Below the pieces are notes generated by a model. That model was not told where the DNA came from. It searched no databases and worked only from the letters and a program-made list of their open reading frames with translations. 44,129 bases of DNA from Candidatus Nomurabacteria bacterium (GTDB lineage Bacteria > Patescibacteriota > Saccharimonadia > Saccharimonadales > CAIOMD01). Position 1 is the first letter of the stretch. The number at the start of each line of letters is the position of its first letter. Shown here one piece after another: positions 1-44,129 of the stretch. Both the position numbers and the translations under genes were made by a program. The stretch is taken from positions 197,409 to 241,537 of the forward strand of contig JACKGO010000001.1 of NCBI GenBank assembly GCA_020631975.1. Direction: 5' to 3'.

Positions 1-2241
1 TTGCGTGCGATAGATATGGCTGGCAACGTTGCGGCGACATCTATGCAGTTTAGCTTTAGGTTCGATAATACACCCCCTACTAACCCAACGTTTATAACTG
101 CCCCGTCTGGTTTTGTTAACACGAAACAAGTTACCATGACATGGCCAACAACTGGGCCCGGTGCTGCACAAGATGACAACTCGGGTTTGGTTGGCTTGCA
201 ATATAAAATAGGCATAAATGGCACATGGTATGGTGACTTTCACACTGGCACTCAAGAAATAAACGATATATTAGCCAATGACGGCTCATATATGACGCAA
301 GATCCAATAGATTTTAATAATTTAACAGAAGGCATTAACACAGTATATTTTAGAACATGGGATGCCGCTGGTAACGTTACGACCAACTACACTACAGCTA
401 CGTTAAAAATCAACACAAGTGGCGCGCCAAGCGAACCAAATAATCTAACAGCCACGCCTAGCTATAGCACGACGAATTCATTTGGTTTTAACTGGGATAC
501 ACCTACAACATTCATTGGCGATAGTAACAACCTAACGTATTGCTACACTGTTAATACCACACCATCGGCGGGTTCATGTGCCTATACAGCAGCAGGCTCT
601 ACAGTCTTAAGTTTAGGACCGTACGCTACCCAACCGGGCCAAAACACTTTATATGTAGTAGCAAAAGATGAATCAAATAATATTAATTATGCCAACTATG
701 CTTCGGTTACTTTCACGGCGAATACACCATCGCCTGGCATTCCCCGCAATACAGATATCGTGGATGTTTCTATTAAAGCAACAAGTAACTGGAGACTTGC
801 CCTGACGTGGGAAGAACCAACGAACGCGGGCGCTGGTATCGCTAATTACAAGGTGTACCGATCGAATGACAATGTTACATTTTCACAAGTTGGCAGTAGC
901 TCTAGCACAACATATATAGACGCAGGCTTATCCAAACAGCGTTATTACTATAGGGTAACTGCGTGTGATAGTACTAATAATTGCGGTGCTACAGGAACGG
1001 TTGTGTATGAAACTCCAACTGGTAAGTTTACGAGCCCAGCAGGCATCACGAGCCAACCGGTCATAAATAATGTGACGACTAAAAAAGCGACTGTGAAGTG
1101 GGCGACAGATAGAGCGAGTGATTCTAAGATAGCAATCGGAACGAAAAGTGGCGAATACAGTTCTAGCGAAGTTGGTAATTCTGCTCAAGTAACAGATCAT
1201 ACACTGCGACTTGATAATTTAGCACCTGGCACAACGTATTACTACGTAGCTAAGTGGACTGATGAGGATGGTAATACTGGCAAAACTACAGAAAAAAGCT
1301 TTACTACATTGCCTGCCCCATCAATCAAAGAAGTTACAGCGAGCAATGTCAGCCTATCTGGCGCAACGATTGATTTTACAACGAGGGGCGCCACAAAGGC
1401 GACGGTATATTATGGCACAAGTGAATCGTTTGGTGGCATTATTAACGTTAATACTTCTACCAGTGAGTCACGCTATCAAGTGCAATTGCAAGATCTAACA
1501 GATGGTGCAAAGTATTACTATATGGTGAGCACCTACGATTCAGAAGGCGCAGAATATAAAGGCAATATTGCATCCTTTGCTACCCCACCACGACCACGTA
1601 TTACTAACTTGCGGTTCCAGCCTGTTACCGGCGAGCCTACGAGTACTCAAAAAGTATCTTGGCAAACGAATGTCCCCAGTACTTCACAAGTAACGTATGG
1701 TGTCATTGGTGGTCCTGTCGCAGAACAACAAGACTCTAATATGACGCTTAATCATGAAGTTACTATTAAGAACTTGCGTGATAATAGTGACTATAGCCTT
1801 GTTGCCCAAAGCCGCGATGCCGATGGCAATCTGGCGGTATCTGACAAGCAGTTATTTAAGACAGCGCTAGACACACGGCCACCAAATATTTCTGATATTG
1901 TAGTAGAATCATCAATTCGTGGGAGCGGATCTGAAGCACGCGGACAAATAGTTGTTTCATGGCGAACAGACGAACCAGCTACCAGCCAAGTTGCCTACAG
2001 TGAAGGTTCCGGTGCGGTCACATTCAATAGCAAAACAGCAGAAGATACCAAATTAACAACAGAACATTTAGTAATAGTATCCGATTTGCCTACATCGAGA
2101 GTGTTTAGTTTGCAGCCTCTTTCTGCTGATGGCGCAAACAACCAAGGCACGGGTAGCACCGAAACCGCTATCATTGGCCGTGCATCAGACAATGTTCTTA
2201 CAATTGTATTTAATTCATTACGTTCAATATTTGGATTATAA
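1..2241 (+). CDS. Large secreted/cell-surface protein, C-terminal part (5' end lies outside the window); tandem FN3/Ig-like beta-sandwich repeats
   Basis: Frame is open from base 1 to the stop at 2239-2241. Repeated ~90-aa Thr/Ser/Asn-rich modules each end in a similar strand (YYYRVTACDSTNNCG, TTYYYVAKWTDEDGNTG, AKYYYMVSTYDSEGAEY, SDYSLVAQSRDADGN), typical of FN3/PKD-type surface repeats. Confidence 0.7.
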   Translation: MRAIDMAGNVAATSMQFSFRFDNTPPTNPTFITAPSGFVNTKQVTMTWPTTGPGAAQDDNSGLVGLQYKIGINGTWYGDFHTGTQEINDILANDGSYMTQDPIDFNNLTEGINTVYFRTWDAAGNVTTNYTTATLKINTSGAPSEPNNLTATPSYSTTNSFGFNWDTPTTFIGDSNNLTYCYTVNTTPSAGSCAYTAAGSTVLSLGPYATQPGQNTLYVVAKDESNNINYANYASVTFTANTPSPGIPRNTDIVDVSIKATSNWRLALTWEEPTNAGAGIANYKVYRSNDNVTFSQVGSSSSTTYIDAGLSKQRYYYRVTACDSTNNCGATGTVVYETPTGKFTSPAGITSQPVINNVTTKKATVKWATDRASDSKIAIGTKSGEYSSSEVGNSAQVTDHTLRLDNLAPGTTYYYVAKWTDEDGNTGKTTEKSFTTLPAPSIKEVTASNVSLSGATIDFTTRGATKATVYYGTSESFGGIINVNTSTSESRYQVQLQDLTDGAKYYYMVSTYDSEGAEYKGNIASFATPPRPRITNLRFQPVTGEPTSTQKVSWQTNVPSTSQVTYGVIGGPVAEQQDSNMTLNHEVTIKNLRDNSDYSLVAQSRDADGNLAVSDKQLFKTALDTRPPNISDIVVESSIRGSGSEARGQIVVSWRTDEPATSQVAYSEGSGAVTFNSKTAEDTKLTTEHLVIVSDLPTSRVFSLQPLSADGANNQGTGSTETAIIGRASDNVLTIVFNSLRSIFGL

Positions 2242-2247
2242 ATATTT

Positions 2248-3012
2248 ATGCAAACACCATTGTTTACCACCAAAGACGTAGAACTCACCTTTACAAGTGG
2301 TGATCAGGTTGTGCATGCCGTTAAAAAAGCGAACATTATCATTCCAGAAAAAGAATTTACCATTATATACGGAGCATCTGGCAGCGGCAAATCTAGCTTG
2401 CTTAACATTATTAGTGGGCTGCAAAAACCTACGAAAGGCCTCATTAGGTTTAGCAATGAAGATATTTATGCAAATACGAATAATGAGCTTGCAAATTTTA
2501 GAGCGCGTCAACTTGGCATTGTATACCAAACGAACTACTGGGTAAAAAGCCTCAATGTTTTAGAAAACGTATCTATGCCACTCTATTTTCTTGGATACAC
2601 TAAAGATGGTGCTCATAAAATAGCCAAAGAAGCACTTGCAAAAGTGAATATGCACGAATACGCAAGAAAGTACCCTACGATGCTTTCTGGTGGTGAACAG
2701 CAGCGGATAGCTATGGTGCGTGCTATCGTCAGTGATCCACCTGTCATTATTGCCGATGAGCCAACCGGAAACCTGGACAGTAAAAATGGTGATATGATTA
2801 TGAATTTATTAAAAGATTTGCGCGATAATCAGGGCAAAACAATCGTACTCGTAACGCATAACCTAGAATATCTTTCACTGGCTACGCATTTGTTAGAAAT
2901 CCAAGATGGCGAAGTCAGTGAAATTACTCATGATGCAATCCCGCGTAAAGTAAAGCTTATCTTAAAAGACGTCCAAAACAGAATCGCTTCATTAGCCGGA
3001 GAAACGTCGTGA
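2248..3012 (+). CDS. ABC transporter ATP-binding protein (MacB/LolD/FtsE-like)
   Basis: Walker [14 protein letters not shown]-loop, ABC signature [14 protein letters not shown] and Walker [13 protein letters not shown]. Its stop overlaps the start of the permease gene (GTGA at 3009-3012). Confidence 0.92.
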
Positions 3013-4244
3013 AAAAATCTGAGCGTAAGTCTTTAGCTAACAAGTCTACTGTTCATCCGTCCATTTTATTATCTATAGCCATGAGCAATTTACTTAGTAA
3101 AAAGTTACGTACAGGTCTTACGGTTTTTGGCATCGCAATTGGCATAGGTGCAATATTCTTCTTATTATCTTTCGGTATCGGTTTGCAGCGCCTGGTGACC
3201 AATCAGGTTATCGGCAATCAGTCTATTAAAACCATAGATGTTAGTAGTCCTAATGCAGGGCTTGTTAAGATAGATGACGTAAACACAAACCGCATTAAAG
3301 AGATTCCAAACGTAGACACCGTTGGACAAGCCTACTATTTCCCGGGTAGTTTTAAAATAAGCGGTAGTGAGTCTGATGGCATCGTGTATGGCGTAGACCA
3401 ACCGTACCAGAGTTTAACATATTTAAATCTCATAGAGGGTTCACTCCTAGGTGATGAGACTGAAAAGAGCGGTCTTATTATAAACAAAGCAGCACTAGAA
3501 GCAATTGGGTTAGCTGGAAAGCCAGCAGACGTCATAGGAAAACCTATAGAGGTTACCATTCCCCTTTCAAATGCTACCGAAAAGGCAGGAACACTCAATA
3601 AAGAACTGCCTATTGTAGGGGTTATTGACTCTGGTAGTGGTGCAGAACTGTTTGTATCGAATACTATTTTTCGTGAAGCTGGTGTTAAAAACATAACGCA
3701 ACTTAAGGTGGGTGCTCGTAACGTAGAAGACGTTAAAACAATCCGAGCACAAATAGAGAGTCTAGGGCTCGAAACTTCATCACCTGTAGATACTTTGAAT
3801 GAAATAAACCAAGTCTTTAAGTTTTTAAACTTTATCTTAATAGGCTTTGGAAGCATTGGCATGGTTGTTGCCGTCCTTGGTATGTTTAATACACTAACCA
3901 TATCTTTGTTAGAGCGGACCAGAGAAATTGGGCTCATGGTGGCGCTTGGGGCACGATCAGTAGATATGCGTCGCTTGTTTGTGCTTGAAGCAATGCTCTT
4001 ATCGTTTATTGGTTCTGTGGTAGGAATACTAGGCGCATATTTAATTGGTAGAATTGTAAATACAATCATGAATGTATTTGCACTACGTCGTGGTGTTCGT
4101 GAAAGTTTTGATTTATTTGCTTCCCCCCCTTTGATGATTTTGGCTATGGTTATCTTTATGACTTTTGTAGGGCTAATTGTTGTGTACTTACCAGCCCGTA
4201 GAGCAGAAAAAATCAACCCTATAGATGCACTTCGCCGCGAATAA
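3009..4244 (+). CDS. ABC transporter permease, FtsX/MacB family
   Basis: N-terminal TM helix, ~230-aa extracytoplasmic domain, then three C-terminal TM helices with the FtsX-type ERTREIGLMVALGA motif. Translationally coupled to the ATPase. Confidence 0.85.
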   Translation: MKKSERKSLANKSTVHPSILLSIAMSNLLSKKLRTGLTVFGIAIGIGAIFFLLSFGIGLQRLVTNQVIGNQSIKTIDVSSPNAGLVKIDDVNTNRIKEIPNVDTVGQAYYFPGSFKISGSESDGIVYGVDQPYQSLTYLNLIEGSLLGDETEKSGLIINKAALEAIGLAGKPADVIGKPIEVTIPLSNATEKAGTLNKELPIVGVIDSGSGAELFVSNTIFREAGVKNITQLKVGARNVEDVKTIRAQIESLGLETSSPVDTLNEINQVFKFLNFILIGFGSIGMVVAVLGMFNTLTISLLERTREIGLMVALGARSVDMRRLFVLEAMLLSFIGSVVGILGAYLIGRIVNTIMNVFALRRGVRESFDLFASPPLMILAMVIFMTFVGLIVVYLPARRAEKINPIDALRRE

Positions 4245-4317
4245 CCAATATTTTTCTAAAGAATGTAACAAATAACACGATTAACGAGCCATAGCAGACA
4301 TGTTCATCTTATAAAAA

Positions 4318-4347
4318 TTGACATATTATATTTTGTATGGTCATAAT
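4318..4347 (+). promoter_or_regulatory. Sigma-70-like promoter for the 4375 gene
   Basis: TTGACA at 4318-4323 and CATAAT at 4342-4347, with an 18-nt spacer. A GGAG SD lies 8 nt before the ATG at 4375. Confidence 0.45.
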
Positions 4348-4374
4348 ATCTATTAAAGCTAATAGGAGTTAGAA

Positions 4375-5547
4375 ATGAAAAATACAAGTGGTAACCCTGA
4401 GTCGGTTTGTGCCGTAGAAACGGAATGTCCCATAAGTGATACTATTGCAAAAATGGCAATTAACGCAGCAGAAATTCACGATTCTAGTGATCGTTTAGCA
4501 ACGTTTAAAGAGCTAGGTAAGGCTGCAAAAGCTGCCGAAAAAATCTGCCGGGCGTGCCGTATGGTTAGTTATATGCGCGGCTATATTGCACCTGTCAATG
4601 AAAGCGCAGCTATTAATAATGAAACTATAGAATATCCGGATGTAGTTTTACATGAAGACCCAGCTACTTTGGCTAATGAGACCGGTGCTACAGCACCTGA
4701 TATTGAAGATGCACCATCCTGGGCTAATCCCAAACCTGAAGCAGGTCATCAATTCTTTTTACCTAACGATAGAAAAGAAGTGCAGCTAATTATGCAATAT
4801 TTTATTCAAAAAAAAGGTGAACATGTACGTCCAAGACAAATAGTAGAACACATAAGTAATGCATTAGGGCTAAGTGAATCAGCCGCTCGTCAACGTTGGA
4901 ATAAATACGTTCTTCCGTCACTAGTATCAGCAGGCTTGATTACATCAGAAGGTTATACTAGCTCAAAAAAATTTACGTGGGTAGGTGACGTGTCAAGTGG
5001 TGTTCAGCAAGCAGAACCAGATCCTACTGCGCTAAACCAAACTATTCCTACACCTGAAATTATCGCACAACGAGATCCAAACCTTAGCCAGCACGACTAT
5101 GCCGAAGAACCCGATCAAGAATCATTAGAGCAAGATCTTACAGAACTGACAGATTGGGGATTGGCAGTCAGCAAATTGCCGGATGATGAACAAAGCAGTA
5201 GGCAATGGGTTCCGTCATTCTATATAGACGGTCGTAGACTATTGCTAGAATGGGATGCATGCTATACGTTACTTGGCTTAGCAAATCAACCAGATGGTAT
5301 TGACGCTGTTAGCCTGTTTGAAGATTTACAGCACCTTGATCATAGACTAACACTAAAAAAAGTAAGAAGTAGTATAGGGCGATGCGAAGCCGTGTTTGCG
5401 CTTTCGGGTAACACAAAAGCAATTGTTAAAACAATTAACCCAGACACGAATGCTACACATTATGCACTCGCTGGTAGGTCATATACAGAAAATGCAGACC
5501 AAGAGGCTATACAAGATTTTTTAGCCCACGGGCGCCCCGTACAGTAA
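4375..5547 (+). CDS. Hypothetical protein (390 aa), acidic, with a possible winged-helix segment; partner of the WhiB-like gene
   Basis: Long ORF with promoter and SD (taggagttagaaATG). N-terminal Cys pairs (CAVETEC, CRAC). Central segment VRPRQIVEHISNALGLSESAARQRWNKYV resembles a helix-turn-helix. No family recognised. Confidence 0.6.
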   Translation: MKNTSGNPESVCAVETECPISDTIAKMAINAAEIHDSSDRLATFKELGKAAKAAEKICRACRMVSYMRGYIAPVNESAAINNETIEYPDVVLHEDPATLANETGATAPDIEDAPSWANPKPEAGHQFFLPNDRKEVQLIMQYFIQKKGEHVRPRQIVEHISNALGLSESAARQRWNKYVLPSLVSAGLITSEGYTSSKKFTWVGDVSSGVQQAEPDPTALNQTIPTPEIIAQRDPNLSQHDYAEEPDQESLEQDLTELTDWGLAVSKLPDDEQSSRQWVPSFYIDGRRLLLEWDACYTLLGLANQPDGIDAVSLFEDLQHLDHRLTLKKVRSSIGRCEAVFALSGNTKAIVKTINPDTNATHYALAGRSYTENADQEAIQDFLAHGRPVQ

Positions 5548-5552
5548 ACGGT

Positions 5553-5990
5553 GTGCACAATAAAGAACGACTGGTACGTAATAAAGACGTTAGCAAGAAT
5601 CTTCGAGATACTACAGGTAGCTCATTTGACGAAGCTATCGAACCTAGCATTTCCAGAAAGCCACACACAGCCCCGCTATATCCTAGTGTGGCACCTAGAG
5701 ATATGGCAAAACTAGAAGCACTCGGTCTCGATAAACCAACAAATGGCTGGGAAAGCCATGCCGTATGCGCACAAACAGATCCAGAAGTATTCTTTCCTAA
5801 AAAAGGAGGTTCAACTAGAAAATCTAAAAATATTTGCCTAAGCTGTCCGGTACAAAAGGATTGCTTAGCAAACGCGCTTATACACAATTATGAACATGGT
5901 ATCTTAGGTGGCAAAAGTGCTGGTGAGCGTCGCGCACTTAATCGTAAGGCTAAGGATATAATAGCTAAAAAAACAGACGGTCCTATATAA
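5553..5990 (+). CDS. WhiB-like (Wbl) 4Fe-4S transcription factor; start uncertain (GTG 5553 or ATG 5703)
   Basis: C-X22-C-X2-C-X5-C (C72, C95, C98, C104), with DPEVFFP after the first Cys. Followed by GILGG (variant of the G[VI]WGG turn) and a basic ERRALNRKAK tail. Begins 5 nt after the stop of the upstream gene. Confidence 0.75.
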   Translation: MHNKERLVRNKDVSKNLRDTTGSSFDEAIEPSISRKPHTAPLYPSVAPRDMAKLEALGLDKPTNGWESHAVCAQTDPEVFFPKKGGSTRKSKNICLSCPVQKDCLANALIHNYEHGILGGKSAGERRALNRKAKDIIAKKTDGPI

Positions 5991-6056
5991 ACTTACACAC
6001 ATGTATAAGCAGCGTACATTACTAAGAGAAGAGTTGTATTTTAGAATATATGACGT

Positions 6057-6080
6057 GTAGGCTTCGGCCTGCTTTATTGT
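6057..6080 (+). terminator. Intrinsic terminator after the WhiB-like gene
   Basis: GUAGGC-UUCG-GCCUGC hairpin (6 bp with a UUCG tetraloop) followed by UUUAUUGU. Confidence 0.5.
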
Positions 6081-6143
6081 CACCTATCCGGCACTATAAA
6101 CTTTGTATATTAATGTGTAGGACTCTGATATTATGTAATTGCT

Positions 6144-6842
6144 ATGTTAAATAATCTTATAAATGATACTTCAAAATCAAAATTAAACTGGCTACGGGCT
6201 GCAGTACTGGGTGCAAACGACGGTATTGTATCTATTGCCGGTTTGGTCGTGGGTGTTGCTGGGGCGACTTCTGATACAAATGTCATTGCAACTGCCGGAA
6301 TAGCTGGGTTAGTAGCTGGGGCGCTTTCTATGGCTGCTGGTGAGTATATTTCAGTCAGCACACAACGTGACGCAGAAAAAGCCTATATTGCTAATGAAAA
6401 GAAAGAATTAAAAGAGCACCCTACTGAACAATTGCAAGAATTAACAAATGTTTATAAAAGCAAAGGCCTATCAACAGTAACGGCAAAAAAAGTAGCCAAA
6501 GAACTTACTGCCAAAGATGCTTTGCAAGCTCATCTAGAAGTAGAATTTGGTCTTGATGAAGATGATCTGACGAATCCTTGGCATGCTGCGTATGCGTCTG
6601 CGATATCATTTACTTTTGGTGGGTTAATCCCAGTAATTGCCATTCTAGCGACTCCGCAATCGGTCCGAATTGGTATTACTTTTATTTCTGTACTTATTGC
6701 ATTAGCTTTAACAGGCTATTTAAGCGCGAAGATTGGTAATGCCCCAGTGCGGCGCGCTACAATTCGTGTCGTGATGGGTGGTTTAGCGGCTATGATTATT
6801 ACGTATGGTATAGGTGTGCTATTTGGAGTATCGGTGGCATAG
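6144..6842 (+). CDS. VIT1/CCC1-family iron/manganese transporter
   Basis: NWLRAAVLGANDGIVSIAGLVVGVAGA N-terminal motif, cytosolic helical EKKELKEHPTEQ segment and C-terminal TM helices. This is the characteristic VIT-family layout. Confidence 0.85.
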   Translation: MLNNLINDTSKSKLNWLRAAVLGANDGIVSIAGLVVGVAGATSDTNVIATAGIAGLVAGALSMAAGEYISVSTQRDAEKAYIANEKKELKEHPTEQLQELTNVYKSKGLSTVTAKKVAKELTAKDALQAHLEVEFGLDEDDLTNPWHAAYASAISFTFGGLIPVIAILATPQSVRIGITFISVLIALALTGYLSAKIGNAPVRRATIRVVMGGLAAMIITYGIGVLFGVSVA

Positions 6843-6843
6843 T

Positions 6844-7500
6844 ATGAAATCTATTCGGCCTATTTCTGCCAAAGAGCTCTTTAGTGTACAAATGGCATTG
6901 ATTATGGCAATTGTTCTACAAACGATATCTTGGGTGCTTAGCCCCAGTTTGCACTTTGGTCCGCAATACGTAGTGTTTGCAATAGAAATAGCACTCGTTA
7001 CCATAATAGGTATCACTGCAAAGCGGCGCCATTTAGAAAATAATATATTTCACCATACGCTCTCTATTATATTAATTGGCATCATAACGGCCGCGAATAT
7101 CAGTTCTTTAGTGCTCGTTTTAAATGAACTTATTCGTTCTGATCGCGTAATTGCTGGTTACGAACTACTTGCTTCTGCAATTGCCATATTTCTTACAAAT
7201 ATCATTGTATTTAGCTTATGGTACTGGGAAATAGATAGTCCTGGTCTTAGTGGTAAATCATGGACAAAAAACGATAAAGACTTTCAGTTTACGCAACAAG
7301 ACTTGCCGCACGAATTTCCCGGTTGGCAACCAGTATTTCTAGACTACCTTTATCTTTCTGTCACGAATGCGGTGAATTTTGCTTCTGCTGATACCAAACC
7401 CCTTACTCTGCAAGCGAAAGGACTTATGGGTGTACAGTCGCTTGTTTCTGTATTTACGTTGGCATTGCTTATTGCGCGATCTATCAATATACTAGGGTAA
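6844..7500 (+). CDS. Integral membrane protein (DUF1345-like)
   Basis: ATG at 6844 is chosen over the track start at 6814, which overlaps the VIT1 gene. About 5-6 TM helices with a WYWEID motif; the family assignment is tentative. Confidence 0.6.
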   Translation: MKSIRPISAKELFSVQMALIMAIVLQTISWVLSPSLHFGPQYVVFAIEIALVTIIGITAKRRHLENNIFHHTLSIILIGIITAANISSLVLVLNELIRSDRVIAGYELLASAIAIFLTNIIVFSLWYWEIDSPGLSGKSWTKNDKDFQFTQQDLPHEFPGWQPVFLDYLYLSVTNAVNFASADTKPLTLQAKGLMGVQSLVSVFTLALLIARSINILG

Positions 7501-7513
7501 CAAAGGAGCTTAT

Positions 7514-7693
7514 ATGCAATTTTTTGGAGCGTTTACATTACTCGTTTTACCACTATTCTTAGTACTATGTATTAGAATGATTCAGCAAAGTACATTCAAG
7601 GATACTTTTATTGGTAAACTACTGATTGTGTTCTTTTATATAAATATTTTCTTGGCAATTGCCGTTGCATTATATCTTATTAGCTTAGTGTAA
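7514..7693 (+). CDS. Small two-TM membrane protein (59 aa), below the ORF-track length cutoff
   Basis: AAGGAG at 7503-7508 lies 5 nt before the ATG at 7514. Translation MQFFGAFTLLVLPLFLVLCIRMIQQSTFKDTFIGKLLIVFFYINIFLAIAVALYLISLV gives two hydrophobic helices. Confidence 0.45.
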   Translation: MQFFGAFTLLVLPLFLVLCIRMIQQSTFKDTFIGKLLIVFFYINIFLAIAVALYLISLV

Positions 7694-7699
7694 ATAGTT

Positions 7700-7708
7700 T
7701 GGTATAAT
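7700..7708 (+). promoter_or_regulatory. Extended -10 promoter (TGgTATAAT) for yhhQ, leaving a 65-nt leader
   Basis: TG at 7700-7701 and TATAAT at 7703-7708. Confidence 0.45.
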
Positions 7709-7773
7709 TGAATATATACGTTTTTTAGGTGACATACAAAATCGTAAAAATTAATTAACTACTTATTTTTTGT

Positions 7774-8442
7774 ATGCCTACTAAAAAAACATTTATCTAT
7801 TACGAAGTATTAGTCGCGCTACTTATCACGACGCTCATCGTGAGTAACATAGCAAGTGTAAAGCTTGTACAGCTTGGAAACCTAGTTTTTGATGCTGGTA
7901 CAATATTATTCCCGCTTGCATATATCATTGGTGATATAATTACAGAAATTTATGGCTTTAGGCGTATGCGTCGGTTACTCTACATAGGCCTTGCGATGCT
8001 CGCGCTTACAACTGTAGTATTTGCTATTGTTCAGGTATTACCAAGTCCAGCAGACTGGCAAAACCAAGCTGCGTATACGGTGATATTAGGTGTTGTATGG
8101 CGAATCGTTTTTGCCAGTATGGTAGCGTTCTTTGTTGGCGAGCTACTGAATAGCTACATTTTGGCAAAACTAAAAATAAAAACAAAGGGCAAAAAATTAT
8201 GGAATCGTTTAGTAAGTTCGTCTGCCATTGGTAGCTTGATAGATACCATTATTTTTAGTGTACTGGCATTTGGGGGTACCATTAGTGGGCAAACAATGGT
8301 GCAACTTATAGCAACTGTTTATGCGATAAAAATAGTAACAGAAATTGCCCTGTCACCCCTTACTATGAAGATTATTACCTACCTAAAGAAAAAAGAACGT
8401 TTAGACACCTTTGAAGAACCCAAACTCGGGTTATATAACTAG
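7774..8442 (+). CDS. yhhQ: Queuosine-precursor (preQ0/preQ1/queuine) transporter, YhhQ/DUF165 family
   Basis: VSNIASVKLVQLG..FDAGTILFPLAYIIGDIITEIYGFRRMRR is the YhhQ signature. Six TM helices. Clustered with tgt and queA. Confidence 0.85.
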   Translation: MPTKKTFIYYEVLVALLITTLIVSNIASVKLVQLGNLVFDAGTILFPLAYIIGDIITEIYGFRRMRRLLYIGLAMLALTTVVFAIVQVLPSPADWQNQAAYTVILGVVWRIVFASMVAFFVGELLNSYILAKLKIKTKGKKLWNRLVSSSAIGSLIDTIIFSVLAFGGTISGQTMVQLIATVYAIKIVTEIALSPLTMKIITYLKKKERLDTFEEPKLGLYN

Positions 8443-8454
8443 TTACTACTAGAA

Positions 8455-9708
<1,254 letters not shown>

Positions 9709-9754
9709 CTATTGTAACAGATAAGCAGAAGTCTCATTCACTAATTGACAAATA

Positions 9755-9763
9755 TGGTATAAT
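9755..9763 (+). promoter_or_regulatory. Extended -10 promoter (TGgTATAAT) for the G+C-rich cassette gene
   Basis: TG at 9755-9756 and TATAAT at 9758-9763. A GGCAC/GTGCC hairpin (9779-9794) sits in the leader. Confidence 0.4.
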
Positions 9764-9815
9764 ATATCGTTAGAAGTGGCACAACCCGGTGCCCTTAGAT
9801 CTTTAGGGAGGTAAA

Positions 9816-10262
9816 ATGGTTTCTGTCAGTCCACTGACAAATGCCGTCAGCGACAACATCGACAAGACAATCCAAGACTTGGAGGCTGGAACTTCGCCTG
9901 CTCTCGCAATTCAAGGATTGCTAATGCGAGATGTGCAAGCAATGTTCCACGGAGGGCCAGAACAAGGCCTTCATTTCGTGGATGCGGCCAATGCATGGTT
10001 CGGCGACCCGAAAAGCTCGGTCGCAACGACGTACGAAGATATGCACGCCGCATACTTCGACGGCTGGATGCTCATTGCCGAAGCAGTTGGTCGCCGTTTC
10101 ATCGACGAGCACAAGGCAGAGGCGGTGACGTTTTCACAGACTGCACTTGCCGAAAACGTCGTCATGCAAGTAATCAACAAGGTGCTGGAGCTGGAAGATG
10201 CCGTAATTTACGGCGCTGAAGTAATCTCAGCATACTTCATTGCGGTCACCGAGCCTGCCTAG
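9816..10262 (+). CDS. Hypothetical protein (148 aa) with atypically G+C-rich composition; probable horizontally acquired gene
   Basis: Strong SD (tagGGAGGtaaaATG). Codons are dominated by G/C-ending forms (GAC, ATC, AAG, GGC, TTC, GCC), unlike neighbouring genes. Five overlapping spurious ORFs in other frames reflect stop-poor G+C-rich DNA. Followed by its own terminators. Confidence 0.65.
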   Translation: MVSVSPLTNAVSDNIDKTIQDLEAGTSPALAIQGLLMRDVQAMFHGGPEQGLHFVDAANAWFGDPKSSVATTYEDMHAAYFDGWMLIAEAVGRRFIDEHKAEAVTFSQTALAENVVMQVINKVLELEDAVIYGAEVISAYFIAVTEPA

Positions 10263-10268
10263 GGTCAA

Positions 10269-10339
10269 GGGTGGGGCGCGTTAGGACTTTACCGTCCTGA
10301 CCGCCCCACCCCAACCACCATTTGTCTGGTGGTTTTTTT
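10269..10339 (+). terminator. Tandem terminator structures after the cassette gene
   Basis: GGGTGGGGCG (10269-10278) pairs with CGCCCCACCC (10302-10311) and encloses AGGAC/GTCCT. Then CCACCA (10315-10320) pairs with TGGTGG (10327-10332), followed by T7 (10333-10339). Confidence 0.65.
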
Positions 10340-10800
10340 AATACTAAAAATCTACAACAATACAGTCTTCGCATCCGTAGCATATACCATTTATACTATA
10401 AGTAGCTATGTGAGTACTTTGGCAAAAACTGCTAATTTAATTTACAAGCTGCATGACAAGATGTTTGCACACTCACTGATAGCCAATTGGCTGTTAAGCG
10501 TCCCTACAAACACCATATTCATTTGTTGCAATGGTTAGCGCTAGCGAGCTACGAACGGTACGCAAGCGTAATGATCATCAACATTTAGATAGTAACCCTA
10601 TAACAGCTACCATGTTTTGATACGCACCTTGGTTGCTAAAATGCGAAACTTTCGTTCTATACATACAGATATATTTCACTCTACTATCGCATTTTTAACA
10701 AACCAATCTATCACCTCAAAATTACGGTATTGTTATAAGGTTACTATCGCCTCCAATCCCGTTCGGCTTTACAAAACTTTAAAGTCTGGAGACAAAGAAT

Positions 10801-11055
10801 ATGGCTAAAACTATATTAAACCAAAAAGTCGATGTAACGGCTTTGTACTTTACGAACAAAAATGGGCAACTCAAGAGCTTTCCTAAGCGTATTGAGTACG
10901 ACGGTGGACATCACCAGTTTGTAGAATCTGGCTTGCAAATGCTCGTGCAAACAACAAGTGGTGTAATCCGAATTTTTGAAATGACTGATGGTCATAACAA
11001 CTTTCACCTCCGCCAAAACCCACAAAAAGACTGGACGCTCGTAGCTACCTACTAG
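10801..11055 (+). CDS. Small hypothetical protein (84 aa); paralogue of the 88-aa protein at 15742-16008
   Basis: GGAGA SD 8 nt upstream and a strong terminator downstream. Eyeball alignment with the 15742-16008 product shows a colinear block: P..I, then 33 residues ending IFE..D, then WTL. Confidence 0.6.
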   Translation: MAKTILNQKVDVTALYFTNKNGQLKSFPKRIEYDGGHHQFVESGLQMLVQTTSGVIRIFEMTDGHNNFHLRQNPQKDWTLVATY

Positions 11056-11076
11056 CTGCAAGCTCTTGTATAAAAT

Positions 11077-11108
11077 CGTCGCATATTTATGCGGCGTTTT
11101 TTATTTTG
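11077..11108 (+). terminator. Intrinsic terminator
   Basis: CGTCGCAT-ATTT-ATGCGGCG (8-bp stem, 4-nt loop) followed by TTTTTTATTTT. Confidence 0.75.
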
Positions 11109-11133
11109 ATGACAAACAATCTATAGTATATGC

Positions 11134-11769
11134 ATGGAACCAAAGCTAATCGCCTTTGATTTAAACAAAACGCTCATTAGAGAAAATTCTTGGCTAAATT
11201 TAAATATAGCAATGGGCGTTTCGACAGCAGAAGATGACATTCTCGTGCGATGGTCCCAACAGCGCATAATCACCGATGCTATGGGTCAGCAAATACTATG
11301 TGAAATTTATAAGCAACGTGGTGATATATCATACCAAGCAATTTGGAAGATACTGTCAAATTACACATACGTGCCACACGCAAAAAAAGTGGTTGCTTTA
11401 CTACAAAGTAGAGGATATAGCGTTGCTTTAGTTTCTGGCGCCATGGATATTTTGGTTAAAGCGGTAGCCGAAGAATTAGACATCAAACATTGGCGCGCGG
11501 CAAATACATTTATATTTAATGAATTTGATATGTTACAAAGAATTGACTCTGTAAAAAATGATGCACATTATAAAGCAGAAATGCTTTTAGAATTATGTAA
11601 TGAACTACAATGCACACCAAAAGAATGCCTTGTGGTTGGTGATGGCGCAAATGATATAGAACTATTTAAACTAACTGGTAATGGTGTCACCTTTACTGGG
11701 TCAAATATTAAGCACGAGGCAAGGTATATAATCACTGGTTTAGATGAAATTCTAGACATAGTGGTATAA
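11134..11769 (+). CDS. HAD-superfamily hydrolase, subfamily IB (phosphoserine-phosphatase-like)
   Basis: Motif I FDLNKTL, motif II VSGA and motif IV VVGDGANDIELF. TATAGT at 11122-11127 lies 6 nt before the ATG. Confidence 0.8.
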   Translation: MEPKLIAFDLNKTLIRENSWLNLNIAMGVSTAEDDILVRWSQQRIITDAMGQQILCEIYKQRGDISYQAIWKILSNYTYVPHAKKVVALLQSRGYSVALVSGAMDILVKAVAEELDIKHWRAANTFIFNEFDMLQRIDSVKNDAHYKAEMLLELCNELQCTPKECLVVGDGANDIELFKLTGNGVTFTGSNIKHEARYIITGLDEILDIVV

Positions 11770-11775
11770 GTAAGA

Positions 11776-11784
11776 TGCTATAAT
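11776..11784 (+). promoter_or_regulatory. Extended -10 promoter (TGcTATAAT) for the 11822 gene
   Basis: TG at 11776-11777 and TATAAT at 11779-11784. AAGGA SD precedes the ATG at 11822. Confidence 0.45.
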
Positions 11785-11821
11785 AGCCGTAGCATAAAAT
11801 GGGTGGAGCTAAGGATATTAA

Positions 11822-12235
11822 ATGGCAGTTTCACCAGAAGACCTTTTTTCATCAACAAAAATAATTGTAAGATCGTTGCAAACACGTAATCCTTTAAAGA
11901 GTTCTATGCGTGGTGGGCTGTTATATCTAGCCTATGTTTTAGTGGCAGACATGTCGGAGTCGTTAATGCAAGACGATGATGAACGTGGAGTAGAGCGACT
12001 AGGACGTATTGATACATTAGCTATAGGGTGGGAACATATAGCACAACGACTAGACTATAAAGGTAGAGAATTTCACGATGCAACGTCTGCTGACGCCGCA
12101 GAAATGCATTATACGCTGGCACAGGGTTATGCACTTGGTGTACACGATACCGGCGAAAGAAACGAAACTAAAATTACACATTTAGCATTTATGCTTGGTG
12201 AGTATGTTATGCATGTAACAAAACCAACTATATAA
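11822..12235 (+). CDS. Hypothetical protein (137 aa)
   Basis: Has its own promoter and SD. Its 3' end overlaps the convergent queA stop by 8 nt. No family recognised. Confidence 0.55.
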   Translation: MAVSPEDLFSSTKIIVRSLQTRNPLKSSMRGGLLYLAYVLVADMSESLMQDDDERGVERLGRIDTLAIGWEHIAQRLDYKGREFHDATSADAAEMHYTLAQGYALGVHDTGERNETKITHLAFMLGEYVMHVTKPTI

Positions 12236-13256
12236 TGAGCATACTATCACCGTAGCTGAGAAACTTGTAGTTAGATTCTACGGCGTGTTCATAAGCTTGC
12301 TTTAGATTTGGCCAGCCAGCAAAGGCAGCAGCCAGCATAAGCACAGTACTTTTAGGGGCATGAAAGTTTGTGAGTAATGCATCTACTATCTTAAATTTGT
12401 ATCCCGGGTACATAAAAATATCAGCTTCACCGGTAACATCGCCGGGCTTTTGCTGCATAATTTGGCTATGACAGTATTCAAGGGTGCGAGTAATGGTAGT
12501 ACCAAGCGCAACAACACGATGATTATTACGTTTGGCCGTCTGGATGGTTGCAATTGTCTCTTTGGGCAATTCAAAATATTCTTTATGCATCACATGGTCT
12601 TCGACGTTATCTGTACGGATAGGCATAAACGTGCCTAACCCAACATGAAGCGTTGCGTATACCACATGAATGCCCTTGCTTTGTAAATTTGCTAAGGTAT
12701 CATCTGTCATATTGAGGCTCGCTGTAGGTGCCGCGACAGAACCTTGTTCTTTTGCCCATACAGTTTGGTAACGTTCGGTATCTGATTCTTTTACATCCCT
12801 GTGGATATATGGTGGCAGTGGCACAGAACCATACTGCTCTGCCACGTCAAGTAAGTCCATACTACTTTGCACAATCGCCAAACCATCACCCAGAATTTTA
12901 TTAACTGTTATCGTGGCTTTGCCCACAGTAAGTACATCGCCTACAGCTAGTTTTCTACGGTACATTATTTTATGGGTGTGCCAGTCATCATTAATACCAT
13001 GCTTTTCTAATATTATTAATTCGCGCTTTGCGCCATTTTGCTTAGTGACGTTCAAGCGGGCTTTTATGACTTTTGTGTCATTTAATACAAGTACATCACC
13101 GTTTTGCAAATAGTCTACAATATCGCTATATTTTTTATCTTCTATCGCGCCACTTTTTTTGTGCAGCACTAATAAGTTCGATGTGCCTCTGATTTTTACT
13201 GGTTGCAATGCTATTTTATCTTCTGGTAAGTCGTAGTTGTAATCAGAAATTTTCAT
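12228..13256 (-). CDS. queA: S-adenosylmethionine:tRNA ribosyltransferase-isomerase
   Basis: MKISDYNYDLPEDKIALQP..R..SNLLVL N-terminus, YGSVPLPPYI, GSVAAPTASLNMT and HVGLGTF are all QueA hallmarks. Confidence 0.92.
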   Translation of the reverse strand: MKISDYNYDLPEDKIALQPVKIRGTSNLLVLHKKSGAIEDKKYSDIVDYLQNGDVLVLNDTKVIKARLNVTKQNGAKRELIILEKHGINDDWHTHKIMYRRKLAVGDVLTVGKATITVNKILGDGLAIVQSSMDLLDVAEQYGSVPLPPYIHRDVKESDTERYQTVWAKEQGSVAAPTASLNMTDDTLANLQSKGIHVVYATLHVGLGTFMPIRTDNVEDHVMHKEYFELPKETIATIQTAKRNNHRVVALGTTITRTLEYCHSQIMQQKPGDVTGEADIFMYPGYKFKIVDALLTNFHAPKSTVLMLAAAFAGWPNLKQAYEHAVESNYKFLSYGDSMLII

Positions 13257-13282
13257 ACTAGGTAATAGTAACAGATTAGCGC

Positions 13283-13312
13283 TATAAATAAAGCCCCGCA
13301 GTAAACGGAGCT
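13283..13312 (-). terminator. Intrinsic terminator after the 13335-13883 gene
   Basis: On the - strand, AGCTCCG-TTTACTG-CGGGGCT (7 bp including one GU) is followed by TTATTTAT. Confidence 0.45.
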
Positions 13313-13334
13313 ATATTTCGTTATGTGCTTAATA

Positions 13335-13883
13335 CTATTTACGTCGCTTGGTAGTTTTCTTTTTTGCAGATTTTTGCGGTAAAGAACTAATATTACCGAG
13401 CACAAATAAGGTAGCCGCTACAGCAGCAGCTGCAAGTAGTCCAGCCCCGGCAAGTAAGACGATTTTAGCTACAAAACCCCATCCGTAGGCATTCAATAGT
13501 GTGCCGCGGAGTGTTTCGCCCATGAATATAGTCAATCGTTGCTCTGCTAACTTTTCACCCTCTGGTGTAGATTTTTGTTCTGGCGTTAACGCCTGATACT
13601 GACCAGATACTTCTGAGTATGTCTGCCCGTTAGCTATTTTTGCGATGTGCCCTTGTATGTAGCTCGCAAAGGCCTTGGCTTCATCGCCCGTATCTACAGT
13701 AGCTTCAGCATAACTGACTAGATCGTCTCTCCCCTGCGCAGTAAGCGCTTCGCTAGAAGGGAAAGTTATTTTTTGATCTGCTAGATTTTCTTTCACAAAA
13801 TTAGACGCATAGACACCTCCCCACAGGAGTAATCCGCCTGCAATGGCGAGTACAAGTGCCGCTGTAAAAAATATTTTTTTCAT
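13335..13883 (-). CDS. Membrane protein (182 aa): N- and C-terminal TM helices with a Lys-rich tail
   Basis: N-terminal hydrophobic helix MKKIFFTAALVLAIAGGLLLW, ~110-aa soluble domain, second TM helix and a KSAKKKTTKRRK tail. No family recognised. Confidence 0.6.
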   Translation of the reverse strand: MKKIFFTAALVLAIAGGLLLWGGVYASNFVKENLADQKITFPSSEALTAQGRDDLVSYAEATVDTGDEAKAFASYIQGHIAKIANGQTYSEVSGQYQALTPEQKSTPEGEKLAEQRLTIFMGETLRGTLLNAYGWGFVAKIVLLAGAGLLAAAAVAATLFVLGNISSLPQKSAKKKTTKRRK

Positions 13884-13967
13884 ATAGTTTATATTTTCTT
13901 ACTTATTGATTGCTATTAATGGCAAGTATACATAAGCGTTGCTCCGTTGTAAATACAGCTTACTTTC

Positions 13968-14270
13968 CTAGAATATAAGGCTTATCAGCCACGCAATGCT
14001 TAGAACGAACATAGATACAAAACTTGCTATTAACAAAGATATAAGCGGTATAAACACTGGTACTTTTTTTATCAGGGCGACTACAAATGCAAAGATTGCA
14101 AAAATAAACCCAAAAATTGGAATAATACTAAACACTAACGATAAAAAGCTTATACTCCAGGCGAAGGCAGATATTTGCTTTGTTTTTTGGGAAGATTCAC
14201 GGTACTGTTCTTTATAATGAAAGCCGTCTGGCTGGTGGATGATTTCAGCTTCAGGTGGATTTTTTGTCAT
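13968..14270 (-). CDS. Small membrane protein (100 aa)
   Basis: Polar N-terminus followed by two to three TM helices. Ends 18 nt downstream of the polymerase gene on the same strand. Confidence 0.5.
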   Translation of the reverse strand: MTKNPPEAEIIHQPDGFHYKEQYRESSQKTKQISAFAWSISFLSLVFSIIPIFGFIFAIFAFVVALIKKVPVFIPLISLLIASFVSMFVLSIAWLISLIF

Positions 14271-14288
14271 AGTACTACCTATTATACC

Positions 14289-15527
14289 CTACGTAGTGGG
14301 TATTGAGCCAAAGGCAATGCGGTCTAGGACAATTCCTTCCATACCCGTCATATTGCCCGGAATAAGCGTAAACTCGCCATACCTGTCGTTGATTGTATCC
14401 GAAGCATCAGCCAAGTTGTAGGTATCTAGACGTGTACCAGCAAACAGGGTTTGTTGGCGTGGTGTGCTGGCGGTAAGTTTATAGACAGATACACCAATTT
14501 GTGTGACGTTCGTCGGGATGGTGGCTTCGTTGAGTAAGCGCTGGGCTTGCATATAAATGTCTTGGCTGGCGTACAGGGTACTTTTAGAGTGGCGCCCCTT
14601 AGCCCAGTGTGCATAATTGGCAAAGCGTAGCCAAAGGTGTACACCATGGGCACTGTAATTATTTTTACGCATACGCCGGCCGGTTTTTTCGCATAATTTT
14701 GCCACAATTTTAGAAAGTTCTTCCCTGCTGGTGGTCTTTTTACTTAAGGCGTACTGGTGGCCAAAGGTTTTTGTACCCCACGTTACGTTGTCTACCTCCC
14801 AGCCACGTAAACGAGCATACCAATCATACCCAACACGGCTTTTAAAGACTCGTTTTGCTAAAAAATCGGGGGCAGCTTGGGCAAATTCGGTTGGCGTAAA
14901 AATGCCTGCTGCTTGTAAGCGAGCAGCATACCGAACATTAATGCCAGTAATGTCGGTAAGAGCCATGTGCTGATATACGGTTGCTACGTTGCGGGCGGTA
15001 ATAGTGTCTAGACCATCTGGCTTGTTAAGCCCGGCCGCTGTTTTTGCCCAAAACCTGTTGGTACCAATACCAACATTTACCGTTACATAGCTCCCAAGAC
15101 TATCTCTTATATCTTGTTTAATGCGTTGGCCAATGGCTTGTATGGTGGTGCCGGTACGCAGTTGCGGGCTACCCTGAAGATCGAGTACAAATTCGTCAAT
15201 ACTTTTGGGGGTGACACTACTGGTGTAGCGCAGCAGCACATTTTTAAAACGGTTGTGCGCATCGCGGTACTTACTGGGGTCTGGCATGCGTACGCAGACA
15301 TCAGGCGCCAGTAAGCGTGCTTCTTGTACGTTTACTCCAATTTTTATTCCCTTGGCCTTGGCTTCGTAGCTGCTCGCAATAACCATGCCACGTGGCGTGT
15401 CATAGGCAGCAATAGCCACCGGCTTATGGCGTAACAGCGGGTTTGCCTGTTGTTCTATAATTGCAAAGCAACTATTAAGATCAATGTGCATTGTGGTTGG
15501 TGGGTTGTGATTATAATTATTCTGCAT
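14289..15527 (-). CDS. Y-family DNA polymerase, UmuC-like (alternative start ATG 15491)
   Basis: IDLNSCFAIIEQ (compare UmuC DVNAFYASCE), GMVIASSYEAKAKGIKIG, the catalytic SIDEF motif, VGIGTNRFWAK and the helix-hairpin-helix GINVRYAARLQAAGI. Confidence 0.88.
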   Translation of the reverse strand: MQNNYNHNPPTTMHIDLNSCFAIIEQQANPLLRHKPVAIAAYDTPRGMVIASSYEAKAKGIKIGVNVQEARLLAPDVCVRMPDPSKYRDAHNRFKNVLLRYTSSVTPKSIDEFVLDLQGSPQLRTGTTIQAIGQRIKQDIRDSLGSYVTVNVGIGTNRFWAKTAAGLNKPDGLDTITARNVATVYQHMALTDITGINVRYAARLQAAGIFTPTEFAQAAPDFLAKRVFKSRVGYDWYARLRGWEVDNVTWGTKTFGHQYALSKKTTSREELSKIVAKLCEKTGRRMRKNNYSAHGVHLWLRFANYAHWAKGRHSKSTLYASQDIYMQAQRLLNEATIPTNVTQIGVSVYKLTASTPRQQTLFAGTRLDTYNLADASDTINDRYGEFTLIPGNMTGMEGIVLDRIAFGSIPTT

Positions 15528-15553
15528 ATTGCCACGGTTGTTATACTAGATAT

Positions 15554-15745
15554 ATGAAGTCGTACGAACAAGGCTGCTTAAAAGACTATCCCGTAGAAGA
15601 TGGCGAGTTTGCCAAACAGTGCGTGCACGTGGGCTGTAATTACGAAGAATTTCGTAAGACAGACCAACAAGATGGCGGTGAAATACACGTCTGCATAATT
15701 GGCCGGCTTGGCCACTGTGCTCACCCTGCAGATATCGCCAGCTAG
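15554..15745 (+). CDS. Candidate leaderless Cys/His-rich mini-protein (63 aa) in the spacer between the 88-aa gene and the polymerase, on the opposite strand
   Basis: TGtTATACT (15539-15547) lies 6 nt before the ATG at 15554. Product MKSYEQGCLKDYPVEDGEFAKQCVHVGCNYEEFRKTDQQDGGEIHVCIIGRLGHCAHPADIAS has a protein-like composition with 5 Cys and 4 His. Its stop shares the palindrome CTAG with the convergent gene. The alternative is the Arg/Leu/Ser-rich - strand ORF 15546-15758. Confidence 0.3.
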   Translation: MKSYEQGCLKDYPVEDGEFAKQCVHVGCNYEEFRKTDQQDGGEIHVCIIGRLGHCAHPADIAS

Positions 15746-16008
15746 TCGGCGTTGCCATCGCTTACCTCTTCTAGCGTCCAGTGCAAATTATCGGTATTAA
15801 AATTAAGCCGAAACCACAGGCTTTGTTCACTGTCTACAAGTTCAAATATATGGTGGCAGATCTTGCCATCGTATACCTTGTGGTGGTAGCCAATTTCGCC
15901 TACCGTGTAATCTTTATTTTGCCAACTGATGGCGTACGGTTGAGCACGCTGATTACGAGCATTGTAAAACGATACCACGCTTATTTCTTGGTTAATTTTA
16001 GATTTCAT
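15742..16008 (-). CDS. Small hypothetical protein (88 aa) upstream of the UmuC-like polymerase; paralogue of 10801-11055
   Basis: Same strand as the polymerase and 5' of it. Shares the IFE..D and WTL blocks with the 84-aa protein. No UmuD or YolD hallmarks seen. Confidence 0.6.
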   Translation of the reverse strand: MKSKINQEISVVSFYNARNQRAQPYAISWQNKDYTVGEIGYHHKVYDGKICHHIFELVDSEQSLWFRLNFNTDNLHWTLEEVSDGNAD

Positions 16009-16108
16009 ACATATCCTTTAGAGTTATCAGTTTTAAGACACACATATACGTAGTGCCAAGGAGCCTTCAGCTATTTACTAAACGCTCACGACGAAATATT
16101 ATTAACGT

Positions 16109-16786
16109 ATGTGCGGACGGTATACATTGTATGGCGATGACCACTTGGTAGAGCGGTTTAATTTGGCTACACAGCCGTCTTTTGTAAGTAAAGATAGTTA
16201 CAATATTGCGCCCCGGCAGCGTTTGCCAATTATATATACAGACGATTCACAACAGCGCACGGCCCAATTAATGCAATGGGGGTATATTCCACCTTGGTCA
16301 AAAGATGTAAAAAAAGAAAGACGACCCATTAATACACGCGCAGAAACTGTATTTACAAGCCCTATGTGGCGGAGTGCTGTCGCACATCACCGTTGCTTGG
16401 TGCCTGCAAGGGGCTTTTATGAATGGAAGTCAGAAGTCACAGGTAAACAGCCCTACTATATTACGCCAAAAACACACGATATATTTGCCTTTGCGGGGAT
16501 TTATAGTATTTGGTACGATGCCGAACACCACCCGCTATATACGTTTTCTATCCTTACAACGCACCCCAATGCCCAAATGGCCAAAGTGCACGATAGAATG
16601 CCAGTTATACTACTGCCAGAGCAAGAATCTGCTTGGCTAAACCCTACGTACCGCGACCAAGAGCAACTGGCGGGCTTGCTTGAACCGTACAAGGATAATG
16701 GCTTAGAGATATATGCAGTTAGCTCAGAAGTGAATACGCCTCGTAATAACCGTAAAGAGTTACTAGAGCCTCTTCTTGCCTCTTGA
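16109..16786 (+). CDS. yedK: SOS-response-associated peptidase (SRAP/YedK) abasic-site processing protein
   Basis: MCGRY N-terminus (Cys2 nucleophile), NIAP, NTRAET, FYEW and the HDRMPVIL motif. Confidence 0.9.
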   Translation: MCGRYTLYGDDHLVERFNLATQPSFVSKDSYNIAPRQRLPIIYTDDSQQRTAQLMQWGYIPPWSKDVKKERRPINTRAETVFTSPMWRSAVAHHRCLVPARGFYEWKSEVTGKQPYYITPKTHDIFAFAGIYSIWYDAEHHPLYTFSILTTHPNAQMAKVHDRMPVILLPEQESAWLNPTYRDQEQLAGLLEPYKDNGLEIYAVSSEVNTPRNNRKELLEPLLAS

Positions 16787-16993
16787 GCGTTTGGTATATA
16801 TCACGCGTGTAAAATAAATCGTTTATGCGGAGGAATCTGCTTTTTTAAGCAAAAGCCCACATATAACTACTTTTATTATAGTACTTCATAGCTACGCTAT
16901 TCAAATTTCTTATATGTACGCGCGGCAACCAGCCCCAGCACGAACAAAACACTAACCTACACAGATGCACAACCCTGTAAAAAGTGGTGTTTT

Positions 16994-17818
16994 TTATTGG
17001 GTTTTGACGTAGATAGTTGATGGGTGGGTACCGGTAAACGTAATGGTGCCATTGTTAAGAGTAGCGCTTTGGGCATCTAGGTGCGGCGTATTATTAATGG
17101 CGCTTTGGGTACCAGCGCTTAAAACTTGTTGGGCGATTTCTGGCGGGACGCTGTAGCGGCCAATTTGAGCTTCTTGCACACTAAGCTGCAGTTGATTATT
17201 CGTAACAGAACCCGAAGCTTTAATGTAAATAGGTGCATTATTAACTAGCTTTTTACCCCACCCTACTGCTGTATCAATATCGCTTTGGCTATAGCCGACT
17301 CCGCCTATGTAGCTGATAAATTGGGTAATGTAGTCTAGCTGCAGATTACCGGCAATTTCTACGGTGCCATCTGTAAGCTTAACCTGGGCATTTTTAATAG
17401 GCATCCATAGCCAGCCTGATTCATTAATTGCTGCTGTTAGTTCTTCTTGGCTGACCACTTGGTTATTTACGACCACAGGGTCTGCAAAAACGGTCTTTTT
17501 GGCTGGATTATCTGGGCTTACTGGCGCGTTAGCATAATTTTGCAAATTAGTTTGAGTTTTGGTTAAAAACGCTTGGTAGTCTTGTGGTGTATAGGTAACA
17601 CCTAGATCTTTAGCTTTTGTGGCACCCATAAGCGTAGATACACCCGGCACAAGCCCAAAATAACCAGCAATAAGTACCGGCACACCAATGACAATAATGA
17701 GCCCAATTGCTAAACCAATAAAAACATTCCTGCCTGTGTGGCTCTTTTTAGTCTTTGTTTCTGGTTTTGGTTCTTCTTGGCTATTACTTGTTGTAGATTG
17801 ACCAGATTCTTCTTGCAT
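16994..17818 (-). CDS. Membrane-anchored extracytoplasmic protein (274 aa)
   Basis: ATG at 17818 is preceded by AAGGAG 8 nt upstream, and is preferred over the track start at 17896. Disordered polar N-terminus, one TM helix, then a ~190-aa external domain. Confidence 0.6.
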   Translation of the reverse strand: MQEESGQSTTSNSQEEPKPETKTKKSHTGRNVFIGLAIGLIIVIGVPVLIAGYFGLVPGVSTLMGATKAKDLGVTYTPQDYQAFLTKTQTNLQNYANAPVSPDNPAKKTVFADPVVVNNQVVSQEELTAAINESGWLWMPIKNAQVKLTDGTVEIAGNLQLDYITQFISYIGGVGYSQSDIDTAVGWGKKLVNNAPIYIKASGSVTNNQLQLSVQEAQIGRYSVPPEIAQQVLSAGTQSAINNTPHLDAQSATLNNGTITFTGTHPSTIYVKTQ

Positions 17819-17925
17819 AACACGTTCTCCTTTACTTTTTATTATACGCCCGTTGTATAGACCAAATACAGCTAAAATGAACCTAAAACTAGACATAAGT
17901 TTTATAATATGATATAGTATATATT

Positions 17926-18807
17926 ATGGAAACTGAAAGAAATTATTTTCGAGTAAATTTACTGCCCGAAGATGTCACTTCTTTAAATAGTCTCATAAAA
18001 ATGGTCTGCACAGCAAAAAAACATCCTTACAAATACAGGCATATAAAAATTGATGTCCCGGGTAATTTTGGAATGGTTGATACAAGTCAGATTACAATGT
18101 ACGGTAGCGGTTATAGTAGTAGAGATATTACATTATTAGATGCAGGGAAAGATGATGACTCGGCAGACAGTGGCTTGATGAGCTGTATGCTAGAATCTCA
18201 TAGAAAAAGCGGTCATGACGCTATTATCGATTACGACTGGAAAAATAAAGAGGCAAAATTAATTCCTGAGTCCGAGCCTTGGCATTACGGCATGGGTGAA
18301 TGTCTTGTCGAGAGATATTTTGATAGGCGCTATCATGATGCTGTTAAATATATGAATGACTCTACGGCGAATCAGATTGAAGATCTTGTTGGTGAACAAG
18401 ACGAGAAATTATCTCCTTTTGATATAATTACAAGACTAATCCAGCACGATAACGCAGCTGTTACTGTAGAACAGTTTTTTAGCGCAGATTATACTGGTGA
18501 GCGTTTGAGCCATCACGAACCAAAAACGCATAATCAGGCTCAACTTCGTTTAATTGAATATCTTAAAGGCACAAAAGCCCTAAGCACAAACTTTAAATTG
18601 GGTATATTTACTTTATTAGCTGTGGCTGACAATGAAGACGCAGTTGATCTTGCGTATGTTTTATCTGCTAATTATGATAGCCAGCACGATGAAGTGCATG
18701 ACTTGACTTTCGAGGCTAGTATTCAAGCGCCTCTAGCAATAACCAGAATCCCAAGAATTAGCCCTTTCTGGGAATTTGGTGATGCAATTGCAAAAATTGG
18801 CTATTAA
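17926..18807 (+). CDS. Hypothetical protein (293 aa)
   Basis: TGaTATAGT (17910-17918) lies 7 nt before the ATG. Acidic soluble protein, no family recognised. Confidence 0.55.
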   Translation: METERNYFRVNLLPEDVTSLNSLIKMVCTAKKHPYKYRHIKIDVPGNFGMVDTSQITMYGSGYSSRDITLLDAGKDDDSADSGLMSCMLESHRKSGHDAIIDYDWKNKEAKLIPESEPWHYGMGECLVERYFDRRYHDAVKYMNDSTANQIEDLVGEQDEKLSPFDIITRLIQHDNAAVTVEQFFSADYTGERLSHHEPKTHNQAQLRLIEYLKGTKALSTNFKLGIFTLLAVADNEDAVDLAYVLSANYDSQHDEVHDLTFEASIQAPLAITRIPRISPFWEFGDAIAKIGY

Positions 18808-18812
18808 ATTCA

Positions 18813-20702
18813 TTACATAAGTATGGCTTTTATACGGCGAACACCGGCAGAACTTGCTTGTTCTTTGGTGATTTTAAACACTTTACCATCATCTGCTAAT
18901 TTGCCGGTATGCGTCACGTGTGGGCCACCGCAAATTTCGCGTGAGTAATTATCGCCATCTGGGTCACCAACAGTATAGACCTTTACCGTTTTGCCGTATT
19001 TATCACCAAATGCACCCATCACACCATTCGCAAGTGCTTCTTTGGTTGATTCTTCGCGCCATGACATTGGCCAATCTTTTTTGATTTGTTCGTTCACGAT
19101 TGCTTCTATTTGTGTAATTTGTTCTGGAGTTACTTTTTGATCGTGGCTAAAGTCAAAACGTAAACGTTCGGCAGTGATATTGCTACCACGTTGCACTACG
19201 TGGTCACCCAACACAATACGCAAAGCCTTATACATGAGGTGTGTGGCTGTGTGGTATTTTGTTGTAATTTCTGAGTGGTCAGCCAAACCACCTTTAAAGA
19301 CACCTTTCGCAGCAGTTTGGCTACGAGCTTTTTGTTCTGCCATAAATCTATCAAATTCTTCTGTGGCATCAAGCGCAACCGCGACATCTTGCTTAAAAGC
19401 TTCTTCTTTGGTGAGTTCTACCGGAAAGCCATATGTGTCGTATAGCTTGAATATAATCGCACCTGTTAATAAGCCACCGCTCGTTAGTTTGCCGAATTCT
19501 CTTACCCCACTGCGGAGCGTTTGGCGGAATACCTTTTCTTCACGTGCTAACACTGCAATTATTTGTTCGCGATTTTGGGCGACTTCTGGGTAATCGTCGT
19601 GGTATAAATCGGCAATGGTTGGTACAACTTGCTCTAAAAAGTTTTGCTCTATGCCAAGTTCGAAGGCGTAGCGGATGGCTCTACGCAAAAAACGGCGTAT
19701 CACGTAGCCTTGAGTTTTATTGCTTGGCACTACCCCGTCTACTGCTAAAAAGGTTGCCGCACGTAAGTGATCAGCAATCACGCGCATGGCGGTACTGTGT
19801 TGTTCGTACTTTTTGCCACTTAGCTGTTCTAGCTTTTGTATAATTGGCCACAGCAAACTTATTTTAAACATATCTCCGCTGCCTTCAGAAGCAGCAGCCA
19901 CTCGCTCTAAACCACCACCAAAATCTACGTTAGCTTTTGGTAGTTCGCTAAAACTGCCATCGTCATTTTTGATGTACTGCATAAATACAGAGTTACCAAT
20001 TTCCATAAACCTACCACAATCGCAATTAGGATGGCAGTGCTCACCATACGACGTGTCATGTTGTATGTGGCTAAATTCATAAAATACTTCGCTGTCTGGG
20101 CCCCCCGGCTCACCGGCAGGCATGTTTGCAGGTACACCAGCCCGGCTCCACCAGTTCTTTTTTGCATCATAGTAAAAGATTCTTTCATTTTGTTTTATGC
20201 CGCGCTTGTAACCGTCTTCTTCAGAACCAATATCTGCAATATTTGCCGTAATATCTTTACTTTTAAATAGTTCTACCCACAGCTCGGCCGATTCTGAATC
20301 TTTTGGAACACCTGCTGCGCTGTCGCCTATAAACGCTGTAACGTACAGTTTATTTGGGTCTAGGCCAACAATATCTACTAAAAATGCAAAATACCAGGTG
20401 AGTTGGTCTTGCTTAAAGTAATCACCAAAGCTCCAGTTGCCGAGCATTTCAAAAAATGTAGTGTGGCGGTTATCGCCGACTTCTTCTATGTCTTCTGATC
20501 TAAAACATGGTTGGCTATCGACGACTCTGGTACCACTAGGATGTTGCTCGCCAAGTAAGTATGGTAGTAATGGCTGCATCCCACTCCCTGTAAACAGAGT
20601 GGTTGGGTCATTTTGTGGTACTAAACTTGCCCGTGGAATTATGGTGTGTCCATTTTGCTTGGCATACTCTAAGTAGGCTTTTCTAATGTGTTGTGCTGTC
20701 AT
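18813..20702 (-). CDS. alaS: Alanine--tRNA ligase, short form lacking the C-Ala domain
   Basis: N-terminal AlaRS motifs (LVPQNDPTLLFTGSGMQP, FEMLGNWSFGDYFK). Editing-domain Zn site HTATHLMYKAL...CGGPHV. Ends at 629 aa, shortly after the editing domain. Confidence 0.92.
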   Translation of the reverse strand: MTAQHIRKAYLEYAKQNGHTIIPRASLVPQNDPTTLFTGSGMQPLLPYLLGEQHPSGTRVVDSQPCFRSEDIEEVGDNRHTTFFEMLGNWSFGDYFKQDQLTWYFAFLVDIVGLDPNKLYVTAFIGDSAAGVPKDSESAELWVELFKSKDITANIADIGSEEDGYKRGIKQNERIFYYDAKKNWWSRAGVPANMPAGEPGGPDSEVFYEFSHIQHDTSYGEHCHPNCDCGRFMEIGNSVFMQYIKNDDGSFSELPKANVDFGGGLERVAAASEGSGDMFKISLLWPIIQKLEQLSGKKYEQHSTAMRVIADHLRAATFLAVDGVVPSNKTQGYVIRRFLRRAIRYAFELGIEQNFLEQVVPTIADLYHDDYPEVAQNREQIIAVLAREEKVFRQTLRSGVREFGKLTSGGLLTGAIIFKLYDTYGFPVELTKEEAFKQDVAVALDATEEFDRFMAEQKARSQTAAKGVFKGGLADHSEITTKYHTATHLMYKALRIVLGDHVVQRGSNITAERLRFDFSHDQKVTPEQITQIEAIVNEQIKKDWPMSWREESTKEALANGVMGAFGDKYGKTVKVYTVGDPDGDNYSREICGGPHVTHTGKLADDGKVFKITKEQASSAGVRRIKAILM

Positions 20703-20846
20703 ATTACCTATTATTTTACAGAGGTTCTAAGGCATATACAAGCCGTTGTTAAAAGCCATATTTGCAGACGTAGAGTTAGTATTTAACTGTAACTATTCTA
20801 TTAAAGCGATAAAATATAACGTTCGCAGGTTTAGTTTAATAATATG

Positions 20847-21286
20847 AAAAACCCCGCTGGTAGGGATTGGTCCTTATGAAAGGACACGTTCCTGCTAGCG
20901 GGGTGTTGCACTCTGGAACCACAGAGGCATGGGCTTATTTAGTGTCTTAAGCTTGACGTAAGTGAGTGTGGGGAGGGATGAATTTGACCTTTTAGGTCGT
21001 GAGCTTTAGGCATTAGCTCATTCATCCCTCCCTTTTGTGAGCGGGCGCCTAACCCCGGTCTCAGTACGCACCTTTTTATGGGTGCTTGTAGGGTGAAGTC
21101 GTTGTTACTTAATTGACGCCAGCCGCGTCACTTCACCCTTGCTGGTCTACCCCTCGCTATTACGAGGGGTTACTTTAGGAGAACCGTTTGTACACTACAC
21201 GTTCGTAGTGGGCGTCCAGCAGCGCCTTAGTATCCCCTGCTGGTTGTACTACTTATTTTACCTTTAAGGCTGCTGCCTCTTGGGTA
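20847..21286 (-). ncRNA. Unclassified, highly structured G+C-rich RNA locus (strand provisional; could also be an alaS leader)
   Basis: No ORF. At least ten perfect helices of 5-13 bp (coordinates in the findings). A near-consensus promoter and a hairpin plus U5 are both on the - strand. No RNase P, tmRNA, SRP or T-box hallmark strings found by eye. Confidence 0.45.
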
Positions 21287-21292
21287 TTTATA

Positions 21293-21321
21293 ATAATAGC
21301 ACAAAATTAGTATAAAGTCAA
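21293..21321 (-). promoter_or_regulatory. Near-consensus sigma-70 promoter driving the structured RNA locus
   Basis: On the - strand: TTGACT (21321-21316), 17-nt spacer, TGc (21301-21299), TATTAT (21298-21293). Confidence 0.55.
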
Positions 21322-21343
21322 CAAATATGTACGGGGTATGCTG

Positions 21344-21841
21344 CTAGGTAACGTGGGGTTGGTTTTGCTTTGGGAGGTAGAATGTTACTACATACCACAG
21401 TAGCGCACCAATAAGCAGGTACGCAAATGTAGACGCTACAGCTGGGTCGCTATGTTTGGTATCTACTGCAGCGGCGTAATCTACAGCAGTAAATGGTTTT
21501 TCTGCTGGTATTTGATCTGTAGGTAAGCCTGTAGCTTTACTCGCAACCTGATGTTCGTATGGCAATTTAACAGAAACATTAATGGGTAGCGAGTAAATGC
21601 TTGTATCCACGCCAAATGTCATATGTTCTGTGGTGGTGGCAAGGCTAAAATAACCCTGTTGCTGGCTAATAACGGGGCGTGGTTTGATAGGCCCGTCATG
21701 TGTGGGTTGTGTGAATGCCCCTCCCGATGCGTGTACAGAGCTGCTGATAGTAATGAGCATAAAAATTAACAGACCAATAAATACACTAATAATTCCAATC
21801 TTGGTGATTTGTACGTTCTTATTGGTATATAACGATGTCAT
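21344..21841 (-). CDS. Membrane-anchored hypothetical protein (165 aa)
   Basis: N-terminal TM/signal anchor, ~95-aa external domain and a C-terminal TM helix (FAYLLIGALLWYVVTFYL). Confidence 0.55.
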   Translation of the reverse strand: MTSLYTNKNVQITKIGIISVFIGLLIFMLITISSSVHASGGAFTQPTHDGPIKPRPVISQQQGYFSLATTTEHMTFGVDTSIYSLPINVSVKLPYEHQVASKATGLPTDQIPAEKPFTAVDYAAAVDTKHSDPAVASTFAYLLIGALLWYVVTFYLPKQNQPHVT

Positions 21842-21969
21842 GATACGTTAGCCACTATGTGAATTTTCGTTTAATTACTTGATAGTTGTTATTATGCGCT
21901 CTTTAGCTTATTCGTCAATATTTACTGATACAGATGAAATAGCTTGGTAATTGGCGTACAATAAAGATA

Positions 21970-23697
21970 ATGTTCGAAAAACTAACAGTCACCCTACCAA
22001 TACATGCTGTATTACAAACATATAAACGTGCGTATATACGGCGTGATGTAATTGCTGGAGCAACAGTAGCAGCAGTGGCCGTGCCACAAGCCATGGCGTA
22101 TGCACAGTTAGCTGGTGTTAATTTAACAGCTGGTTTATACGCAGCCATGGTAGCAATGGTGGTGTATGCAATTATGAGTTCATCGCGCTACGTAATTATG
22201 GGTCCAGATGCGGCCATGGCAGCACTCGCTGGGGCAGCCGTTATACCACTTTCTGGTGGCGATGCTAACAGAGCTGTCGCGCTGGTTGCAATATTGTCGT
22301 TCTTTATTGGCTTAGTAAGCATTATTAGTGTGATTGCACGCATTGGTTTTGTGGCTGAGTTTTTGTCACGGCCAATACTATTAGGTTACATGGCAGGTCT
22401 GGCACTTGTAGTTATTGCCACGCAGTTACCAAAAGTATTTGGCATACCAGCACCGGTAAATACCAACTTTTTAGGTTCGATTGTGTATTTGTTTACGAAT
22501 ATCTCACAAACGCACATCCTGACACTTGCACTCGGCGGGGTTACCTTGGCGATAGCTCTATTACTTATGAAAGGCTTTAAGCGCCTACCTGTCAGCTTGC
22601 TGATACTGATTATTGGTACTTTTTGTTCATGGGCATTTGATTTTGCGAGCAATGGCGTTGCTATCGTTGGTAGTATTCCTATTGGCTTACCTGTACCCGA
22701 CCTGCCGTCTATTGAGTTATATGATTTGCAAAACCTAATTATACCAGCAATGGCGATGATGTTGATTGCCTACGCCAATACTATTGCAACCGCGCGGTCG
22801 TTTGCATCTAGGAAAAAAGAAACAGTGAGTTCTGACCAAGAACTACTCGGGCTTGGGCTTTCTAATGCAGCGTCTGGCATTTACGGTGGTATACCAGTGT
22901 CTGCAAGTGGTGTACGCACAGCAGTAAACTATACAAGCCGTGCTAAAACGCAAGTTTCGCAACTGTTTGGTGCGCTATTTATTGGTGTGGTACTTGCGGT
23001 GTTATCACCAATGTTACAGTATTTGCCTATAACAATGCTGGCGGTCATTATAATTTTGGCGGTATTGCCTTTGTTTAACGTAAAAGAGTTACGTTCTATT
23101 TGGCATGCATGGCGTAGTGAAGCAGTAGTCGCTGTAGTAACAATGCTTGGAGTTGCCACGTTAGGTATTTACCAAGGCTTACTATTGGCAGTGATGCTTG
23201 CAATACTTAATACATTGCGCAAAAGTGCCTTCCCTAACGATGCAATTCTTGGTGTTGCAGATGACGGATCGGTCCGCGATATGCACCGCCCACCCAAGAC
23301 ACATGAAGTGCCAGGGCTTAAAATGTATCGTTTTGATGCACCTCTATATTTTGGCAATGCCACGTATTTTCGGCACCGGGTACTGCAAATTGTAGATGAA
23401 TCTAAAGAGCCTATTCACTGGTTTTTATGGGATGCAGAAACAATAACTGCTATAGATTCTACGTCTGGGCAAATGCTTCTAGGGCTCATAGACGAGCTAA
23501 AATCACGTAAAGTAACCTTTGCGGTTGCGAGGATGAAAGGGTCTATAAGAACAATTGTGCATCGTTCGCACCGCCTAAGTAGCACGCTACAGCATTCACC
23601 ACACTATACATCTATTGGCAACGCTATAGAGGCATACCGGCAAGAATACAATGTGCCACGTGCGTACGATGTAAAATCAGAAGATAAATCAACCTGA
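21970..23697 (+). CDS. SulP-family anion transporter with C-terminal STAS domain
   Basis: RRDVIAGATVAAVAVPQAMAYAQLAG signature, ~11 TM helices, and a STAS-like C-terminus (LKMYRFDAPLYFGNATYF...LWDAETITAIDSTS). Confidence 0.9.
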   Translation: MFEKLTVTLPIHAVLQTYKRAYIRRDVIAGATVAAVAVPQAMAYAQLAGVNLTAGLYAAMVAMVVYAIMSSSRYVIMGPDAAMAALAGAAVIPLSGGDANRAVALVAILSFFIGLVSIISVIARIGFVAEFLSRPILLGYMAGLALVVIATQLPKVFGIPAPVNTNFLGSIVYLFTNISQTHILTLALGGVTLAIALLLMKGFKRLPVSLLILIIGTFCSWAFDFASNGVAIVGSIPIGLPVPDLPSIELYDLQNLIIPAMAMMLIAYANTIATARSFASRKKETVSSDQELLGLGLSNAASGIYGGIPVSASGVRTAVNYTSRAKTQVSQLFGALFIGVVLAVLSPMLQYLPITMLAVIIILAVLPLFNVKELRSIWHAWRSEAVVAVVTMLGVATLGIYQGLLLAVMLAILNTLRKSAFPNDAILGVADDGSVRDMHRPPKTHEVPGLKMYRFDAPLYFGNATYFRHRVLQIVDESKEPIHWFLWDAETITAIDSTSGQMLLGLIDELKSRKVTFAVARMKGSIRTIVHRSHRLSSTLQHSPHYTSIGNAIEAYRQEYNVPRAYDVKSEDKST

Positions 23698-23738
23698 TAT
23701 TACCGTATGAGTCTAAAGAGTTGCTATACTGTAGCTAA

Positions 23739-25205
23739 ATGCAAACAGAAATAGCCTCATTGTTAACGCTTATTGCCGTCTTAATTATTGATATTGGCGT
23801 CAGAGTTTTTGCCCTTGGTGTGATTCCTAATAACAGAAAGCCATCAGAAGCAACGGCATGGTTACTGGCGGTCTTTTTCTTCCCGCTTCTTGGCATACTT
23901 ATATTTCTTGTTTTTGGCCATAGTAAATTGTCTAAAAAAAGACGCGCCAAGCAGCTTTCTATTAATAACCTCATTTATAAAAATACACTAAATAAAGTAG
24001 CAATTGCAGAAGAAAACTCACCACCAAACTGGTTTATGTCTATAGCGACGCTTAATTCAAACCTAGGAGCTATGCCACTTGTCGGTGGCAATGACGTTGG
24101 TTTAATACAAAATTACAAACAGTCTCTTAAAGACATGGTCACAGCAATAGATGCTGCGAAAAAATATGTACATGTAGAGTTTTATATTATGTCGGTAGAT
24201 AACACTACGAAAGATTTTTTTGATAGTTTACGGCGTGCTCAAGAACGCGGCGTAGTAGTACGGGTTATGTTTGACCACATAGGCTCATTGCAGTACCCAG
24301 GCTACAAAGACATGCTGTCGTTTTTTGACCAACATGACATTAATTACCAGCTGATGTTGCCCATTAAACCACTGCAAGGTAAGGTGCAGCGGCCAGACTT
24401 ACGCAATCACCGTAAAATTCTTGTAGTTGATGGTGTGGTGGGCTTTATGGGCTCGCAGAATATTATTGATAGCAGTTACAACAAAAAGAAGAATATTAAA
24501 CGTGGGCTTCATTGGTTAGAACTGATGGTACGTGTGGTTGGCCCTGTGGTGTATGAACTTGACGCTATTTTTGCAGGAGATTGGTATGCCGAAACAGATG
24601 AACTGCTTAAAACGCACATTGTTTCTATAGGTAACCCGGTTGTAGATAAAGGTAATATAGACTGCCAAGTAGTGCCAAGTGGCCCTGGTTTTGAAGGCGA
24701 AAATAACTTAAAACTATTTACATCACTTATTTATGCAGCCCAACAAAAAATTATTATTGCCAGCCCGTACTTTGTACCAGATGAATCAATGCTCACTGCT
24801 ATTACAACAGCTGTGCAGCGTGGCATACATGTAGAACTGTATGTATCTGAAATTGGCGATCAACTAATGGTGTATCATGCGCAACGTTCTTACTACGAAG
24901 CGTTATTAAAAGCTGGTGTACACATATATATGTATAAATCGCCTACCGTATTGCACGCCAAGCATTTTACGGTAGATGATGCGGTAAGTGTGCTTGGCTC
25001 TAGTAATATGGATATGCGTTCATTTAATTTAAATATGGAAATATCGCTGCTTATTTATAGTAAAGAATTTGTGCAAGCCATGCGACGCGTAGAAACATCA
25101 TATAAGATTAAAAGTCGTCAACTGCACCTTGATGCATGGCTGCATCGGCCACTCCGGGATAAGTTTGTAGATAATGTTGCCCGTCTTACGTCATCGTTAC
25201 AGTAA
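23739..25205 (+). CDS. cls: Cardiolipin synthase (PLD superfamily)
   Basis: Two N-terminal TM helices and two HKD motifs (HRKILVVDGVVGFMGSQNI and HAKHFTVDDAVSVLGSSNMD). Confidence 0.9.
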   Translation: MQTEIASLLTLIAVLIIDIGVRVFALGVIPNNRKPSEATAWLLAVFFFPLLGILIFLVFGHSKLSKKRRAKQLSINNLIYKNTLNKVAIAEENSPPNWFMSIATLNSNLGAMPLVGGNDVGLIQNYKQSLKDMVTAIDAAKKYVHVEFYIMSVDNTTKDFFDSLRRAQERGVVVRVMFDHIGSLQYPGYKDMLSFFDQHDINYQLMLPIKPLQGKVQRPDLRNHRKILVVDGVVGFMGSQNIIDSSYNKKKNIKRGLHWLELMVRVVGPVVYELDAIFAGDWYAETDELLKTHIVSIGNPVVDKGNIDCQVVPSGPGFEGENNLKLFTSLIYAAQQKIIIASPYFVPDESMLTAITTAVQRGIHVELYVSEIGDQLMVYHAQRSYYEALLKAGVHIYMYKSPTVLHAKHFTVDDAVSVLGSSNMDMRSFNLNMEISLLIYSKEFVQAMRRVETSYKIKSRQLHLDAWLHRPLRDKFVDNVARLTSSLQ

Positions 25206-25276
25206 GTATTACGTATACTTACACACGCTCTATAGCTTGAGAATATGCTTAGAACTACGTATAGTACCAGAGTACT

Positions 25277-25657
25277 ATGATAGCAGTATCAGACCAAGAA
25301 TTTGAAGCATACGTCACTCAGTCTATAGACAGGCTTCCCTCCCCATACAAAGAAAACATTAAAAATATTGCTTTTTTTGTGACAGACGAACCAACAATGC
25401 AGCAACGCAAGCGCTTAGGGTTGCGTCCGTGCCAATCTTTATACGGCCTTTACGAAGGCGTTCCATTACCAGCCAGGAATGGTAATGATAGTAATTTACT
25501 GCCAGATACAATTACTATTTTTAAAATCCCACACGAACAGCACGCCAACAGCGAGCAAGAATTACGCCTGCAAATAGCCAACACAGTGTGGCACGAGGTA
25601 GCACATTATTTTGGGCTAGATCACGCGCGGATACATGAACTAGAAAATAAACTATGA
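25277..25657 (+). CDS. Small zincin-like metallopeptidase-family protein (DUF1025-like)
   Basis: C-terminal HEVAHYFG (HExxH) in a ~126-aa protein; this layout is typical of the minimal zincin family. Confidence 0.65.
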   Translation: MIAVSDQEFEAYVTQSIDRLPSPYKENIKNIAFFVTDEPTMQQRKRLGLRPCQSLYGLYEGVPLPARNGNDSNLLPDTITIFKIPHEQHANSEQELRLQIANTVWHEVAHYFGLDHARIHELENKL

Positions 25658-26151
25658 ACAATAAGCCAATCTTTTTGCACCATTATGGCGATATACGCGA
25701 AACTATATTTCAAACGATTGAAACGCTATTTAGGCAGTATAACCATGTACACGTTGCACCAAATTCTGGGTACAGTTTTGTATTAGCACATACACACCAC
25801 GATACAACAGCCTTAGAACTATGTTCTATTGGCTTAGTAAGGCTACCGACTGGCGTGTTAATTGAAACTGCTTTTCCAAACCAACCAAAAGTGCATAATC
25901 GCGTGTGGATGATAGACGCTAATTTTGGTCAGATAACCTATATAGAAATTACCAATCCAGACTTACGACACAGCAAAGAGCTATTGTTTGGTGATCCAGA
26001 TAATAATGCCTTAGAACTCCATGCTATGCCAAGCGATTTACGTTTGTTACAAACTATTCTTACAACTGCCCTCAGTGCCATAAAAAGTACAAAATACATA
26101 GGGGTATCACAACCTATGAATATGCAGTATATGCCACTACTCACCCAATAA
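25654..26151 (+). CDS. Hypothetical protein (165 aa), translationally coupled to the metallopeptidase gene
   Basis: ATGA overlap at 25654-25657. No family recognised. Confidence 0.55.
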   Translation: MNNKPIFLHHYGDIRETIFQTIETLFRQYNHVHVAPNSGYSFVLAHTHHDTTALELCSIGLVRLPTGVLIETAFPNQPKVHNRVWMIDANFGQITYIEITNPDLRHSKELLFGDPDNNALELHAMPSDLRLLQTILTTALSAIKSTKYIGVSQPMNMQYMPLLTQ

Positions 26152-26179
26152 TTGCAAGTACTGTACTGTACGGTAAGCA

Positions 26180-26223
26180 GACGCTACAGGTGGTGTATAT
26201 GCGCTACCTGTAGCGTCGGTTTA
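26180..26223 (+). terminator. Hairpin terminator
   Basis: GACGCTACAGGT (26180-26191) pairs perfectly with ACCTGTAGCGTC (26205-26216), followed by GGTTT. The U tract is weak. Confidence 0.45.
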
Positions 26224-26316
26224 CGTATTGTGAATACTATAATTAGATACTCAGCATTACTTAAGTTTTATAGAGTGTACTAGTAGGTGCCAAGCAAAAG
26301 CGAAAGGAGCTACTAT

Positions 26317-26913
26317 ATGGCACTATCAAGCAAAATGAAAGGCAGTTTACTAGCTGCGGGGGCGATTTCTGCTGTAGCAGTGGGCGCAGGGTCTGTTGCA
26401 TCAGCCCAAGGTGGCCCAGATGGAACGCTCGTAGATAAAATTGCAACCAAATTTAACCTTAATAAAGATGAGGTTCAGGCAGTGGTTGATGAAAATCGTG
26501 CAGAGCACAAGGCAGAACGTGCTGCAGAGGTATCGCAGAATCTGCAGACGGCAGTAGAACAAGGTAAAATAACTGCTGAGCAAAAGACACTCTTAGAAAG
26601 TAAAATGAAGGAGAACCAGACAGCCCGCGAAGCCGAAATGACGGCATTGCAAGAATGGGCACAATCGAACAATATTGATATGCGCTATGTAATGGGTGGC
26701 GGTCGTCACGGTGCTAACCTTGAAAGTGCTGTAAAGAGTGGCACTATAACAAGTGAACAGAAAACGCTTATTGAGCAGAAACGCGAAGAGCTGGAAAAAG
26801 CTCGTGATACAAAGCGAGATGCTATGCAACAGTGGGCGAAAGACAATAACATCGACACACAATATATGCGAATGGGTGGCTCTGGTGGACACAAGGGTGG
26901 GCCTAGAGAGTAA
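26317..26913 (+). CDS. Secreted protein with an internal duplication carrying (I/L)TxxQ motifs (CpxP/Spy-like?)
   Basis: AAAGGAG SD precedes the ATG at 26317. Signal peptide MALSSKMKGSLLAAGAISAVAVGAGSVASA|QG. Two ~50-aa repeats: ITAEQKTLLESK...LQEWAQSNNIDMRYVMGGG and ITSEQKTLIEQK...MQQWAKDNNIDTQYMRMGG. Confidence 0.65.
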   Translation: MALSSKMKGSLLAAGAISAVAVGAGSVASAQGGPDGTLVDKIATKFNLNKDEVQAVVDENRAEHKAERAAEVSQNLQTAVEQGKITAEQKTLLESKMKENQTAREAEMTALQEWAQSNNIDMRYVMGGGRHGANLESAVKSGTITSEQKTLIEQKREELEKARDTKRDAMQQWAKDNNIDTQYMRMGGSGGHKGGPRE

Positions 26914-27026
26914 CGTATATACTACATAGCCGTAACCACTATATACACCGCTCTATCTTAGGGGCGGTGTATGTTAATAAATCGTAAAATCAGCTAATAT
27001 TCAGTTAATTGATTACAATAGTATAT

Positions 27027-27710
27027 ATGCGAATACTGATAGTTGAAGATGAACATAAAATTGCCAATGCCATAAAACGCGGACTCGAACAGCATAGCTA
27101 TGCTGTAGATGTTGCATATAATGGCGATGATGGAGCTTCTATGGCTATGAGTGAACCATACGATTTATTTATTTTAGACAGAATGCTGCCTGGCGATATA
27201 GACGGGCTTGGTATCGTAAAGCAAATAAGAACCGAAAATATTCAAACACCAATATTAATGCTCACGGCTAAATCTAGAGTTTTAGATAAAGCAGAAGGGT
27301 TAAATGCCGGTGCAGATGATTATTTGGCCAAGCCTTTTGCATTTGTTGAACTTATCGCACGAGTACGCGCCCTACTCCGTCGCCCTCAACAAACCATTGA
27401 TACAACATTAATATACGATAATTTGACACTAGATTTGCAGGCGATGCAAGCCGCGAGAGCACAAAAACCTATAGATTTAACAAGTAAAGAATATGCCCTG
27501 CTTGAATATTTTATGAGAAATCCAGATAGAATTGTGACGAAAGATCAAATCATACAACATGTATGGAATTATGATGCAGACATCTTGCCGAATACCGTGG
27601 AGGTGTATGTCGGCTATTTGCGCAGTAAAATAGATAAACCTTTTAGTAGCAGCGCAACCCTACTACATACGAAACGTGGTTTTGGCTATTATTTTGGGGT
27701 ACAACAGTAG
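27027..27710 (+). CDS. OmpR/PhoB-family response regulator
   Basis: MRILIVEDE, phospho-acceptor LFILDRMLPG, LMLTAK, KPF and a winged-helix C-terminus (LTSKEYALLEYFMRNP...VEVYVGYLRSKI). TACAAT lies 7 nt before the ATG. Confidence 0.9.
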   Translation: MRILIVEDEHKIANAIKRGLEQHSYAVDVAYNGDDGASMAMSEPYDLFILDRMLPGDIDGLGIVKQIRTENIQTPILMLTAKSRVLDKAEGLNAGADDYLAKPFAFVELIARVRALLRRPQQTIDTTLIYDNLTLDLQAMQAARAQKPIDLTSKEYALLEYFMRNPDRIVTKDQIIQHVWNYDADILPNTVEVYVGYLRSKIDKPFSSSATLLHTKRGFGYYFGVQQ

Positions 27711-27711
27711 T

Positions 27712-28740
27712 ATGCCTTTTGCACTCCATAAAGGATCAATACGCTTAGCTGGATTGTACCTTGCTATTATTATGTCTATTAGCATATTCTTTAGTGTTAC
27801 AATTTATAGCTTGTCTATTAATGAGCTCGGTAGAGGGCTGCGTGGACCAAGAAGTGTGATTGTACGCCCTGTCGGACCGGGATTTTCTGAAGAAATAAAA
27901 AACGACATTTTACGTGAACGCAGTGTACTCTATACAGAAGCAAAAGAGCGGGTTTTGGCGCGGCTTATTGTAATAAATATATTTATTCTCATAGGTGGCG
28001 GTGCCCTAAGTTACTATTTAGCAGTCCGAACGTTAAAACCTATAGAAGAAGCCCACGAAGCTCAAAACCGCTTTACAGCAGATGCCAGCCATGAACTCAG
28101 AACACCGATTACCGCTATGCTAACAGAAAACGAAGTTACACTAATGGACCCCAAGCTTAGTCTGCAGGATGCCAAACGTCAGCTCGCAAGCAATATAGAA
28201 GAACTGCAACGATTAAGCGCCTTGTCTGACGGGCTAATGCGCATTGCTGGGCTCGAAAACAGAACACTCCAAAAAATGGATGTTTCACTGCAAGATATAA
28301 TAGATAATGCTATTCATAGTATACAAACGGTAGCATCAGCTAAGTTTATAGATATCGATAAACATCCAAAAAAGAGTAATGTTACAGTTCATGGCGACTC
28401 TTTCAGTTTACAAGAAGTGTTTACTATTTTGTTGGATAATGCGGTTAAGTACAGCAATAAAAACACAAAGATTTCTGTGAATATACAAAAACATCAGAAC
28501 GAAGTTACTGTAGATGTAGTAGACAGAGGTATGGGAATACCTGCAAAAGACGTTCCTTATATATTTGATCGTTTTTACCGCGCAGATTCGTCACGTACGC
28601 ACCAGTCGGTGCAAGGGCATGGGCTTGGCTTGTCAATTGCAAAAGACATTATTACAAAACACGGTGGGACGATTTCTGTTAAGAGTACTCCAAAAAAAGG
28701 AAGCGTATTTAGCGTACGGCTCCCTTTGGTTAAAGACTAA
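27712..28740 (+). CDS. Sensor histidine kinase (HisKA + HATPase_c)
   Basis: Two TM helices flank a ~55-aa loop. H-box FTADASHELRTPIT, N-box LLDNAVKYS, G1 VDRGMGI and G2 GHGLGLSI. Confidence 0.88.
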   Translation: MPFALHKGSIRLAGLYLAIIMSISIFFSVTIYSLSINELGRGLRGPRSVIVRPVGPGFSEEIKNDILRERSVLYTEAKERVLARLIVINIFILIGGGALSYYLAVRTLKPIEEAHEAQNRFTADASHELRTPITAMLTENEVTLMDPKLSLQDAKRQLASNIEELQRLSALSDGLMRIAGLENRTLQKMDVSLQDIIDNAIHSIQTVASAKFIDIDKHPKKSNVTVHGDSFSLQEVFTILLDNAVKYSNKNTKISVNIQKHQNEVTVDVVDRGMGIPAKDVPYIFDRFYRADSSRTHQSVQGHGLGLSIAKDIITKHGGTISVKSTPKKGSVFSVRLPLVKD

Positions 28741-28810
28741 ACAGCCGTAACCTACTGAAGTTTATGAGCAAATCGTAAGATTGTTTCATTACAAATCATC
28801 ATAACAGAGG

Positions 28811-28838
28811 TTGATTGTACGATAATTTTTGCTACAAT
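28811..28838 (+). promoter_or_regulatory. Promoter of the ATP synthase operon
   Basis: TTGATT (28811-28816), 16-nt spacer, TGc-TACAAT (28830-28838). Confidence 0.5.
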
Positions 28839-28905
28839 ATAAGTAAATGATACTAATAAAACTGCGCTGTAAATCATCGCCTATAGAAGGGTGTGTTCGG
28901 ATATA

Positions 28906-29757
28906 ATGGTGGGTCTGTTAACATTTGCGTCAGAAGATGGTGTGCCAATTGCTGCCGAAACGATTTTTACCATAGGCAACTTTGGTATCACTAATTCGAT
29001 GATACTTGGCATGCTTGTTGCGGTAGGTCTAATTATCACGTTTGTACTTACAGCCATATACACAACCGTGCGACCACAATCTAAATTTGCCTTTTCTATG
29101 GAAAGCGCATTAGAATTTGTTACCAGTAATTTAAAGAGCACTCTCGGTAGTGAAGCAAAAGCACGCGCTTTTTTGCCACTGTTTGCTGCATTATTCTTTT
29201 TTATTCTGCTAAATAATTTAATAGGCTTGTTCCCAGCCATGGGCGGTACTGTATACGTCGTCAACGATGAAGGCATTAAAGCAGCACTGTTGCGACCATT
29301 CACCACAGACTTAAACGGCACTCTTGCTCTTGCCATTATATCTATAGGGACTGTACAGTATTTTGCTATCAAACAGCGTGGAGGCTGGGGGCACTTAAAA
29401 CACTACTTTAGTATTATGCAGCCGTGGTGGAATCCCATGAACTTTTTTATTGGCATTATAGAAATACTTGGTGAGCTTATACGATTATTAACACTTGCTC
29501 TTAGGTTGTTTGGAGTAATATATGCTGGTGAAGTGTTGCTGCATGTCATTACTAACTTAAGTGGTAATTTTGCGCCCATTGCGGTGTTCCCTGTTGTGCT
29601 TATGGAAATATTCTTTTCTGTTATACAGGCCTACTTATTCTTAATGCTTGCCTCTACCTACCTTGCTATCGGCACATCTACAGATGGCCATGACGACATT
29701 CAACCAGAATCACAAAGCACTGCTCACCAAAAAAGTATGGCTGCTACCAATGCGTAG
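28906..29757 (+). CDS. atpB: F0F1 ATP synthase subunit a
   Basis: LALRLFGVIYAGEVLL contains the essential Arg motif. Polytopic membrane protein and first gene of the atp operon. Start at ATG 28906, or GTG 28891. Confidence 0.88.
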   Translation: MVGLLTFASEDGVPIAAETIFTIGNFGITNSMILGMLVAVGLIITFVLTAIYTTVRPQSKFAFSMESALEFVTSNLKSTLGSEAKARAFLPLFAALFFFILLNNLIGLFPAMGGTVYVVNDEGIKAALLRPFTTDLNGTLALAIISIGTVQYFAIKQRGGWGHLKHYFSIMQPWWNPMNFFIGIIEILGELIRLLTLALRLFGVIYAGEVLLHVITNLSGNFAPIAVFPVVLMEIFFSVIQAYLFLMLASTYLAIGTSTDGHDDIQPESQSTAHQKSMAATNA

Positions 29758-29796
29758 TGTGAGATAATAACTAGTAATATAACGAGGAGAAAAATA

Positions 29797-30015
29797 ATGG
29801 CAGAAATAGACCCAGCATTTATAAAAGGATTAACCATTGCACTCGGTGCTATTGGACCAGCTATTGGTCTAGGGCTCGTTGGGTCGGCAGCGGTACGATC
29901 TGTTGGACGCAACCCAGAAGCGCAAAGCAAAATTTTAACCATGGCGCTTATTATGGCTGGTCTTGTAGACGCAATCATGGTATTCGTACTACTTATCGTA
30001 TTTAGCACAAATTAG
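29797..30015 (+). CDS. atpE: F0F1 ATP synthase subunit c
   Basis: 72-aa helical hairpin with the GRNPE loop and carboxylate in MAGLVDAIMVF (Asp, as in E. coli MGLVDAIPMI). GGAGA SD. Confidence 0.9.
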   Translation: MAEIDPAFIKGLTIALGAIGPAIGLGLVGSAAVRSVGRNPEAQSKILTMALIMAGLVDAIMVFVLLIVFSTN

Positions 30016-30029
30016 CAGTAGGTATATAC

Positions 30030-30575
30030 GTGATACTATTACAATTCGCATCTGAATCGAGTGCTCCACCGCCAGAAAGTGTAACAGCTACATTTGGTAT
30101 AAGCTGGCAAGCGTTACTGTTCCAAGCAATAACCTTTTTGCTTGTTGTGTGGGTATTAAAGAAATTTGTTGTCGGCAAGATATATTCAGTCATTGATGCC
30201 CGCGAGAAAGCGATCAATGATGGTTTGGCACAAGCAGCCAAGGCAAAGGAAGAACTCGCCAACGCAGAATCAGAAATAGATGCAATTCTTAATGAGGCTC
30301 GTACCCAAGCAGATGTTGTCGTCCATAACGCTAAGAAAGAATCTGCCGAAATTATTAAAGCTGCAGAAGACAAAGCAAGTGCACGCGCAGACGCAATTAT
30401 GCATGACGCTGAAGAAAAACTTAAACTCGATGTTGCGAAAGCGCGCCAAGCACTAGAATCAGAAACGGCTCGTCTTATTAGCGAAGTATCAGGATCTATT
30501 CTGCGTGACAAAATCACTGCAGAAAAAGATCAAAAACTAATCATGAAAGAGTTGGAGAAACGCCGTGAAAAGTAG
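30030..30575 (+). CDS. atpF: F0F1 ATP synthase subunit b
   Basis: One N-terminal TM helix followed by a long Ala/Glu/Lys-rich helix. Position in the operon supports the call. GTG start. Confidence 0.85.
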   Translation: MILLQFASESSAPPPESVTATFGISWQALLFQAITFLLVVWVLKKFVVGKIYSVIDAREKAINDGLAQAAKAKEELANAESEIDAILNEARTQADVVVHNAKKESAEIIKAAEDKASARADAIMHDAEEKLKLDVAKARQALESETARLISEVSGSILRDKITAEKDQKLIMKELEKRREK

Positions 30576-30960
30576 AACAAAAGTTGCTCATTTTGCGGCC
30601 GAAGCGCTCCTTAACAATACGATACCTCGTGACAGATTAGTTGCAATGCTCGCTTCTTGGCTAAAAGATACTAAAAATACCAGACAATCGAGCTATTTAG
30701 TACAAGATATCGCACGTCAGCTTGCTCATTCAGGTTATGTTTTTATTACAATTACAACTGCCCACCCCATCACACTTCAGACGAAGAGTAGCATCGTAGA
30801 CTACATCCATTCGTATTATGGAGCGAATGTTACCTTAGAAACAAAAGAAGTCATCAACCCTGCGATTATTGGAGGAGTACAAATAGATACTCCCAATGGA
30901 TCACTTGATGCATCCGTTAAACGTAAATTGATACAGATTATTAAAGGAGTACAAAGATGA
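30565..30960 (+). CDS. atpH: F0F1 ATP synthase subunit delta (short, 131 aa)
   Basis: Operon position between b and alpha. C-terminal [22 protein letters not shown] matches the delta/OSCP C-terminal motif. GTG start overlaps the atpF 3' end. Confidence 0.7.
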
Positions 30961-32498
30961 GTTCACTCAATATAAAAGAGCTGAGCCAAGAACTGCAATC
31001 GGCGATTGCTACATTAGATAGTGATGCGGCTGAGTTTGAGCAGTCTGGTGTAGTTACACGCATAAGTGATGGTATTATTTGGGTTTTTGGTCTGAGTAAT
31101 TGTGGCTTTAGCGATGTCATAGAAATCGCAACAGATAATGGAAGTGTTCGGGCGTTTGCGCTAAACCTAAATGAAGACGAAATCGGTGCCGTACTTTTAG
31201 ATACAGATGTTGATGTAAAAGCTGGTGCACGCGTTACGCTTACGGGCACAACACTTGAAGTGCCTGTTGGTCCTGAGCTTATAGGACGAGTGGTAGACCC
31301 GCTGGGAAGGCCCCTTGATGGCCTAGGACCTATAAAAACAAACCGCACAGGGAGAGTCGAACGAACAGCACCTGGCGTAATGGACCGTAAAGGTGTCCAT
31401 GAACCACTTGCCACAGGTATCGTGGCCATTGACACGATGGTACCAATTGGTCGTGGTCAGCGCGAGCTCATTATTGGTGACCGACAAACCGGCAAAACAG
31501 CCATAGCAATTGACACAATGATAAACCAAGCCCGCCAGAAAACTGGGGTTATTAACGTATACGTGGCAGTAGGTCAAAAACGTGCGAAAGTTGCGGCTTT
31601 GGTAGAAAAGCTAAAACAAGAGGGCGTCATGGATCAAACCATTGTTGTCGCCACAAGTTCGTCTGACCCAGCTAGCCTGTTGTATTTGGCTCCGTACGCC
31701 GGCACAGCTATTGCAGAATATTTTAGGGACAATAAACAGCATGCCCTGATTATTTATGATGATTTATCAAAGCATGCGGTTGCGTATCGTCAGATGTCCT
31801 TGTTATTACGCCGTCCACCAGGCCGAGAAGCCTACCCGGGTGATGTCTTTTATTTGCACTCGAGATTACTTGAACGAGCTGCCAAATTATCTGATGATCT
31901 TGGTTCGGGTAGCTTGACGGCATTACCTATCATTGAAACGCAAGCCGGTGATGTGTCTGCTTATATTCCAACTAATGTCATATCAATTACCGATGGCCAA
32001 ATCTACCTAGAAACTAACCTATTTCACCAAGGTATTCGCCCTGCTATTTCGGTTGGACTAAGCGTGAGCCGCGTAGGTGGTGCTGCCCAAACAAAAGCAA
32101 CCAAAAGCGTTGCTGGTACCTTGCGACTTGAACTGGCTCAGTTTAGAGAATTGGCATCGTTTGCACAATTTGCCAGCGATTTAGACGAAGACACCAAAAA
32201 GCGCATCGCACGAGGTCGCTTACTTACTGAAGTTCTTAAGCAAAAACAATATAACCCATATAGTGTTGCCGAACAGGTTATTGCTATTACAGCAGCCACT
32301 GGCGGATCTTTTGACCATTTATTAGCTCACGAAGTTGAATCTGCTCTACACCAACTAATTGTGACTGTTAAAAAAGATCACAAAAAACTTATCGAGAATC
32401 TTAATAAAGGCACTAAACCAGAAGAATCTGATGTTAAAAAGATTAACGATGCCGCTAAATCGGTAAGCCGCGGGTTTAAAAAGGAAAAAGCGTCGTAA
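30957..32498 (+). CDS. atpA: F0F1 ATP synthase subunit alpha
   Basis: Walker [10 protein letters not shown], plus [42 protein letters not shown]. Confidence 0.96.
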
Positions 32499-32501
32499 AC
32501 T

Positions 32502-33347
32502 ATGGCTTCCCAGCAAGCAGTAAAACAACGAATCCAATCTGTATCTAACACGAGGCAGATTACCAAAGCTATGCAACTCGTTGCTGCAAGCAAGCTCAGA
32601 AAATCCCAAGAAGCAGTCATTGGGCCAAAAGCGTATATAGAAAACGCCAAAGCATTGTTAGCCACACTCGCTGGGCATCCGGGTGCGCTTGTGAACCCTT
32701 TGTTCAAAACGCCAAATTCAAAAGGCGCCTTAACAATAATTGTAACAAGTGACCGCGGCCTTGCAGGAGCCTATAACGCAAATGTCTTAAAAGCAGCTGC
32801 CAAGCATCTTAAAGATCACCCAGGTATGGATAGAGTTATTACTGTCGGTAAGTATGCCTCGCGCTTTATATCTAAATTAAAAGATATTAATTCACTCGGT
32901 GCATATGAACTGGATAGTCATAACCTAAATAGCGAGGTGGTAACACCAGTCCTTGCTCAATCTATAGATGAATTTGTGGCTGGTAACGTTGCTTCTGTGG
33001 ATGTTGTCTATACAAAGTACATATCAACGGTAAAACACGAAGTCATCATCGAACGTGTCTTACCAATAAAAAATATTACGAACCAGGTAAAAGATAGATT
33101 ATTTGAACCGAATGCTGAATATGTCTTTGAAGTCGCCATCACCAGAGCGCTCGAAGCTCAAATGCTCCAATATTTACTCGAAGCACGAGCCAGTGAGCAA
33201 GCATCACGCATGCTCGCCATGAAAAATGCAACAGATAATGCAGGTGATCTTATTGATGATTTGCGGCTAGAGTATAACAATGCTCGCCAAGCAAAGATCA
33301 CCCAAGAACTCGCTGAAATTAGTGGCGGAGCAGAGGCATTGTCATAA
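32502..33347 (+). CDS. atpG: F0F1 ATP synthase subunit gamma
   Basis: N-terminal IKQRIQSVSNTRQITKAMQLVAASKLRK and C-terminal NKARQAKITQELAEI. Confidence 0.93.
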   Translation: MASQQAVKQRIQSVSNTRQITKAMQLVAASKLRKSQEAVIGPKAYIENAKALLATLAGHPGALVNPLFKTPNSKGALTIIVTSDRGLAGAYNANVLKAAAKHLKDHPGMDRVITVGKYASRFISKLKDINSLGAYELDSHNLNSEVVTPVLAQSIDEFVAGNVASVDVVYTKYISTVKHEVIIERVLPIKNITNQVKDRLFEPNAEYVFEVAITRALEAQMLQYLLEARASEQASRMLAMKNATDNAGDLIDDLRLEYNNARQAKITQELAEISGGAEALS

Positions 33348-33376
33348 AATGAGAATAACCACGATAAGAATTATAA

Positions 33377-34777
<1,401 letters not shown>

Positions 34778-35188
34778 ATGCACGTTACCTTAGTAACACT
34801 AAGTGGCACGAGGTATGACGATGTAGCTAAAGAAGTTCGCTTGGCTACACCAAATGGTGCAATGGTCGTACTACCCTATCACGAGCCTATGACAGCTGTA
34901 ACAACTGCGGGTGCTGTTATCATTGTAGACAAAGTAGGCGAAGAAGAAGTATTTGCATCATACGGCGGATTAATGGAAGTGTCTGAAAATTCTGTCCGGT
35001 TATTACTAGACGAAGCTGACCACGCAAGAGATCTTGTTGAAGAAGAAATCAAAGAAGCGCTTGAATCTGCTATTCAGCTAAAAGCAAAAGCAAAAGATCA
35101 AACAGAACTCACCGAAGCTCAACGATTAATAGATCGTCACGAAGTACGCCTTGGCGTCGCACAACTTCGCCGCAAAACACGTCGCTAA
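34778..35188 (+). CDS. atpC: F0F1 ATP synthase subunit epsilon
   Basis: Last gene of the operon, starting immediately after the atpD stop. Beta-sandwich N-terminus plus a helical hairpin C-terminus. Confidence 0.88.
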   Translation: MHVTLVTLSGTRYDDVAKEVRLATPNGAMVVLPYHEPMTAVTTAGAVIIVDKVGEEEVFASYGGLMEVSENSVRLLLDEADHARDLVEEEIKEALESAIQLKAKAKDQTELTEAQRLIDRHEVRLGVAQLRRKTRR

Positions 35189-35298
35189 ACATTCATAGAA
35201 GGTTATCTAGAAATATAACGATAATATAAGAACTCTATTTGCTTTTTATACCATAACCTTTATATACTATTGGTAATAAGTAAAAGGGGTATATCAAG

Positions 35299-36099
35299 GT
35301 GGATGACAAAGAAACCAAGAATATAGATGGCATTAAACCGCCAGAACAAGCGCAAGATGGCTCGTCAGAGACTATTAATGTAAACGTAACAGACACGAGT
35401 GACCAAGAAGAATCAGCGGATGTTGCTATAAATAGCGATGGCGACATAGCCGATTCACCCGACAGTGTCGTAACAGAAAACGTTAGTGATAGCGTTGAAC
35501 CTGAAGCTTCTTCTAGTGAAACCACAGAAACAGAAGCCTCAACGATACAAAGCGAGGATTCTGATACCACTACATTTTCAGCAAATCAACCTGCTGCTAA
35601 TGAACCAACACAAGCTACAGAAAACCAACCTAGCGTGGCGGATCCTGGAATCGTACCGTCTGTACAGCCGCCAGCAAATAATGAACAACCGTCTACAGAT
35701 ACAACGCGACTAAAAAAGAAGAATAAGCAACTCAAAATATGGGTTGTCGTGCTTATGCTATTGTTGGTAGCAGTTGGTAGTGCACTGGTTGTATATTTTG
35801 CTCAACAAAATAAATCTAAAAGCGACCTCGAAGCGCAACAACAAACCAATGCTAGCCTGCAACAACAGCTTAATCAGCAACAGCAGAACTCTACGCAGCA
35901 GACTATAGACGATTTGACTACAAAGCTTAAAGAAGAACAAACAAAAAATACCGAACTACAAGCAACAATAGACTCACAAAACAAGCAAATACAAGAATAC
36001 CAAACGGCTATTAAAAAGATGCTTGCTGCTTGTGGTTCAGCGTGTAGTAGTATAGATTACCCTACGTCTACAGAGGCAGATACTAACGCAACAAATTAG
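35299..36099 (+). CDS. Membrane-anchored coiled-coil protein, paralogue A (266 aa)
   Basis: GTG start with AAGG SD. MDD...IKPP N-terminus, long acidic disordered region, one TM helix, Gln-rich coiled coil, and a C-terminal LAACGSACSSI motif. Confidence 0.65.
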   Translation: MDDKETKNIDGIKPPEQAQDGSSETINVNVTDTSDQEESADVAINSDGDIADSPDSVVTENVSDSVEPEASSSETTETEASTIQSEDSDTTTFSANQPAANEPTQATENQPSVADPGIVPSVQPPANNEQPSTDTTRLKKKNKQLKIWVVVLMLLLVAVGSALVVYFAQQNKSKSDLEAQQQTNASLQQQLNQQQQNSTQQTIDDLTTKLKEEQTKNTELQATIDSQNKQIQEYQTAIKKMLAACGSACSSIDYPTSTEADTNATN

Positions 36100-36187
36100 T
36101 GTAATTTTAAAGTGTATAGTAGCCTTAGACTGCTGGTATACTAGTACTAGCAAAAACAATAAATCTATGTGTAATTGAGAGGAAAAA

Positions 36188-36661
36188 ATGGACGATATTA
36201 AGCCCCCACGCAATTTTGGCTCAGGCCCCACACCTACAAATTATGGACGTACCCCTACGCAACAAACAGGAAACGTCCCACCGTCTGGGCAACAGTATGC
36301 TGAATCACATGCACCTGACCAGCAAAGCCATGATCAGGTACCTGCTGAATCGTACAAACTACCACAAAAGAAGACAGGTAAAAAACGTACTATTGCACTA
36401 TGGGTTCTTGTTGTGCTCACGCTTGCAGCAGGTGCATTTGCTGTATGGGAGTTTATGCAAATTCGTGATCTTCAGACGCAAGTAGATGAACTGAAGCAAG
36501 AGAATGCAAGACTGACAGAAAAAGTGTATTCCATAAATTACGACAACCGTGACTTACGGCAAAAACTAGAGCTTACAACAACTGAAAACGATTCACTAAA
36601 AGAACTTAACGATAAATTACTTGAAACGTGTGGAGCGGCCTGTAGCACAATAATCCCCTAG
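36188..36661 (+). CDS. Membrane-anchored coiled-coil protein, paralogue B (157 aa)
   Basis: GAGAGGA SD. MDDIKPP N-terminus, Pro/Gln-rich region, one TM helix, coiled coil, and a C-terminal LETCGAACSTI motif. Confidence 0.65.
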   Translation: MDDIKPPRNFGSGPTPTNYGRTPTQQTGNVPPSGQQYAESHAPDQQSHDQVPAESYKLPQKKTGKKRTIALWVLVVLTLAAGAFAVWEFMQIRDLQTQVDELKQENARLTEKVYSINYDNRDLRQKLELTTTENDSLKELNDKLLETCGAACSTIIP

Positions 36662-36717
36662 CCACTCTTTTTACGCCTAGCGATTTACCTCCCATTCTGT
36701 TATAAATAGAACAAAGT

Positions 36718-37668
36718 ATGCAGCAAACCGAAATTACTATTCCGGATACGTATGTATCTAGGCTCAACATAAATGGTCTGCGCGGGCGAGTATTAGATAT
36801 ACCCAGCAAGCGTCCATCTAAACACGGGAAAAATATCCTGCTTGTCTATGGGCATCATTCAAGCATAGAACGCATGTACAGCCTTGCATCTTATTTAAGT
36901 ACCTATGGTACGGTTACGATGCCTGATTTGCCAGGCTTTGGTGGTATGGATAGTTTTTATATTATTAATAAAAAACCCACTCTTGATGCCATGGCGGAAT
37001 ATCTTGCAACGTTTATCAAACTTCATTACAGAAATAAACCTATAGCTATTTGTGGCATGAGTTATGGGTTTTTAGTCGTAACAAGAATGCTACAAAAGTA
37101 TCCACACATGCACAAGCAGGTCAATCTACTGGTGAGTCTTGTTGGATTTTCTAAAAAAAATGATTTTAGATTTAAACCAGCAACATATAACACGCTTCTG
37201 TACGGATCAAGATTTATGAGTACCCTGCCGTTTTCTTTTTTGGCAAAACATCTATTTTTTACTAAACCACTTATTAAAGCATCGTATGCTATTACCGCCA
37301 AAAGTCATGTAAAAATGATGGATGCTACGCCTGAAGAGCGGCAAAAACGTATAGATTTTGAAGTATATCTGTGGAAATGTAACGATGCAAGAACATATTT
37401 TGCTACGTCACTGTGTTTTTTGACAGTTAATCTTACCACCCAGAAAATACCCTTAGCATTGCACCATGTTTCTGTAAAGCAAGATCAGTACTTTGATAAA
37501 GCAATCGTTTTAAAAAACTTACGACGAATTTATTCTAAAGTTAGTGCCTATACCGCAAGCTTGCCTAACCACGCCCCCACAGTCATTAGTGACGAAGCTG
37601 ATGCAGCATTACTAATCCCGCAGCGTCTTAAGGTACTTCTTAAACAATATCAGAAGAGTAAGGTATAA
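36718..37668 (+). CDS. Alpha/beta-hydrolase-fold protein
   Basis: HG oxyanion motif (LLVYGHHSS) and a nucleophile elbow-like CGMSYG. Its stop overlaps the next start (TAATG). Confidence 0.65.
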   Translation: MQQTEITIPDTYVSRLNINGLRGRVLDIPSKRPSKHGKNILLVYGHHSSIERMYSLASYLSTYGTVTMPDLPGFGGMDSFYIINKKPTLDAMAEYLATFIKLHYRNKPIAICGMSYGFLVVTRMLQKYPHMHKQVNLLVSLVGFSKKNDFRFKPATYNTLLYGSRFMSTLPFSFLAKHLFFTKPLIKASYAITAKSHVKMMDATPEERQKRIDFEVYLWKCNDARTYFATSLCFLTVNLTTQKIPLALHHVSVKQDQYFDKAIVLKNLRRIYSKVSAYTASLPNHAPTVISDEADAALLIPQRLKVLLKQYQKSKV

Positions 37669-38804
37669 TGAAGTATATGAAAATTGGCATCGTCTGCCCC
37701 TACAATATGTTCCAATTTGCGGGCGGAGTACAAGACATAGTGGTGAATCTGCACACTTACCTGTCAGCGCAAGGACATAGTGTAAAAATCATCACCCCTC
37801 GCCCTCGGGCACACCAAGACTCTGTGAGTGATCACTATATATTGGTTGGTCGTAGCGCCAAGATGAATACACCCTTTAATACAATGGCAGATATTGGCTT
37901 TGAAGCAGACGGAGATGAAATACAGGCTATTTTAGACAGAGAACAGTTTGATATTATACATTTTCATGAACCGTGGGTGCCAGTATTATCAAGGCAAATA
38001 TTATCACGTTCAAAATCAATAAATGTCGCGACATTCCACGCTAAGCTACCAGAAAGTTTATTATCGAAATCTATTATTAGCACTGTCGTGCCTTATACAA
38101 AATCAATCTTAAAGTATATAGATACATACACTGCTGTGTCGCCAGCTGCAGCCGAACATTTGCAAAGCCTTAGTGATGAACATGTAGAAATAATACCAAA
38201 TGGTATACGACTAGAGCAGTTTACACATACCAACCACCTAACACGCAAGAACAAAAAAAAGCGTATCGTCTATTTAGGACGTTTAGAAAAAAGAAAAGGT
38301 ATTGAACATCTTCTAAGTGCGTATGCTTCACTGCGCGAATCGCACAAAGACGTAGAGCTCATTATTGGAGGTAATGGTGTTAAGAATAATATGCTACAAC
38401 GCATTGTCGCCCAGTATGAAATACCAGACGTTACGTTTCTTGGGTATGTTACAGAAGAAGATAAACCATACCTACTTGCCAGTGCTGACGTATTTTGCTC
38501 ACCCGCTTTGTATGGTGAGAGTTTTGGTATAGTTCTTTTAGAAGCAATGGCGGTTGGTACGCCTGTAGTAGCCGGTAACAATAGTGGTTACGCCAGTGTC
38601 ATGACTGGCAAAGGGCGGCTTAGCCTAGTAAACCCTTTGTCTACGAGCGATTTTGCACAACGGTTAGAACTCTTATTATATGACGACGATGTACGTGAAA
38701 TGTGGCGTGTATGGGCTGCCGAAACGATCAAACAATATGACTTTTCAGTCATTGCAAAGCAATACGAATCAGTCTATAAGCAATCACTTGCCCAACATGT
38801 CTAA
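37668..38804 (+). CDS. GT4 glycosyltransferase, PimA-like
   Basis: MKIGIVCPYNMFQFAGGVQ (compare PimA MRIGMVCPYSFDVPGGVQ), HFHEP, ATFH, IPNGI, and GESFGIVLLEAMAVGTPVVA (EX7E region). Confidence 0.85.
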   Translation: MKYMKIGIVCPYNMFQFAGGVQDIVVNLHTYLSAQGHSVKIITPRPRAHQDSVSDHYILVGRSAKMNTPFNTMADIGFEADGDEIQAILDREQFDIIHFHEPWVPVLSRQILSRSKSINVATFHAKLPESLLSKSIISTVVPYTKSILKYIDTYTAVSPAAAEHLQSLSDEHVEIIPNGIRLEQFTHTNHLTRKNKKKRIVYLGRLEKRKGIEHLLSAYASLRESHKDVELIIGGNGVKNNMLQRIVAQYEIPDVTFLGYVTEEDKPYLLASADVFCSPALYGESFGIVLLEAMAVGTPVVAGNNSGYASVMTGKGRLSLVNPLSTSDFAQRLELLLYDDDVREMWRVWAAETIKQYDFSVIAKQYESVYKQSLAQHV

Positions 38805-39909
38805 AAAGTTAAAAATTGGCTTTGTTTTAGACGATACACTAGATACTCCAGACGGCGTTCAGCAATATGTGCTAACGATAGGTGAATGGATGCGATTACA
38901 AGGACATGATGTTCATTATCTTGTCGGTGAATCATATCGCACAGACATACAAAATGTTCACTCTTTAGCAAAAAATATTCGCGTGACTTTTAATAAGAAT
39001 CGGTTAAGTATTCCATTGCCAACGAATAAAAAAGTAATTGCCAAAACGCTCAATAAACTGCAGCTAGACGTACTACATGTGCAGATGCCATATAGTCCGC
39101 TATTTGCTGGACGTGTCATTAGCGCCGCGCCGAATACGGTAAAGATTGTTGGTACGTTTCATATTGTTCCCGCGACATGGTTAGAAAAAACTGGTGCAAA
39201 AAGTTTGCAACTCATTACCAAACATACACTAAAACGTTTTAACTCAATAATTAGTGTTAGCTCAGCAGCGCAAACGTTTGCTAAAACAGTATTTGGCCTC
39301 GATACTATAGTTATTCCCAACACTGTAAATTTACAAGATTTTAAACATAAACCTATCTATAAGTCACCACTGCATATCGTGTTCCTTGGTAGATTGGTAG
39401 AAAGAAAAGGTTGCGAATACTTTTTAAAAGCTCTCAGTCATTTGCAAACTACATACAGTACTGTCGCACCGTTCAATGTTACTATTGCTGGCAAAGGCCC
39501 CTTACTCAAGCGCTTGCAACAGTACACCTTAGAACACAACTTACCTATGGTTACATTTGCAGGATTTATTGACGAAAAAGATAAACCTGCACTTTTAGCG
39601 AGCGCTGATATTGCTGTATTTCCTAGTACGGGTGGTGAGAGTTTTGGCATCGTGCTTATTGAAGCGATGGCCGCAGGATCTCGGGTTGTGCTTGGCGGCA
39701 ATAATGTTGGTTATAAAAGCGTATTAGGTAACAACCCTTCTCTTTTAATATCTCCGCGTGATACCGCTCAATTTGCTCAAACCCTACACAAGTACATTCA
39801 TAGTAAAAAAGACCGAGAAATGGCCTACAAGTGGCTTCAAAAGCAAAAAGATACCTATGATGTTGGTGTCGTCGGTACGTCTATTTTACATATATATGGT
39901 ATAAAGTAA
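38797..39909 (+). CDS. GT4 glycosyltransferase, second PimA-like paralogue
   Basis: ATG at 38797 overlaps the upstream stop by 8 nt, and is preferred over the track start at 38680. KIGFVLDDTLDTPDGVQ, GTFH, IPNTV and GESFGIVLIEAMAAGSRVV. Confidence 0.85.
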   Translation: MSKKLKIGFVLDDTLDTPDGVQQYVLTIGEWMRLQGHDVHYLVGESYRTDIQNVHSLAKNIRVTFNKNRLSIPLPTNKKVIAKTLNKLQLDVLHVQMPYSPLFAGRVISAAPNTVKIVGTFHIVPATWLEKTGAKSLQLITKHTLKRFNSIISVSSAAQTFAKTVFGLDTIVIPNTVNLQDFKHKPIYKSPLHIVFLGRLVERKGCEYFLKALSHLQTTYSTVAPFNVTIAGKGPLLKRLQQYTLEHNLPMVTFAGFIDEKDKPALLASADIAVFPSTGGESFGIVLIEAMAAGSRVVLGGNNVGYKSVLGNNPSLLISPRDTAQFAQTLHKYIHSKKDREMAYKWLQKQKDTYDVGVVGTSILHIYGIK

Positions 39910-39959
39910 GCACGAGCAATAGTATTTCGTTTGCCTACAGCATATAATCGTCAATATAT

Positions 39960-40184
39960 ATGGTATCTGGAGCGAATTTTATAGCGATTGTATGTATTTG
40001 GTTAGTTGCAATAGTTGCAGCGGTATATATTTTTATGCCTACAATTACCTCTTCTATTGGTACCATTCAGACGTACGATGCTGTAGGGTATGATGAATCA
40101 TTTCGTGACCAGCTGCAGCTCAATGAGGATACAACTCTACAGTCTCTTACGCCGCTTGGTATTTTTGAATATTTACAATTTTGA
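39960..40184 (+). CDS. Small membrane protein (74 aa)
   Basis: One N-terminal TM helix. TATAAT (39943-39948) lies 11 nt upstream. Its 3' end overlaps the convergent cysS end. Confidence 0.4.
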   Translation: MVSGANFIAIVCIWLVAIVAAVYIFMPTITSSIGTIQTYDAVGYDESFRDQLQLNEDTTLQSLTPLGIFEYLQF

Positions 40185-41642
40185 TCGACTCCACACCACT
40201 CCGTGTGGTGTATCGGTTAGATATATTCCTTTTTCTTCAAGGTGATGACGAATAGAATCTGATTTGTCCCAATCTTTTTGCGCACGATAATCCTCTCTTG
40301 TTTGTACAGCTTTTTTATCTACGTCTGAAATATCTTCATCGAATAAATCTATACCCAAGATGTCTGCAATATTTTGTAGCAACTTCACAAACTCTGGCAC
40401 AATAGACGACATCATTCCATGGGTATCTATAATGTGAAGGAAATTATCAACCGCAGCAAGTGCGTTAGGAGTGTCCATATCATTATCCATGGCATTATCA
40501 AACGCTTTTAGATATGTAGTTGCTTCCTTTTTTGCGACTTCTTCCTGCTTTTGCATCACAGCAGATTTGTTACTTTTTAAGTCTTTTGAAATGGTATCAG
40601 TATGCAAGGGTTGAATAACCTGAAAACGACGTGAAGCATAGGCTTGCCATTTACGTAAACGATTCTGGGCAGCGGTAAGATTTTGCCAGGTAAAATTGCT
40701 CTCGCTTCTGTAATGGCTCTGTAATACAAATAGTCTAAAGTCAGCGGCGCTAAATCCTTTTGCTAGGACATCATTGAGTGTATATGAATTGCCTAAGCTT
40801 TTACTTAATTTAGTTCCATCTGCGAGGAGGTGATTGTTATGAAGCCAATAATTCGCAAACCGCACACCAGTAGCGCATTCACTTTGAGCGATTTCGTTGG
40901 TGTGGTGCACTGGTATATGGTCTATGCCACCTGTGTGTATATCTATGGTTGGCCCTAGTTTCTGTAGCGCCATTGCACTGCATTCAAGATGCCACCCAGG
41001 GAAGCCTTTTCCCCATGGGCTATTCCATTCCATATCACGTTGTTTATTTACTGGGCTGAATTTCCAAAGAGCAAAGTCACTTGCCGATTTTTTCTGCCGA
41101 TTTGCTTCAACACGTGCACCTTCTTGGTTGTCTTCAAGTTTTAGCCTGGCAAAGTCAGCATATCGTGGAAATCGACTCGTATCAAAATACACCCCATCAT
41201 CAATGACGTATGTATAGCCTTTTTCTTCAAGCGTTTTAATCAGTTCTATTTGCTCATCAATGAATTCGGTTGCTTTTGTATAATAGGTAGGCACAGTACA
41301 GCCTAGCGTATTCATACCTTCTATAAATTCATTTGTATATTTTTCTGCGATCGCCCAAGCTGTTGTACCTTCTTTACGTGCACCTTTTTGCATTTTGTCT
41401 TCACCATCATCTGCGTCACTGACTAGATGACCGACATCAGTAATATTCATAACGCGTGTAACTTTGTAGCCCCGAGCCTGCAATAGTCTCACGAGTACGT
41501 CCCAGCGTAAAAAAGAATCCCAGTTGCCAATTTGTAATGAACTATATACTGTAGGTCCGCACGTATATAACAACACTTCTTTATCGTTCATTGCTTTAAA
41601 AGGTTCTATGTGGCCAGTACGTGTGTTAAAAAAGTGTAGCAT
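40173..41642 (-). CDS. cysS: Cysteine--tRNA ligase
   Basis: CGPTVY, NITDVGHL..D.DDGEDKM, GFPGWHLECSAM, PVHHTNEIAQSE and KLSKSLGN (KMSKS). The HIGH position reads QIGN. Confidence 0.92.
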   Translation of the reverse strand: MLHFFNTRTGHIEPFKAMNDKEVLLYTCGPTVYSSLQIGNWDSFLRWDVLVRLLQARGYKVTRVMNITDVGHLVSDADDGEDKMQKGARKEGTTAWAIAEKYTNEFIEGMNTLGCTVPTYYTKATEFIDEQIELIKTLEEKGYTYVIDDGVYFDTSRFPRYADFARLKLEDNQEGARVEANRQKKSASDFALWKFSPVNKQRDMEWNSPWGKGFPGWHLECSAMALQKLGPTIDIHTGGIDHIPVHHTNEIAQSECATGVRFANYWLHNNHLLADGTKLSKSLGNSYTLNDVLAKGFSAADFRLFVLQSHYRSESNFTWQNLTAAQNRLRKWQAYASRRFQVIQPLHTDTISKDLKSNKSAVMQKQEEVAKKEATTYLKAFDNAMDNDMDTPNALAAVDNFLHIIDTHGMMSSIVPEFVKLLQNIADILGIDLFDEDISDVDKKAVQTREDYRAQKDWDKSDSIRHHLEEKGIYLTDTPHGVVWSRSKL

Positions 41643-41646
41643 GTAA

Positions 41647-42648
41647 TTATTTTAGCAGCTCTTTTAATGCAGAGACGATGTTTGCAGTAGCATCAGACAG
41701 ACTAAGGTTGTTTTCGTCTAGACGAAAGCCCGCCGAATAGGCATGACCGCCGCCACCAAATTTCTTTGCCAACTCATGCGCAAGTGGTGTTCCATGTGTG
41801 CACCGTATAGCTACGGTAATACGATTGTGATAAGTTTTTATAGCAAGCGCCACTCGTACGTTCTTTACCATAAGTAGTTCGCTTAATATTAAAGGTCCTG
41901 GATTGTACAATGTGCCTACATCATATGCTTCTGCTTCGGTAATGACACAGAGCGCTACAGCACCGTCAAATAAAAACTCAGTTCTTTGTATCAGCTGGCC
42001 TTTATAACGAAAGACTCGTTCATCCATTTTGCTATACGCACGACGAGCTTCTTCTAACCCTACCCTATCTACGCCAGCTTCAATAAAATCAGCCATTAAG
42101 CGATAGGTTCTTGGTGTCGCTAAATCATTTGTGAGCCCAAGCGTATCAGAAAGTATACTTTGCATTACTAATTGCTTAGCACGCAGGTTGCTTTGGTATG
42201 CATATTCTGTGAATACTTCATAGAGTAGTTCACCAGCAGAGGCATAGCCATCGCGACTTATATTGTGGGTCGCATATGGAATATCTGACATTACAGCAGC
42301 GTGATGATCTGCAATAATAAAAGGCTTAGTTTTAATAAACATTGCATCTGGCGATTGATCAAATTTTTCTAATAAAACGAGCGCAGCATTATCTACCATA
42401 ATTGTTGCGTCTATGCTACGTGGTAGTTCATTTGTGACTCTATCCCAGCCTTCTATAAAACGTAAGTATTCTGGTATAGCTACGCCACAATAAAGCATTA
42501 CTTTTTTGCCCCGTTGTTCTAGCACTTCTTCTATATAAAGTGCTGACGCTAATGAGTCACCATCTGGCCTGTCTGACTGTATTACTAAAACCGTTTGGGC
42601 AGATTCGAGAATTTCTTTTACTTGAGTATCAGTCGTCTTATGGCTCAT
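41647..42648 (-). CDS. nrnA: DHH/DHHA1 phosphoesterase (NrnA-like oligoribonuclease/pAp phosphatase)
   Basis: DGDSLAS, MVDNA, IIADHH and the DHHA1 motif GGGGHAYSAGF. Overlaps the recR stop by 4 nt. Confidence 0.82.
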   Translation of the reverse strand: MSHKTTDTQVKEILESAQTVLVIQSDRPDGDSLASALYIEEVLEQRGKKVMLYCGVAIPEYLRFIEGWDRVTNELPRSIDATIMVDNAALVLLEKFDQSPDAMFIKTKPFIIADHHAAVMSDIPYATHNISRDGYASAGELLYEVFTEYAYQSNLRAKQLVMQSILSDTLGLTNDLATPRTYRLMADFIEAGVDRVGLEEARRAYSKMDERVFRYKGQLIQRTEFLFDGAVALCVITEAEAYDVGTLYNPGPLILSELLMVKNVRVALAIKTYHNRITVAIRCTHGTPLAHELAKKFGGGGHAYSAGFRLDENNLSLSDATANIVSALKELLK

Positions 42649-43253
42649 AATGCCGTTCTTCCCTGCAAAGCTCGGGTTAAAGTGATTTGATCTGCATATT
42701 CAAGATCCACACCTATAGGTAGCCCCCGTGCTAGTCGCGTGAGTGCAATATCACTAGCTTTCAGCGCTTCTTGAATATATAAAGCGGTAGTTTCCCCTTC
42801 TACACTCGCATTCGTAGCAACGATGACCTCTTTGACATTGTCACGCTTGATTCTATCAACAAGTTCTTGTATATGTAGCTGCTCAGGGCCGATACCATCT
42901 AGCGGCGATATCAGACCACCAAGTACATGATAGGTACCGTCAAACTGATTCGTATTTTCTATAGCAATAATATCAAATGGTTCAGCCACCACAGCCACGG
43001 TTGTTTTATCTCTTTTTGCATCGCTATATAGCGCCGACACTTCTTTATCGGCGTCTATAAGCGCGAAGGTAATTGGACACACTTTAATACCACTATGCAC
43101 CCGTGTTAATGCATCGGCGAGCTTGCTACTGATAGATACATCTTGGCGCAATGTAAAATACGCGTATCGCTCTGCTGTCCGTCTCCCTACACCAGGGAGT
43201 GCAGAGAATCCATCAATAAGTGCACTTAGACTTTTTGGGAGTATATCCGCCAT
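42645..43253 (-). CDS. recR: Recombination protein RecR (zinc-finger cysteines absent)
   Basis: HhH LPGVGRRTAERYAYF and Toprim VVAEPFDIIAIENTNQFDGTYHVLGGLISPLDGIGPE...ATNASVEGETTALYI. The Cys4 region is replaced (see findings). Confidence 0.88.
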   Translation of the reverse strand: MADILPKSLSALIDGFSALPGVGRRTAERYAYFTLRQDVSISSKLADALTRVHSGIKVCPITFALIDADKEVSALYSDAKRDKTTVAVVAEPFDIIAIENTNQFDGTYHVLGGLISPLDGIGPEQLHIQELVDRIKRDNVKEVIVATNASVEGETTALYIQEALKASDIALTRLARGLPIGVDLEYADQITLTRALQGRTAL

Positions 43254-43268
43254 GTTTTTAACGACTTT

Positions 43269-43562
43269 TTAGAACCCTAGATTGCCAAGGTTCCCAAGTA
43301 ATGGTTGCACCTTTTCTGCTGCAATTTTTTGGCTTTCTTGCATCGCAGATTTAATAGCGTCCTCTATCCAACGTTCAAGTTGGCCAATGTCATCAACATC
43401 TACGTATTCTGGATTTATTCGTACTTTTTTTAGTTTTTGCTCACCATTAACTTCAACAATGACAGCTCCGTCACCTGCTTCACCAACAATAATTAATTTT
43501 TGCAATTCTTTTTGCAATTTTTTGGCTTGCATAATCGTCTTTGCCTGATCTAATTTACCCAT
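43269..43562 (-). CDS. ybaB: YbaB/EbfC-family nucleoid-associated protein
   Basis: 97 aa with MQAKKLQKELQK...GEAGDGAVIVEVNGEQKL..V.I....DVDD...LE..I..A. Lies immediately upstream of recR, the canonical synteny. GAGGAG SD. Confidence 0.88.
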   Translation of the reverse strand: MGKLDQAKTIMQAKKLQKELQKLIIVGEAGDGAVIVEVNGEQKLKKVRINPEYVDVDDIGQLERWIEDAIKSAMQESQKIAAEKVQPLLGNLGNLGF

Positions 43563-43579
43563 TGCTCACTCCTCATTTG

Positions 43580-44129
43580 TTACTTATTCGATTGTACCAT
43601 GTAGACAGCTTTTGTCTCAGGGGCATTCGGCCATGCAATGTAAAATCTTTGTAAATTATATAGTGTAGCTAACCCTATAAGTATTGCTACTATGACGACT
43701 GCGCTATTACGAGCAATAGGATTACGTGGGAAATAGCTAAACCACTGTCTTAGTAATTCATAAACACCACTAGCAATGAGAATATAAATAATTGGTATGT
43801 AGGCTGTCATAGGTATCTGGTATATCGTAGATAATGGTACTACAAATGCGAGTACAATCACTAAAAAGGCAAACGAAACTTTGCGACGCTTTGGCATATA
43901 TTTAACAAAATGATATATACCAAGAAACACCATGGCTACAGAAAATATATCAAGCAGTGCCAATGAGCCAACGTACAACTCTGGAAATGGCTGAGCCACA
44001 AAAAATAGTGTGCTAAATTGCCACAAAAAGTTTTTTGCATAGGTAGTGACATCTGGTAGTATCATTGTTGGGATTCCTATGAGTTCTTTTAACTGGCCAG
44101 GGTACTGCGTAACGCTAATGAGCATTGGC
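43580..44129 (-). CDS. Polytopic membrane protein, C-terminal part (N-terminus outside the window)
   Basis: Frame on the - strand is open to the window edge. At least five TM helices, possibly an ArnT/PMT-type glycosyltransferase C-terminus (tentative). Confidence 0.55.
   Translation of the reverse strand, partial: PMLISVTQYPGQLKELIGIPTMILPDVTTYAKNFLWQFSTLFFVAQPFPELYVGSLALLDIFSVAMVFLGIYHFVKYMPKRRKVSFAFLVIVLAFVVPLSTIYQIPMTAYIPIIYILIASGVYELLRQWFSYFPRNPIARNSAVVIVAILIGLATLYNLQRFYIAWPNAPETKAVYMVQSNK

Follow-up and report, generated by a model that had tools for sequence, protein, structure and literature searches.

Lineage-specific bacterial sRNA and ncRNA genes are intergenic and non-coding, start from a sigma-70-type promoter of their own and end in a U-tailed hairpin, fold strongly, belong to the accessory genome and evolve quickly. 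MITEs and other non-autonomous elements (Correia, BOX, ERIC and the Tn3-derived TIMEs) are likewise intergenic and non-coding, have terminal inverted repeats at the edges of presence/absence polymorphisms, and bring promoter and terminator signals and highly structured RNA with them. MITEs usually fold into one long end-to-end stem. The large ornate ncRNAs of Rfam (OLE, GOLLD, ROOL, HEARO/IscB omega-RNA and raiA) are intergenic, exceed 400 nt and contain multiple helices and multi-way junctions, and some of them also travel with mobile or accessory DNA. Bridge and seek RNAs of IS110/IS1111 and the omega-RNA of IS605 are structured ncRNAs inside elements with terminal or subterminal inverted repeats, and T-box and other aaRS leaders lie upstream of an aaRS gene, on its strand, with a terminator hairpin at their end. 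TIGR-Tas systems occur in the Patescibacteria, and their arrays are recognized by tandem repeats or regular stem-loop units and by box C/D-like motifs (PMC12045711).

The locus considered here comes from a Saccharimonadales (TM7/Patescibacteria) genome, which also belongs to that phylum, and lies in a window of 44,129 nucleotides, the whole stretch of DNA that was analysed. Upstream of alaS, this window contains a strain-variable, inverted-repeat-bounded non-coding element of ~573 bp (20757–21329, no strand assigned), a unit that exceeds the block of 20847–21286 marked out in an earlier note on the same DNA. Three full haplotypes, two partial ones and one allele without the element were compared. 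The element is defined by its absence from relatives and by a same-species indel, which spans 20757–21340 when aligned against the element-less allele. In that allele (contig L102), 45 unrelated nucleotides replace the element and alaS is intact; L102 and the element-bearing contig L101 encode exactly the same AlaS protein (P0136). The right terminal inverted repeat (CATATTTGCAGAC, 20757–20769, plus strand) sits right at the edge of the indel; its left counterpart (CATATTTGTTGAC, 21317–21329, minus strand) lies 11 nt inside the aligned edge and overlaps the −35 hexamer of the promoter described below. Just two copies of the 13-bp sequence CATATTTGNNGAC are found in the window, where 0.04 occurrences are expected, and they stand inverted at the two ends of the element; the sequence was not found in the loci of relatives. 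The locus is thus a discrete, optional unit that is presence/absence-polymorphic within its species. Its core has a G+C content of 0.49–0.54, compared with 0.27–0.37 in the immediate flanks, a contrast already remarked on in the earlier note, and ~0.42 in the whole window. From the terminator to the right inverted repeat, the indel also includes an AT-rich tail (20770–20846, no strand assigned) that is 100% identical across all haplotypes.

The gap between alaS and the next gene (20703–21343) has no ORF of at least 60 aa, as previously noted; the longest has 42 aa, and the eight small ORFs within the element (of 11 of at least 20 aa) have no Pfam match. The Rfam search that the earlier note had proposed returned no family match at gathering score anywhere in the window. 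When cmscan was relaxed to E ≤ 10 over 20650–21400, it gave just two miRNA-precursor matches and one to HgcG, all on the first hairpin, and these are regarded as chance matches on one hairpin. The covariance models of OLE, GOLLD, ROOL, HEARO and raiA had no match in the Rfam scans.

The stretch of 20847–21286 is the most strongly folded in the 44-kb window. When the whole window was scanned in 200-nt windows on both strands, with 30 dinucleotide shuffles each, 20801–21000 on the plus strand ranked first of 880 (z = −9.6), and seven more windows that overlap the element were among the top 25. Folded as a block of 456 nt, the minus strand reaches −170 kcal/mol (z = −7.7) and the plus strand −201 kcal/mol (z = −9.65), and for each strand none of 100 shuffles is as good. 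All of the inverted repeats listed in the earlier note are present at the coordinates given there. Fold z-scores and a consensus structure together describe a predicted structured transcript of ~440 nt (20847–21286, minus strand), composed of helices P1–P8 and a terminator hairpin. The consensus contains 99 pairs, and 99.1% of its cells are paired over five haplotypes.

Read along the minus strand, the predicted RNA starts with P1 (21259–21286), in which an outer helix (21282–21286/21259–21263) encloses an inner hairpin (21275–21279/21266–21270); one of the partial haplotypes, L097, retains the P1 hairpin with an altered sequence. P2 (21216–21243) pairs CCAGCAG with CUGCUGG over 7 bp around a 14-nt loop and is invariant in the three full haplotypes. 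P3 (21193–21210) is a 6-bp inverted repeat, CACUAC/GUAGUG, that forms part of the consensus structure, and P4 (21150–21169) is an 8-bp hairpin in which one C-G pair is changed to U.G and is retained as a pair. In P5 (21090–21139), a 10-bp helix surrounds hairpin P5a (21115–21119/21125–21129) and a 15-nt A-rich internal strand. Its arms (21090–21099/21130–21139) are complementary at 10 of 10 positions, and changes on one side only have turned a U-A pair into U.G and an A-U pair into G.U, both still paired. P6 (21068–21085) is a GCACC/GGUGC hairpin with an A-rich loop that differs in length among haplotypes. P7 (20971–21032) is a three-way junction, where a 13-bp stem (20971–20983/21020–21032, complementary at 13 of 13 positions and invariant in four haplotypes) encloses the hairpins 21001–21005/21015–21019 and 20986–20990/20994–20998; the loop of the second is hypervariable (AAAA to CCGU). 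P7 also holds a 28-aa ORF, with an SD-like GGGAGGG that immediately abuts the AUG and is locked in the 13-bp stem. Loop indels among haplotypes mark the hairpin P8 (20907–20929). The unpaired positions of the minus-strand RNA are A-rich (107 A versus 56 U), as is typical of structured RNAs.

The core is bracketed exactly by two signals in the same orientation, both of which had been reported in the earlier note and both of which are present. At one end is a sigma-70-type promoter (21293–21321, minus strand) with TTGACT, a 17-nt spacer and TGcTATTAT, which scores 10/12 and has a TG extension. Sites scoring at least 10/12 number 19 in 88 kb of sequence, and this promoter is one of only three among them with the TG extension; the other high-scoring sites mostly lie just 5′ of genes. 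At the other end is a presumed intrinsic terminator (20847–20903, minus strand), made up of a long hairpin (20852–20903) followed by UUUUU (20851–20847). All haplotypes that reach across the promoter share the same two hexamers and the same TG. The terminator stem and the U5 are conserved wherever a haplotype covers both, and the hairpin as a whole is identical across haplotypes except for one internal-loop base. Transcription of the segment is inferred here, and the minus strand is taken, tentatively, to carry the RNA.

Because the locus is non-coding, densely structured and without an Rfam family, an undescribed or unclassified RNA becomes its leading reading. It is also the one of the three readings offered in the earlier note that is still possible; a divergent housekeeping RNA falls with the absence of the element within the species, and an alaS leader with its absence in relatives and in L102. 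Here, the preferred form of that reading is an accessory, self-contained non-coding cassette with its own promoter, structured RNA and terminator, rather than a cis-regulator of alaS, and it is held tentatively, with a probability of roughly 0.45. The cassette probably makes its own structured RNA of ~440 nt and is possibly mobile. A segment of ~573 bp with 13-bp inverted repeats would sit between ORF165, the gene directly upstream of the element, and the alaS-proximal region; the sigma-70 promoter overlapping the left inverted repeat would drive a minus-strand RNA of ~440 nt. This RNA is predicted to fold as a row of largely independent hairpins, including the three-way junction, with A-rich linkers between them, and to end at the long hairpin and the U5. 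Transcripts running on from ORF165 towards alaS would be stopped by this hairpin as well. The best guess is that the RNA is dispensable, acts in trans or binds a protein, and rides on a non-autonomous element that is mobile or once was.

How the strains differ bears on whether RNA or DNA is the selected product. In the 6.5 kb over which strains were compared, no part diverges faster than the element: its core differs by 5–8% plus indels, compared with a background of 0–1%. The variation is concentrated in loops and linkers. Only 8 of the 162 stem positions vary, versus 30 of the 278 unpaired positions (Fisher p = 0.036), and indels and multi-base replacements between haplotypes occur in the loops. 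All five variable consensus pairs stay paired on the minus strand through G.U, each by a one-sided change. This pattern hints at selection on the RNA instead of the DNA. Among variants that differ only at strain level, 86 of the 99 pairs are invariant, compensatory double changes number zero and a shuffle control is without signal. The earlier note had proposed to let go of a structured RNA if the locus lacked homologues or its helices lacked covariation. The outcome goes partly that way: no homologue outside the species and no compensatory covariation were found.

The alternative that survives best takes the element to be an inert MITE-like relic, in which the hairpins are inherited DNA palindromes, the promoter and terminator are incidental or tolerated, and the RNA has no function. 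The 13-bp terminal inverted repeats at the indel boundary, the presence or absence of the element between near-identical strains, its location in a hotspot and the peak of divergence within the locus are all as such a relic would have them. The stems are nearly all Watson-Crick, with no GNRA or UNCG tetraloop among the loops, which also fits DNA palindromes, as does the lack of compensatory covariation. Moreover, part of the 45-nt filler of L102 matches the left repeat at 17 of 23 positions, a degenerate copy that resembles the footprint of a deletion. Conversely, a target-site duplication is not visible: the inverted repeats lack flanking direct repeats, and L102 has its filler in place of a clean empty site. 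The element is a single copy in the 44-kb window, with no second copy in the loci of relatives or in ~0.83 Mb of their DNA, and the window contains no transposase or recombinase domain. Instead of the one long end-to-end stem usual in MITEs, there are about nine different local hairpins, whose stems vary less than their loops, and a near-consensus promoter and a U-tailed hairpin frame the core in the same orientation. With this evidence weighed, we consider a functionless relic unlikely.

Searches for relatives of the element covered 80 alaS loci and the closest relatives (nhmmer and blastn), phage and plasmid collections (blastn in distant mode) and viral contigs (exact-pattern scans with four different invariant 21–24-mers), all with 0 matches. 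A metagenome scan with a 19-mer from the P7a hairpin gave four matches, which have no similarity beyond the word itself. A covariance model of P5–P7 (R1, 169 nt), run against 0.83 Mb, matched the element itself alone. Across all of these searches, no homologue was found outside the species, and the element appears to be restricted to one species of Saccharibacteria.

A functional RNA on the other strand, from ~20850 to ~21290 and in antisense orientation to ORF165 and alaS, would profit from the lower free energy and stronger z-score of the plus strand. The plus strand has 18 G.U pairs and the minus strand 3. The first helix, of 17 bp, is continuous on the plus strand alone, where its four non-Watson-Crick positions are G.U pairs instead of A.C on the minus strand (the earlier note had likewise read G.U pairs there on the plus strand only, two in number); by a sign test, this has a chance of about 1 in 16. 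However, strands rich in G+U always gain wobble pairs, and, over all helices, six positions of wobble evidence speak for the minus strand and seven for the plus strand, a balance that makes the wobble call on the strand indecisive. Against a plus-strand RNA, there is no promoter of at least 9/12 upstream of 20850 and no U-tailed hairpin at the 3′ side. Its unpaired positions would be U-rich (107 U versus 56 A), and the five polymorphic stem pairs would turn into C.A mismatches. A plus-strand RNA is regarded as quite improbable.

The short, 629-aa form of alaS (18813–20702, minus strand; Pfam tRNA-synt_2c and tRNA_SAD, NCBIfam PRK01584) lies on one side of the element. On the other, directly upstream of the element, is ORF165 (21344–21841, minus strand), an orphan gene whose product has a signal peptide and, at its C-terminus, a transmembrane segment. 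ORF165 has no Pfam or NCBIfam family, its homologues are its own 90%-identity cluster alone, and as a route to further homologues of the element it brought no gain. Between strains whose AlaS is 99.4–100% identical, ORF165 is 90–100% identical. The element was also compared with ORF165 in view of a DGR, which was rejected, with no similarity between the two. Among the three closest lineages (AlaS 79–85% identical), sulP and alaS are ~100 nt apart in L091 and L095 and are separated by a pilin/sortase cluster in L093, and the element is absent from all three. The element sits, on this comparison, in what appears to be a sulP–alaS insertion hotspot, beside the orphan, hypervariable gene for a predicted surface protein, ORF165.

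An attenuating leader for alaS had been put forward in the earlier note; it would be a T-box-like or other cis-regulator whose terminator controls read-through into alaS. The element does share the strand of alaS, its terminator lies 145 nt upstream of the gene, and CCAGCAG, CUGCUGG and CCAGCAA offer possible alternative pairings. The leader is rejected because relatives and one strain of the same species do without it. By nhmmer, none of the 80 alaS loci (GTDB species) has any similarity to the element, and the relatives compared, whose AlaS is 45–85% identical, have short upstream gaps and no element-like sequence. In 26 relatives among the Saccharibacteria, the gap upstream of alaS is mostly 10–140 nt, with three exceptions (none, 319 and 389 nt). 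No T-box (RF00230) was matched by cmscan in 20650–21400 even at E ≤ 10. Furthermore, the 54 nt next to alaS (20703–20756, minus strand), which are outside the element and retained in the element-less allele, lie downstream of the element terminator and contain the motif TGTAAAAT (20713–20720). This motif recurs upstream of alaS in L093 and L095 and may be an extended −10 promoter. The leader can be considered effectively refuted.

Least credible, and likewise effectively refuted, is the idea of a housekeeping RNA that has diverged strongly (RNase P RNA, tmRNA, 6S or SRP RNA). In its favour, the size is within the right range and the chromosomal neighbours are ordinary housekeeping genes. It is rejected because one strain of the same species (L102) dispenses with the element, while Rfam gives no signal for any of these families in 20650–21400 even at E ≤ 10 and ARAGORN no tRNA or tmRNA in the window (the earlier note had also seen no hallmarks of RNase P, tmRNA or SRP RNA), close relatives lack the element near alaS, 0.83 Mb of their DNA holds no structural match, and it diverges faster than its flanks.

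If the proposed cassette does make its RNA, Saccharibacteria would gain one of very few candidates for a structured RNA outside the housekeeping set; a literature search found none described there. In these episymbionts, 0.6 kb of non-coding DNA is conspicuous because their genomes are so reduced. The position is suggestive as well, in a recombining, hypervariable island beside an orphan surface protein, and conserved stems with hypervariable loops are the pattern expected of an RNA engaged in strain-specific interactions or in element mobility. As a long shot, the cassette could be the first-seen member of a new class in Saccharibacteria, a non-autonomous, inverted-repeat-bounded element with a large multi-hairpin RNA as its functional cargo. 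Such an RNA might be a guide or specificity RNA for mobilization in trans, or a strain-specific regulator tied to the hypervariable surface protein, with its hypervariable loops setting specificity. If the element is a MITE relic only, the analysis would still remove a false candidate for an alaS riboswitch or leader and document the sulP–alaS insertion hotspot in this lineage.

Set beside the systems described at the outset, the element resembles T-box and aaRS leaders in its place upstream of an aaRS gene, its strand and its terminal hairpin, but it is not conserved with alaS, has no T-box motif, is dispensable in one strain and is followed, downstream of its terminator, by a separate alaS-proximal region. 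With the large ornate ncRNAs it has in common its length, its multiple helices, its multi-way junction and its intergenic position. It differs from them in matching none of their covariance models, in having no covariation and no conservation beyond one species, and in the lack of an accompanying gene for a protein like IscB or an HNH nuclease. Like the bridge and seek RNAs of IS110/IS1111 and the omega-RNA of IS605, it would be a structured ncRNA inside an element with inverted repeats near its ends; these families were nevertheless rejected, with no recombinase or TnpB gene in the window and, for a bridge or seek RNA, only chance-level words of 7–8 nt that could pair with the ends of the element or the flanks of its target. 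A TIGR array was rejected too, with just four two-copy direct repeats of 9–15 nt, which form no array, and no Nop-domain Tas gene among the ORFs of at least 100 aa scanned in the window. A CsrB/RsmZ-type protein sponge, which would display many GGA motifs in hairpin loops, was also set aside: of the loops, that of P2 (GGGAUACUAAGGCG) alone carries a GGA.

To the MITEs and other non-autonomous elements, the element is similar in its terminal inverted repeats at the presence/absence edges, its comparable size, its non-coding and intergenic nature, its promoter and terminator signals and the high degree of structure that its RNA would have. Conversely, it is seen as a single copy, shows no visible target-site duplication, has no known parent IS or transposase, and has an interior that is a row of different local hairpins and not one fold-back stem. 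From lineage-specific sRNA genes it differs by the inverted repeats at its ends, which recall an inserted element; at ~440 nt, the predicted RNA would also be much longer than typical sRNAs and contain more helices. It agrees with such genes in being intergenic and non-coding, in its own sigma-70-type promoter and U-tailed terminal hairpin, and in its strong folding, accessory distribution and quick evolution, and, as in a stand-alone ncRNA gene, a promoter and an intrinsic terminator frame a non-coding, stably folding region.

The element, a strain-variable non-coding segment of ~573 bp (20757–21329), lies in the 641-nt gap (20703–21343) between alaS (18813–20702, minus strand, 629 aa) and ORF165, a 165-aa ORF (21344–21841, minus strand). 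As the earlier note had described, the gap lacks any ORF of at least 60 aa (the longest encodes 42 aa), the core (20847–21286) has a higher G+C content (49–54%) than its immediate flanks (27–37%; window mean ~42%), and all of the inverted repeats listed were found at the locus. Eight of the 11 small ORFs of at least 20 aa in the gap were searched against Pfam, with no matches. The dense folding is confirmed: the 456-nt block has z-scores of −7.7 (minus strand) and −9.65 (plus strand), and in a scan of the whole window in 200-nt windows on both strands, the element holds rank 1 (z = −9.6) and seven others of the top 25. The sole comparable site (10201–10400) is an ordinary bidirectional terminator. 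This strong terminator (10263–10335; GGGTGGGGCGCG...CGCCCCACCC + T7) is followed by ~465 nt of AT-rich non-coding DNA and then, at 10801–11096, by an 84-aa ORF that matches no Pfam family and has a terminator of its own (11077–11096).

Our preferred reading, with a rough probability of 0.45, is that the element would be an accessory, inverted-repeat-bounded non-coding cassette with its own promoter, a predicted ~440-nt hairpin-dense minus-strand RNA and a terminator, carried by a single Saccharimonadales species within a hypervariable island. Confidences here are subjective and are not required to sum to one. By its AlaS protein, the window belongs to Candidatus Saccharimonadales (TM7, Patescibacteria), and the same DNA turns up in the MAG GCA_020428475.1 as well as many metagenome assemblies. 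Among same-species contigs, the element is complete in three haplotypes (window type, L098 and L101), partial in two (L104 and L097) and absent from one allele (L102). In L102, ORF165 is separated from the 54 nt adjoining alaS by 45 unrelated nt instead of 584 nt (20757–21340); its AlaS is exactly the L101 protein (P0136), and its ORF165 shares 99% identity with that of the window. Thus, the element is dispensable, and its gain or loss was recent. Of 6.5 kb compared between strains, the core diverges most (5–8% plus indels), against a background of 0–1% with recombination patches of 4–5%. Four independent assemblies (L096, L097, L100 and L104) have a break within the element, consistent with strain heterogeneity; in sample ERR8482638, its middle (roughly predicted helices P1–P6 and the next linker) is unassembled, which together with the breaks suggests coexisting haplotypes of this stretch in the sample.

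In 26 Saccharibacteria genomes (AlaS 52–66% identical), the gap 5' of alaS is mostly 10–140 nt, and nhmmer detected similarity to the element in none of the 80 alaS loci fetched. The nhmmer and blastn searches for homologues suggested in the earlier note found none outside the species among relatives' loci. Neither ORF165 nor the element occurs within 10 kb in any of the three closest lineages (AlaS 79–85% identical): sulP, a sulfate permease gene, lies ~100 nt from alaS in L091 and L095, and a VWA/SpaA pilin and sortase cluster occupies the sulP–alaS gap in L093. ORF165 and the structured region are therefore an insertion into a hotspot, the sulP–alaS intergenic gap (20703–21969). The gene immediately 3' of alaS also differs, encoding 315 aa in L101 (4882–5829) and L102 (3873–4400) vs 293 aa in the window (17926–18807), so the DNA on either side of alaS is variable. 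A 77-aa ORF (21915–22148, minus strand) is an antisense artefact of the sulP 5' end, its tblastn matches in relatives landing on the sulP start. ORF165 is an orphan with homologues only in its own 90%-identity cluster, and its sequence encodes a signal peptide and a C-terminal transmembrane segment. Its alleles look mosaic and are 90–100% identical between strains with 99.4–100% identical AlaS; diversifying selection may act on the product as a surface protein. AlaS is a short form with catalytic and editing/SAD domains only, matched in length across Patescibacteria hits. Its catalytic part (residues 1–466) shares 57–60% identity with the Rhodococcus and Subtercola enzymes (loci L059, L067 and L078), no less than with many Patescibacteria. 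Both genera belong to the Actinomycetota, the phylum hosting cultivated Saccharibacteria.

The element ends in a 13-bp inverted repeat, CATATTTGNNGAC (20757–20769, plus strand; 21317–21329, minus strand), which the 44-kb window contains at these two sites only (0.04 occurrences expected) and which is absent from ~1 Mb of relatives' loci. The right copy (20757–20769) lies exactly at the indel edge, and the left one overlaps the −35 hexamer. The 45-nt L102 filler holds a degenerate left-end copy (17/23 identical), so L102 may represent the footprint of a deletion, not a virgin site. Such ends would also suit the main rival, somewhat doubtful in our judgment, an inert MITE-like relic, its hairpins being DNA palindromes. 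No target-site duplication was seen at the ends, and the window encodes no transposase, integrase, reverse transcriptase, Cas, TnpB or Nop-domain protein. Of the covariation that the earlier note proposed to test, no signal appeared in the shuffle control; there were no compensatory double changes, and 86 of 99 pairs were invariant. Stems do vary less than loops (8/162 vs 30/278 unpaired positions; Fisher p = 0.036), and the loops carry indels and multi-base replacements (e.g., AAAA to CCGU in the 20986–20998 hairpin).

The preferred cassette reading draws on two minus-strand signals, both recovered as previously proposed and kept in every haplotype covering them. The promoter (21321–21293; TTGACT-17-TGcTATTAT) scores 10/12 with a TG extension, a combination found at three sites in 88 kb, other high-scoring sites lying mostly just 5' of genes; the terminator (20903–20847) is a long hairpin followed by UUUUU. 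The consensus structure, derived on the minus strand and hence biased to it in its pair counts, has 99 pairs in 13 helices, with 99.1% of cells paired across haplotypes. Unpaired positions on this strand are A-rich (107 A vs 56 U). AAGG occurs seven times in the predicted RNA, mostly where an A-rich loop passes into a stem, and similar 15-mers (AAUAAGCCCAUGCCU and AAUGAGCUAAUGCCU, minus strand) lie at 20925–20939 and 21008–21022. Conversely, an RNA read from the plus strand would fold better, with 18 G·U pairs vs 3, and the four non-Watson–Crick positions of the terminal hairpin are G·U only there. However, the promoter and the U-tailed hairpin are both on the minus strand, where all five variable pairs remain paired via G·U; over all helices, the wobble evidence is balanced between strands, and we regard a plus-strand RNA as improbable.

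The suggestion of an alaS leader is very improbable, since neither the relatives examined nor L102 carry the element 5' of alaS and Rfam gives no T-box signal even at E ≤ 10. The 54 nt adjoining alaS, downstream of the element's terminator, are retained in L102 and include TGTAAAAT (20713–20720), a putative extended −10 promoter that recurs before alaS in L093 and L095. The divergent housekeeping RNA also proposed can be set aside almost entirely, as Rfam likewise gives no RNase P, tmRNA, 6S or SRP signal at E ≤ 10 and an essential RNA would not be missing from one strain.

The Rfam check suggested for the locus returned no match at the gathering score and, at E ≤ 10, just chance miRNA and HgcG matches on the first hairpin; ARAGORN found no tRNA or tmRNA. 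Blastn against phage and plasmid collections and four exact-word scans of viral contigs gave no matches, a metagenome scan with a 19-mer gave four chance matches confined to the 19-mer, and a covariance model of P5–P7 (10-bp helix, GCACC/GGUGC hairpin and three-way junction) matched solely the element itself in 0.83 Mb. In the literature, no structured RNA of this kind was found described in Saccharibacteria. TIGR-Tas systems form hairpin or repeat arrays in Patescibacteria (PMC12045711), but these require repeated units and a neighbouring Nop-domain gene, and the element locus has neither. A bridge-RNA or seek-RNA reading is also unsupported, as complementarity of the RNA to the element ends or target flanks is no greater than expected by chance. 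The element falls in no known RNA family; its kind, that of orphan ncRNA genes or non-autonomous insertion elements, is already familiar.
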